From: the human T2T-CHM13v2.0 reference genome, Homo sapiens
Length of the DNA: 64,000 nucleotides
Strand: one strand, 5' to 3'
Assembly: GCF_009914755.1 (NCBI RefSeq)
Contig: NC_060929.1
The position numbers and the translations under genes are program-made. How positions within the stretch are numbered: the first letter of the stretch is position 1; every line of letters starts with the position of its first letter. Below the pieces are notes generated by a model. It saw only the letters and a list, made by a program, of their open reading frames with translations. It was not told where the DNA came from and did no database searches. Positions 1 to 64,000 of this stretch are shown piece by piece.

Positions 1-351
1 ATGTTGGGAGCTAGTCCCTGGCTAGGTTGTAAAGCACCAAAAATGTTTCTTAGCTTTCCTTTCACCTTCTTCTCCCCATTTCCTCCAACTCACTAATCAT
101 TACATTTCTCCTACCCACCCAGAACTTTTCATGATGCTGTACCATCCAGATCTTCCTTCTTTTAGTCCTCCCCTATGGTCTTTTTGTCCTCTCCCTATCT
201 CGACTCAGATTTTCTCAGTGTTATGTCAAAATAAACACAAGAAACATCTGCATTAGGGAATCAGTGCCCAACAAAGTTTTTAAGTGTTAACCCCTTGTGT
301 CATGGATATTTGCATTTTTAAAGAGGTTACTGAGAGACAACTGTGGCTTAA

Positions 352-638
352 TCAAGTGCTTCCCCAGAGAGTACCCTAGAATGCTAGCTCTCAGAAAAGA
401 TGTTTCATGACAAATATATACTTTGATTAATTAATTTAGGGAAGTGTTGAATGTTGCATGACCCTTTTAGAGATTCACAATGTACATAAGTATATTAAAG
501 ATTCTAAAAAGTTTTGCAATAAGAAAGTCTAATAATGATAACCTGACATTTCTCAAAACCTATTTGACCATGAAATCCTTTTCATCTTATAACACCCCAC
601 AGCACACTTCATGAAACATTTTCTTTGGGAAGATGCTA
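352..638. mobile_element. Old non-autonomous hAT-Charlie DNA transposon (MER-type; subfamily uncertain)
   Basis: Degenerate cagtg/cagcg-tttccc-type termini and an internal ttagagattcacaatg..atattaaag motif; a related copy lies at ~40730-40925. Confidence 0.5.
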
Positions 639-707
639 CCTTAATAAAGAGAACTCATTATGTATTAGTGAGCTAATTCCTGGGCAAAGGATTTTAATGG
701 GGGTTGA

Positions 708-881
<174 letters not shown>

Positions 882-1168
882 TAAGTAATTGTGCACATGG
901 GAACTTCTTCTCTACCACCCTCTTGCCCTGCCAGGATGCCTAGGGCACAGGAACTTGAGTAATTTTCTTTTGTGACTCATCTGTGTGAGCTCTCCATTCT
1001 CTAACAAAATCTAACCTATGCTTGGGTTATTTGGATATCATTAAAAATGTGGAATACCCATAGGTTTGGATGAATGCCTTATGGTTGCAGTGGTACCTGG
1101 AAGTGCTCATTCATCCATTCAGCTAGCGTGCTCTCATTTCTTGAGTGGACACCAGGACTTAAAGGCTA

Positions 1169-1487
<319 letters not shown>

Positions 1488-2032
1488 GCGGGGGAGCTAC
1501 ACAGAAGAAAGTGCACATGCCAAGTAGCTCAGTCTGGTTTGGGTGTAGGGAGAGGGTGAGAGATAGGAGATGATGCCACAGGGAGTTTGGTGGGGACCAG
1601 TTTGTGAAGGGGCCTTGAAAGTCAGGCCAAGTAATTTGAAGTCTGCCCTATGGTAAAGAAGAAACATAGAAAGTTCCTAAGCAAACTTAGAGTTCTGTGA
1701 TATTACAAGAGCATGTTCTATAGAAAGAAAAAGTTGAAAAAAAAGACATTATTGCCACCATTATTCCCCATTATTCCCACTTGTAGCCTGATTGTGACTA
1801 GTTCTCCTAGTCAAAAGATTTTTTTTTCCTCCCTATCTTTTTCTTTGCTGGCTTTTTATGAGCAGGAAATACTTATTAATTCCCTGTAATAAATATAATT
1901 TTTATGCAGAGTTATCTTTATGCTTACAAATGAGTAAGTGAGCTTGGCTCTACTACCACCTTTAACCTTTGATTGAATGCCTTATAATTTACTGAGCAAA
2001 CTAATTACCATGATGAAAGAGATGTATTTTGA

Positions 2033-2188
<156 letters not shown>

Positions 2189-2861
2189 TGAGTACTTGTT
2201 ATGTAAGAGTGATTGATTAGCTCTGCAATTCCTCTGGGATACAACAGTATTTTTACTGTAGGAGAAACTCGTTTAAAAAATTATAACCAGCTGTCGATCA
2301 AAAACAGCTCAAGAATCCAACCTAGAGAGTAATGAATATGTAATAATTGTACCCTCTAAGTTCATTTGGGAAAAAAAAGAAATCTTAACAGGTTGCAGAG
2401 TTATGTTTAACCAGTAAATGTGATTTGAGGCTCTTCTGTGTTTCATCTAACATTCTTCATTTGATTTGAAATATGGTGAACATTTTCCAGCAATCTATAT
2501 CCAATGTTAGAGGGCCTGGGAGCAGGAAGGGCAGAACTCAGGGAGTCTGACATTTACTTGGCTCTTGTAGGTTGTACATGGCCAATAAGCTGGTATTTGC
2601 AGTTGACCTGTCTGTCCTTGAGATCCTAGTAGCCAAAAAGTGAGCTGATGTATTAGAGTACCTTAGAAGATTTTGATGGTCAGTATCACAGAGGCCAGCT
2701 GCCTTTTTGAAGGGCTTTGGAGAGGAAGGTATTCAAATGCAATTTATAGAAGAACAATTCATGTTCATCTTGGCCATAGGGCAAAGTTAGGTAGAGGATT
2801 GTTTGTGTGTAATCAGGTTGGTTGTGTGTGATGGAAAATAAGAAAAACATTCAAGGAAAGT

Positions 2862-3270
2862 ATTGTCTGGATTCTTAGTGCAAACAAAGAACACGCAACT
2901 GAAACTGACTTAGGGAGAAATGAGACTTTATTTCACATCATTGAAAAACCAAGGGTGTAGTCGGCCTCAGGCATGGCTGAGTCCAGATGCTCAGCGTTAT
3001 TGGGATAGTCTCTGTCTGTCTAGATCTGGACTCTGCTTTCTTTTTGTTGATTGTCTTATAAGGCAAGTTTTCCGACGCAGAGGCTGCTAGAATCCTCAAG
3101 TTTACATTCTACCAGTGGAAGCAACTCTATGTTCCTTGTTGTCCTAGCAAAACCCTATGCCAAGAACTGTTTTGGGTCTTGTATAGTTGTGGTCATGTGT
3201 GCATTACTGGAGTCATAGCCAGGTCAGCCACTTATGGTGTGGACTTGTTATTTTAGAGATGAGTTCTCAA
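2862..3270. mobile_element. Degenerate MaLR LTR (MLT1-like)
   Basis: Resembles MLT1 motifs (aactgaaactgacttagg...ctcaggcatggctgagtccagatgctca). Confidence 0.45.
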
Positions 3271-3284
3271 AAGAAACTTGAATT

Positions 3285-3330
3285 AGCCTGGGCAACAAAG
3301 CAAGACTCTGACTCTTAAAAAAAAAAAAAA
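3285..3330 (+). mobile_element. 5'-truncated Alu 3' end with poly(A)
   Basis: agcctgggcaacaaagcaagactct followed by an A-run. Confidence 0.75.
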
Positions 3331-3900
3331 GACCATCATTGTGATTGTGATCATGACAATGGATGGGCTGCTAAAGCTTTATATTTGACAGTGCATCTGA
3401 AACAGGCAATCATTTGGGATTCTCTTAACACATTCTTTGAGATTTCAGGTTATGAATAGAAAGATGTGAGTGTCTTGAACCATGCGACAGAACAAATGCA
3501 CTTAGGTCATTCTGAAAGTGAAGTGTCTGTTTCAGATTCCTCTGGCTTGTCATTTAGTCAAGTCTGAGTCGGGTATTCTAGGTTTGAGAGATACTTCTCA
3601 GTGATTTGGGAAAACCAATGAGACTCCAGTGAATCTAAGAGTGATTTTCTTGGAGGAGTTCAAGAATTCAGACATTGCAGTTACAGCTTAAAAGTCAAGG
3701 ATATCTTATCCCATCTTCCAAGTGAGAATGTTTTATGTATAAGTAGAATATGTCTTTTCTACTTCTCAGACCTTTTCAGTTCTTCCTTTTGGTGTATTTA
3801 TTTTATTGCTTCTCCTCTCTCCTATATTTCTTTCCTTTTCCATCCCTTCCTCCCTCCCTTTCTTCCTTCCTTCCTTCCATTTTTTCCTTCCATTTTCAAG

Positions 3901-4417
<517 letters not shown>

Positions 4418-5566
4418 AGTATAACTCTCTCATGTCTTACGTCTGTTAGTTTTTGTGTTTTCCATCTACTGGGACAAAATACATTTGTGCATTTGTTTTG
4501 CTCTTCTCTGCCTCAAGGCATATAATCTTGCAGAACCCCTAACTCTTTAACTGGTGTAAATTCAGTGCTGCTGTGACGTAAATGCTAAGTGACTTTTGGC
4601 TTATTCAGGAGCAGGGTGATCTGTTATTCCTTGCTGTATCCCTAGAATAGCAGCACATCACTGACATTTGGTCAGGAGAGGTCTCTAAAGCAACCCAAGC
4701 CTAATCTTGAATCCTTCCTCATGAACAGAAATGTAGGCTGACCTGCAAAGACGGTCTAGGACCTCATGCTAGGAGAAGGTAGGTTTTGTGTCTTGTTCTT
4801 TTTAGAATCTTTAGCAATGATCTGCTCTCCAGTGGAGTCTCTAGGGCATTGGGAAGCTATTGGGGTATTTCTCCATACGAGGGGGCATCTTCTGTGGGAA
4901 ACTAGAAAACAGAAGTTTCAATGCTTTGAGATGTCTAACCCAGCTGTTGGGAAATCAGAATCGAATTATTGGTTTGGGGCTAATTGTATCTGGTATTGTG
5001 TGTCTGTTTCCTGTGAATCCTTTATTCTCTTTCCCTGCTTGCATAACTGCAGCGGATCTAGCTCCCATTATTTGTTCCCTTGCCATTATTTTTTGCACAT
5101 CCTGCCCAGGAACACTTGCAAGGGCTAAGGATTTTCCTGTGTCAGTATGCAACGTATAGTTGGGTAAGGAAAGAAGAGTCGTTGTGGAGAAGGGGTGGAA
5201 TTTTTATTTTACTATATTGTTCAGAAGGATTCATTTTTATCTATAGCCAAAGAAAGAAGAGAGTGAGTTCCTTGTCCCTCGCTTCTTGTGTCACTAGCTC
5301 CTGAGTCAAAGTCTGGATCAAGTGTCTCTGATTAGGCACATGCCAGTGCTGTAGCTGCAAAGGAAGCTGGCAGAGCAGGTTCTAGCTTCTGCCACAGGGA
5401 GGCAGTCTTATGAGTAATTCCTAAATTATAGGAAGTGTGTCTGAAAGATGCTGGTGGCCATAAATATGTCCAATATCCACTAGGCTTTTGTAGAATGACT
5501 GAGCTCCTGGGAGGTATTGAGCATTGTAAGGAACATTCAGAAAGAGTTGAAGTGATAATCTTCTAC

Positions 5567-5776
5567 GATTCAGCTTCTTTACAAAGCCCCTTGCAGTGCC
5601 TTTAATCCTGAAGCTCAGACAACCAGCTGTGCAGATGCCCAAGGTTTCTGAGCTTGTGGAATTACACAAAGTTTGGAGCAGACCATGCTTCCCTGTTCCA
5701 TGTGATGGACACTAAGCAGCTCCCTGTCCTACTGGCAGGCACAGAGAATCAGACTGCAGAGTTAGGATAACTCTCT
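5567..5776 (+). repeat. Dispersed direct repeat, copy 2 (~210 bp)
   Basis: Aligns to 3901-4109 at roughly 80-85% identity with small indels. Confidence 0.9.
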
Positions 5777-5899
5777 AAAAGGGAGAGGAACCAGAACACT
5801 GTGCTGCAACAGGAGTTGCTCCCACTTGTCTCTGCTCCTCACAGATCCTCATGCTGCCCCAGGCTAGAGTGCAAGGGGCAGCATGGAGTAAGAGTTATG

Positions 5900-7470
5900 A
5901 GGAGATGTTCATGCAGGACAGACAATGGGTATAGTGGTATCTCTGCCTCTATAAGTACCTGGGTTAGTGATTGAATCAGCCTCTCTGAGCCTCAGCATCC
6001 TCATCTATAAATGGGGATAAACCAGTTCATTGTGTTTCAATGATGAAATGAGATTATGGGTACAAAGTGCTCCATGCAATATCTGGTACTTATTTCATAA
6101 ATTTAATAAATGTTAGCTGGTATCATGTTTTCACTTAGGAGAAACAGCAAGGGTGCTTTTTTCAAAAACTCAGATTTAAATTATTAAGAAGAAATTCCAG
6201 GGTCTTGATTCAAGCTTAAAATTTGACTTACTACTCATACTATCCTAAACATTTCTTACAGTTTATTTCTCTGGAGGCAGGGATAACTTTTACCAGGTGT
6301 CTGTGCTTTTTGAGGACCACAATGTGGTACTCTCCTGGCCCCAGGAATTCACGCTGGTCTACTGCTAGCCCTCACTGGGTGGTCCTGATTCTGTGTGTTG
6401 CTCTTATTTCCTCTGTGAGTGTGATCAGGCCCCTCTGGCCAGAGCAGCTGTGGTGCCCGGGTCTCTGGCCCCTGCTTGCTATGCCTGCTTTTCTTTGCAT
6501 CCTGCCTTCTGCTCTTATTACAGACCTGCTTATTTGGGTCTTGCTTCCTTCCCCATCTCCATTTAACCCTGATCTCCTGCTTCCACAAACTCCTCCTTCA
6601 CCAGCCCCAGCTCCAGCTCATTTGCTTATGAGAAACTGCCAGCTCAGAGGTGAAAGGCACAGTCTCCAAAGCCAAGTCTGCTTGGGTGTGAATTCTGAGT
6701 TGGAATCTTGCCATTACATTTACTAGCATTTACAACCTTGGACAAATTATTTAATCTGCCTAAAGCTCAATTTCCTCATATGTAACACGGTCATAATAGT
6801 ACCTACCATACAGGGTTGGTGTACAGACTAAGTGAGCCCAATGGATGTAAGGTACTTACTTAGCACAGTGCTGGTCACATAGCCAGTATACATGGTTATT
6901 CACTTATCATCTTCAGCAGTCTTCACAAAAATTCTACGGAGGACCCCATTTTCTGACTTTATCTCCTGCTACTCCTCACTCACTTTGTGCCAACCACACT
7001 GGACTTGCTGTGGCTCAAGCTCCTTCCTTCCTTGAAGACCTTTGCACCCTTCCCCAGATCCATTTGTTAACTCCCTCACCATTTTTATATCTTTGCTCAA
7101 ACCTCTCTTTCACTACCCTATTTAAAATTGCAACCCCTGTCCCGAGCACTGCTGATTTCTCTCTTCCTTTTGATGTCTTTTTCTCCCCATAGAACTAAAC
7201 ATGGCATACTATATAGTAATCATGCTTTTGTTGACTGTCCCTTCCTTGCTGGAATGTCAGATCCATCAGTACAGGAACCTTTGACTGTTTTGTACTCTGT
7301 GGTACACTAAAGCAACTAGAATGTAGTAAGCACTCATTAAGTATGAAATTGGACACCATTTCTAGCCCCCTTTCACAAAGAAGGAGACTGAGGCTTAGAG
7401 TCAAGCTCAATGATCACACAGCTAAGAAATATAGCAGAGTGAGGCTTTGCACTCTGCCTCATCTGATGAA
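5900..7470. mobile_element. Cluster of MIR and L2 fragments interspersed with unique sequence
   Basis: MIR cores (ctctgagcctcag..ctcatctataaatgggg at ~5980; ctcaatttcctcatatgtaa at ~6765; gactgaggcttagag at ~7385) and an L2 3' end at ~7000-7350. Confidence 0.6.
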
Positions 7471-8868
7471 GCAAATGTGAGAACCTGATCATTTTTCTGG
7501 GCCATGCAAATGTGAAGTCTGGCTGGCCATGTTGAGGGGCTGTCCTGAGGGAGGGCGACTCTGACTGGAGGGGCTGACGTACTGAGTGACATTAGGGGCT
7601 GCTGAGAGGCACATGGCTCCTTGGGTTTCAGTGCTAGGAAGCATGGTAACATCCCTAAGTGCAGTAGGAATTCTGCAAACAACAACAACAAGATGAGCTG
7701 GAGCAGGAGTGGTCAGGAAAGGCATCCTTGCTGTTATAGTGAAGCTATTCAGGCAAATGTGACTTTGTCTTCATCCCCAGGGAATGAATAAAGAAAAGTT
7801 GACACAGGGCAGGCCAGGTGAGCTCACACTCCTTGGGAACAAGTCACTGGTTGGGGAGAGAAAAATTGCACTCTGTGTCCTGATGGGAGCTTCAGCACCT
7901 GGAAGCTTCATCCTGCTCCCTACCCCCGAGAGCCGAGAAAGCCTGCCCTGGTGTGCACAGTTCCACTGGCCTGCACTGGAGCTGCCACCACATTAACAAG
8001 GGCATCTCAGGAGCATGGTTCGCAGCTCAGCGACGCCTCCAGTCTAGCTTACCTCACCCAGGGCCAGACGTGATTGCCCTTTCTCTAATTGCCTTCAGCA
8101 TCAATGACCAGACCCCAGACACCGGCTTTCTGGTACTTTCTTTTGTCTTTTTTTTTTTTTTCTTATTTGCCTATTTATTTATTCCGTGCCACCCTACCAA
8201 TCAACCTCCACCTTATCCCCTCCCACCAGCTCAGTTTCTTCCTATGTAAATATTGCATAGTAGTTTACCCTCTAGGTCATGAATATGTTAGGCAGCAAGA
8301 TTGTCTGAATAAAGCTCAGGGCAAGTCAGTGTAGCTTGCAGTCGGAGGGAGCACATAAGCCTCTGCCTTTTGAAACAAATATGAATTTAACTCAGAGGTG
8401 CTTGCCAGTGTGATTTGTTTTTATTGTTCATGTATGAATAAATATTAAAATGTAATCATCTGTTTATGCCGAGCATGAGCTGAAATGCCTGTGACATTGA
8501 GATTCCTGTTTCTTCTGCGTGTAATTTGTTTGCATATTAATGCCATTTATTTCTGTGTAAGCCTCTGTTTTTGGTTTTGAATATAATTTCACTTTTTGAA
8601 GACAGTAATGGCTTAGTAAACTGAACAATTGCAGTTAATGGAACTATTTTATGATAGCATTAACTTGGCGTCAGATCAGGATGAAAGAGAAAACTGTCAC
8701 CGAAAGGATATCATCAAACAGTGACTTCTCTTTATTATTTATTTTATGAATTGCTGCAGTACTCAGGGAAAGCTAAACAGCCTTTCTCATGAACATATGT
8801 GAAAGTGGTTTGTCAACTGTTAAGTAAGTTGCCTGATTATAACATGAAATTGTGCATATGCATGAGCT

Positions 8869-9971
8869 GTTTTTTCTTTTTATTTATTTATTTATTTATT
8901 ATTTTTCTTTTTTAAAATTATATCTTAAGTTCTAGGGTACATGTGCACAAAGTGCACATTTGTTACATAGGTATACATGTGCCATGTTGGTTTGCTGCAC
9001 CCATCAGCTCATCATTTACATTAGGTATTTCTCCTAATGCTATTCCTCCCCCAGCCCCCAACCCCCGACAGGCCCCGGTGTGTGATGTTCCCCACCATGT
9101 GTCCATGTGTTCTCATTGTTCACCTCTCACCTATGAGTGAGAACATGCGGTGTTTGGTTTTCTCTCCTTGCGATAGTTTGCTTAGAATGATGGTTTCCAG
9201 CTTCATTCATGTCCCTGCAAAGGACATGAACTCATCCTTTTTTATGGCTGCATAGTATTCCATGGTGTATATGTGCCACATTTTTAAATCCAGTCTATCA
9301 TTGATGGACATTTGGGTTGGTTCCAAGTCTTTGCTATTGTGAATAGTGCTGCAATAAAAAATACATGTGCATGTGTCTTTATAGCAGCATGATTTATAAT
9401 CCTTTGGGTACATACCCAGTAATGGGATCCCTGGGTCAAATGGTGTTTCTGGTTCTAGATCCTTGAGGAATCGCCACACTGTCTTCCACAATGATTGAAC
9501 TAATTTACACTCCCACCAAGAGTGTAAAAGTGTTCCTATTTCTCCACATCCTCTCCAGCATCTGTTGTTTCCTGACTTTTTAATGATCGCCATTCTAACT
9601 GGTGTGAGATGGTATCTCATTGTGGTTTTGATTTGCATTTCCCTAATGACCAGTGATAATGAGCATTTTTTTCATGTTTGTTGGCTGCATAAATGTCTTC
9701 TTTTGAGAAGTGTCTGTTTATATACTTTGCCCACTTTTTGATGGGGTTGTTTGATTTTTTCTTGTAAATTTGTTTAAGTTCTTTGTAGATTCTGCATATT
9801 AGCCCTTTGTCAGATAGGAAGATTGTAAAAATTTTCTCCCGTTCTGTAGGTTGCCTGTTCACTCTGATGGTAGTTTCTTTTGCTGTGCAGAAGCTCTTTA
9901 GTTTAATTAGATCCCATTTGTCTATTTTGGCTTTTTTTGCCATTGCTTTTGGTGTTTTAGTCATGAAGTCT
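8869..9971 (-). mobile_element. 5'-truncated L1PA (ORF2 C-terminus plus 3'UTR), antisense, with TSD
   Basis: ORFs 9207-9638 and 9617-9964 translate to L1 ORF2 C-terminal peptides ([21 protein letters not shown]..., [18 protein letters not shown]). TSD tatgcatga(g/a)ct at 8857-8868 and 9972-9983, with a TT/AAAA endonuclease site. Confidence 0.95.
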
Positions 9972-10335
9972 TATGCATGAACTTTTAAATAGTTCTCTGT
10001 TCCCTTTGCCTATGGAAATATTAGTAAATATTTATTGGGCACCTATTATGTGCTAGGCACTTTGTTAAGTCATGGGGACCCTGAAATTAGTAAGTCAGCC
10101 TTCCTCAAGTATTGGCAATGTAGTGGACAAGATAAACATGCATCCCAGCAATCAAATCACAGTTGCCTGGGATAAGCAATGATCAGTGATGCAATATCAC
10201 AGTGGAGGCCTGGAAATTGTTCTTGTGGGAGCAGACAGATTTGAATGACAAACCTTACCTTGGGAGGATCAGTAATTCTTCTCAGAGGAGGTGATGTTTC
10301 AAACTAGACATTGAAATGTATTTAAGAAGCCAGGC

Positions 10336-10500
10336 TAGCCAGGTGCGGTGGCTACTGGAGAGGCTGAGGTGAAAGAATTGCTTGAACTGGGGGGTGGAGG
10401 TTGCAGTGAGCTGAGATCGTGCCACTGCACTCCAGTCTGAGTGATAGAGTGCGACCCTGTCTCAAAAAAAAAAAAAAGAAAAAAGAAAGAAAGAAAAGAA
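10336..10500 (+). mobile_element. Internally deleted or monomeric Alu with A-rich tail
   Basis: Alu 5' start gccaggtgcggtggct joins directly to right-monomer sequence; flanked by aagaagccag/aaggagccag. Confidence 0.85.
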
Positions 10501-11229
10501 AAGGAGCCAGTCCATGGGACGAAAGAGACTCTCTAATTCTAAATACAATCTGTGAAATAGAACTTCCAATGACTCCTGCTTCTCTTCAGTATCATTTATG
10601 AAGCCTCTCCTCTGTGCTTGGCCCTGCATTGCTTTTTACTCCACCTCACTTAATACAACAACGCTGCAAAGCATAGGTATTATGATGTTCATTATATAAA
10701 AGAGAAAATGAGGCTCAGAAAGGTACAGAAAGTGACTCCAGGTCACACTCTAGATGTCGGCGGGGAGGGATCTGACACTCAAGCTGAGGTTCTTGCTGTT
10801 GTGCTGTACCCACACACGAATGTCATGTTTGTGGAGAAGAGTAGCTAGTGAATGAAGCCGTGGTGGTGGAGGGGGGCCTGATGCATCTGGAGAGGTGGCT
10901 TGAAGCTGAATTGTGAAACACCTTGAATGTCAGACCCAGCAGCTTGACGTCATCCTGTATCCAGGGGGATTTTGATGTAGATCCTACCTTTTACTCTTAG
11001 AGAGCACACAGTGAGTGCCCCAGTAGGTGTACACACTAAGCTATTGGGATCAGATAAAACTATTAAAATTATTTTATCTCACATGAAGACATTAAACTTA
11101 TAAACACTTAATTTAGACTAGCAGATGGATATCATTTATAAATAAATAAGCATCTATTGAGTTTTGTGCTTAAAATGAAAAAAAAAATTTTTTTCTCCAA
11201 GGAGCAGTTTGGAAACTTCTGCTTTTGGC

Positions 11230-12040
11230 GGTGGGGAGCCACTGAAGTTCTAAAGCAGGGGATTAACATGATTAGATTCATCTTTTGGATAGAGTACTGG
11301 GGAAGAAAGGTTAGTTCGTGGAAGATGAGATAGAAAGCAAGAGATGGAGACGGGTGATCAATGGTGAAGCTATCACAATAATCCAGGCAAGAGCTCTTGA
11401 ACTAAGGTAGTGACGGTGGTACTGGGGAAGAGGAGAGGAAGAAGATAAAGGTTTACAGATGAGGAGATGGCCAGAACTAATTGAATGTAGGAATGGAATT
11501 CAAGGAGAGGGCCAAGCCAGATGATCTGACTCTGGACTTTCTGGTCCATTTGACCTGGCATTGCAAACCAGCATGAGAAATACAGGGGAGTAGTGGGTTT
11601 TTATAGTGTATTGGGTTTGGGACATAAAATGTTTGAGGTGTTTATTGGCAGAACCGGATGAAAATGTATAGCAGGCAGTTAGATACAGATTAGGAGTTCA
11701 GGAGAATGGAGACACAGTTTTGGTTGAAATTGATCCAAAGAGATATTTGAAGCTATAGCACAAGGTGAGTAATACTATAAAACTCAGAATGAAACCCAGG
11801 GAGTCAGCCCATTGAAGGGATGGGTGAAAAAAGGGTCCCACTGAAAGCTGGATTAGGGACATAGGATAACAGGCAGAAAGGATTGTCATTCCAGGAACCA
11901 GGAAGGACAGTGTTTCAAGGAGGGAGTGTCGGCAGTGTCAGGTGCTACAGGGAGATCATGGGACTGGAAACTGATTAGAGGCATGATATTTTGCAATAGA
12001 AGGTCATTGTTAAGTTAGCCAACCCTTTCCCAGAGCTTAG
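11230..12040. mobile_element. L2 fragment
   Basis: Purine-rich L2 motifs (gggtttggacataaaatgtttgaggtg..., gtttcaaggagggagtg.. gtgtcaggtgct). Confidence 0.65.
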
Positions 12041-13335
12041 CATCTTTCCTAATATCTGGTCCAAAGGCCATCAGAGCAAGGGGTCAAAGTTTGAAGTGCA
12101 TTTGATTTCCTCTTATCTGTTTGTGAATTACCTACATTTGGATTGCCTTTTTCCAGGGTGTAATCCTAGACTGACTTCCCCCATCCATCCTTCAGAATCT
12201 GGGGAAAATTTCATACTTCACTCATAGCAAAGCGTAAGACACTGGTCTTGTCTGCTTCCACCTCCCTTTAAATGGTGTGGAATGAGGCTATCCTGTGCTG
12301 TAGACAATTAAGGGTAAGGCTGTGGAGGACACAGATATTCATTCTTTTAGGTTGAAATGGTAAACTATTTCCTCTGATTGTTAACTCATTATTGGAAATC
12401 TGGGAGCTAGATTGCTGGTTGAACCCTTGCCTGAGAGCAAAGATGGCTATTTCTGTCAAATGCTGAGGCTGACAGTTGCTCAGAGAATGACTTGGGTGGG
12501 AGAGCAATTTACTGAATAAACGTGTAGATTTAGAAACTGCATTTGCAAATCCCCTGTAACGAAATATGAACATACCGGATAAGAAGGGTCTAGTTTGCCA
12601 GAAGGGTGAAATTTGCCATGCTAACGCAATTGTCAGGGATGCTAAGTGCAATTGGTATGACTAGACGTACTTTGTGATCTTCGTCAAATGTACTTGAGGC
12701 AGGCATCACCCCGAAGGAGAATTTGTTTCCTTAGTAGAAAATAATATATTGCTCACTCATTGGGCTTGTTATTTATTGTGTCTTTGGGGTGGAAGGAAGA
12801 TTGAAAAGGACTTCATCATGTGGCACATATGGTCACTGTCCTTCAAGTCTCTAAACTGGCCCCTCTACCTGGCAGATCTACTCTCCCACATACAGGAGAG
12901 ACATATAGCCTGCTACAGAGACACATTGATTTCATTCATTCATTTGTGTATTCAATAGTCACTTTTGAGTCTTACTATTTGGCCAAGTTCTATGCTAGGA
13001 GACTCTAGTGAAAAAGACAGATGGAGTGTCTTCTTCATGCTGCCCTTATATTATACTGGGGGAGATGGAAAAACATAGAGAAATGAATAAACCAAGTTGT
13101 TTCAAATGGTAATAAATGTCAGTGAAGGAATAAGCAAGTGTGTGGCTGAGACAGGGGTAGTGAGGGTGGGGGGTAGCAGAGTGCAGGGTATAGCACAGTG
13201 GTGAGGCTCTGGAGCCACACTGCCTGGGTTTGAATCCCAGTAACTGTGACCTTGGGCAAAGTCACTTCACCTCTGGGTCTTAGTTTCCTGGTCTAAAGTG
13301 GGGATTACCTCAGAATGTTATTGTGAGGGTTCTGA

Positions 13336-13680
<345 letters not shown>

Positions 13681-14271
13681 TGAATCAGCCATGCGATGGC
13701 TGGATGGGAGAAGGAGGTGCAGGGAGGAAAGCTATGAGCAAGTGCTCTCACAGGGTGAAGCTTTTCAGAAAGTTAGAGAAGACTGGTGCTGGGGGATGTA
13801 AGGTGAGCATAGGGGAGAACAGGAGAAAGATGAATTTGGACAGCGAGTCAGAGGCTACCATGCAGGGATTATTCTAGGCACATTGCAAACTGCTCAGAGG
13901 GGATTTAACTAAAAACGCTTGTATGGCAGGTAGCACGTATAATACTTGGGTGACAAGAAGGGTTTGTGTCATGGACCACACGTGTGTCGTAACCTCTACA
14001 AGTCTCTTTAGTTACCTCACTTAAGATATATAGGACATAAACTGTCCATTCTTTAATCATGCTAGATGGAGGATGGACATCCTGTGTTTCCTCAAATCAG
14101 TGAACAATCCCTAGAGTTCTAGCAATCGCTCAACTCCCTTAAGCATTTTTGTTCTACAGTCACCACACTTACTATTTTTAAGAGCCATTTATGTTTCAGC
14201 CACCATGAATTTTTGGTTACAGTTTTGAACAAGTTTATTTTTTAATTTTAGGTATATGATTATAGCTACCA

Positions 14272-14563
14272 CTCTCTCTCTCTCTCTTTTTTTTAGAGAC
14301 AAGGTCTTGCTCTGTTGCACAGGCTGAAGTACAGTGGCATGATCACAGCTCACTGTAGCCTTGAACTCCTGGGCTCAAGTGATCCTCCTGTTTTGGCCTC
14401 CCAAGTAGCTAGGACTAATGCCCAGCTAATTTTTAAATTTTTTTGTGGAGATGCAGTCTCACTGTGTTGCTGAGGCTGGTCTTGAACTTCTGGCCTCAAG
14501 TGATCCTCCCACCTCAGTCTCCCAAAATGCTGAGAGTACAGGTGTGAGCCACCACACCCAGCC
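14272..14563 (-). mobile_element. Alu (AluJ-like)
   Basis: Antisense Alu with AluJ-type diagnostic sequence (gaactcctgggctcaagtgatcctcc). Confidence 0.9.
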
Positions 14564-14607
14564 TTGCCACTTCTCAATGCTGTGTTAATGTATCGGTCTA
14601 AAGACCC

Positions 14608-14975
14608 TGATATGGTTTGGCTGTGTCCACACCCAAATCTCATCTTGAATTGTAACTCCCACAATTCCCATGTGTCCTGGGAGGAGCCCTATGGGAGGTG
14701 ATTGAATTACAGGGGTGGGTCTTTTCTGTGCTGTTCTCATGATAGTGAATGAGTCTCATGAGATCTGATGGTTTTAAAAACTGTAGTTTTCCTGCACAAG
14801 CTCCCTCTTTGCCTGCTGCCATCCGTGTAAAACGTGAGTTGCTTCTCCTTGCCTTTCCCCGTGATTGTGAGGCTTCCCCAGACACATGGAATGTAAGTCC
14901 ATTAAACCTCTTTCTTTTGTAAATGGCCTAGTCTCGGCTATGTCTTTATCAGCAACACGAAAACGGACTAATACA
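14608..14975 (+). mobile_element. THE1 (MaLR) solo LTR with perfect 5-bp TSD gaccc
   Basis: Starts tgatatggtttggctgtgtcc and ends ggactaataca; gaccc at 14603-14607 and 14976-14980. Confidence 0.92.
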
Positions 14976-15234
14976 GACCCTTATTCCTCAAAGTAACAGA
15001 TGCTATAAAAGCCATTTGATGTGATTATTAGCAGTCATTGTGCCCAGGTACATTCTTGTACACAAGTGTATTTTCCTCAGAATAAGGTTCTTCCAAAGTA
15101 TAATTTGCTGGGCTAAAGGGTATTAATTATTTTTTTCCTGAGTTCCTATCAGATGGACATTCTTTGGGGAAGGGCAAACTTGCATGTCTTGAGTGCCATA
15201 GGAGTGATAAAATGAAGAGCTTGCCTATATTTGG

Positions 15235-15532
15235 GGCCTGGTGTGGTGGCTCATGCCTGTAATCTTGCACTTTGGGAGGCTGAGGTGGGAGGATCACCTG
15301 AGCTCAGGAGTTTGAGACTAGCCTGGGCAACATGGTGAAACCCCATCTCTACTAAAACTACAAAAATTAGTCTGGCATGGTGGCACAGCCTGAAGTCCCA
15401 GCTACTCGGGAAGCTGAGGCAGGAGAATCACTTCAACCCGGGAGGCAGAAGTTGCAGTGAGCCGAGATTGCACCACTGCACTCCAGCCTGGGTGACAGAG
15501 TGAGACCCCATCTTAAAACAAAACAAAAAACA
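15235..15532 (+). mobile_element. Alu (full length)
   Basis: Dimeric Alu consensus with A-rich tail. Confidence 0.93.
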
Positions 15533-16219
15533 ATAACCATATTTTGTGAATAAGCCACAGGTGATAATACTATCATGCTAATAATTAAGAATACCCTAAA
15601 TAGCATGAGCCACAGCATTTTATTCTGCTGACCTCTGTCTCTTCCTGGAATCACTTTTCTTCCCTTGGCTCACTAACACAGAACTCTTTTTGTATTCCTC
15701 ATACCGTTATTTTCTCTCTGGAGGTCCTAAATGCTTTTTGGTGTCCTCCTTTCACTCGCTTCCCACTCCCTAGCTGAATGCATCCACGCCCGTTGCTTCA
15801 GTTATCATTTCTATGCAGGTAACACAGAAATCCAGCCTCACCTCTTCACCAAGTTCCAGATCCATATATCCAATCACTTGATATCTTCTTTTCTAGTATA
15901 TCAAAGGCAACTCAAAGTTAGCACATCGGGAATCAAATTCATGATGTGCTCTATCTCACTGACCCACAAACCAGTATGCAGCGTGAGACAGAAAAGAGGG
16001 ACTCATTCTTGACACCTCATTCTGTTACTCCACATATGGTCCACAGTCAAGTCTCAAACCTTTCTCCCTGAAACGTATCTCAATTTATCTATATCTTTCC
16101 ATCTTTACTGCTAACCTCCTACTCCATGTTCTCACCCTCTCACATGTGGAATACTGTATTTGCTTTCTCCAGTGGTCTTGCTATATCCATTCTTGCCTTC
16201 CTACAGTCTATTCTCTATA

Positions 16220-18480
16220 AAGGTTTTTGGATTTCCTAAATAGACAATTATAGCATCTATAAATATAGAACATTTTGTACCTCCCTTTCTAATCTTAATT
16301 CTTTTTCTCCCTGTCTTACTGTACGGGCTAGGAGTCTAGGTCAGTGTTGAATAGAAATGGTAATACATATTGTGCTTTGGATATTTATTGTAGATGCTTT
16401 TCATCAGTTTAAGGAAGTCAATAATTATGTCTGTTATGAAGAGATAAGAGGTTTAATTGTGATGACTGATGTTTTGAATTCATTTCTACCATTTTAGCTG
16501 TGCATCCTCCACACCACCCCCTGATTTTTCTGTCCTTTTTCTCCCTTTCTTTTTTTGGGATTGTTTTCAATTTCCTCATTCCCTTTTTTCCCCTTTATTA
16601 GTTTGAAAGTTACATTCTGTGTTTAATTATATTAGTGGCTACCTGCATATTTTATCATACATATTTAACTTAGTAAAGTCTAAAGTTACATTTTTAACAT
16701 TTCCCTGAGTAATAAGATTTCAGAAGGCTCTGTCACCTCCTTCTTAAATATCATGCTAGAATTATGCAGCATTTTAGTTTTACTTTCTAAAAATAACTCC
16801 ACATACTAGATATTATTATTGTTTTAAACAGTTAGTATTTATGTTTTTACCAATAAAAGTTCAACACTATTCTACTGTATACTTAAAAATGATTAAGATG
16901 GTAAATTTTATGTTATATGTTTTTAACCACAATTAAAAAAAAGCTCATCACTCTTTCTCTTATCTTAGACATTTCATATTTGCTTACTTTCTTTCTGAAG
17001 TTAATCTTGTAGACTTAACTTTAAGAAATTCTGTTGGTAAAATCCCTGAAATTAAATTATCTGATTTTATTCTGAAACTCGAAAGGAAGTTTTTCTAGAT
17101 ATAGACTTATAGCTCATTTTTTGTTTACTGTCATCTACTGTTAATGTTAACTGTTAGTCTTACTATTGTTTCTTTATAGGCATTCTGGTTTTATCTCTCT
17201 GGTGGCTTGTAAGATCATCTCTTTCTCTTTGATGTTCTGCAGTTTCACCATGATGTACTTAGGAATGATTTTGTTGATGTTGCTAAAAGTTAGTTTTCCT
17301 GGATTTGAAGTTTTGAATATTTAATACCAATTCCAAAAAAACTATTATTCTTGCTTTTTTAAATATTCACATTTCTCCATATATTTTATTATCTCTCTGA
17401 AATATCAATCAGCATATGTTAGACCTCATTATATTCTCTAGTTCTCATAAATTCTCTTTCATATTTTCTATCTTTTTTGTTTTCTCGGTTCATTCTGCCT
17501 AATTTCTTTAAACCCATTTTCCAGCTTACCAAGTTCTCTCTTTAGCTTTGTCTAATATGTTCTTTAACTGACTGAGGTTTTTCTTTCAATTACAATATTA
17601 TTTTCAAAAACTCCATTTTGTTCTTTTTCAAATCTAATTTTTTGTTTTTATAATATTTTGTTTCTTGATCATATTTTCAAGCATCTTTTTAATGTTTTGA
17701 AGCATAGTGAGTGTGCTGGGTTTGTACACTTTGTTGCATAATTCCAGTAGTGGGAATCTTTGTGGGTTCTCATTCTGTCTCTCTGTTTTGGGTGACCCTG
17801 CTTCTTTATGCATTTTGTTGTTTTTATTATTTCCTAAAGCTAATTGTCCTTGGAACTTCATCAGTTGGTATATATTTTAATTAAAGTTTTTTATTTTCCT
17901 CCAAAGAAAATCAGAGTTTCCTTCTTTCATTCACCTGGGGCAATACCAACCAGATACCTCATTAGTTAAAATTTCTGTTTATGGATACAAGCAAGGAACA
18001 TGAATTGGAAAACAAAAACAAAACACAGGTCAGGACTGACTTGTGGTTAAGAATTCTCACTGGAGATATGTTTGCGTTTTTCTTCTACATACAGCATCGA
18101 AGACCAGGGCATTTCCTTCCTGTTTCCTTTTGTGCAATAGGTTTATTTCTTTTCCTCTATTTTGAAGAAGATGCAACAAACTGGGAAACCAGCTTTATAT
18201 GAGGGTCTCCAATATGCAGGCCCTAGGATTGATCTCATTTCTTCTATTCCCCAGGCAGCCATCAAAATAGAACTTTAAGGACACGAGGGCTTGCAGACGC
18301 CTTTGGGGCAAAGCTGGCTGCATTGCTCTGACGTACCCAGAGACCTGCTTTGCTTTGTGTTTGTCCTCGGTGTATTCCTTACTTTCTTGACAGTTTAGTG
18401 ACTTATATTTAAAATCCAGCTTTGATAGTTGTTTTCACTGACAGGTTTTCCAGGATATTTTGTTCACCATACTGTCAGAA
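16220..18480 (-). mobile_element. Old degenerate L1M (L1ME-like) fragments, flanked by a split L2
   Basis: T-rich antisense L1 motifs (ttctctttgatgttctgcagtttcaccatgatgt; catatgttagacc); L2-like sequence at ~15640-16220 and ~18490-19100. Confidence 0.6.
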
Positions 18481-19148
18481 ATGGAAGTCTTTAAACTTCA
18501 CCCTACAGTCAGAGTGATCTTTCCACAGTTCAAATCAGATCACAGTACTCACCTTCTTAAAATCCTCTTATTTCTTTTTATTCTTCTTAGGATGAAGACA
18601 AAACCTAATGTGGCCTGCAAGGGTCTCCTGGTCTGGCCCTGTAGCCCCTCTGGTCCCCTTTGACCTGACTTCCCTAGGTGAAAGGAGAAGTCTTTCTCCA
18701 CTCTGGAATTGGTGGCTTTCATTCAGCTCCTCTGATTCTCTCAGCTCCCTTCTGCTGTGGGGCCTGTGCACTTGCTGTTCCTTCAACCTGAACTGCTCTT
18801 CCCTCTCCTTCTTACCTAATTTTCTCTTATTTATCTTTCCTGTGTCCTCTCAAGCATCACTTTCTCAGGGAATCTATCCCTGTATTTTCTGGCTAGGTCA
18901 AAGCTCCCTATTTTACCTTTTCATTGCCCACGTATTTTGTGTTTGAAGTACATATCACAGTTTCTGTTTTACATGTATAGACGTCAGTTTTTATTTATTT
19001 GTATAAATTCCTTAATTGCACAGTGACTGGTGCATAGTAGATGCTCAGCACCGTCATTGGCACAATAACAAAAACACATTTTTGTTAGTTGAATAACTTA
19101 TCTTATGGAGACCCTAAGCACACCTACTTTAGCCAAGTAAAAGCTGCC

Positions 19149-19348
19149 GGTATTAGTCTGTTCTCAATTGCTATAAAGAACTACCTGAGCCTGGGTAATT
19201 TATGAAGAAAAGAGTAAGTTTAATGGACTCAACACTTCCACAGGCTGTACAGGAAGCATGGCTGGGAGGCTTCAGGAAACTTACAAACATGGCAGAAGGT
19301 GAAGGGGAAGCAAGCATGCCTTAGCATGGCAGAGCAGGGGGGAGAGGG

Positions 19349-19379
<31 letters not shown>

Positions 19380-19576
19380 GTGAGAGAGAACCAAGTGGGA
19401 AGTACTACACACTTTTAAACAACCAGATCTTATGAGAACTCACTCACTGTCATGAGAACAGCAAGAAGGGAATCTGCCCCCATGATCCAATCATCTCTCG
19501 CCAGGTCCCTCCCCCAACATTGTAAATTACAATTTGACAGGAGATTTGGGCGGGGATGTGGAACCAAACCATATCA
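19149..19576 (-). mobile_element. MST (MaLR) solo LTR with internal (GA)n microsatellite
   Basis: gtattagtctgttctc...ccaaaccatatca; near-TSD ctgcc/cagcc; GA repeat at ~19340-19390. Confidence 0.88.
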
Positions 19577-20807
19577 CAGCCCTTCTCCTAGAATTGAGAG
19601 TCCATGATTTTTGAGTTTTTATTTCTTTCACCCCTCGTGGCTTGCTTCCTGGGGTAAAGTGATGGGTCTTTTCACTGGTTTCAGGCCAGGTATGCACAGC
19701 TGGGTCAGCAGGGTCTGGTAGCTGAAATGCAGCCCTGGATTTTAAAGCTCACCTGTTTGGGTCAGGGGCCTTCTTCTTTTATCAACTTTTCCTCCTCTGA
19801 TATGTTTTAATGTAATATTCTAGTGCCTCTCCATTGCAGTAAGTGTTAGAATGTGACCTCTCCTAAACCCTAGAAGTCCACACAGGGTGTGTTAAATGCC
19901 CTGCACTGGTTTGCACCCCAGCCTTTGTCTGCTGTGTGCATTGCATGCCCAGATTTTCTACCTGGGCTTTTGTCATGGTGTTCCCACTTTGGAAGGCATC
20001 TGTGGGTTTCTCAGCCTGGAATATAAAGATGGTGAACAATTTTTCAGTATATGGGTATTTCTTAACTTTTAACAAATTGCTCTTAAAGCCTGTAGCTTCC
20101 AAAACACCTTTAACTCAGGATTTATTCATCCTTACATTCAGCAACAATGCATCACATACCTGTCCCATGCATACTGGGCCATAAAACTTAGTTTCTTTTT
20201 TTAAGCACATGAGTAGATAATGAAAGTTTCTATCTCAAAATAAGTTCAAATACGTGTCTAGTGGTAGAACTTTGGTTTGCATTAGTAATCACATGTTTAT
20301 CCAACACATATCGAGTAGGCCACTATGCTAGGTACTAGAAATATAACAATGAACTGGACAGACTAGTGGAATTAGACAAAGGTATGAAAGTTTTTAGTGT
20401 AGTTGAGAAGAGACATGAAGCAGATAATCATGTGGGTGCATGTAAAATCAAGGGGAAATGCATGTGAGGTGCCCTGGGATCATGCTATGAAGAGATCAGC
20501 TTTCATCACAGGGTCAGGAATACTTCTCTGAGGAAGTACCATCTAAGCTGTGACCTGAATGATGAGTAGGAGTTGGCAGGTGAAGAGGAGGAGGGTGTAG
20601 TAGGTGAAAATAAAGCCAGAGGGAGCTCCCTGAGATAGGAGGGAGTTTGACCCAAAGGAACTGTGGAAAGTCTAGGGTGGCTGGAATTCAGTGACCAAGG
20701 GATAGAATGACTGGACATTGCCTAAAAGGGTAGGAAGGGGTGGCTCTTGAAGAACCTTGAGTGTCAGGCCATGACCTCTAGAAATTATCTTAGGGAAATG
20801 GGGAGCT

Positions 20808-21610
20808 GTGATATTATGAAGTGTATACTTGGTCTTTGATCCTTTTTCCTGGCATACATGTCCTAGAATCCTTAGAATCTCCAAAAAGTGATGTCTTTTT
20901 GCATGCTAATGAGTTGACTGAAGCCTGGAAACCCTTAGGTAGTTTCAGGATGAGGGGTGGCCATCTGAAAGAGCAAGGCAGAATTAGAGGGTTGAGACTT
21001 TCAGCCTCCCCCATAGGGAGGGGAGAGGGTTGAAGTTAACTTGATCACCAATGGCCAATGCTACATAACAAAGCCTATATAAAATCACAAAAGGACTGGG
21101 TTCTGAGAGAACCCAGCAATTCCAGACAGCTGAACACGTGGCACTTCCTGGAAGGTGGCATTCCTGGACCGGGCATGGAAGCTCCGCATACCTTCCTCCC
21201 CATTCCTGTATCTTTTGTAATAAATACCCTTTATATCAAATAGGTAAATGTGTTTCCCTGAGTTCTGTGAGCAGCTCTAGCAAGTTAATCAAACCCGAGG
21301 AGGGAGTTTTGGGAACTCAAATTAATAGCCAGTTGGTCAGAGGCACAGGTAAAACAACCTGGGCTTATGATTGGCATTGGAAATGGGGGGCAGTCCTGGG
21401 GACTGAGCCCTCACCCAATAGGATCTGACTCTCTCCAGGTAGATAATGTTGGGTTTGGACTGAATTAGAGGACACCAGCTGTGTCCACTGCAGAATTCAT
21501 TGCTTGCTTGGTGGTGGGGATAGACTCTCGCACATTTGTTACAGATGTCTTCTGTGTTCATGGTTGCGGCATGGGAGCAGAGGGAAAGTAGCGTGTGTTT
21601 TTTCCACTTA
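20808..21610 (+). mobile_element. MER21-family LTR inserted into an L2
   Basis: tgtgatattatg...tttttgcatgctaatgag...gtgtttccctgagttctgtgagc...gaggacaccagctg; L2 motifs on both sides. Confidence 0.75.
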
Positions 21611-24196
21611 GGAATTTTTAAAGGATTTTCAACAGGAAAATGCTATGATCGCATCTGTGTTTTTAGAAAGGTCCCTCTGACCATTATGTAGAAACTGGAT
21701 TGAAAGAAAATAAGAGAGAGGGAAGGGACACTGGTTCAGAGACCCCCACAGGTGAAAGGAAATGGAGGCTTGGTCCTCCATGGTACTGATGAAGATGGAG
21801 AGGGGTAAATGGCTTTTGGGGTGGAATTAATGGGTCTTGATGACTCAATAACTTTCAAGCAATTCAAGATAGTCCCTTCTTAGCCCAAGGCTTTGACTTG
21901 GGCACCAGTGGGGCCTTTAGGCTGTGCTTGGAAACTAGAGGGTGTTTTTTTATTGTCCAAAAACAGGCTTGGTTTTGGACAATACATGTTCTGAAATAGA
22001 TAGTAATGTTCATTTTCAACTCAGGTGCTTAAAAAAGAAGCTAAGTCTTATGGGCCAGTATGTATGGAACATGTATGTAACGTGTTATTGCTGAACGTAA
22101 GGAAGAACTCTTTGACAATAGAAGCCAGATAAGAATCCTGGAGAATTACCTCAATGGTAAATAGTTTACCTAAAGATGAGGACACAAGGGCCCAGACAGG
22201 AGTGATCTAAAGTCTGAATGTCTGTAAATGCTAGTCTGGTTTAGAATTCACTCAGTCCTGTGACCGATACCATTGCTCCTTCTGTTACCCTGTCCTCTGC
22301 GGGCAGCCTGGTGGGCCCTTGGTCATCCTACTGCTCAAAGAGGTCTCCAGGCACTCAAACCTCAGTGTGTTTGATCTCCACATTCCTTGGGTGTTCCCAA
22401 ATTTCAAAACAAAGAGTTTTATTGCACATGCATTTTTAAAACTGGCACCATTAGCAAGGAAAATGTTAAAAGAAGAAATCACTTAACTACACACACCAAA
22501 TGTCAGGGCTCTCAGTGGAAGAGCCTGGGGTTAATTATCCTTTTCAGGAAGCCATGGAATCAAAGGATGAAGTTCAATGCTCTTGGCATGACCATAGTTT
22601 AGAGTAATAATAACTTGGCATTTCTTGGGCCGTTGTGTCTCTAGCTGCAGTTTATGCCAGAAACTGGGAGGCAGGTGAAAAATCAGCATCTTGATTCTGT
22701 AATTGTAGAGGGAAAATGGCCTCTAGTTGTATGTGACCTTCAGTTAGATTCTCCAGCCCCAGCCTTATTCCCACATGAGAATGAGAAATTTCAGGAAAGG
22801 CTTTGGAGAAATGGACTGTTGTAGGAAGGAGCTATAAGGCAAGAAATACACCAAAGAAAGAGTAGATCTCTCTTTTTAAAGTTAAATGAAAATTTCACTT
22901 GTGTTTAAAAATCAGAATATAAAATAAGTGTATATAATGGGCATGTTATACCTAATCCCCTTTTCCAAGAGGTAGCTAAATTATCAATTTAATGTACAGA
23001 TTTGCAGATTTTATTAGCTTTGCACGTGTGTCTGCGTAATCATCTGGCAAGCCATTTTTTTCTGTTATATATTTTCAATTATATAGAAACCTCCTAGATT
23101 GTAAACAAACAAATAAAAACACTGAGGGAACAAATGATAAAAGAAGTGGTCAAAATCCAACTTCTTCTTGGCACCCAGACTTTTATACCAACTGGGCCAT
23201 AGAGAAAGAGCTGGAAGGAGTGTGCTGAATATTAGCTGCTTTTTCAAGTAGATGATGTAATCTATATATTTCTCTGTATGTCTTGGAAGCAGGGAAGAAA
23301 GAAAGAGAGATAGAGAGTGTGCATGCGTGTGCTTCTTTCTATCCTTAGGAATATTGTTTTGGAAACATTCAATTTCTAATTATATTGGGGGGAAAAACCC
23401 TAAATACCATTTTTCATGCTAATGGAGAAATTTACTTAAGTGCAGAATTATGCAACTTAGTTTTCTCGCCAAATTACATAAAGTGTGCAGCTCCTCTGAA
23501 TAGAATGAAGGATGGCATGGGCACACATCACACACTGTTCATAACTTAAAGTTCTTTTCAGGCTTTTTCCTGCATCTTATTACCTACTTACTATTAATTT
23601 ATTACACAGGGTTGCCATATTTTAAAAGTAAAGTGAATGTTTCAGATGGATTGTTTTTCTTTCATTTCTCCCATATTGTTAACTTCTTTTTTTTTTATTT
23701 AGAACTGTTTATACTTCCATCAGAGGCAGTTTTTCTTCAGTGATTGCATTAATTTTTATGTGTTCATTCTAGACATTTTTCAAACAGAATCTCCACATGT
23801 TGAGTTTGTCTTCTTTTCTCTCATCCACAAATCATTCTTTCCTGGTGTTATTTACAGGAAGATGTTAGTGAATCTCCTTTGCTATTTGCCCTAAGGAGTG
23901 ATCCCACCCCAAATGTCAGGCTCTGGAAAAGTAACAGCTCAATAGAAATAATCTCGTCATTGACAAAAGTACTTGGCACCAGGAGCTGATCTGCACCCCG
24001 CCTGTTGGCTGCTGGGGGTATTCAATGAAGTAAAGCCTGCACAGGCACCTCTGTGGCCTCTAGGGCTGCTTGACAGTTGACACTAGCAACACTGTAGTCA
24101 TCCTAACCGTTCCTTACATATTCTGTTTCTCATGAGGCTTTGCTCTTTCTCTTCTGACAGAATAAATATTTCCACTTCAACTTTGTTACCCTTTAG

Positions 24197-24520
<324 letters not shown>

Positions 24521-25199
24521 ATCTGACCATTGCTGAGTAAGACAGCTAACTCTCAGATTCTGTGTCTTTGCAATTTCTTATTTATTTCAGGTCCATACAC
24601 CTTGATGGTGGGGAAGAGGTGGGGATGGTGGCAGTGACCTTACAGGGAAGGGATGAATTAGGAAGGGAACCGTCTCTTTCACGAATCCTTTGCATGCCTA
24701 TTTCATTGACTTAAATGTGCCTGCCTAGTGCATTGAAGGGTCTCATTCTATGAACAGGATTGGGAAGTGCAAGGATGATCTTCAGACAGACTCAGCCACT
24801 GGTTTAGCTGTAATTATTCTTGGTCCCAGGTTGTGGGGTGGGAGGGAGAGAGGGAGAGAATACACATCACTCCTTGACTCTTGTCTTAAAGTATTATGAT
24901 TTTCCCAGAGTAATCACTCTTTTGAAACCAGGAAAGATTCAATGGTTCTTTTTGTAAAGTCACTAATTTACACTTATCTGAATAGGGCAAATTATTGGCT
25001 CAGGGGAAGGAACACCAGCCAAGTCACCTTGGTTTTAGAGCTTGAATAGAAAAAGCGTAGAGCCAGCCTTCTAGCTTCCCTCCAACAGTCCCATAGCGTC
25101 ATCCCCTGGATAACGGATGCCTCCCTACCCACTGACTTGCTCTTGTTCCTGGGGTCATAAATTATTTAGCTGCCACTTATCTCCCAGGATCTTTTACTA

Positions 25200-25511
<312 letters not shown>

Positions 25512-26684
25512 CTTTTACTCATTTTTATCTGCAGTGTGGTGCCTGGCATGTAGTAAGTGCTCAGTAAATGGTAGTTGTCTTTATGAAAATGCTGATTTCT
25601 TTCTTCTTACAGTTCAGGAAGCAAAAATGGGTGTATCCGGAAGAAAAACTGTATATGATGTAATAGTAGCTGACATCTGTTGTTGACTATGTACTAGACT
25701 CTGCTAATGGCTTTATGTGCATTGTTTGATTTTCGAGCAACCTTATGGGGCTAATACAATTTTACTAATGAGAAATCTGAGTCTCAGAGAGATTAGGTAC
25801 CTTAGCCAAGGTCACCCAACTAATAAGCGACAGAGCAAGGCTAGGAACCCAGGCAGTGCTGCCTAAACTTCTCTATTGCTTCGAAGAGTCAGAGAAGGAA
25901 TCGGAGGGATGGATGCCTATAAATGTGGAAGTGACTGAGGTACAGAAAATAAAAGAGGGTCAGGGTGTTAGGAGGCTCTCCCTCCACCCCTGATTCTCAA
26001 GGGAATCTTCCCACTTGCTTTCTGCATCCTGAGGTTGCTTTGGTTAGATTCTGCTCCCCTGGGATGCTAGCCTGAGGTTGGCATCTCAGTTTTGGGCTGA
26101 GGCTTTATGTACCTGCGTGAAAGAGGTGGTACAGAGCATTGTACACAACATATGGGGCTCCATTTGCATTTAGTGAGTGCTCAGCTGTGCACAGTGTCTC
26201 CTTAATGAATCACATGCAAGCCGAGCATCGCTATATTTATCCAAGCCCTGGGAGCCGGAGTGCTGGCTGTGGTCGACTTGCATGCCCCAGAACAGTGCCT
26301 TGCAGGTTGTTCCAGTTTTCCTTGTGGTCAGGGCCTTAGGGCCCTTCAATAATTTGTTCCCTGGCAAAATCTGCTGGTTTCTGAAGTATCTTTCCAGGCG
26401 TTCTAGGCCAGAAAAAATGTTTACATCCTGAAGCTGTAACAGAGATCAAGCGCTAAAAAAGAACCTGGAAGCTACATCTGCTGTGCCCTTGACTTCAAGG
26501 CCACATCTGAAGAATCGCAGACAGATGAGGCATTTTTATTTTCTTTTCAAGCTTTTCAAGGGGGGGTCCCACAATGCTTAATGCTTAATCACCCTGCTGT
26601 CATCAGGTTATTTCTTCCTTGTAATCTAAAACCCTTATGAATTTTTTTCCTTAGTCACTCCTTAATTGAAATATTTCTTTTTAT

Positions 26685-26810
26685 AGCTGGGCATTGGTGG
26701 CTTGTGCCTGTCATCCCAGCTACTCAGGAGGCTGAGGCTGGAGGATCACTTGAGTCTGGGAGTTTGAGGCCAGCTTGGGCAACATATTGAGACCCTGTAT
26801 CTTACAAAAT
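26685..26810 (+). mobile_element. FLAM or Alu monomer
   Basis: Single left-monomer-like unit with short A tail. Confidence 0.8.
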
Positions 26811-27189
26811 ATTCCTCTTATGCTCAGATCAGAGAGTTTGCCCAAATAATCACTTCTGTGCTTAGGAATCAAGAACAAGAATTTATAATGTTTACTTAAC
26901 GCTGATTAAATGCCAGCTACAATATTAAGCACTTAAAAATAATTATCTCATGTTTTTCACCTCAAAATAACCATTTGAATGAGCATTAGGACTCCTTTTT
27001 ATCAGGAATAAAAGTAAAATTTCAGAAAAGTAATTAACTGAGGCCACACAGCAAGTATATGGAGGAGTCTGGCTTGATAGCAAAGCGCTTTATATGAAAT
27101 AGATTTTTCTTTCCTTTCTTCTTCCCAGCTGTAGTCATGTCCTGTGACTCTTCTTCCCATTCCCAGCCATTCTTCAGCTAAAAAGAAAG

Positions 27190-27340
27190 TAAATATTTTA
27201 AAATATGTATATATATTTTAGATATATATATTTATATTTTAAGACATATAGATAATATATAATTTATGATTTATATTTAAATTTGTATAAACTTATATTT
27301 AAATTATAAATTTAAGATTTATATTATTATATATATATAT
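27190..27340. repeat. AT-rich low-complexity / (TA)n tract
   Basis: About 150 bp almost entirely A/T, with TA repeats. Confidence 0.85.
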
Positions 27341-30300
27341 GTACTTTTCCCCCATTTTCCTCCTAGAATTGTTTTTTTATCCTTTATAAGACTTAGGCAG
27401 GTGCAGGATATATTTTCATCCCTGGACTCAAGTGTGGTGTCAAGACCCTTAACTTGTGACATGAATAGCAAGGAGCAGATTGGATTCCCACTGGAGTGGA
27501 GGCCCCTAATCATGGCTTCCTGGGATTTGTGTTATCTGCCTTCCCCTGTTAGATGCTGAGAACATAGAAGAAGAATACCAGGTTCTGGTTCAAGCTATAT
27601 CATTGGCACAGTCTGTGACCTAGAGCAGATCACTGCTCTCTTTCTCGTGAAAATCAAATTTAGTTTCCTACAAAATTTAAAGTTGAGCAGAGCCTTGGTT
27701 TAGTCTTACAGACTAAAAATCTTTTTTCCTTCCAGTTCAGTCACATAATATTTATAAGATGGTGAAGCCAAGTCACTTGCCCTCTCTGGCCCTGAGTCTC
27801 TTCATCTGTACAATAAGAGCAAGAACTAAATGCTCACCGGACTTCCCAGCAGCTCTTGGTTTCAAACTCAGGGGAGCTGCAGGAAGAAGCTGGCTCTACT
27901 CTGCCAAGTTCTGACTAGTGAGGGTTTGCAACAAAACCAGCCAGGGCTAGTCTAGGCAAAAAGGAGAGTTTATTTTAAAGATATTTGTGCAGCTCATAAA
28001 ATCAAAAAAAAAAAAGTTAAATAATGAGACACAGAGAAGTTGGGAACCAGGACAGCCTCAGGGATCTCTTCAGCGGGAGCTCATGACCCTTCCCCCTGGA
28101 GTGCTGCCATTAAGATCACTCCAAAAAAGCCTGTTTTTATGTTTCTTTCTTAAAAATGACAAATTCCAGAAGGAGAACTGCCAGGGGGCCATTCAGTTAT
28201 GGAGGGTAGGATTGGACAGGCCAACCAGCAGGAAAGTGTTGCTGGAGCCCAGCCTTGTTGGAGGAGCAGGTGGTTCCCAGGAGGACCTGGGCAGAACTCC
28301 CCACCACACACACAGGTACACCCTACAGAAAGAGCCCATGTGTCTGTAAATGATTGGGAAGCCAGGTCGGGATGTTAAATGTGGGTGGGAGACACAGTGG
28401 GCAGGTTCAATACTCTAGACCAGTAGCAGCCATGGTGATGGAATTCATTCAGCGTTTTCAGGCAGCTGTGCCTCATGGAAGAGTAACAGACTTCAAGGCA
28501 AAAGGCATGATGAGTGGACAGTCCATTAGGGATTGCTGGTGGCTGTGGGCACAAAGAAAGACAAACAGTGTGATCTCATGGGGAGGCTGACCACCACCAT
28601 GCTGGATTAGGATCCTCTCTTTTCAGCCAGGTCAAGGACAGGGTACTCTGGTCCCATCTTTTCTACTTTGATGACATTTGGGCAAGTTTCAACCTCTTGA
28701 GAGTTTTTCTGTTTCCTTATCTGTGAAGTGGGGATGAGAGCAATGATAATCATGCTACTCTTCCAACTGACAACAGTACGGCAGGCGCTAACATCTGCTG
28801 GGGCCAGGCACCCATGCTGAGAACTTCCCATGTGGGTTGATCCTCGCAATCCTCTGACACAGTACTGTTATGGTTTACACTTTGCCCAAGGCTTGTGGGA
28901 ATTAAGGGGGCAGTAAAGTGTAGAGCAAAGCAGTGTGCAAAGAGACTGAGAGGCTGGGCTCAGGAGCTGATGGCCAGTTTTGAATTCTGGCTCTGACACT
29001 CACTGGCCTGGTGTTTTCTGGCATGTTGCGTGAGCTTCATTAATTTGTAAAGTGGGTGTGATACTAGTGCCTGCCTCATGCTGTGGTTGTGAGGAGTGAG
29101 TGATTTCACAGGCATCCAGGAAGGTGCCTGGAGCAGAGCAGTGCTCTGTAATGTTTGCTGTTGTTTGTAATAAAGTGCCTGCCGGGCAGTGGGGATTTGA
29201 ACCCAAAGCAGATTGACTCTAGAATATATATGCTGTGGCAGTTATCTCTGGTGGCAGAACAAGAAGGCTCAGGAGTGAGCTGTGTAAAAGCCGGGGTGGG
29301 GGTGAGTTAGCAGAGGGAGCTATGGAACTAGGGAGAGGAAGAGAATGAGGAGCCCTAGGCACGTAGCCACTTCAACACTCCTTGTCTCTGTGACCTTGAG
29401 CTGGACCCAGAAGGTCAGCAGCAATTGCTGAGTCCCCATAACCAACGGGAACATTCAGCACTGACTTCACTTATGCTTCTGACTTCAGGAGGGCTTTAGA
29501 GAGGGGGTTAGTTAGAAAAAGAAGGAAAGAAAGAGAGACAGAGAGTGACTAAGACAGAAAGAGAGTGATGAAGTCAGGGGGAGGGTGGGGAGAGAACTAG
29601 ATATAAAGACATAGAAACCCAAGGAGAGAAAGAGAGTGATTGACACTCAAGAAGATAAACAGAAGAGGCACACACTTAAAGCCACAGAAATGAAGTAGAA
29701 AGACGGGAAAGAAGGGTGAGGGGAAGGATGGGGATTTTGCAGAGACAGTGCTGAGGGGGCTGTGACTGGCTGGCCTGCTCTGTGGTTGAGGAGCAAACAA
29801 ACCTGTTAAGTGTGTCAGTGCTTTATCTAGGAAAGCACCTTTGCCAAGGCCCGGGCACACTGAGGAGCTTTTTGAGCGTGTAGGGCTGTGACAGGAGAGA
29901 CTCTCTTTATCTGAATTGGAGACAGGAGCACTCTTCTGTGCATTTCACACTGGATGCCACAGATTAGGCTGCGGATATTTCACGGTTGGTGATAAACATT
30001 TGTTTGGAGAAGCCTTGAGCAGAGCAACACTCCTAAGGCTGGGGGAAGGGGTTGATAACAGGCAGGTACCTGGAGACTGGTTTTACATGAGGGACTGGTT
30101 CTATGCAATTTTACACTTGTATATTATTATAGGCATTGAAAGTCCCTAGAAGGATACCCATTAAAACTTTGACAATAGCTAACCTCCCTGGTTGGATTAA
30201 TGAGGAGTCTCACCTTCTAAGTTATGTATTTCAGTTAGGTTTACATGTTTTACAGTGTAGGGATTTTATAATCAGAGAAACAAAGGCTTAAGGTAATAAG

Positions 30301-30729
30301 TTAACTCCTGAAATGAAGGAAGGGAAAGCAATGGCCCCTGACATAAAACAGGTTGTTGGGGCTCATCCGACAAACAGACAATGGGTGGCGGAAATGGCAG
30401 TGCATTTGAAAATATTTCTCCTTGATATTTCCAAGTTACTTTGAAAATCTGATGATCACAATCTTTCCTCTGATTCTTGCAGAAGGGTGAAATTATTAAT
30501 GTCTCCTCAGCTCAGACAAATTTCCTTCCTTTGGGGTTTCCTTGGGGTTTAAAAAAATACGGCAGAAGGTGTATGCCCTGTTAGTTGGTGGGTTTCTGTT
30601 GGGTATGGTGGATATGAGGCTTTTCCCTTGAGAGAATGATGCACGCAGCATCTGCAGAATCCTCTCCTCCTTGAAGTCCCCACCTCCCACTCCTTTTTGT
30701 TTTAAATTTTAAATGAAGTTTGTGCCTAG

Positions 30730-30966
<237 letters not shown>

Positions 30967-31729
30967 TAATATCTTCTTTTACTTAAATATGCAAACTTGT
31001 ATCCAGTGAAGGCCTGGGCTGGCCACTAGGTTAAAGACCAAGGGCTCCTCAGGACAAGAGAAAACGTATTTATTGTTTGTTACCCATGAAGCTAGCAGTG
31101 CCTTCTTTTAAAATAGCTCTGAAATTTTTGTTACCTAGAAGGAAATTAGTCAAACCGGATCCACTTCCAATGGAGAGAACAGTTCATGGTAGCAGTCTCT
31201 TAAACTGAGTTTAATTCTCGACAACATAAAGTCAGGGACCCTTTTGGGATTAAAGAGGGCTCCTCAATAAACAAGAGGTGCTTTGGAGAGAATGAGTCCT
31301 CTCATGTGTGGTCCACGATGCTAATCTGTGAAGACTGCAAATCTTTGAGAAACTGTGAGGCCTATCCCTGTGTTTGGGAAGGAGTTGAGCAGCTAAGAGT
31401 CTGAATGAAGAGGCTGTTTCAGGGAGACTTCAGAACTTTCACAGAATGCACTTGCAGGCACTGGGGGTGCGGGTGGGGGAAGCTGGGAGTGCCTGATGTG
31501 CTGTGAATAAACGAAGCCCAAACACATTTATCTAAATCAATGAGTTAATGCAGATTGCTGCTGCTTTTTTTTTTTAAATCAATATTATTCTTTTAGATGC
31601 TAATTTAAAGATCCATTATGCCTGAGATGCCCAGGCACTGGTTAGAATTAATGACGTACTAGTGTTTAGCTAGAATGAAGGTGAGGAAGCAGAGGTGGAA
31701 GTCAGCCTGGGGAATGTTTGCTTCTCATG

Positions 31730-31902
31730 CTATGGGTCCAGACTGTGCACGTTAGAATTGTGTGGGGATCTTTAATAAATTCTGATGCCTGGTTACAACC
31801 ACCCGACTTTCTAATTTAATTGGTATGGAGTGTGACCCAGGCCAGGGGATTTAAAAAATTCCCCAGGTGATTTTACTGTGAAGCAAAGTTTGAGAACCAC
31901 TC
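31730..31902. mobile_element. MER5A-family hAT element
   Basis: ...ccccaggtgattttactgtg..caaagtttgagaaccact terminus. Confidence 0.75.
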
Positions 31903-31939
31903 TGCTGATGGCTTCCTTTAATTTAACAAACAGTGGAAA

Positions 31940-32005
31940 CCTGTGTGTTGGGGAAGGCAACTATCTTATTCATATGTGTCTTCAACACTCAGAATAATCC
32001 TGATA
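31940..32005. mobile_element. L2 3'-end fragment, first half (interrupted by the inverted duplication)
   Basis: gaaggcaactatcttattcatatgtgtcttcaacactcagaataatcctgata resembles the L2 3' consensus; it continues at ~32886-32925 (tagttgatgcttaatagatatctgttgaattaattaatg). Confidence 0.6.
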
Positions 32006-32014
32006 ATTCTAAAA

Positions 32015-32809
32015 TTTATTCTCCTCAGAATGTGTATCTGTATTTCTTGATCTAACTGAATAACTGAAGGTCCTAACACTATTTGGTCTTATGTAACAAG
32101 GTTAGGAACATAAATACCCTCCTCTAGAATCCACTAGTAAAATACCCAAAAAGCTTCTGTTTTATGATGAGATAGAGGAGGAAGAGGTATAAATGATTAA
32201 AAATGATTTAAACCAAACTATGTAACAGGCTTTATATTTCATGCTTCACATATATTACTTTATTTCACCCTCTCAAAAATCCTCTAAATTACACATTAGG
32301 CCTGCCATGTTATAAAAGGATAAACTGAGGCTCAGAAAGCTGAAACGATGTGCCTAAGGCTACATGCCCACATCTCTCTGGTCAAAAGCCAAAGCTCCTT
32401 CTCCTGCAGCAAATCTCAAAGTCTATAGAAGAGTCCTTGTGTGGGATTTGCTGACATCACATGGGCTTCACCCCTCTGCCCTCATCACTAAGTTCTCTTC
32501 ACATGGTACTGCTTTCCATATTTGAACATAACTTTAAATTCTTCTTTGATAACTTTTCAACAGCCATACACATAGGTGGAAAGCATCATTGGTTTTATGA
32601 AAATCCCTGAGGCTAAATTTGGCCCTTAGAGCAAATTGAAAAAGAGATGAAGCCCCTTTCTATGTCTCTGAGGTGGAAATCTATGGGAAGAAACCAGCAT
32701 AATCTGGCCCAAATCACAAGGAAAACAAGGCATTTCTAACACAGCTACCCGGACAAGAAGAACCTGGGTAAAAAGACTTATGCCAAAACCATAATAATCA
32801 TATGAGTTC
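32015..32809 (+). repeat. Long inverted repeat, left arm (~795 bp)
   Basis: Reverse complement of 33930-34725. Checked 60-bp blocks have about 1-9 differences, with a ~70 bp perfect stretch (tctcctgcagcaaatctc...cacatgggctt). Confidence 0.97.
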
Positions 32810-33929
32810 TCTAATCCTAATATTAGGATTATTCTGAGTGTTGAAAACACAATGATTAGTGTGTCTTCAACTAATAATCATTTATTAGTTGATGCTTAAT
32901 AGATATCTGTTGAATTAATTAATGTATAACACTAGGGATACGTCTTAAGGTTTCTATTTTATTGATGAGGGAATTGAAGCTCAGACAGTTGAAACAGCTT
33001 CCTCCAGGCACCATTGCTGAGAAGTGGGATGGCTCAGATTCATATCTGTTCCTGCCTGGCTCTAAAGACCATACTCACTACCACGGCATTAGCCTGTTCT
33101 TTATACTGTTTCTTTAGTCCCTGCTGGGGATGGATGTCTTCCTATGGATTAGTTGGGACTGCAGTCTTCTAGTTTTTATTTTTCCCTTACCCCCTCCTGG
33201 TTAAAAAGCAAACAAACAAAAAATGTATTCCTCATATTCCTAACCCCTTCATCATTCTCTGACTAAGGGGATAACAGGAGCAGGGGACAGCATGAGGAGA
33301 TGCGGCAGGAGCCCCAGCCAGCCACTGCATCTGTATCACACTGGAAGCAACTGAGCTTCTAGTGAGTAGCCACACAGTGTTGGGATATCTGGAGAGAGCC
33401 AAGGATGACCAATTGCCATGAGAGAGGCTATAGGGTTGAATCAGGTGTGAAATCAGCTCCAAGGAAGCTGAAGTGTGAAAGAGCAGAAATGATGAGCCAA
33501 TAGATAAAGCCAGTTTCTCATCCCAGAGGAGAAAGGCGCTGATGCCCCAAAGAAGTTGAGGTGCCATGGAGAGAAGAATGGAAGAGGGAATAGGTAATTT
33601 TGGAGCTACTCTTTCTAATTTCAGCACCTGTTTCCCTACGATGGGCTACACATATATTTGGGGAAGGAACAAAGGGAGAGAGACAGTAAGAAGGCAGGGA
33701 AAGAAAGAAGGAGAAAAAAAGGAAGCAAAGAGGAACAAGTGAGCATTTGCCGCTCTCAAGACACCTGGTCAATAGGAATGCCCTTCTTTATCAGCTGCAT
33801 GACCTTACATTGGTCACTTAACTTCTCAATGCCTCAGTTTCCTCATCTATAAGATTTCATTGTGTGGGTGAGGATCAAATAAACATTGTCTGCAAAAGAA
33901 CAAATTATAAAATGCTATGCAAATGCAGT

Positions 33930-34725
33930 GAACTAATATGATTATTATGGTTTTGGCATAAGTCTTTTTACCCAGGTGGTTCTTGTCTGGGTAGCTGTGT
34001 TAGAAATACCTTGCTTTCCTTATAATTTGGGCCAGGTTTGTTGGTTTGTTCTCATAGATTTCCACTCCAGAGACATAGAAAGGGGCTTCATCTCTTTTTC
34101 AATTTGCTCTAAGGGTCAAATTTAGCCTCAGGGATTTTCATAAAACCAATGATGCTTTCCACCTATTTACATAGCTATTGAAAAGTTATCGAAGAAGAAT
34201 TTAAAGTTACATTCTAATATGGAGAGCAGTACCATATGAAGAGAACTTAATGATGAGGGCAGAGGTGTCAAGCCCATGTGATGTCAGCAAATCCCACACA
34301 AGGACTCTTCTATAGACTTTGAGATTTGCTGCAGGAGAGGGAGCTTTGGCTTTTGACCAGAGAGATGTGGACATGTAGCCTTAGGCACATCGTTTCAGCT
34401 TTCTCGGCCTCAGTTTATCCTCTGTAACATGGAAGGCCAAATGTGTAATTTAGGGGATTATTGAGGGGGTGAAATAAAGTAATATATGTGAAACCTGAAG
34501 TATAAAGCCTGTTACATAGTTTGGTTTAAATCATTTTTTAATCATTTATACCTCTTCCTCCTTTACTTCATCATAAAACAGAAGCTTTTTGGGTATTTTA
34601 CTAGTGAGGATTCAGAAGGCGGGCATTTGTGTTCCTAATTTTGTTACACAAGACTAAATAGTGTTAGGATGTTCAGTTATTCAGTTAGATCAAGAAATAT
34701 AAATATACATTCTTAAGAGAATAAA
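33930..34725 (-). repeat. Long inverted repeat, right arm (~795 bp)
   Basis: Reverse complement of 32015-32809; contiguous with a MIR at ~33780-33950. Confidence 0.97.
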
Positions 34726-35852
34726 CCCACAAGAAGTGACTGTATGAAAACATGCATGGGAAAGTTTCAGCTAGTGAAATAGTACGAGGTGACCGGAGTC
34801 TTGATTCTGAGCCTGCATGGGGTGTGAGCTATTAGTAACATCAGCCATAAGTGCTGGCTGGGTGCAGAGGATATGAATGCCCGTGGTTGATGTTCCTGGT
34901 TCAAACTTTTCACATCCAGCTGGGTAGCGGCTTATGTTGGAAACCCTCTTTTGTGACCAATTTAATTGTGAGTAGAGCAGATCTGGTTCAAATCTCAGCT
35001 GTGTCCACTGTTAACTCTGAAACCTAAGCAAGTTATTGCCCATCTCTAATGCTCACCCAGCTTTTGTGAGTTGCTTTCTGTGGTTTTTCTTATTGTTCTG
35101 AGTCGGCGTGGCAGCAGCTCACCAAGACCACGGAGAATTGAAAGCCAGTAGTTCAGAGGAAAGGAGCAATAAAAACACTTTCTGCTGATCAGGTACCTAC
35201 CATGTTCCAGACATGGAACTGGGATCTTCATATACAGTGTTTTAAATCCCACCAGAGATCTTCAAGGAACCACTATCCTCAGTGTTCATAGGAGGCTCAT
35301 AAAGTTAAATAGTTCATCCCAAATTACATGTATTCATAGTGCTGGAGCTAGGATTTGAATCCATCCAGGTCATCTGCCTCCAAAGCACTATTCTCTATGC
35401 CACAGGTAAGGTTTAGGCCAGGGATTCCCATGTGTTTTCAACAATGGACCACATGCTCAGAAGTCCTTGTGTGTGCCAGCCCTGTGAGCGTGGTTGATAA
35501 AACTGATGGCAGATTCAGAGGGTCAACACCACACACATGTAAATTAGATAGAGCTCAAAAGTTAGTAAAAGACATATGGCGATGTTGTGCAGGCCAATTT
35601 GCCCCACTCTCCTTACGATCCATGGTATTTCATAATGCTCCAATTTGATGGCACAAGTGGAATTAAATGAACAGCTTGTATTGAATGACATGCTCTCTTG
35701 GCCACTGTGAATGCCACTTATGCTAATGAAGCCCCTGGAGTGTCCAGGAGGGCAGGGGACTCTGCCATTTATATCCCCAATGTCTGGAACAATGGCTGCC
35801 ACACAGAAAGTGCTCAAATATCTACTGTCTGAATGAATGAATGAATGAATAT

Positions 35853-36180
35853 GGCTGGGTGCAATGGTGCATGCCTGTAATCCCAGCACTTTAGGAGGCT
35901 GAGGTGAGAGGATCTCTCAAGCCTAGGAGTTCAAGACCAGGCTGGGGAACATAGTGAGACCCTGTCTCGACAAAAAATTAAAAAAAAAAAAATTAGCTAG
36001 GCATGGGGGCCTGCCCATGCCTAGTGGTGTATGCTTGTGGTCACAGCTACTCAGGAAGCTGAGGCAGGAAGATCACTTGAGCCTAGGGGATCAAGGCTGC
36101 AGTGAGCTGTGATAATGCCACTGCATTTCAGCTTGGGTGACAAAGCAAGACCCTGTCTCTTAAAATAAATAAATAAATAC
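35853..36180 (+). mobile_element. Alu (AluJ-like) at an L2 (GAAT)n tail
   Basis: Alu consensus; carries an internal fold-back insertion at 35997-36024. Confidence 0.9.
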
Positions 36181-36502
<322 letters not shown>

Positions 36503-36597
36503 TCAGTGTTTATTAAGTGTCAAGTGTTGAGCTAAAAGCTTTACATATATTGTTAGCTCAATTGATCTTTGTAACAACAACCTTATAAGACAAATAG

Positions 36598-36843
36598 TCT
36601 TTTTAAGTTCCATGACATACCTGCACAGAATGTGCAGGTTTGTTACATAGATATACATGTGCCATGGTGGTTTGCTGCACCTATCAACCTGTCATCTAGG
36701 TTTTAAGCCCTGCGTGCATCAGCTATTTGTCCCGATGTTCTCCCTGCCCTCACCCCCCCCCACCCCCTGACAGCTCCCCTGTGTGTTGTTCCCCACCCTG
36801 TGTTCTTATTCTTGCTCTCCCACTTATGAGCGAGAACATTTGG
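36598..36843 (-). mobile_element. L1PA 3'UTR fragment inside a MIR
   Basis: gtgcaggtttgttacatag..atacatgtgccatggtggtttgctgcacctatcaacc. Confidence 0.85.
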
Positions 36844-38304
36844 TATAAAGCGGAGATAAAGACTATATGCAAAGACAAATGGGCTTTATCTCTGCTTTCC
36901 AAATGAGGAAAATGAGGCTTAAAGAGGTTAAGTAACTTACCTTGGCTGAAAATTAGTATATCTTGGATTTAAATTTTGGCTGTGTAAGTCCAGAGTTTGA
37001 GTTCTTAATCACCACCAAACAATAGCGCAATTTCATTAAGACTAAAGTCTTCTGGCAAAACCCCAGGTGGATAAGACTCAGGGGACCCCATAAAGTTGAG
37101 TTACAGAAAGGATGGAAACACACATATTCTGGAACCTGTTGGTTCCTTTCCCTTCACTTTGCCTGAGAGATTAGTGATGAGACTGAATGTCCTGAGAGAG
37201 CTGCATTTATTTTCCTCGGGGACAACTCAGCATCTCAAAGGAAACTGCCTTCTTATGGTCATGCTATGGGGAATTCCTGTGACATCGTTTTTCCAGTTTC
37301 TATGGACCTTGATCATCCACTGCTTGGCTAAAATAAAAGGATTAAAAATTGAGGGGAATAGTACTTGTTTTGAATGCCTGTGGCTCTTGAATGAGGAAGC
37401 TATCTGGTAGCATTCTTGCATAACTGTGTATCATTTCAAGACATGTTCATTTTGGCCAGAAGTCTGAGTGTACTGGCACCAACACTGGTCACTCTGTTTG
37501 AAAGAGAGAGAAAGGGAGGAGAGAGAGAGAGAAAGAGTGAAAGAGAGAACAGGAAAGCCTGAAAGCACTCAGCAGACAAGTCCCTCTGAGTTTGGAGGCA
37601 TCCTAGTCTGGTTTTGATTTTTGTTGTTATGTTTAAACACTTGCCGTTTTCTAATTCTGGTGAAGTCCATCTAGATAGCAATGATCTCAAGTGTCCTCCC
37701 TTGATTTACCTCTGGGACAGTAAAACCACTCTTGGTTGCTTTGGGTTTGATTCTCTTCTTGAGGGATGTACCTGGCCTTTGGCAGAGGGGTTCAGAGTGG
37801 ACCCTTAATCTAGGAAATTCACTCAGTGCCACATGATCACCTAATTAGCAAGATAGCATTTTCCTGTTGGCCATTCTTGCAACCCCCTATAGATGTGGTA
37901 ATGAGGATCCTTAACTTAAGGAATGTCAGAAGAACTGCACTTTATTTTCAAAAACTATTCTTACAAAGGGTGGGGGAAGCTCTTTTTCCACTTCCTCCTC
38001 CAAATTAGCCTTCTCGCCCCTGCTGAATCCTCCCCACTTGCCGAGATAGAATGCCTTTCCTACAGCATGACAGGCAGTAGTGGACGTACTGGATAACAGC
38101 CAGCAGGACAGAGCTGGGTACACATCCTTGCTTTGCTTCTCATTAGCTACATGGCTTCTGGCAAGTTATTTAACTTCTTCTCCATGCCATAGTTTTCACA
38201 TTGGTAAAATGGGATTAACATTTTCCACTCATAGAGTAGTTGAAAGAATTAAATGAGATCATGCATGTAAAGTATTTGGCATGTAAACAGTTTCCAATAA
38301 TGGT

Positions 38305-38315
38305 TCCTATTTTTT

Positions 38316-38359
<44 letters not shown>

Positions 38360-38651
38360 TTTTTGAGACAATGTTTCTGTCTGTCACCCTGGCTGGAGTG
38401 CAGTGGCAAAAGACAGAACACTGTAGCCTCTAGCTCCTGTGTTGAAGCAATCCTCTTGCCTCAGCCTCCTGAGTAGCTGGGATCACAGGCCTGTGCCACC
38501 ATGCCTGGGTATTTTTTTTACATATATATATTTTGTAGAGATTAAGTCTTGCCATGTTGCTTAGGCTGGTCTTGAAACCCTGGGCTCAAGTGATCAATCC
38601 CTTGGCCTCCTGAAGTGCTGGGATTATAGGCATGGGCAACCATGCCCAGCC
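38305..38651 (-). mobile_element. Alu (AluJ-like) with (TTTA)n tail
   Basis: Antisense Alu; degenerate TSD atggttcctatt/atgattcccact. Confidence 0.9.
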
Positions 38652-38868
38652 ATGATTCCCACTTAAAAACCCTATAATTCATAATCGTATTATATGAGTA
38701 TGTGTGTATATGCATCACATGTATGTTTATGTGTATAGGTATATATATGTATGTGTGTTTTAAGTATTATACACAATATAGGAATATAGACTATGGAATG
38801 AAAGTAATAATGATACAATATTATTTTATGAAGAATGGTAGTAATAATGAGAGTAAAAATAATAGAAC

Positions 38869-39330
<462 letters not shown>

Positions 39331-39816
39331 TCAGGGCAAGACCATAGACAGAAGTCCTCTGACAAATGCTGACCGTGACAACAGTCTTGGCAAACTTCAG
39401 TAGGCAGAGATGGGCTGTCCCCATTGGGAAAAAGAACCACAGGCCTGCCACTTCTCTGTGAGGCCGCCTGGACTAGATGCAAATTTAATACTCCCCTGTC
39501 ATGTTGCTAAAACCCTCTGAGACTCAGGTGACAGCTACTTGCTTCATTTGACTGTATGGCCTACCTGGAGTGGGAGGCTGGGAAGATGGGCTTCTTCTGA
39601 GCAGCCCCTCCCGCAGCCTGTGCAGCTGCCTGCTAATAGCTAAAGCATGTAAGTGTGCGGGCTGTGGAGACTCCTGATAACTGCGGTTCCATCGTGTCCC
39701 TCCAAAGTCCTGGAATGACATGCAGCTCTTGAAAGCCAGCAACTCGCAGCAGACACTGAAGTCCTGCCTTTCCCCACAGGGGTTTGTTTCTGTGCATGTT
39801 TCTCACTTTGGCCTTA

Positions 39817-40362
<546 letters not shown>

Positions 40363-40413
40363 CTAGCCTCTTTTCAGGGCACATGCCTCAGTATATGGTA
40401 TCCCTTTAGACTT

Positions 40414-40650
40414 CAGAGGTTGTAAATTAGTAGCCTCTGGGAGAAATGCAGCCTGCATTTGTGTTTGATTTGTCTAGCAAATCAAAGCGTTAAATCAAAG
40501 TGTTAAAACAATTGATAGGAATAACTGAGTCTTTAGGGAGAGAATGGAATCCACACACCTCATCACTTCCCACTGCCCTGTCCTCATTCCATATCACTTC
40601 TTTCTGTTGCTTGTCTAGCCCTGCAGTCATCTGATTTTGCTACATCTGCT
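40414..40650. mobile_element. hAT-Charlie MER (MER102/MER58-like)
   Basis: Termini cagaggttgtaaat...ttttgctacatctg are roughly inverted. Confidence 0.5.
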
Positions 40651-40929
40651 TGATGTTTCCTGATAAAGATGGTCCTTGACCAACTAGGTTGGAATGTACT
40701 GGATACTGTGACTGCCTGGAGGAATGTCATAATGCTTCTTAGCATATTAAAATTATGAAAAGTTCTATAGTTAAAAAAAAACTCACTGGTTTATCTTTGC
40801 TTAAGCCAATGCTTTCCAAAATTCTTTGATTGCGAACCCTTTTCCCCTACAGAATACCTAGCACCATCCTATGGGACAAGAGGCTCCAATAGAACATAGT
40901 TTCAGAGACAATGGCTTTGGAATGTTGTT

Positions 40930-41900
40930 TTATCTTATAATCTACATTTAAAAGAATAAAGAATAAATCTCTAGATACAAAATCCAATAACCATAAAGTA
41001 AAAGTCTGACAAATATGACAGCCTGCAAATTAAAATCTTTCTATGCAATGGAACAACAGGATAAGTGGGAGAAAATTCTTGTAAAATATGTTACTGTAAA
41101 AGGGTTACTATTAATGATGCATGAAAAATTTTAAAAACCAATAAGAAAAAAATACCCAAAATAAGAATAGAAAAAGGATATGAACATGCAATTTAGTAAA
41201 TATAGATGTTCAATAAATATGGAAAAGATGCTCAACCATACTAGCCACCAAAAAGTTGCAAATTACACATCAGATCAACAAAAATCTACAAGATTGTATG
41301 TCCAATGGTAGCAAGGTTATGGGGAAATGGTCAATTAAAGGAAATTGGTTACTGTATCTTCCAAGGTAATTGACAATCTCTCCTAAAATGTATATGTCTA
41401 TATGTTTTCATGCACTAATTCTTCTTTGAACAATCTATCCTACAAGGATCTTTACAGATATACAAACAGTATTTTTTTTACCACGTATTTATAATAAAAA
41501 TTGACAATAGCATGGAGCCTATGATCAGGGGTGGGCTGAAGAAGGTATAATGTACCCATTTGAGCAGTGCTGGGCAGTGGTTAGAAATGAAAAGAATCCA
41601 CTCTATGAGAAGGCAGGATGCCACTGGTGTGCAGTTAACTACAAAAAGCAAGTTGCAGACATGTATATTTACATACACACACATGCACATGTAGGTTCAT
41701 GCATAGAAAGCAGTCTGGAAGGAAATTCATCACAATGTTAACTAACAGTGGTCCTCCCCTCTCTGGGGAGGAGAGATTGGGACCCAGAGGAGGATGCGAT
41801 ATAGGACTTTGGAAACAATTTTCACCCTCATGCCTTATCTGGTATGAATGTTTTTACATCAAACATAGAGTATTGACTTTTTAAAATTTAAAAATTATAA
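40930..41900 (+). mobile_element. Old L1M (L1ME-like) 3' region, sense
   Basis: A-rich, with L1 motifs (aaaagatgctcaacc, gcaaggttatggggaaat). Confidence 0.65.
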
Positions 41901-43112
41901 ACAAGATTAAAAAAGGGATGAAGGCATAGAGAGAGAGAGGGTTGCTATTTGAGTAAGGTGACCATGTAGCTTAAGGGTTACGAGAAATGGCTCTAAGTGC
42001 AGCCTGCCTGAATTTGAATCCTGGCTCTCCACTTGCTAACTTTTCAACCCCAGGCTAGTTATTTAATTGTGATGCACCAGAGATTCCTTATTTATGCAAA
42101 TAATGTTTCCCTTGCAGGGTTGTAACTAATAAGCTAATCTATTAGCAGTCTTTGGTACAGCTTCTGCCCTGTTGTAAATTCTTAGAGAATAATCATAATC
42201 ATTATTTATGTTAAGAATCTCAGTTGTATATGGCTAGGAGGAAGATTTTCTTTAGGAAAGTAATTTTCACGATTTTTTACTTGAGTCTGATTGTTAAAGG
42301 GTGATACATGTTAGTAACAGAACACCTAAAATATACAGAAAAATAAATAAAAAATGCATACTTCCATTAGACCCTTACACATTATTTTCCATTCATGTGA
42401 CTTACAGTTCTTTCTACTGAAACTGTAGTCTGCCCTGCTGCTTAGCAAGTGGTGTTGCTATGCAGGGGGTGAGTGTGGCTCCTATCTCTGGATGCATCAG
42501 TTACTTTAAGAGAGGAAGCAATCCACTACAATGCTCAGCTTTCCCAACCCAGCTAGTGGACCAAAACATACCCACTATTATTCACAAAGTGGCCAGGGAG
42601 AGGAAATATGAATAACTTGTCACCAGCAAAGCAATTCAAGTACACCATCTTCCATTAATAATATGTCACCATTTATTGAGCACTAAAATAGGCCTGGTGC
42701 TCTGTTGGATGCCTCACATATATTATTTTTAATCTTCGCAATCCTTCAGAATACATATAACTTTGTCTATTTCACAGATAAGTAAATGTCTGAGAGGTTA
42801 AGTGTTTTGTCCAAAGCCTCATGGCTAATAAGGTGTGGAAACAGAATTTGCAGATCTATAGAACTACAAGGTCTGTGGTCATTCTAGTCTATGTTATTGC
42901 CTCCTTGAAGACAGGAGTTGTGACTTCACTTTTGTATACAAAGAAGTCCGTGCTTATGTTTTGATGTCCATACAGAGGCTTCCATCAATATTGTAATGTC
43001 CAGGATGCAGAATCATTCTCCTCTGATCTGTGTCATGCTGCAAAGTACCCTCTTTGCCAGCACAGACTTGTTGATGTGAGGATCACTTATATGTATTTTA
43101 CATTCCACCTAG

Positions 43113-43183
43113 GTGGCGGCTTTGAAATACATCCCATCTGTCCTGCATGATGTAGAAATGGTCTTTGATGCGAAGTTACTCAG
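43113..43183 (+). CDS. DOCK2: DOCK2 coding exon (~exon 24), 71 bp, VAALKYIPSVLHDVEMVFDAKLL(S)
   Basis: Acceptor ttccacctag|GTG and donor CAG|gtgaga. Phase 0 start matches the previous exon end. Confidence 0.95.
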
Positions 43184-43699
43184 GTGAGAGCTCATGTTGT
43201 ACTTTCTTGGGCTCTGCTGGCAAGCTAGGGATTCAGAGTGGGAGGAGGGCTCTTATGGGGAGCTCCAGATGGGCACTCAGCTTGGGGATGGGGAAGACCT
43301 GTGGCAGGGGATGTTTTCAGGGTTTCCGGTGTGGTATTTTTACCTTTTGGTTTTCTTGTGCCAGACTTTGGTGAAAACCAACTGTATAATAAGCATCCCT
43401 CTTTGATGATATGAAAATTAATCATATAGGTTAAAAAAAATTGATGTTTGAGATGAATGTTTCCATTTCACCTGGGCCTGAAGGTTATTTTGGGTTCCAC
43501 TCTTTGCCTTGTAGACCCCACAGTTGCAAATGGAGAACAGCCTAAGCATACCTAAAGAGATAATGGAGACAGCTCCCTTTTGCCTTCTACTTCTTAACTA
43601 CGTTCAGCTCATAGATGAACACGTTATTTTAATGTGATTATGCTGTTGGAATAGGGGCATTTCAATCAGATATACCTTCTTCTTTTTAAAAAATGTATT

Positions 43700-43950
43700 G
43701 TAGTTTACAGATAACAGACTTAAAAGACTTTTTATATTTAAATACTTATAGATTTAGAAGAGAGTTGCAAAGATTACATACAGAGAGTTATCATATGCCC
43801 TTCACCCAGCTTCCCCTAATGTTAACATTTAAATAACTATGGCACATTTATAAAAACTGAGAAATTAACATGGATACAGTTATTTTAACTGCACTCTGGA
43901 CTTTATTCAGATGTTACCAGTTTTTTCATGGATGTCCTTTTTCTGTTCAT
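43700..43950 (-). mobile_element. L1MB/L1MC 3' end fragment
   Basis: agttgcaaa...cccttcacccagcttcccctaatgttaaca...aaaactgagaaattaaca. Confidence 0.7.
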
Positions 43951-44750
43951 ATGGAAGATTTTTGCTAGCTCCTTCTCATCCTTCAGACCCTCAGGCTAAA
44001 TGTTATCTTGGAAAAGCTACTGCTGGATATTGTAAATAAATTAAATTTCTCCCCCAGCCCCTGTGCCATTATTCTCTGACACAGCTCCCTATTTATTTCC
44101 TCCACTGCATACATCGCTGTGTATTGATTTGTTTGCTTCTGTGTCATTTGATGACCTCTATTAGAATGTAAGTTCCATGCCAAATGGGACCCAGTCTGTT
44201 CCCATTATATCCCCATTTCTCTGCGCTTTGCCTGTCTCATATTAAGTAGATGTTTAATAAGTCCTTGAAAGAATAAATGAATACAATAAGTTTATTTTGG
44301 AAAGCCGACAAGGACTATAATTTTGTTTCAGGGTATTTTGATTCTCACCCTATTTGGGAAGAGCTATCTCCCTTTTGATGTCCCAAACTGGTTCTAATCC
44401 ACAATTTTTCATAGTTTTAAAAAAAATTAGAGATTTTGATTTTAAGACTTATCATAAAGCATTACCAAGCATAAAACATTTGTAAGTAAAATGGTATGGT
44501 AATGAAGTCAGAACCTTGTTTTGAACTCTTGTTTCTTTAACTTCCTAGCTGCATAACCTTAGAAAAGTTAGCCTTTCTAAACCTGAGCTTTCTAACTTAT
44601 AAAATTGGGATAAGTATTGTATATAGCTTGTAGAGTTATGAAGTCTACATGGCATAATGAATGCAAAATGCAAAGTGTGTGCTTGGTACACGGTAACTGC
44701 TCAGGGCTATGGGTATTTTCAGATTTTTACGTCTCTTTTAATGCTACTAA

Positions 44751-45188
<438 letters not shown>

Positions 45189-48100
45189 TAGCTGACAACT
45201 TAGATATCAGAATCTAAATTGATTTTAGGAAAGCTGAGGTTGCATTGTTTATTTCTCTTGAGAAAGTTTAATGAGGTTTTTTTTTCCCCCTGTATGGTTT
45301 ATTATTGCTGTCTTTAACTCAAAGGGAAATGGATAAAGTTCCTTTTAGTAGAAAGAGCCTTTCACGGGGAAGTTCTCAAAATTTTGAGTGTGTAAGAATA
45401 AACTGGAGAGCTTATTAAAATGCTAATTCCTGAGACCTAGCTCGAAGAGTCTAATTGAGTAGGAATTAACATTTTTTAAAGTTTTTAGAAAAATGTAAAT
45501 TATTTTGGAAAAGGTAACGCATTTACATGGATGAAAATGAAAAGGTATGAAAGGGTACCATGTGGAAATGGTCCCTCCAGACCCTGTGCATGGCTAATCC
45601 CAGTCCCTTCTCTGTGGCAAAAGGCATATCCAGTTTCTTGTGTTTGCTTCTAGGCACACTCTGTGGATGTGGAATCAATTACGTATATGCTATATACTCT
45701 TTATTATTATCATGCAAATGGTAGCATGCTATGTAACTGTTCTGCACTTTGCCTTTCTTCACTTAATGGTATATATTTTTGGGAGATCATGGAATGACAG
45801 TGGATTTGCACAGAAGTTATGTTCAGAGCTTCTGCTTACCCTAAACTGGTCACCACTGGGCCCCACTGGCAGAAGACTTAGAGTTCCCTATTTTCAAGGT
45901 CAGTCAACTGGATGTCGATAGCTCCATCAGATTTGATCAGGCAGGATTCAGAAGCTCATATTCATCCTCTACCTCATCTCTAGGAATGCTCTGCATGCCT
46001 AGATTTTCAAAATGGATCATGCCTTTTGCTCCATGTAAAAGAATGACCTGTTCAGAAACTGCATTCCTTCACTCCTTTCTGTAAGGGTGAAGAAATGACT
46101 TTTCAGGGTCAGTACTTTTTTCTGTATCCTAAGACCCAGCCTCTCCAATTTTCAATTTCTCTATCCACACTGGTGTCAATAATAAAATGCGAAGCAAACT
46201 GTGCAAGAAACAAAGGGTCTTAGAATTCAGAGGATCAGCCATCACCCAACTGGAATTTATTCAGGGAGTGAAGCCTGAATATTTATGCAAATTGCCTGGT
46301 AATCACAGAAATATTCAGGAACCACTTCACTGTAAAGATGTTTTTTTCCAATGCCTGGTTAACATGGTGCATCCAAAATTGCTGTCTGTATCCTCTCCCC
46401 AGAGTTAAGGGTAGGAGGAGGATGTGGGGATGAAAATGTTCTTGTGATTTTAATATTTATGTGTGTGGTTTCCTGACCCTTTAGACAGATATGTGACAAC
46501 AGATTAATCCAATAAATATGTAGTTTGTTTGAGCCAGGTGGTTTTTGTGAGGTTATGGAGACTAATTCTGGTAAGTCTTGTTGCACTTCTTGTGTCACTG
46601 TGCCTTTTTAAAGTGAGACTTCCATGGTTTTAAAGTTCTGATTTCCACCTCCAAATAAATTTCCCTCACCCCAAAAGCATTGAAATATGTCTGCCCCTTC
46701 CTGCCCTGGAAGCCCCTCTCAGGATTTCAGGTGGTGCCACTGCAGAGGCAAATTGAGTCCCATCCTAGAGACATGACAAGGACGACTCTAGCTACGCATA
46801 TGGTGTGGCACAGGCAGCAGGGAGTGGGCTGCTTGGCTCTTCTTCATTGTTCAGAGCTGCTGTCATTGTCAGGGGCCCGGCTTGGCATCAAGGCCAGATG
46901 GAGTGCTAGCACGGGCCTGGGCTGGGCATGTGGTGTCAATTCCAGCCTCTTGGAAGTCGGAGTAATTCCTTGACTGCAGCCACATCTCCAGGGCTGGGAG
47001 GAGGCCTCTGAGGGTTAGCATCATGGCAGGGCAGGCTGGACAGCTGCTGCTTCTCAGTCCTGCTGTGTGTCTGGGTTTCAGATTCAGTAGAAACCCTCTG
47101 ATTAATATTAACTGACAGAAGGCCAGCCCTGGCGTTGTACACAGTTAAAAAAGAAAGCAAAATTCTTACCTTTAAATACATACAGAGACTAGAGGTAGAC
47201 AAAGTATCCTTTGGGGACCCCTTTCAAAGAGGAGGCAAAGTGTAATTAGTGTAGCCACGCTCGGCTCACATGTGAAAGTCGTATGACCTTATTCACAGCT
47301 GAAAGGTAACTCCTCTCCCACCATCTATTTGCTAAGTGAGCCCTGTTACCAAAATAGTCCCAAAGGGAAACTTCAGCTCATCCCCTTTCTTAAATCCTCA
47401 AGTTCCCAATGAATAAAACCTGAATTCATTATGCTTACTAGGTGTCCATCGACCTCGGGTGAGCATCTCTCTTTATACCCTTAAATAAGGTGAGTGTGAT
47501 TCCTCTGGCCAAGTTTGAGCAGTAATGAAATTCCTCCTGTTATTCTCCCTGTGAAGTGTCCTGTGCCTCGGGGACGTGATTTGCTTTGAGCCTGCACTCA
47601 TTTAACTGCCAGATGTGCAAATTGCCTGGAGTATTTTCAGTGACAGTTGCTTGTACTCACAGCCTTGAACATTTGTATTGACATTAAGCGGAGGGACCAG
47701 AAGGCTTTTAAGCACTTTCTGGGATTTTGGCAGACTACCCTATTGGCCTGTCATCAGAAGGATCCTATGGAGAAGGTGGAGAAGGGTTTACTGGTTAAGG
47801 ACGGTGGTTCTTGGGTCACACTAGACCCGAGTTTACTTCCTGGTTCAGCTTTTTACATGACTGTGTGACTATGGGTAATTTTCTAAACCTCTCTGATTCT
47901 CAGTAAGCTCATCTGGAAAGTGGGAATAAGAACAATAACGTCTGTCTTAGAGGGTGATAGTGTGGGCTAATGAGATGGATGATGCATTTAAAGTACTTGA
48001 CACAGCACTGGGCTCAGCATAATGTTTCATACTAAACAGCAATTGTTATTATTGGTGTTGTGGTTGTTTTTCCTGCTGATCCCAATTTCCGTGCTGACCT

Positions 48101-48475
48101 TTAAATTCCTTGCAATAAGGGCATCCCTTAACGTTTGATAGTTGCACACAACCCTCAACTACATGGTTTTCCTCAGGGTCCGAGAGACACAGGACCTAAT
48201 GAATAAAAGGGCCTTGGTTGGTACATGCTCTCCATTCTGACTTTGAACGTGTTTGTTGTTGTTGTTGTTGTTGTTGTTGTTTTCAATTTTTATTGCCCTA
48301 GAATGTTTTTGTAAAGGGGCCATGTTACATATGCCTGGAAGAAGTAGAGGTCAAGGTGAAATATTTGTGATTTCTCACTTCATTGTTTGTGTTACTACAG
48401 GCTCCAACATAGTTACATAGTTTTGGACACTTGACAGCTATCCTCTCTGATGATTTACCCCTCAGGGCTCTTTTA

Positions 48476-48478
<3 letters not shown>

Positions 48479-48510
<32 letters not shown>
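48479..48510 (+). repeat. (CA)16 microsatellite
   Basis: Directly visible. Confidence 0.95.
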
Positions 48511-48513
<3 letters not shown>

Positions 48514-49470
48514 CACACACAGTTTTTTCCTTGTTTTCTTTATGGAGGCAATTAGCCTCAACTTTGATTTGACCTGTGATATTGAGTAAATTACTTAATC
48601 CTTGTAAGTCTTAATTTCTGCATCTGTAAAATGGGAATAGTCACAGAATGGGTCCCCTTGGGTTGCTTGTTCATCAGTGGCACATGTGGCTAGTTAGCCT
48701 AGGAATTGCAGGAGTAAGGAGTCATCACCAGCCAGGTTCCCACATGGAATGTCTTGCTCCCTGTGGATGACTTCAGGCTTCAGTGAGAGGAGAACTGAGA
48801 AACTTACAAACACTAATTTGCTGTCTTCTCCAACACAAGCTCAGACCTGCCTGGTGGTGATGACAGGAGAAAGGACGCACAGATATGCCCGGAGAAAGCT
48901 CCAAGAGGAGTCTAGAAGAAAAGCAAACCCTCTGTGCCTTTGAAACAGATTTGTCCCTACAAGAACCTCATCTCCAAGAAATGTGTCTTTTTAGTCTGAT
49001 GCTAATCAGAGGCACCATCTGGTTCAGTGTAAACTGCTTTAGGATCCACATTGCTAGAGATTTCTCTTCAAATTTCCAAAACAAACACAGAGAGAGATTG
49101 ACAGAAAGAGAGAGGGAAGAAGGGGGGAGAGAGGGAGAGAGAGAGACAGACACCTGACAGAGATTTGGAAGCTCTTTCAATGTTTATTTTCAGCTGGTGG
49201 GTTTTTTTCACTGGGAACTTTATTGAGAAGCTGTTTTTTGAGCAAAGCATCCAGTTTCCCTTTTATTAAAGCTTAGCTTCCTTCTTCCCTCTCATCTGTT
49301 GCCCACAGTATCTGGAGATGCTGGGTCCCCCATTCACAGTGTACAAGGGGCTGGACAACGGTTGGGGAAAAGAGGGATGGAAATAATTGTGCCTATATCT
49401 TTTCTAATCAACATATCATTGCAGCATTGGGCTAGGAATAAACAACCCTCTGACTCTAGCAGTTACTACC

Positions 49471-50820
<1,350 letters not shown>

Positions 50821-51304
50821 TCTAGTGGTTATTACTTTGGTGATCTTCTTTAACATCTCTGAGCCTCGGGTTCCATGTCAGAAAAATTTGAAAAATGTGA
50901 ATAGGAGTGTCATAGAATAAGAGACCTTTGAGTCAGGATATCCTTATTTTGGATCCTGGCTTGATTGCATGCTAGCTGTGTTCCTTTGAACAAGTAACCT
51001 CTCTGAGCTGTAGCTTCTTTAGCTACAGAAATGTGATAACTTATGAAAAGCAACTAGCAGAGTGCCAGAGACCCAGCTGCTGCTTATTAAAATGCATCTA
51101 TTTTGTCTGTTGTATAACAGTACTAACCATAACAATAGTAACGACATCAACAGCAACTTAAAGGGAGAGACTTAATATTTATCAAATGCCAGCTCTGTAT
51201 CAGGTATTACATACAGCATAAATATATATTAAGTTTTTACAAAAACCTAATGGCCTAGAAAGTTAAGTAATTTTCATTCCAGTGAGATCAAATATTACAC
51301 AACG

Positions 51305-51720
51305 TATTAGGGTATTAATATTTTGGACTATGTGATGCTAGGGTTACAAATTAATCTCCAAATCTCAGTGGTTTGATAATGGAAAGGTTTATTTCTCTCC
51401 TGTGCAAAGTCTGATGAAGGTCATATGCCTTTTGTCCCTCCTGAAGTTGTGCCAGCTGGTGCATGTGGCCTCCCTGTAGCAGGAAAGATAAGAAGGGAGG
51501 GAAGGAGCACAGTGGCTCTTAATGACCTTGGCCTGGAAGTGACACCTGCCAGTTCCACCCACGGTCCGTTGGCCAGAACACATCACATGTGCTCTGCCAG
51601 TTCCACCCACAGTCCATTGGCCAGAACACATCACATGTGCTAACACCAGAGAATCTGGGATGTAAACGAAGCACACGCACATGCAATATTTGATGAGCGC
51701 TGTCTCTACGGCTCACAGGT
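51305..51720. mobile_element. MLT1-family LTR containing a 48-bp tandem duplication
   Basis: gtattaggg...aatctcagtggttt...aaggtttatttctc...ggcctggaagtgacac...ccattggccagaac..tcacatg. Confidence 0.7.
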
Positions 51721-53539
51721 AGTAAGTGCTGGAGCTGATTCTGAGTGCAAGTCATTTGAATAACAGAACCCACCTTTTTCTCACTATGCTTTATTCTTAT
51801 GAGGACTAAAAAGGAGAAAATAGTGGTGTATTGACTTGGTAATTCTTCCTTCTCCATGTGAGAACAAGTGCCTCACCATTCCTCCTGAAGGATTTGTTTA
51901 TTTCCATTCCCTGCTCCCAACTCCTGTTCCAAATGCCAGGCTATACATGAACTCTGACAGGTGTGCACAGGGACCCTTGCCTGGGAGGGGGATGAGGCTC
52001 TTGCTGCCAGCAGTTGCTGTGTCACCTGTGGCTTCTCAGGGCACAGCTTCCCTGCAGCAAGCCGGGGTGTTAGCAGGCTGCCCAAGACTTGGAATGTTGA
52101 CATGAGGCTCTGCTTCTGAGACTGTTCAGAAGGAAAAGGCAGTTAGGAGAACAAAGCCTCTCCCTCTCAGGATGTGCTCTAGCCTCATAGTGGGGCTGTC
52201 ATCTCTCTTTGTACCTTACATGGCCTTGCAAAATTCAGTTCATTGCATATAGTGCCTGGAATACCTTCTACTGCCTCCCATTCCCTACCTCAACCCCTAG
52301 CCATGCTCAACAGGCAACTCCTACTCATCCCTTTAAGAACCAAAGTAGACCTCAAGCCTGCAGTAAGTCCTCCCTGATGTCTCAGGCATTTCAGCTCAAT
52401 TCCATTCAACATTTAGTCCCTGGGGAAGCAATGTGGATACAATTGTGACGAGTTTGCAAACTTCTGCACCGTGATCTCTGTGCAAAGAAAATGAAGCTGC
52501 TTCTTTTTGTTTTTAATCTAATTTAATCTTCTTTTTGAGTCTCTACTTTGTGCTGTGGCAACTTAAAAATTTCAATACATGGTATCTTATGGCTCTAGAT
52601 TTAACCAGTTTTTCTGACTCAAAACAGTCCCCACCCTCCTAGGAACTCAAATAGGAAGGGGAAGAAAGGCACAGGTTTTGACGTTTCCCTCAGTTTATCT
52701 AAAATGACTCCCTTTGGGACTTTAGCCCCAGAGGGGATGTTGGTACACACAAATTTTGTGGCTTTGGGTCTCAATGCCAGGTGAAGGAGCAGCTGACCCT
52801 TCCTCTCCATCTTATCGCCTTCCTTTCTGAGGAGTCTGTCCTCATCTCTGTCCCTGGGATGGTAGAAAGAGAATGGCTGCCAGGGTACCTGATGAATGGG
52901 GAAAGATGTGAAAGTAGAGGGTTGAATACATTGCAGATATTACCCTGATTCCCAAAGGGGGCAAAACAACGCATCTAACCTCAAAGCTTAGATGTCCCTG
53001 AGGAGTTTGCTAAAATTGCAGAATCCTGGACCCTACTCCAAAGATTCTGACTCTGAATATCTGGGGAGGAGGCCAGGGATGTGCATGGTATCAGCCCGCC
53101 AAGGGGCTTTGGATGCAGGTGGCCCTTGACCTCTCTCAAATGGGAGACACAGCTCCAGGAGCCTGAGGAGGGAAAGGAAAGCAGTGTGGGCAAGGACATG
53201 GCTCCCCCATTGCAGAGTACAAATTTCCATCATGACACTTGACATATCATTCTAGCATTCTCTGTTTATGGGACTGTCTATACTGATGGAATGAACTCCT
53301 TAAGGATAAGGGAAGTTGTAAGTTTTGTTTTATTTACGTTCCTGGTCTATACACACGTTTATGTGCCTGGTCTTACTGATACCAGCTCTCAGAGGCTGGT
53401 CTGTGGACCTCGGTAGTAAAAGCATTATTCAATGGCCAGTGTCCCTTTAAGAAAAGGAAAAGAACAGACCTCAATTGTACAGAGCTGGAGCAGTCCTGGC
53501 CATTAATTCAAAATACATCTTATTATTGATCCACACAAG

Positions 53540-55430
53540 ACATGCTTTTATTTATTTAAATGTTCTATTCATTATTTTTAATAACAAATGAAGCATCCAT
53601 GCATTCACCACACAAAACAGAAGCTAGGAAGTTAACAATCACTTACGTGTAACCACATGACTGCCTTTCCCCACCTAAGGTAACCACATTCTTGAGTCTT
53701 TTTTTTTTTTTTTTTTTTTTTTGAGACAGGGTCTTGCTTTGTCACCTAGGCTGAAGCACAGTGGCACAGTCATAGCTTATTGTAACCCTGAGCTCCTGGA
53801 CTCAAGCAATCCTCCTGCTTCAGCTTCTGAGTAGTTAGGACTACAGGGACATACCACCATGTCTGGTGAAGTTTTTTAAAAAAAACTTTGTAGAGATAGG
53901 GTCTCCCTATATTCCCCAGGCTGGTCTCAGACCCCTGGGCTTAAGTGATCCTTCTGCCTTGGCCTCTCAAAGCACTGAGATTACAAGCATGAGCCATTGC
54001 ACCCAGCCTCTTGAATCTTTTGTTAATCATTCCACTGCTTTCCTTTTCATGCAGTTGTATTGCATTTATATATATTCCCAGTATTTTAGTTATTTGAACT
54101 TTACGAAAAGTGTATTGAACTGTTGATAATTTGAAGGAATTTATTTTTTTTACTTAATATTAAACTAGGAATCATCCATATTACTGATTGCTGGAGTTCA
54201 TTGTTTTGATGACGGTAGGAAATTCCATTGTGTGAATAAGCCATAATTTGTTCATTCATGCTTTCAATTTCAGGCATTGGGTTGTGTCAGTGTTTCTTCT
54301 ATTGAAAGCACTGCTGCTAAGAACATTCTTGTACATGTCTCTTGTTGTAAATGTTCAAGAGTCTCCTTTGGGGATAGAACTACTAGTAGATTTGCTTGGC
54401 CATAAGGGATCAGAATCTTTAGGAGATAGTGAACACTCTTTTCCAAAGGTGGTTGTACCAATTTACACTCCCACCAGCAATGCCGAAGTGGACCTGTGTA
54501 GCCACAGTCTCTTTAATGCTGGATATTGCCCTACTTCTTAACCTTTGCCACTAAAATGGGCTTAGACTACATCATCACTGTCTTCAGTTGCATTTCCTTG
54601 ATCACCAGTAATGCTGAAAATCCTTTGTTCTGTTTTCTTTGCCACTCGTGTTTTGTTTCTTTGCTATGTCTTTTCATGTCTTTTGACTGTTTTTCTTTTT
54701 TCTTTTTGAGACGGAGTCTCGCTCTGTCGCCCAGGCTGGTGGAGTGCAGTGGCGTGATCTCGGCTCACTGCAACCTCTGCCTCCCAGGTTCAAGCGATTC
54801 TCCTGCCTCAGTTTCCTGAGTAGCTGGGATTACAGGTGTGTGCCACCACGCCTGGCTAATTTTTGTATTTTTAGTAGAGACAGGTTTCACCGTGTTGGTC
54901 AGGCTGGTCTTGAACTCCTGACCTTGTGATCCCTCTGCCTCGGCCTCCCAAAGTGCTGAGATTACAGGTGTGAGCCACCGCACCCGGCCTTTTGTCTTTC
55001 TGTCAGATTGGTTGTATTTTTCTTATTGATCTATAGGATATTTAATATATTCTTTCTACTTATCTTTTGCTGATTTTATGTATTGTGAATATCTTCTCCC
55101 AGTTTATACCTTGTCTTTTTATTTAAGATGCATTTTCATGAGCAAAAGTTCTTAATTTTAACACAATCAAATCAATGTTTTTTTAGTCAAATTTTTGTGT
55201 GTGCCTTAAGAAATCTTTCTCAGTCCTGAAGTCTAAAAGATGTTCATTATTTTTACTAAGAATTCTATAATTTTAGTTTTGATACATAAATCCTTTATCT
55301 ACAGAGTTTATGTTTTATATATAGTGTGAGTAGGAATCTGATTTTTGTCTTTCATTTTTGTTTTTTTCCCATTTGACCACACCTCTTTCCCAGCTTCATC
55401 TGCTGGACAGTTTCTCCTTTCTCCATGCCA
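53540..55430 (-). mobile_element. Old L1M fragment interrupted by two Alus (53699-54008 AluJ-like; 54690-54988 AluS-like)
   Basis: Antisense L1 motifs (ttccaaaggtggttgtaccaatttacactcccaccagcaatg) and two antisense Alu consensus matches. Confidence 0.85.
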
Positions 55431-57117
55431 GTGTCATTTTGCATTTTCAGGACATTGCTCTTTCCTACAGGCTGTGGGCTGAGTTGCTATAGCCTAGATT
55501 CAATCTCCGGTGCTGAGGACAGGGTTGCTGTAGACTGGATTCAGTCTCTGGTCCACAACATGCAGGTTCTCTGTGCTATCGCTCACTGAGAGCTGAAGGA
55601 TTAGGAAAAAGGAGTAGCCTCTCCTCCTCCAGTCAAGCCCCTGAATTAGTCTTCAGTGTGATGTTAGCATCCTGGGAATTATGTGCCAAGGCATAGCACT
55701 TACCTTCTCTCGGCTTGCACTTTCTCAATTATGAAAGAAATAATTTTCCTTATGGTAAGAAATTGCTTGGGCTCATAAAGCTACCTTCCTGTAGTTTCTT
55801 TTTGTATTTGATAATAACAGCACTGAACTGGGAGTGAGGAGACCTGAATCATAGTAAAAACAACATCAGCAGTTGCAACAGCAACTGACGTTTATTGACT
55901 GCTTATTATGCACTGGCACTGTGCTAAACAGTTAGGTATATTATCTCATTTAGTGCACAGTTGTGAGATCTTGGGCATGTCCCTTAACCTCTGTAGAACA
56001 ACTGTAAATGATGACACTGAACAAGATTTTGTAGTGTTCCACCAACAATGAAAATCTATGTTTTAAAAAAGTCATCCTCTGCTTCACAGTGATAATAATT
56101 CTGAATCTTTTTCACATAATACCATTTAGTGCCTTAAAAACCCTCCTCTTCCCATTGAAAAATATTCTCCCAATACTGTGTTGAGAAGTATTGAGAAGCA
56201 TTCCCCCAGTACGTCTCAGCATCCTGCCTCAGCTGGGGGCAAGGGATGAGGCCATTTTATAGAACCTTAAGTGAATGGAGGGCAATTACATGATGCATTC
56301 GAGGTTACACAGCTGGTCATTTAACAGTGCCTCATGTGCTGGAGCGTTTCATTTCTTCAAGAAAGTACCATCGATTTTGAGGACAAGTTTTTTCTCATCA
56401 GAGCATTTAGAGGCATCAAAGTTCTTCAAGTGAGGAGCCCACTTTGCCCGTTTCAACTGCAGTGTCACAAAGCCATAGCCAGCACCAAAACGTCCCTTCC
56501 ACACTCTGGAGATCTGAGAAGGGGTTCTCCCTCAAATCCTCTCTTCCTGTTCTGATGTGACAGATTGCAGACTTCATTCTCAGAGAGAAACCTTCAGATC
56601 CAGAATCAGAGAAGACAGTGATTTAATGTGCTGCAGAACAAGTCCAAGAGAGATTTATGAAAGTGTCTGTTGGGGGTGAGGGTGCACTGAAGTTAAAAAA
56701 AATTGGCATACAATCAAGGAAAAAAATCTGTCTTAAACTTCCAAAAATACTTAGAATAGCAGCTTTCAATGGCCTTATGAACTACAATTTAATTAGGGGA
56801 GAAAAAAATTCCCGATCACTTCTTTAATAGCAATGTAAATAAACTCAATAAACTCTTCGTGTGTGTGTGTGTGTGTGTAATTTACCTCATTAAAAATAGA
56901 GAACAACAAAATCACTCTGTTCTCATATCTTTCAAACTATATTCCATGGGATTCTTATCTAGTTTTGGAATGATTCTTTGCATTAATGGAAGCATACATA
57001 ATGAGGGCATTTATATAAATCTTTATAAGGTTATGCATTTACTCCAAAATTTTGTTTTCACTGTGAAATTGCAATCATGAATGATTCCCATTATGCTGAG
57101 GTGGGGTTTTAGAATGT

Positions 57118-57477
57118 TTGTATGGTTTGGCTGTGTCCCCACCCAAATCTCATCTTGAATTGGAGCTCCCATAATTCCCACGTGTTGTGGGTGTGACCTG
57201 GTGGGAGATAATTGAATCATGGGGGCAGTTTCCCTTATACTGTTCTCATGGTAGTGAATAAGTCTCACGAGATCTGATGGTTTTATAAGGGGAAACCCCG
57301 TTCGCTTGCTTCTCATTCCCTCTTGCCTGCTGCCATGTAAGACGTGCCTTTTGCCCCCTGCCATTATTGTGAGACCTCCCTAGCCACATAGAACTGAGTC
57401 CATTAAACCTCTTTTTCTTTATAAATTACCCAGTCTTGGGTATGTCTTTATCAGCAGGGTGAAAATGGGCTAATACA
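57118..57477 (+). mobile_element. THE1 (MaLR) solo LTR
   Basis: tatggtttggctgtgtccccacccaaatctcatcttgaatt...ctaataca. Confidence 0.9.
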
Positions 57478-58298
57478 AGCATCCTGAGACTTTTATGTTG
57501 ATCTGTTGAAATTTGATTTTGCTAGGTTATTTTTCCCCAACATCTTAGAATAGAAGGAAATTTCCTGAAGACGACAATACAGTTGAATTGAAAATTTGCT
57601 GCAGATTCATTTCAGTTCAAGTAATATTTATTAAAAATCTAAAACTGTGGCAGCACTGTACTGTGGGGACTATTAACAAAATACAGTAATAAGTAATGTA
57701 TGGCCACCACTTATTTAACCATGATTTTGTGCCAGGCCCGAAATAATTAACTAGTTTAATTATCATGACATCCATGTAAAGTGTAGGTATCACTATTCCT
57801 ATTTAACAGGTGAGGAAACTGATAAGGAGGTTTAAAAACTTGCCAGTTAAGGAGGTTTTAAAACTTGCCAATAGTTACACACCAAGTAACAGCAGAGACA
57901 CCATTCCAACTGGGGTCTGTCTGATTCCCCAGCACACACTGAACTGCCATGCTGGATGACTTCTGGAACAGAAGAGTTTCTGTCCCCAGGAGCTTACGAT
58001 TGGAGAAGAAAAGATTTACCCAAAGATCTCTTTAAATTTGAGCTCACACATGCTGGGCAGGTAATACAAATGAGTGAAGGGGCAGGGTCATAGTTATTAT
58101 GAGATTTGCTAAGATAATCATTCCTTTCCGAGTAGATAGTCCTAATGTCACCTTCACTTGTATTTTTACAACTCAGATTTTCTACTTGCCTATTAAACAT
58201 GTGGGAACCTTCTTTACTTCACAGAGAAATCTGATTTCTTTAATTTTCCTCCCTAAAACACAGTGCCATCTGGTTAGTCATCCATATCCCCATGACTG

Positions 58299-58631
<333 letters not shown>

Positions 58632-59596
58632 TGACAGAGACAAGTGTATGGTGAAATGTTTCTTTGCTACTAAGGAAGCAAGAGTGACAGAAATCAATGG
58701 CCAGTCAGCTCTGGGAGGAGAGACTATAGGGATTGGTGAGGACTGGGGCAGAGTCTGTGCCATGGGTAAACAGGACAGCAGTGAGGCAGGGCCATGTCAA
58801 TATGCAGACACAGTGCTGCTTGATAGTCTGTCTCTCTTTCTTTTTTCTTTTTTTTGAGATAAGTCTCCCAAGTGGAGACCTGCTGATTTATTTTCAAATG
58901 ATATAGAAAACAGACAAAACCTACAGATGGACCCAGAATAGCAGTCTCTGGTGCAAATATAATGTTTATAGAGTTTTAATAAATTTATAAGGTTTTCATT
59001 AATTTATTATAAATAAATTTTATAATAAAGTTTTATACAATTATAAATATGATAACTTATAAGTTATTATGTTTATAAATAACCCTATAAGAATGACTAT
59101 TGCCAGAATTCAGTGGAAACAGGGCTGTTGGAACATTGGGGACAGTTTTATGGAGAAGGCAGGATGTCAGCCGAACATGAAAGGCCAGTGTATGTGACAC
59201 AGGCCCTCTCTGGATGACAGCCTGTGGGAGATCTTGGAGTGTCTGAGCTGAGAGATGCCTGCTTCTCAACCTCAGCAGCCCTTGGGATTCCTCCTTGCCT
59301 GATATGCTTCCTTGCTAAGGGGGGCCTTGGACCACACCGAGACCTCTGCTAGGCATGCTTCTGAAGATGTTGGCCCAGAGATGGGAAAAATGGCATTTAT
59401 TCTTTATGTAAGTTAGGATTATCAAAATATTGTGAGTTGATTGTAAGACATTTGGAAATGTATAAAATGTCCATGATCTCACGATTTAGAGGAAACCATT
59501 GTTTATTCTTCCTCTCTTTTGTATCATATATATGATATGATATGAATCATATTATATTTATATAAATATATATATTTATATAAATATATATATATA

Positions 59597-59873
59597 GGTC
59601 TCACTCTGTTGCCCAGTCTAGAGTGCAGTGGCATGATCATAGCTCACTGCAACCTTGACCTCCTGGGCTCAAGCAATCTTCCCACCTCAGCCTCCTAAGT
59701 AGCTAGGAATGCAGGCACACATCACCATGGCTAGCTAATTTCAAAATATTTTTTGTAGGGACAGGGTCTCACTACATTGCCCAGGCTGGTCTTGAATTCC
59801 TAGCCTCAAGTGATTCTTCCACTTCAGCCTCCCAAAGTGCTGGGATAACAAGTGTGAGCCACCACACTTGGCC
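59597..59873 (-). mobile_element. Alu (AluJ-like) preceded by a TA-rich tract
   Basis: Antisense Alu consensus. Confidence 0.9.
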
Positions 59874-60011
59874 TGTATCATATATTTTATATAATTGGGA
59901 TCTTGTTTTGCATGCTGTGTAATCTGATTTCTGAAAATTATTAGGAACATTTTCCCATTCTATTTTTAAGGGCTTCACAGGACTCTTTGAAGGACACTGG
60001 CTATAGTCAAT

Positions 60012-60367
60012 TTTATGGCTTGGCTCTGCGCCCCTGACCAAATCTGACCTTGAATTATAATAACCCCCACGTGTCAAGGGTGGAACCAGGTGAAGATAAC
60101 TGAATCATGGCAGCAGTTTTCCCCATGCTGTTCTCATGAGATCTGATAGTTTTATAAGAGGCTTCCCCCTTTGCTCGCCACGCATTCTCACTTCGTCCTG
60201 CTGCCCTGTGAAAAAGGTGCTTGCTTCTCCTTTGCCTTCCGCCATGATTGTAAGTTTTCTGAGGCCTCCCTAGCAATGCGGAACTGTGAGTCAGTTAAAT
60301 CTCTTTCCTTTATAAATTACCCAGTCTCAGGTATTTCTTTATAGCAGCATAAGAATGGACTAATACA
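60012..60367 (+). mobile_element. THE1/MST (MaLR) solo LTR
   Basis: atggcttggctctg...ccaaatct...ataaattacccagtctcaggtatttctttatagca...ggactaataca. Confidence 0.88.
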
Positions 60368-62399
60368 ACCAATTGTAATATTTTCTTCTTTAAGGACATT
60401 TAGGTTCATTTCATTGTATGCTAGAAAAACTTCCTGGAATTCATACCCTTAATAGACAAATCATTGTCCTCTTTGCTTATTATTTGTTTACCATTGGATG
60501 TGAGTCTCACCCAAACTTACCAGTGTTTGTCCAGGTTTTGACTCTCCCTTTTCCCTACTTTTCAAACACAAAGGTGCATGCACACACACACAGAGGATTT
60601 TGCTTCCTCCCTGTGTGATAGACTCAGCATGGAGCAGACTGTGTTGTCCTTGAGTTAAGGAGTTGGAGTAACATGATCCAATTCGGGAGGGACATGTTTT
60701 CACAACTCCGCCGTTATCCTTGATGGCAGGGGGTGTGTCTGTGTGTGGACGTTCCCTGCAATACCAAGCACTTAAATGCGACCACACTGAGAGCCCTCAT
60801 TAGTCCTAGGCAGCCAAAGTAGATTTGCTGAGCATGCCACCATCCAGGCTGGAGAGACTGCCCACATGGAACCAGACGCCACAGTGGAGAGGGGAGCCAA
60901 TTATCCAAAGGCAAATGAGACTCTAATTACAGCTTTAGCTAAAGAGTGGGAAATTATTTGAGGAGAGACTTCCCATTTCTGGTGTAGGCACAACACAGGA
61001 CAGTTGTTCAGAATAAGGGGCTGGATCAATTCCTGATTTTGCTACCTTACCCGGGATACTTCACCTCTGTAAGCATCTGATTCTTCACCTGTGAAAGGAA
61101 AACAATATAGACGGTTGACCTCACTGGTTTCCCGTGAGCATTGAATGTGATGTTGCCGGTGAGAGGCATAGAGAGGCCTGGTCCTTAGTAAGGACTCATA
61201 AGCCAAGTTTCATCATTAATAACTATTACTAGTGCTACTATTATTTGCAGTCATCTGGTAGCATCATAGAAGGTACAACTGGAAGTCAGGAGAGCTGGAG
61301 TCTCAGCTCTGCAGTTTCCTGTGCATTCCAACTTAGAGAATGAATTCATCCCTCCGTCTTCATTTTCCTCATTTCTCAAATGAGAAGCTTGAATGAGGGG
61401 ATACGTGAGCACACATTCCCTCCTGAGGTTTGTGGTCCTAAGCTAACTGTAACCTAGGGTTCAGGGTTTGAGTTACTCTGTGCAGCAGCACTCAGCACCT
61501 TCCACTGCCACAAGTGCTCCTGGATGGTGGGAACCTGGCTCCTCAGTTACTATTTCTGGAGTTCTTACTAACACACAGAGGTGCATTGTGCTGAGAACCA
61601 TATATCATTACCTTCATGAATCCTCCCATCAACACTGTCTTACAAGGGCTGTTATGATCACCTCTTTGCAGGTGCTAAAGCTGAGATTTATATAGGAAGC
61701 TGGGATTTAAACATAGGCTCCTAACACCCATACTAAATGGTCTCTGTGTCCACAGTGTTCAGTAGTGAGTAGTAATATTTTTGTTCTTATAAATATTGGT
61801 TGGGCTGCACTCGAGGATTTGGAAGAACTGGGATGGAGAGGACACTCAGCAGTGTGCTCTTATTGCACTCTTCTCTCTTTTACTCAGTCCTTTCAAAATT
61901 GTAGGCACAAAAGTCAGGAAGGCAACACCTGTAAGACTTTGGGGGCAGCTCCTGCTACCTTAGCCCTGTCTAACTTTCTCTCTCTGTAAAATGAGACTGA
62001 TAAACAGTTGCTCTGCCCTACTTGCCTGGTAGAGTCATTTTGAGCTACACGAAGGATTGTATATGCGTGTGTGCATTAAAGAATTTGCACATTGGGCATA
62101 TCGAGTGTTTGAGCTGAAAGGAATGTTAGCAACCAGCTGCCCAGAGATAGTCAAATTCAGCAATTGAGAGAAACCCTGAAGGGGCTTCACCTTGGGTGTA
62201 TAACAAGCAGGCCCACTTCTCCCTGCTTCTTAGAATAGCTCACTGTATCTATGTCTCTGTCAGTCTACTGATCTACCAATCTATCTATCTATATATCCAA
62301 GAAAATTTTCAGCAAAAAAATTCTAAGTCTAAAGAAGTATGTGGTATTCGTTTTTCTGTGCCTGGCTTATTTCAGTTAGCATCACGTGAAAAATTGATC

Positions 62400-62545
62400 T
62401 GGCTCTGATGAGGGATGTTGATAGTGGGGAAGGCCACGTGTGGGTGGGGACAGGGGATATATGGGAACTGTGTACTTTTGACTCAATTTTGCTGTGAACC
62501 TAAAGCTGCTCTTTAAACAAAACTACTCCAAAAATAAAAAACAAA
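62400..62545 (+). mobile_element. L1MB-type 3' end
   Basis: ggggatatatgggaact..gtacttt..ctcaattttgctgtgaacctaaa.ctgctct plus A-rich tail. Confidence 0.75.
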
Positions 62546-63703
62546 TACAGTACAAACATTGACCTGAATTACCACCACCCCTGATCCATTTTACAGAGGA
62601 GGAAAAAAGGCCCTGAAAGAGGAAGTGGCTCTTCTAAGGCTACTGAGTAGAAGAGTTAAGATAGAACCCCTGGTTCAGCTTTTTCTGCCCACATACCAAT
62701 TTACTTACCAATTGTTAGCACTGAAAGTGTGGCCCTGTCCCTCCCTGGCTTAAAGGGTACACTTCAGTGACTTAGGGAGGGGGTGGTGGGGCTTCAGTTT
62801 CACTGCCTGTGCTCATGGTGGTGCCTGTGGTTGGGGGGAGGGGACATCTCTGCCATTGCTGGCTCCCTGGCATCACTGTGCCTGCGATTGTGAGCTGTTG
62901 GTGGTGGTGTCCAATGGCTCACACTGGCTCATTGCTGGGACAGTGGGATAATTTCCTAGGGCCAGCTCTAGAGGAACTCACAAGATGATTAGGTGGTGGC
63001 TGAGGTTCAGATGGGTTCAGGCTTTCTGCCCCACCAGCTTCTAGCTATGCAGGTCCAGCCATCTCCCTGTCCGTCTCTGTCTGTCTCTCATTTGTTCTGT
63101 CCCCACCCCACCCCCGCATCATCCCATGCAGCCCCTTTTCTAAAATCTTCTGCTTCACCCCATCCCTAGAGGAACTCCCCCTTTCCCCTTGCTCTCTTCT
63201 TAAGCCTGAACAACTCGCATCAGCTTAGACACCAGCCAGTTCCTAGGGAGGCAGTTCTCCACTCAGTCCCCTCAGGTTCCAGGTGTGGAGGAGGTGTGGT
63301 GACTGACTGTGGCCCCGTAGAGAGTGTAGGCTGCAGGAATTCATCCCGTTGCATTTGCCCTCCCAGAGAGAGCTCTAACCAGTTTTCTTTCTGGGTCACC
63401 GAAGCAGTAAGGCACACCTTGCCAAGGTGAGCATTATTTTTTTCTCAGACCCAGCGTCTTCTAATCTACTTTGGGGGTCATGTATTTCCCCTTCCACCAT
63501 GGCTTTGGCCTTGATCCTTTTGGATCTAGCAACCCTGGCATTGCTGTGCTAAGAAGCATGTGGCTCTTGCCCATCCAGCGTGAGCCCAGTTTGCCCTGGT
63601 GATTGCCACCTTCCCCTAGCTGTAAACTCTGCTCTATGACTGAGGAGGGACGGAGTCAGCTCTGGTTAGATTTGTAAGTTTTAAGGCTCCCCCAACCCAA
63701 TAA

Positions 63704-63704
<1 letters not shown>

Positions 63705-63748
<44 letters not shown>
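63705..63748 (+). repeat. (TG)22 microsatellite
   Basis: Directly visible; uninterrupted, so Z-DNA-prone and probably length-polymorphic. Confidence 0.95.
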
Positions 63749-63750
<2 letters not shown>

Positions 63751-64000
63751 GAATCGTTCTAACACACCTTCCAAAATGCATGGGAAAGTTGTCAACTTCT
63801 TTTCTCATGGTGTGTTAAAAGAATTTGGCATCCAATAAAGTACCTCTGGGCCTTGTGTGCTGGCAGCTTCTGGGCAGGTTGACGGTTTCCTCCCTGTTCG
63901 TATTTGTTTCATCATAAGCCAAACAAAAGCACTGAGAATCCATGTATTCGGGATCTCAGGGGCCTCTCCTCCTTCTCGTGCTTCTCTAAGATTTTCCTTG

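What the first reader, a model, noticed from the sequence alone, without database searches (positions are those of the whole stretch)
31975..32925. Left arm is an insertion into an L2, with a mosaic of templated junction inserts (Pol-theta or template-switch scar)
Seen: (i) 31975-32005 (tgtgtcttcaacactcagaataatcctgata) recurs inverted at 32821-32851 with 2 mismatches in 31 bp, so it brackets the arm like terminal inverted repeats. (ii) A perfect 20-bp palindrome, taatcctaatattaggatta, at 32812-32831. (iii) A direct copy of tgtgtcttcaac at 32860-32871. (iv) A perfect 11-bp hairpin, tcaactaataa-tcat-ttattagttga, at 32867-32892, which also reuses taataatcat from the arm end. The sequence before 32005 and after ~32886 reads as two halves of one L2 3' end, while the right arm continues smoothly from a MIR. 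Inference: the right arm is the donor, and the left arm was copied in inverted orientation into a break ~1.1 kb away, with repeated snap-back synthesis. Templated junction inserts are the established signature of polymerase-theta end joining and MMBIR/FoSTeS. This would be an unusually legible germline fossil of such an event.
Basis: partly seen in the sequence, partly recalled or inferred. Interest (0 to 1): 0.72.

Follow-up and report, generated by a model that had tools for sequence, protein, structure and literature searches.

The report
Old break-repair scar with inverted duplication
An 0.8-kb piece of a DOCK2 intron was long ago copied backwards into a nearby break inside an old L2 repeat, leaving a patchwork of short copied snippets at the joint; it is a clear but ordinary example of a known kind of DNA-repair scar.

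Summary
Three exceed chance in 200 shuffles. The 12-nt direct copy alone does not. They lie at the inner end of the left arm (32015-32809) of a 795-bp inverted duplication. Its partner is 33930-34725, 92.06% identical. The arm has only these two full-length copies in the genome, and the 31-nt bracket only its two sites, so this is not a transposon with terminal inverted repeats. Removing 32006-32883 in silico restores a gap-free match to an L2 3'-tail profile: 16.1 bits against 0.5 unexcised. 10 of 600 random left flanks scored as high. This supports the left arm as the inserted copy. The claimed MIR continuity into the right arm was not found. New here: the first bases right of the break (32883-32890) are the exact reverse complement of the innermost bases of the right arm (33931-33938). 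That occurred in 3 of 5000 simulated junctions. A second short copy of the arm end abuts them. Best reading: one microhomology-guided fold-back or template-switch repair event. The pathway (Pol-theta/SD-MMEJ or MMBIR) cannot be decided, and no primate outgroups were available. It is a new example of a known kind, of modest interest.

The parts
31951..32005 (+). Left half of an old L2 3' tail. Its last ~39 nt (31967-32005) served as template for three junction pieces.
   Evidence: After in-silico excision of 32006-32883 this stretch aligns to L2-tail profile positions 107 onward with no gap at the joint, 16.1 bits. Alone it gives no hit.
32006..32014 (.). 9-nt filler at the outer junction. Its origin is unknown, and the first 2 nt are ambiguous with the L2 right half.
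   Evidence: No match of 10 nt or more in 29000-38000. Only chance-level 9-mers were found. No local repeats lie within +/-120 nt.
32015..32809 (-). Left arm: the derived, inverted copy of 33930-34725.
   Evidence: 793 aligned positions, 730 identical (92.06%), 46 transitions, 17 transversions, 4 indel events, K2P 0.085. The genome holds only these two full-length copies.
32812..32822 (+). Direct copy of 31995-32005 (10 of 11). It forms the left half of the perfect palindrome 32812-32831.
   Evidence: It shares the derived base (32819) with its palindromic partner 32824, while 32002 keeps the L2-profile base.
32821..32859 (-). Inverted copy of 31967-32005: 29 of 31 in the core, about 35 of 39 with one 1-nt gap.
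   Evidence: (I6). The 31-nt sequence occurs only at these two places genome-wide at up to 3 mismatches.
32860..32871 (+). Direct copy of 31975-31986 (12 of 12). Its last 5 nt overlap the left stem of the hairpin.
   Evidence: Not above chance alone (17 of 200 shuffles). It is counted because it abuts the other copies of the same 39-nt template.
32872..32882 (-). Second, short inverted copy of the right arm's inner end (33939-33947), plus a 2-nt T-run excess.
   Evidence: 32872-32890 against the reverse complement of 33931-33947: 17 of 17 matches with one 2-nt gap. 5 of 5000 random 46-mers score as high.
32883..32890 (+). 8-nt microhomology. It is the first bases of the L2 right half and the exact reverse complement of 33931-33938 at the right arm's inner boundary.
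   Evidence: direct check. 8 nt or more was seen in 3 of 5000 simulated junction pairs with the same spacing and +/-2 offsets.
32884..32925 (+). Right half of the same L2 3' tail.
   Evidence: 32887-32915 aligns to L2-tail profile positions 168-196, 24 of 29 identical. It is collinear with the left half after excision.
32867..32892 (.). 11-bp stem, 4-nt loop hairpin spanning the last junction pieces.
   Evidence: 1 of 200 shuffles reaches it.
33930..34725 (+). Right arm: the inferred donor, which contains a MIR at 34374-34526.
   Evidence: No cluster of local repeats lies at either of its boundaries. Its outer boundary lies in unique sequence.

Best explanation
This is a single ancient germline break-repair event. 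A break fell inside an L2 3' tail, between window positions 32005 and about 32883. Single-stranded DNA from one end primed synthesis on the sequence 1.05-1.84 kb to the right, in the opposite orientation, which is a fold-back or strand switch. That synthesis copied 795 nt and produced the left arm. The right arm's inner boundary sits exactly at an 8-nt inverted microhomology with the other side of the break. The long copy ran at least 1 nt past that microhomology. The end then went through further short rounds of priming on the left flank: an 11-nt direct copy, a ~39-nt inverted copy and a 12-nt direct copy. A second 9-17-nt copy of the arm end followed, stopping at the microhomology, and there the two ends were annealed and sealed. 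The outer junction was closed with a 9-nt filler. What is shown: the tiling, the microhomology, the uniqueness in the genome, and the L2 collinearity after excision. What is inferred: that it was one event, the order of the switches, and the enzymes. The logic is that of synthesis-dependent microhomology-mediated end joining (Pol-theta type), stretched to kilobase scale. Replicative MMBIR/FoSTeS would leave the same scar. The inter-arm divergence (K2P 0.085) and recalled primate neutral rates suggest an age of roughly 30-45 million years.
For: Arms: 92.06% identity over 793 aligned nt. The genome has only these two full-length copies of the arm, and the 31-nt bracket occurs only at its two sites. 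L2 collinearity: excising 32006-32883 gives 16.1 bits with no gap at the joint, against 0.5 bits unexcised and 2.5 bits for the alternative join at 31974|32860. 0 of 99 and then 10 of 600 random left flanks reach 16.1 bits, and 4 of those 10 overlap detectable L2 or MIR copies. The junction pieces tile 32812-32890 almost without gaps. The 8-nt inverted microhomology lies at the arm boundary (3 of 5000 simulations). A second short copy of the arm end abuts it (5 of 5000). Repeat clustering is found only at the left arm's inner junction and not at either right-arm boundary. The palindrome halves share a derived base while the original keeps the L2-profile base, as expected if one half was copied from the other. 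Mismatches in the short copies (about 5 plus 1 gap in about 73 nt) fit the arms' 8% divergence, so they are compatible with one age. From the literature passages I read: Pol-theta inserts are flank-templated, reiterated, error-prone, and occur in both orientations (PMC5068794). Snap-back SD-MMEJ synthesises through a microhomology repeat that then pairs with the other end (PMC2943611). Human fold-back inverted duplications have 766 bp-70 kb spacers, 2-8 bp inverted microhomology, and insertions at 5 of 21 junctions (PMC3907307).
Against: No outgroup sequence was available, so the empty site was not observed. The L2 support is only moderate: the left half is undetectable alone, and 10 of 600 random flanks score as high. 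The MIR argument for right-arm ancestry failed. The outer junction shows no microhomology and its filler is unexplained. A 795-nt tract copied from 1-2 kb away is far beyond typical Pol-theta inserts, which are under 25 bp, with about 85% primed within 10 bp of the break (PMC5068794). Polarising arm differences with the MIR profile gave 5 right-arm, 5 left-arm and 5 neither, so there is no sign of error-prone long synthesis. The one-event claim rests on similar divergence and on a 1-nt overshoot, and both are weak evidence.
Confidence: 0.68

Rival explanations
1. Staged origin. A simple microhomology-mediated inverted insertion happened first. One or more later short-range template-switch mutations then added the ~60-nt block of L2-flank copies (32812-32871), the palindrome and the hairpin.
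For: The flank-derived block is bracketed by a ~18-nt direct repeat of the arm end (32792-32809 against 32872-32890), as a secondary insertion might be. Short template-switch mutations that create inverted repeats are reported as common in great-ape genomes (PMC7954356, abstract seen in the listing).
Against: The long arm includes at least 1 nt of donor sequence beyond the microhomology (32809, matching 33930). A simple first-step junction would not contain that base. The divergence of the short copies is similar to that of the arms. Every short piece is templated from the two break flanks, which fits one repair episode.
Confidence: 0.2
2. Reverse polarity: the left arm is ancestral and the right arm is the derived copy.
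For: No repeat element could be shown to span either right-arm boundary, so right-arm ancestry has no independent proof.
Against: Excising the left arm and the mosaic restores a collinear L2 tail. Junction debris lies only beside the left arm. The 8-nt microhomology links the L2 break end to the right arm's boundary.
Confidence: 0.06
3. 31967-32859 is a non-autonomous DNA transposon with ~31-39-nt terminal inverted repeats.
For: Inverted repeats bracket an ~0.8-kb body.
Against: The 31-nt sequence occurs only at these two sites in the 3.1-Gb genome at up to 3 mismatches, and the reversed control gave 0. The body has only its own two full-length copies. No target-site duplication flanks the pair. 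The left 'TIR' is part of an L2 tail.
Confidence: 0.01
4. The small repeats are chance matches in AT-rich sequence next to an unrelated inverted duplication.
For: The 12-nt and 10-nt exact repeats are individually at chance level (17 of 200 shuffles for 12 nt or more, with a mean longest direct repeat of about 10 nt).
Against: The 21-nt exact inverted core was reached in 0 of 200 shuffles, the palindrome in 0 of 200 and the hairpin in 1 of 200. The microhomology was reached in 3 of 5000 simulations and the second arm-end copy in 5 of 5000. All of these sit within 80 nt of one junction.
Confidence: 0.01

Closest known systems
Synthesis-dependent MMEJ / polymerase-theta-mediated end joining with templated inserts (PMC2943611, PMC5068794: passages read; PMC4912351: listing and abstract start only)
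   Same: The junction insert is built from short copies of both break flanks, in direct and reverse-complement orientation, with reiterated priming and mismatches in the copies. Synthesis ends at a sequence that is microhomologous to the other end. A zero-loop palindrome matches the reported 'snap-back priming between adjacent nucleotides'.
   Different: One templated tract is 795 nt long and was copied from 1.05-1.84 kb away. Typical inserts are under 25 bp and are primed within about 10 bp of the break. Dependence on the enzyme cannot be tested from sequence.
MMBIR / FoSTeS templated insertions and complex rearrangements (PMC8421209: passages read)
   Same: There are multiple serial template switches at microhomology, inverted and direct templates within a few kb, a net copy gain, and multi-part insertions.
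   Different: Nothing here shows replication-fork involvement. The outer junction has a filler and no microhomology. The event is small and local.
Fold-back inverted duplications with a single-copy spacer (PMC3907307: passages read)
   Same: The two inverted copies are separated by a single-copy spacer of about 1.05 kb in the inferred ancestral layout (reported range 766 bp-70 kb). There is inverted microhomology, here 8 nt against 2-8 bp reported, between the break end and the start of the duplicated segment. Some junctions carry insertions.
   Different: The published cases are megabase-scale, arise through a dicentric chromosome, and come with terminal deletions or translocations. This one is a 0.8-kb interstitial copy with both chromosome sides rejoined.
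Short-range template-switch mutations in great apes (PMC7954356, PMC8794818: listing and abstract starts only)
   Same: Local strand switching creates perfect inverted repeats and hairpins in germline DNA.
   Different: As I recall, those events are tens of bases long and replace sequence in place. Here they accompany a kb-scale inverted insertion.

Membership tests
Templated-insertion end-joining scar (SD-MMEJ / TMEJ type) | Insert pieces are identical or nearly identical to sequence in the immediate break flanks | tested here: met
   32812-32822, 32821-32859 and 32860-32871 copy 31967-32005.
Templated-insertion end-joining scar (SD-MMEJ / TMEJ type) | Both direct and reverse-complement (snap-back) pieces, with reiterated priming | tested here: met
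   Two direct and two inverted short pieces lie in series.
Templated-insertion end-joining scar (SD-MMEJ / TMEJ type) | Synthesis ends in a microhomology with the opposite end | tested here: met
   The 8-nt stretch 32883-32890 is shared between the second arm-end copy and the L2 right half.
Templated-insertion end-joining scar (SD-MMEJ / TMEJ type) | Inserts are short (mostly under 25 bp) and templated within about 10 bp of the break (PMC5068794) | tested here: not met
   The 795-nt tract was templated 1.05-1.84 kb away, and one flank copy is ~39 nt.
Templated-insertion end-joining scar (SD-MMEJ / TMEJ type) | Dependence on POLQ | not testable with these tools
   This is a fossil event, so only sequence is available.
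MMBIR / FoSTeS complex rearrangement | Two or more template switches with microhomology at the switch points | tested here: inconclusive
   At least 5 switches are inferred. Microhomology is 8 nt at the final joint, 5 nt (32867-32871) at one switch, 0-2 nt at the others, and none at the outer junction, which has a 9-nt filler.
MMBIR / FoSTeS complex rearrangement | Origin at a collapsed replication fork or in break-induced replication | not testable with these tools
   Sequence alone cannot separate replicative from non-replicative synthesis.
Fold-back inverted duplication | Single-copy spacer between the inverted copies, and inverted microhomology between the break end and the start of the duplicated segment | tested here: met
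   The spacer is 32884-33929, and there are 8 nt of inverted identity.
Fold-back inverted duplication | [quoted passage not shown] | tested here: not met
   Both L2 halves are retained and collinear, so the locus is interstitial and intact.
DNA transposon with terminal inverted repeats | Multiple genomic copies sharing the TIR | tested here: not met
   The bracket occurs at 1 forward and 1 reverse site only, both at this locus. The body has only its two local full-length copies.
DNA transposon with terminal inverted repeats | Target-site duplication flanking the TIRs | tested here: not met
   No direct repeat lies immediately outside 31967 and 32859.
L2 LINE 3' tail (target of the insertion) | The two flanks match consecutive positions of an L2 3'-tail profile | tested here: met
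   The profile was built from 30 natural copies. The joined flanks score 16.1 bits with no gap, and 10 of 600 random flanks score as high. The family name L2 is recalled: the fetching motif came from memory, and no RepeatMasker or Dfam was available.

The most novel reading that the evidence does not exclude
The scar records one germline repair episode in which a kilobase-range fold-back synthesis overshot its microhomology by a base or more. It was rescued by several Pol-theta-style short priming rounds on the opposite flank. It was finally resolved by re-copying the same donor end up to the 8-nt microhomology. This would be SD-MMEJ logic working at about 1-kb range in the primate germline, with a copy-of-a-copy error preserved in the palindrome.
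Probability: 0.4. Interest if true: 0.45.

Novelty: new member of a known kind. Interest (0 to 1): 0.3.

Why it matters
It gives a fully tiled, base-resolved example of a complex germline repair product. It combines a kilobase-range inverted copy with short templated inserts, and the microhomology that defines the donor boundary can still be read after about 8% divergence. Such fossils help calibrate how often and how far end-joining or template-switch synthesis reaches in the germline. No gene function is implied: the locus lies deep in a DOCK2 intron, no RNA family matches it, and events of this class are already well documented.

Tried and rejected
1. MIR continuity across the right arm's inner boundary. 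A MIR profile built from 30 natural copies matches 33789-33851 only. Neither the MIR nor the L2-tail profile finds anything in 33852-34000. My own by-eye impression of a MIR tail reaching the arm was therefore dropped.
2. A repeat spanning the right arm's outer boundary. A genome search with 34600-34900 found only itself and the left arm, so no test was possible.
3. L2 detection without excision. The left flank alone gives no hit, and the right flank gives -1.9 to 0.5 bits.
4. An L2 assignment for 31746-31907. It is a different repeat that matches in both orientations.
5. The alternative that 32860-32892 is the native L2 continuation. It scores 2.5 bits against 16.1.
6. Polarising arm differences with the MIR profile to look for error-prone synthesis. 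The result was 5 right-arm, 5 left-arm and 5 neither, which is uninformative.
7. Templates for the 9-nt outer filler and the 'tc' at 32810-32811. Only chance-level 8-9-mers were found.
8. Rfam scan of 31000-35500: 0 matches at E up to 1.
9. Literature search for DOCK2 + inverted repeat + A-to-I editing: 0 papers.

Full report
**The observation**

The window is human chr5, inside a DOCK2 intron. Reading 31500-34800 and scanning for repeats shows a large inverted duplication. The left arm is 32015-32809 and the right arm is 33930-34725. Over 793 aligned positions, 730 are identical (92.06%). There are 46 transitions, 17 transversions and 4 indel events, giving K2P 0.085. Non-overlapping 100-nt windows show no clear heterogeneity in divergence.

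- The 31-nt inverted pair 31975-32005 / 32821-32851 is 29 of 31 complementary (pair I6).
- The 20-bp perfect palindrome is at 32812-32831.
- The 12-nt direct copy is at 32860-32871.
- The 11+4+11 hairpin is at 32867-32892.

I tested these against 200 dinucleotide-preserving shuffles of 31900-33000:

| Feature | Shuffles reaching it |
|---|---|
| 21-nt exact inverted core | 0 of 200 |
| 10-bp zero-loop stem (the palindrome) | 0 of 200 |
| 11-bp hairpin | 1 of 200 |
| 12-nt exact direct repeat | 17 of 200 |

The 12-nt copy is therefore not significant by itself.

**Uniqueness in the genome**

The window's own assembly could be searched. The arm has exactly two full-length copies, both at this locus. 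The only other hit is a 50-nt match on another chromosome over the arm's MIR part. The 31-nt bracket, allowing up to 3 mismatches, occurs once forward and once reverse, both at this locus. The reversed control gave 0. This excludes a transposon family with these terminal inverted repeats.

**Is the target an L2 tail?**

No RepeatMasker or Dfam was available, so I built my own profile:
- I fetched 30 natural copies carrying a recalled 26-nt L2-tail motif. The genome holds 93 exact matches and the reversed control gave 0.
- I built a profile of their last ~210 nt.

Results with this profile:
- The right flank 32887-32915 matches the tail weakly on its own, 24 of 29 identical and 0.5 bits. The left flank alone gives nothing.
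- When 32006-32883 is removed in silico, the joined flanks align over profile positions 107-196 with no gap at the joint and score 16.1 bits.
- The alternative join at 31974|32860 scores 2.5 bits, and the unexcised sequence scores 0.5 bits.
- With the same join grid, 0 of 99 and then 10 of 600 random left flanks from the window reach 16.1 bits. 4 of those 10 overlap detectable L2 or MIR copies.

The 'two halves of one L2 tail' statement is therefore supported at roughly the 1-2% level. The stretch 31746-31907, further left, is a different repeat. It matches 18 other loci, several of them in both orientations.

**Polarity**

This was not reproduced:
- A MIR profile from 30 natural copies matches 33789-33851, with an envelope to 33870.
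- Nothing is detected in 33852-34000 with either profile.
- The right arm's outer boundary lies in unique sequence.

Polarity therefore rests on three things:
- the L2 collinearity;
- the fact that local repeat debris occurs only beside the left arm's inner end and not at either right-arm boundary;
- the microhomology described below.

**Anatomy of the joint**

The inverted copy of the left flank extends, with one 1-nt gap, to 31967 / 32859, so it abuts the 12-nt direct copy. The tiling is then as follows:

| Coordinates | Content |
|---|---|
| to 32809 | left arm |
| 32810-32811 | 2 nt unassigned |
| 32812-32822 | direct copy of 31995-32005 (10 of 11) |
| 32821-32859 | inverted copy of 31967-32005 |
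| 32860-32871 | direct copy of 31975-31986 (12 of 12) |
| 32872-32890 | second short inverted copy of the right arm's inner end, 33931-33947 |
| 32884 onward | L2 right half |

The last copy matches 17 of 17 with one 2-nt gap, and 5 of 5000 random 46-mers score as high.

The key new point concerns 32883-32890. These are the first bases to the right of the break, and they are the exact reverse complement of 33931-33938, the innermost bases of the right arm. Among 5000 simulated junction pairs with the same spacing and +/-2 offsets, 3 had 8 nt or more. The donor boundary is thus defined by a microhomology with the break end.

The ~60-nt flank-derived block is bracketed by a ~18-nt direct repeat of the arm end (32792-32809 and 32872-32890).

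At the two mismatches between the 31-nt pair, the original (31980, 32002) keeps the L2-profile base. The two palindrome halves share the same derived base (32819/32824). This is what a copy of a copy would give, although later homogenisation is also possible.

**Mechanism**

The simplest account is one repair episode:
1. A 3' end folded back or switched strands to the region 1.05-1.84 kb away.
2. 795 nt were copied. The copy ran at least 1 nt past the microhomology, because 32809 matches 33930.
3. Several short priming rounds on the left flank followed.
4. A second short copy of the donor end stopped at the 8-nt microhomology, where the two ends annealed.
5. The outer junction was sealed with a 9-nt filler of unknown origin.

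The order and direction of these steps cannot be fixed, because a left-end-first path gives the same sequence.

The pathway also cannot be decided. In the passages I read:
- Pol-theta inserts are flank-templated, reiterated, error-prone and occur in both orientations. They are mostly under 25 bp and primed within about 10 bp of the break (PMC5068794).
- Snap-back SD-MMEJ synthesises through a microhomology repeat, and its authors even infer zero-loop snap-back (PMC2943611).
- MMBIR produces multi-part templated insertions (PMC8421209).
- Human fold-back inverted duplications show 766 bp-70 kb spacers, 2-8 bp of inverted microhomology, and insertions at 5 of 21 junctions (PMC3907307).

The present scar shares its logic with all of these and fits none exactly. 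It is too long-range for typical Pol-theta inserts. It is interstitial and tiny compared with the clinical fold-back cases.

**Rival explanations**

- A staged origin, with the insertion first and a later short template switch adding the 60-nt block, remains possible at about 0.2. Only primate comparisons can settle it.
- Reverse polarity is about 0.06.
- A transposon is about 0.01.
- Chance is about 0.01.

A test for error-prone long synthesis, which polarised arm differences with the MIR profile, gave 5, 5 and 5 and is uninformative.

**Age and consequences**

K2P 0.085 between the arms, together with recalled primate neutral rates, suggests roughly 30-45 million years. This is an inference and was not measured here.

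Both arms lie in one DOCK2 intron on the transcribed strand. As RNA they would pair over 749 of 795 nt at -1254.8 kcal/mol. No Rfam family matches 31000-35500. A literature search for DOCK2 with inverted repeat and A-to-I editing found nothing.

**Verdict**

It is unproven on the enzyme and wrong on the MIR argument. This is a new, nicely legible example of a known class of event and is of modest interest.

Noticed in passing
window 31746-31907: A repeat that matches 18 other genomic loci, several of them in both orientations, so it is internally palindromic and MITE-like. It ends at about 31907, just left of the L2 tail fragment. I could not name its family with the tools. It is not part of the L2.
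   Followed up: partly
window 32839-32851 and 35431-35443 (minus strand): An exact 13-nt match between the inverted flank copy and a site 2.6 kb to the right. It includes the base where the copy differs from its template at 31980. The match does not extend. It is probably chance, but it is unexplained.
   Followed up: partly
window 32015-32809 with 33930-34725: Both arms lie in one DOCK2 intron on the sense strand. In a co-fold, 749 of 795 nt pair (-1254.8 kcal/mol), with perfect runs up to about 69 bp (from the difference list). This could be a long non-Alu intronic dsRNA and so a possible ADAR substrate. I found no paper on it.
   Followed up: partly
window 33789-33851 (+), 32964-33084 (-), 34374-34526 (+) with its copy 32217-32364 (-): MIR copies in the spacer and inside the arms. 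The arm-internal MIR shows that the duplicated unit is ordinary mixed intronic sequence and not a single repeat family.
   Followed up: yes
window 32914-32923: A 10-nt perfect palindrome inside the end of the L2 tail. It probably reflects the tail's own sequence and not the repair event.
   Followed up: no
window 7124-7336, 10026-10132, 35689-35850, 43998-44247: The best matches in the window to my L2-tail profile (E from 7e-12 to 9e-8). They served as positive controls for the profile.
   Followed up: no

What the first reader, a model, noticed from the sequence alone, without database searches (positions are those of the whole stretch)
32015..34725. ~0.8 kb non-Alu inverted duplication in a DOCK2 intron: predicted long dsRNA stem and invertible spacer
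Seen: 32015-32809 is the reverse complement of 33930-34725, about 90% identical by eye, with a ~1.12 kb spacer. The arms are mostly unique sequence and carry only a MIR fragment, so two independent transposon insertions do not explain them. The repeat begins ~1.1 kb after an exon with a non-consensus donor (CAG|gttggt). Established: long intramolecular duplexes are ADAR substrates and can engage PKR/MDA5, and inverted repeats support inversion by NAHR. Inference: in an immune-cell pre-mRNA this would fold into a stem more than twice as long as an Alu pair. It could be hyper-edited, give small RNAs or modulate splicing of the nearby exon, and the spacer could be a polymorphic inversion.
Basis: partly seen in the sequence, partly recalled or inferred. 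Interest (0 to 1): 0.8.

Follow-up and report, generated by a model that had tools for sequence, protein, structure and literature searches.

The report
Old local inverted duplication in DOCK2 intron
A 0.8-kb piece of a DOCK2 intron was copied in reverse 1.1 kb upstream tens of millions of years ago, so the pre-mRNA can fold into a long hairpin, but nothing seen here shows it is more than a decaying relic.

Summary
Window 32015-32812 is the reverse complement of 33927-34725: 732 of 796 aligned bases are identical (92.0%), with 5 gap columns and a 1114-nt spacer.

In the whole T2T genome each arm occurs only at these two places, apart from one 50-nt SINE-like fragment. It is therefore a local duplication and not a transposon pair.

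Only the left arm has junction scars. These are a 38/39-nt inverted copy of its own left flank and a 12-nt direct repeat, both absent elsewhere. The left arm is probably a templated, inverted insertion made by strand-switching repair or replication.

Arm divergence (K2P 0.086) suggests an age of about 30-50 My, using recalled substitution rates. Mismatches are randomly spread, and transitions show no bias towards keeping RNA pairs (23 G:U against 22 A:C).

In silico the sense RNA forms a duplex of about 750 bp. Nuclear ADAR editing is plausible but could not be tested here. The duplex misses the ">96% paired" criterion and lies wholly inside one intron.

Effects on splicing, small RNAs and inversion polymorphism remain untested. 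No paper on this repeat was found. It is a real, ordinary member of a known class.

The parts
32015..32812 (+). Left arm of the inverted duplication (798 nt). It is probably the derived, inserted copy.
   Evidence: reverse complement of 33927-34725, 732 of 796 aligned bases identical; only this arm has flank repeats.
33927..34725 (+). Right arm (799 nt). It is probably the source copy.
   Evidence: no direct or inverted repeat in its 80-nt flanks (shuffle p 0.7-0.9).
32813..33926 (+). Spacer, which forms the loop of the predicted hairpin (1114 nt). It is unique sequence with two short SINE-like patches and a purine-rich tract.
   Evidence: a full-length match only to itself, plus 25 short dispersed matches at query 126-187, 849-926 and 976-1043; its two halves are not complementary beyond 25 nt.
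31967..32005 (+). Left copy of a 38/39-nt inverted repeat that brackets the left arm.
   Evidence: score 27.5, reached by 0 of 300 shuffles; its 31-nt core occurs only twice in the window and in the whole genome, both at this locus.
32821..32858 (-). Right, inverted copy of the 31967-32005 flank. It lies 8 nt after the left arm.
32812..32831 (.). 20-nt perfect palindrome at the inner junction of the left arm.
   Evidence: Read directly from the sequence.
31975..31986 (+). 12-nt direct repeat, first copy. The second copy is at 32860-32871.
   Evidence: 12 of 12 identical, reached by 0 of 300 shuffles.
32860..32871 (+). 12-nt direct repeat, second copy.
32310..32359 (+). The only part of the arm with a match elsewhere in the genome.
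   Evidence: query 296-345 matches chromosome 7 at 84% over 50 nt.
30792..30900 (+). Upstream DOCK2 coding exon with donor CAG|GTTGGT.
   Evidence: Hub annotation.

Best explanation
This is a local, non-transposon inverted duplication inside one DOCK2 intron. An intronic segment of about 0.8 kb (now 33927-34725) was copied in reverse orientation to a site 1.1 kb upstream (now 32015-32812). The event also left an inverted 38-nt copy of the insertion site's own left flank, a 20-nt palindrome and a 12-nt direct repeat. This points to strand-switching replication or repair, of the fold-back / FoSTeS-MMBIR templated-insertion kind, and not to transposition. The arm divergence dates the event to roughly 30-50 million years ago, in the anthropoid or catarrhine stem. 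Since then the arms have drifted apart as neutral sequence would. Because both arms are transcribed on the sense strand within one intron, the nascent DOCK2 pre-mRNA can fold into an imperfect hairpin of about 750 bp with a 1.1-kb loop. This hairpin is most likely bound and promiscuously edited by nuclear ADAR1 in blood cells and then degraded with the intron, without a specific role. Shown here: the repeat, its uniqueness in the genome, the junction scars, the mismatch statistics and the predicted fold. Inferred: the mechanism of origin, the age, the editing and the lack of function.
For: Structure: (798/799-nt arms, 92.0% identity, 1114-nt spacer). Not a transposon family: the whole arm and two sub-segments each find only the two arms in the 3.1-Gb genome, even at E<=1, plus one 50-nt fragment. 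Junction scars lie at the left arm only: inverted repeat 31967-32005/32821-32858 and direct repeat 31975-31986/32860-32871, each reached by 0 of 300 shuffles, whereas the right-arm flanks give p 0.7-0.9. The 31-nt core is found nowhere else in the genome. Neutral decay: 45 transitions and 19 transversions, K2P 0.086; longest identical run 69 nt, permutation p=0.099; dispersion of differences p=0.21. Transitions that would keep a G:U pair in the sense RNA number 23, against 22 that give A:C, so there is no bias towards keeping the helix. Fold: cofolding the arms gives -1256.5 kcal/mol with 751 inter-arm pairs. The MFE of the whole 2711 nt is -1580.6 kcal/mol with 747 arm-arm pairs. No Rfam family matches inside the repeat at E<=1. 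The longest open frame in the spacer has no Pfam match. Context from papers (passages read): most ADAR activity falls on intron-intron pairs that never reach the cytoplasm (PMC7006430). About 1 million predicted human dsRNAs exceed 300 bp (PMC11838218).
Against: No outgroup genome was available, so the derived arm, the empty site, the age and the neutrality are all inferred from a single haplotype. The age rests on substitution rates recalled from memory, and gene conversion would make it an underestimate. No RNA data were available, so folding in vivo and editing are unverified. The strand-switching model does not account cleanly for every junction base: 9 nt (32006-32014) and 8 nt (32813-32820) of filler are unassigned, and the 12-nt direct repeat could be read as a target-site-like duplication. 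Survival of a 0.8-kb stem for tens of millions of years in an expressed gene could also be read as tolerance or weak constraint. Two sequences cannot exclude that.
Confidence: 0.7

Rival explanations
1. The hairpin is a functional RNA element. As a long nuclear dsRNA it would tune DOCK2 pre-mRNA processing, for example use of the weak upstream donor or intron removal kinetics, or it would yield small RNAs or act as an ADAR or dsRNA-binding-protein platform in immune cells.
For: The predicted stem is very stable and long: 747-751 pairs and uninterrupted helices of up to 101 bp when G:U is counted. It starts 1114 nt after an exon whose donor departs from consensus at +3 and +4. It has persisted at 92% identity.
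Against: Both arms lie in the same intron, so no exon is looped out or bracketed. The donor matches as many consensus positions as a neighbouring constitutive donor (7 of 9). Transitions show no bias towards pair-preserving changes (23 against 22), and differences are randomly spread. There is no Rfam match. No paper links DOCK2 introns to dsRNA or editing. The one reported DOCK2 editing site is in the ORF (PMC8728536, passages).
Confidence: 0.08
2. The arms act as substrates for non-allelic homologous recombination, so the 1.1-kb spacer is a polymorphic or recurrently flipping inversion in humans or apes. This is compatible with the origin given above.
For: Published human NAHR inversions use >90% identical inverted repeats from 654 bp upward (PMC6748972, passage). 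One of them, HsInv0061, has a 1674-bp segment with 654/656-bp repeats (supplement row). Here the repeats are 798 nt at 92% around 1114 nt.
Against: The longest perfectly identical tract is only 69 nt, far below the few hundred bp usually cited for efficient homologous exchange (recalled). No conversion-like tract is detectable. DOCK2 appears neither in that paper's main text nor in the 12 of its 18 supplementary files that were searched. A search for DOCK2 with 'polymorphic inversion' and 'inverted repeats' found 0 papers. Only one haplotype was seen here.
Confidence: 0.1
3. The arms are two independent insertions, in opposite orientation, of one low-copy or ancient transposable element.
For: The left arm is bracketed by a 38-nt inverted repeat and a 12-nt direct repeat, which superficially resemble terminal inverted repeats and a target-site duplication. 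The arms contain a SINE-like fragment.
Against: No third copy of the arm, of its sub-segments or of the 31-nt flank core exists in the genome. The right arm lacks any such termini. The homology between the arms stops inside the bracketing repeats, so those repeats are not part of the duplicated unit.
Confidence: 0.02
4. The repeat is an assembly artefact, a fold-back chimera in the assembly.
For: None beyond the palindromic layout.
Against: The arms differ at 64 substitutions and 5 indel columns. A chimeric read or assembly fold-back would give near-identical arms and no 1.1-kb unique spacer.
Confidence: 0.01

Closest known systems
Long intronic inverted duplicated sequences that form edited dsRNA, for example the KLHDC1 intron structure described in PMC7006430 (passages read)
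   Same: Two inverted copies lie within one intron of a protein-coding gene, separated by about a kilobase, and are predicted to form a duplex of several hundred bp. Such a duplex is expected to be a nuclear ADAR substrate.
   Different: That catalogue lists pairs of >300 bp and >96% identity. This pair is 92% identical and is not in its Table S8 (0 DOCK2 entries, and none of the 11 chr5 rows lies near the gene's recalled hg19 range). Editing has been shown for KLHDC1 but not for this locus.
Inverted Alu pairs, the usual source of human intramolecular dsRNA
   Same: The principle is the same: inverted copies in one transcript pair and are edited. The same intron also holds inverted Alu pairs.
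   Different: The arms are not a dispersed repeat. They are 2.7 times the length of an Alu and pair better (92% against 71-85% for the Alu pairs in this window). They can pair only with each other, not with thousands of partners.
Small human inversions flanked by short inverted repeats, for example HsInv0061 in PMC6748972
   Same: The architecture is similar: sub-kilobase inverted repeats of >90% identity around a segment of 1-2 kb.
   Different: HsInv0061 is a genotyped polymorphism. Here only one orientation has been seen, in one haplotype. The identity of the HsInv0061 repeats beyond '>90%' was not seen.
Templated inverted insertions and complex breakpoints attributed to FoSTeS/MMBIR (named in PMC6748972, passage; mechanism details recalled)
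   Same: An inverted copy of nearby sequence is inserted together with a second short inverted patch from the insertion site itself, plus short filler.
   Different: This event is ancient and fixed. Its junctions have since mutated, so microhomologies cannot be read, and no empty-site allele was available.

Membership tests
Pair of transposable-element insertions | Further dispersed copies of the same sequence in the genome | tested here: not met
   The whole arm and two sub-segments find only the two arms, at E<=0.001 and E<=1. The one extra hit is a 50-nt fragment. The tool warns that very common words are skipped and that counts are lower bounds.
Pair of transposable-element insertions | Each copy has its own termini and target-site duplication | tested here: not met
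   Only the left arm has flank repeats, and the right arm has none. The flank repeat is unique to this locus.
Local inverted (segmental) duplication / templated insertion | Exactly two copies, close together, in opposite orientation, with sharp ends in otherwise unique sequence | tested here: met
Local inverted (segmental) duplication / templated insertion | An ancestral empty site in an outgroup | not testable with these tools
   No primate or other mammalian genome is held.
Intramolecular long dsRNA / ADAR editing-enriched region | Both arms lie in one transcript on the same strand | tested here: met
   Hub annotation: DOCK2 is on the + strand and the intron spans 30901-43112. One search gives the distances.
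Intramolecular long dsRNA / ADAR editing-enriched region | A stable predicted duplex between the arms | tested here: met
   751 inter-arm pairs at -1256.5 kcal/mol. 747 arm-arm pairs in the full 2711-nt fold. This is in silico evidence only.
Intramolecular long dsRNA / ADAR editing-enriched region | Clustered A-to-G mismatches in RNA on both arms | not testable with these tools
   No RNA-seq data or editing database is at hand. The large site lists of PMC4365171 could not be read.
'Long and nearly perfect' MDA5-type dsRNA as defined in PMC7006430 and PMC11838218 | Length over 300 bp | tested here: met
   798 nt.
'Long and nearly perfect' MDA5-type dsRNA as defined in PMC7006430 and PMC11838218 | More than 96% identity or more than 96% of nucleotides paired | tested here: not met
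   92.0% identity. 755 of 801 columns are pairable when G:U is counted, which is 94%.
'Long and nearly perfect' MDA5-type dsRNA as defined in PMC7006430 and PMC11838218 | Present in mature, cytoplasmic RNA | tested here: not met
   By the hub annotation both arms are intronic in the selected transcript. The other 7 RefSeq transcripts were not seen individually.
NAHR-mediated polymorphic inversion | Inverted repeats of >90% identity and at least about 650 bp at the breakpoints | tested here: met
   798 nt at 92%. The range comes from PMC6748972.
NAHR-mediated polymorphic inversion | Both orientations observed among haplotypes | not testable with these tools
   Only one human haplotype is held.

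The most novel reading that the evidence does not exclude
The hairpin is not inert. In this reading it is a constitutively hyper-edited 0.75-kb nuclear dsRNA specific to haematopoietic cells. It would influence DOCK2 pre-mRNA processing, or it would become an unusually potent self-dsRNA ligand when intron turnover or ADAR1 fails. Its arms might also still flip the 1.1-kb spacer in some human haplotypes.
Probability: 0.07. Interest if true: 0.55.

Novelty: new member of a known kind. Interest (0 to 1): 0.25.

Why it matters
If the main reading holds, this is one more intronic inverted duplication among very many predicted human dsRNAs, and it matters mainly in two ways. It is a clean, datable example of a non-transposon templated inverted insertion whose junction scars are still readable. 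It is also a convenient single-partner test substrate: unlike Alu pairs, its arms can pair only with each other, so editing, J2 or crosslinking signals at this locus would be unambiguous. If it proved functional or polymorphic in orientation, it would bear on DOCK2 regulation in immune cells and on which endogenous dsRNAs ADAR1 must neutralise.

Tried and rejected
1. Transposon-pair reading. Rejected because no third copy exists.

2. Wider or older palindrome. The spacer halves align only over 25 nt (score 15, equal to the shuffle maximum), and the outer flanks score 10, below the shuffle mean. Rejected.

3. Weak resemblance between the left arm's right flank (32835-32849) and the right arm's right flank (34737-34752). 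It gave p=0.02 in one of 12 flank comparisons and is not significant after correction for multiple tests. Not used.

4. Gene-conversion tracts. No signal was found.

5. Known RNA family in arms or spacer. None at E<=1. All 10 matches in 30500-36500 are Alu-derived hits at 35854-36461.

6. Coding potential. There are eight stop-to-stop frames of 60 aa or more. The longest (137 aa, 33232-33645, minus strand) has no Pfam match at E<=1 and lies on the pyrimidine-rich strand of a purine-rich tract.

7. Literature on this locus. Five searches found nothing about the repeat:
- 'DOCK2' + 'inverted repeat' + 'RNA editing': 0 papers.
- 'DOCK2' / 'A-to-I' / 'intron' / 'hyper-edited', at least 3 of 4 terms: 239 papers, 15 listed, and only one of those holds DOCK2.
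- 'DOCK2' + 'polymorphic inversion' + 'inverted repeats': 0 papers.
- 'editing-enriched regions' / 'dsRNAome' / 'DOCK2': none of the 9 listed papers holds DOCK2.
- 'DOCK2' + 'dsRNA' + 'ADAR1' + 'intronic': 3 papers, none about this repeat judging by title and abstract.

8. Table S8 of PMC7006430 has no DOCK2 entry.

10. The hyper-editing site lists of PMC4365171 were too large to read.

11. No lift-over to hg19 or hg38 was done, so coordinate look-ups in other papers' tables were not attempted.
Full report
**Observation**

The repeat finder on 31000-36000 returned five collinear inverted blocks that tile 32015-32812 against 33927-34725. A gapped local alignment joins them into one pair with score 655. 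It has 732 matches, 64 mismatches and 5 gap columns, which is 92.0% identity at aligned bases. The spacer is 32813-33926 (1114 nt). With the same scoring scheme, shuffled sequences of about 515-560 nt never scored above 15, so chance is excluded.

The repeat ends sharply:
- The outer flanks (about 515 nt each) align no better than shuffles.
- The two halves of the spacer share only a 25-nt SINE-like match.

Across the whole 64-kb window this is the longest, best-matched and most closely spaced inverted pair. The other 7 pairs of 150 nt or more are at most 298 nt long and at most 85% complementary. By their Rfam SRP/Alu-type hits and their repetition, those are Alu pairs.

The upstream exon ends at 30900, 1114 nt before the repeat. 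The next exon starts 8387 nt after it, and the intron is 12,212 nt long. The donor is CAG|GTTGGT. This is a canonical GT donor matching 7 of 9 consensus positions, the same count as the donor of exon 2053-2187.

**What the arms are**

The window's own genome (3.1 Gb, 24 contigs) was searched with the left arm. It gave the arm itself, the right arm at 91%, and one 50-nt, 84% hit on chromosome 7 to query positions 296-345.

Two sub-segments were searched separately at E<=1, 32375-32812 and 32015-32305. Each found only the two arms.

The spacer found itself plus 25 short dispersed hits confined to three patches, at query 126-187, 849-926 and 976-1043. The search tool warns that very common words are skipped and that counts are lower bounds. 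Within that limit the arms are single-locus sequence, so two insertions of one transposon family do not explain them. An assembly fold-back is also excluded, because the arms differ at 69 alignment columns.

**Junctions**

I compared 80-nt flanks of each arm in direct and inverted orientation, with 300 shuffles for each comparison.

The left arm is bracketed by two repeats:
- An inverted repeat, 31967-32005 against 32821-32858, with score 27.5, reached by 0 of 300 shuffles.
- A 12-nt exact direct repeat, 31975-31986 and 32860-32871, also reached by 0 of 300 shuffles.

The right arm's flanks show nothing (p 0.7-0.9). The 31-nt core of the bracketing repeat occurs only at these two places in the window (0 of 100 shuffles gave any match) and in the whole genome. 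It is therefore not a transposon terminus. Reading directly, the inner junction of the left arm is a 20-nt perfect palindrome (32812-32831).

The simplest reading is that the left arm is the derived copy. In this reading a stretch of about 0.87 kb was inserted, consisting of an inverted copy of the downstream 0.8-kb segment followed by an inverted copy of the insertion site's own left flank. Several strand switches in one event fit fold-back or template-switching replication and repair, the FoSTeS/MMBIR kind named for complex inversion breakpoints in PMC6748972 (passage).

This is inference. Filler of 9 nt and 8 nt is unassigned, the junctions are old, and no empty-site allele could be examined.

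**Age and mode of evolution**

The arms differ by 45 transitions and 19 transversions over 796 sites. Only 2 of these are CpG-type differences, and K2P is 0.086.

I recall a substitution rate of about 1.1e-9 per site per year for the lineage to humans, from roughly 6.5% human-macaque divergence over about 29 My. That rate gives about 39 My, with sampling error of roughly plus or minus 10 My. The event would then fall near or after the split from New World monkeys and before the ape/Old World monkey split. The rates come from memory, and gene conversion would make the figure an underestimate.

The differences are spread as expected by chance. The longest identical run is 69 nt (permutation p=0.099), and the index of dispersion in 50-column bins is 1.09 (p=0.21).

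For the sense transcript, 23 of the transitions leave a G:U wobble and 22 give an A:C mismatch. Selection to keep the helix would favour the first kind, and no such bias is seen. With only two sequences this test is weak, but nothing here argues for constraint.

**Predicted RNA**

DOCK2 is on the + strand, so both arms lie in the pre-mRNA.
- Cofolding the arms gives -1256.5 kcal/mol with 751 inter-arm pairs and no intra-arm pairs. The arms folded alone give -178.2 and -193.1 kcal/mol.
- The MFE fold of the whole 2711 nt is -1580.6 kcal/mol and keeps 747 arm-arm pairs.
- With G:U counted, 755 of 801 columns can pair, and the longest uninterrupted helices are 101 and 99 bp.
- The arms hold 265 and 235 adenosines, of which 165 and 135 have a 5' U or A. 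That this is the ADAR-preferred context is recalled.

A duplex of this kind in a gene strongly expressed in blood cells (recalled) is a plausible ADAR1 substrate. No RNA data were available, so editing remains inferred.

**How it compares with what is known**

A genome-wide prediction (PMC11838218, sections and passages read) reports the following:
- 5.13 million candidate human dsRNAs were predicted, and about 1 million are longer than 300 bp.
- 99% of them are between 30 and 1000 bp long.
- Only 2,018 are both over 300 bp and more than 96% paired, and most of those are intergenic.
- The median for edited dsRNAs is 297 bp and -410 kcal/mol.

The DOCK2 stem is long and stable by these measures. 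At 94% paired it misses the 'highly paired' class. It would also be filed there as 'repetitive', because it touches a SINE fragment.

PMC7006430 (abstract and passages) lists 197 human inverted duplicated sequences of >300 bp and >96% identity within RefSeq transcripts. It shows heavy editing of one of them in a KLHDC1 intron. It also states that most ADAR activity falls on intron-intron pairs that never reach the cytoplasm. Its Table S8 has no DOCK2 entry, as expected for a 92% pair. The cytoplasmic sensors MDA5 and PKR would therefore meet this RNA only if the intron were retained or its turnover failed. The abstract of PMC13189227, seen only in a search listing, describes cytoplasmic intronic dsRNA in DBR1 deficiency.

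**Splicing, small RNAs and inversion**

The stem encloses only intronic spacer. It neither brackets nor loops out an exon, and the donor is not exceptional by consensus count. I see no structural reason to expect an effect on splicing. Small-RNA production from long nuclear hairpins in human somatic cells is generally inefficient (recalled).

Inversion by homologous exchange cannot be dismissed on size. PMC6748972 reports NAHR inversions with >90% identical repeats from 654 bp upward. A supplement row gives HsInv0061 as 1674 bp with 654/656-bp repeats (the ratio 0.391 in that row confirms how the columns should be read). Here the longest perfect tract is 69 nt, no conversion tract is detectable, and only one haplotype could be seen.

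**Literature**

Five searches combining DOCK2 with terms for inverted repeats, editing, dsRNA or inversions found nothing on this repeat. The one reported DOCK2 editing event is in the ORF, by ADAR2 in melanoma stem cells (PMC8728536, passages; mentioned in PMC8997934). Supplements of the bioRxiv preprint are closed, and the large site lists of PMC4365171 could not be read. Either could contain this locus.

**Verdict**

The best-supported account is an ancient templated inverted insertion that has since drifted neutrally. It gives DOCK2 pre-mRNA a long, imperfect, intron-confined hairpin that is probably edited and discarded. It is a new instance of a well-known class. Its interest is modest unless primate alignments, editing data or haplotype orientation show otherwise.

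Noticed in passing
window 33232-33645 (- strand): A 137-codon stop-to-stop open frame in the spacer. It has no Pfam match at E<=1. It lies on the pyrimidine-rich strand of a purine-rich tract (AT skew about 0.29 and GC skew about 0.26 at 33400-33799), which probably explains the lack of stop codons.
   Followed up: yes
window 35826-36480 and 38341-40360: Clusters of Alu-like elements in both orientations lie in the same intron. They give SRP/Alu-derived Rfam hits below gathering score and several inverted pairs, for example 38419-38518 against 38997-39096. The intron therefore also carries conventional Alu-type dsRNA potential.
   Followed up: partly
window 32835-32849 and 34737-34752: A 15/16-nt direct similarity (14 identical bases, one gap) links the sequence just right of the left arm to the sequence just right of the right arm. 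It gave p=0.02 in one of 12 flank comparisons and is not significant after correction. If real, it would mean the duplicated unit once reached a little further out.
   Followed up: partly
window 33661-33738: A purine-rich (GA) tract in the spacer matches many dispersed genomic sites at 76-84% (query 849-926). It is low-complexity sequence and not a specific repeat.
   Followed up: no
window 32840-32871: A small hairpin-like motif has 12-nt arms (11 of 12 complementary) around an 8-nt loop. It is formed by the end of the inverted flank copy and the 12-nt direct repeat, and it adds a further fold-back signature at the junction.
   Followed up: partly
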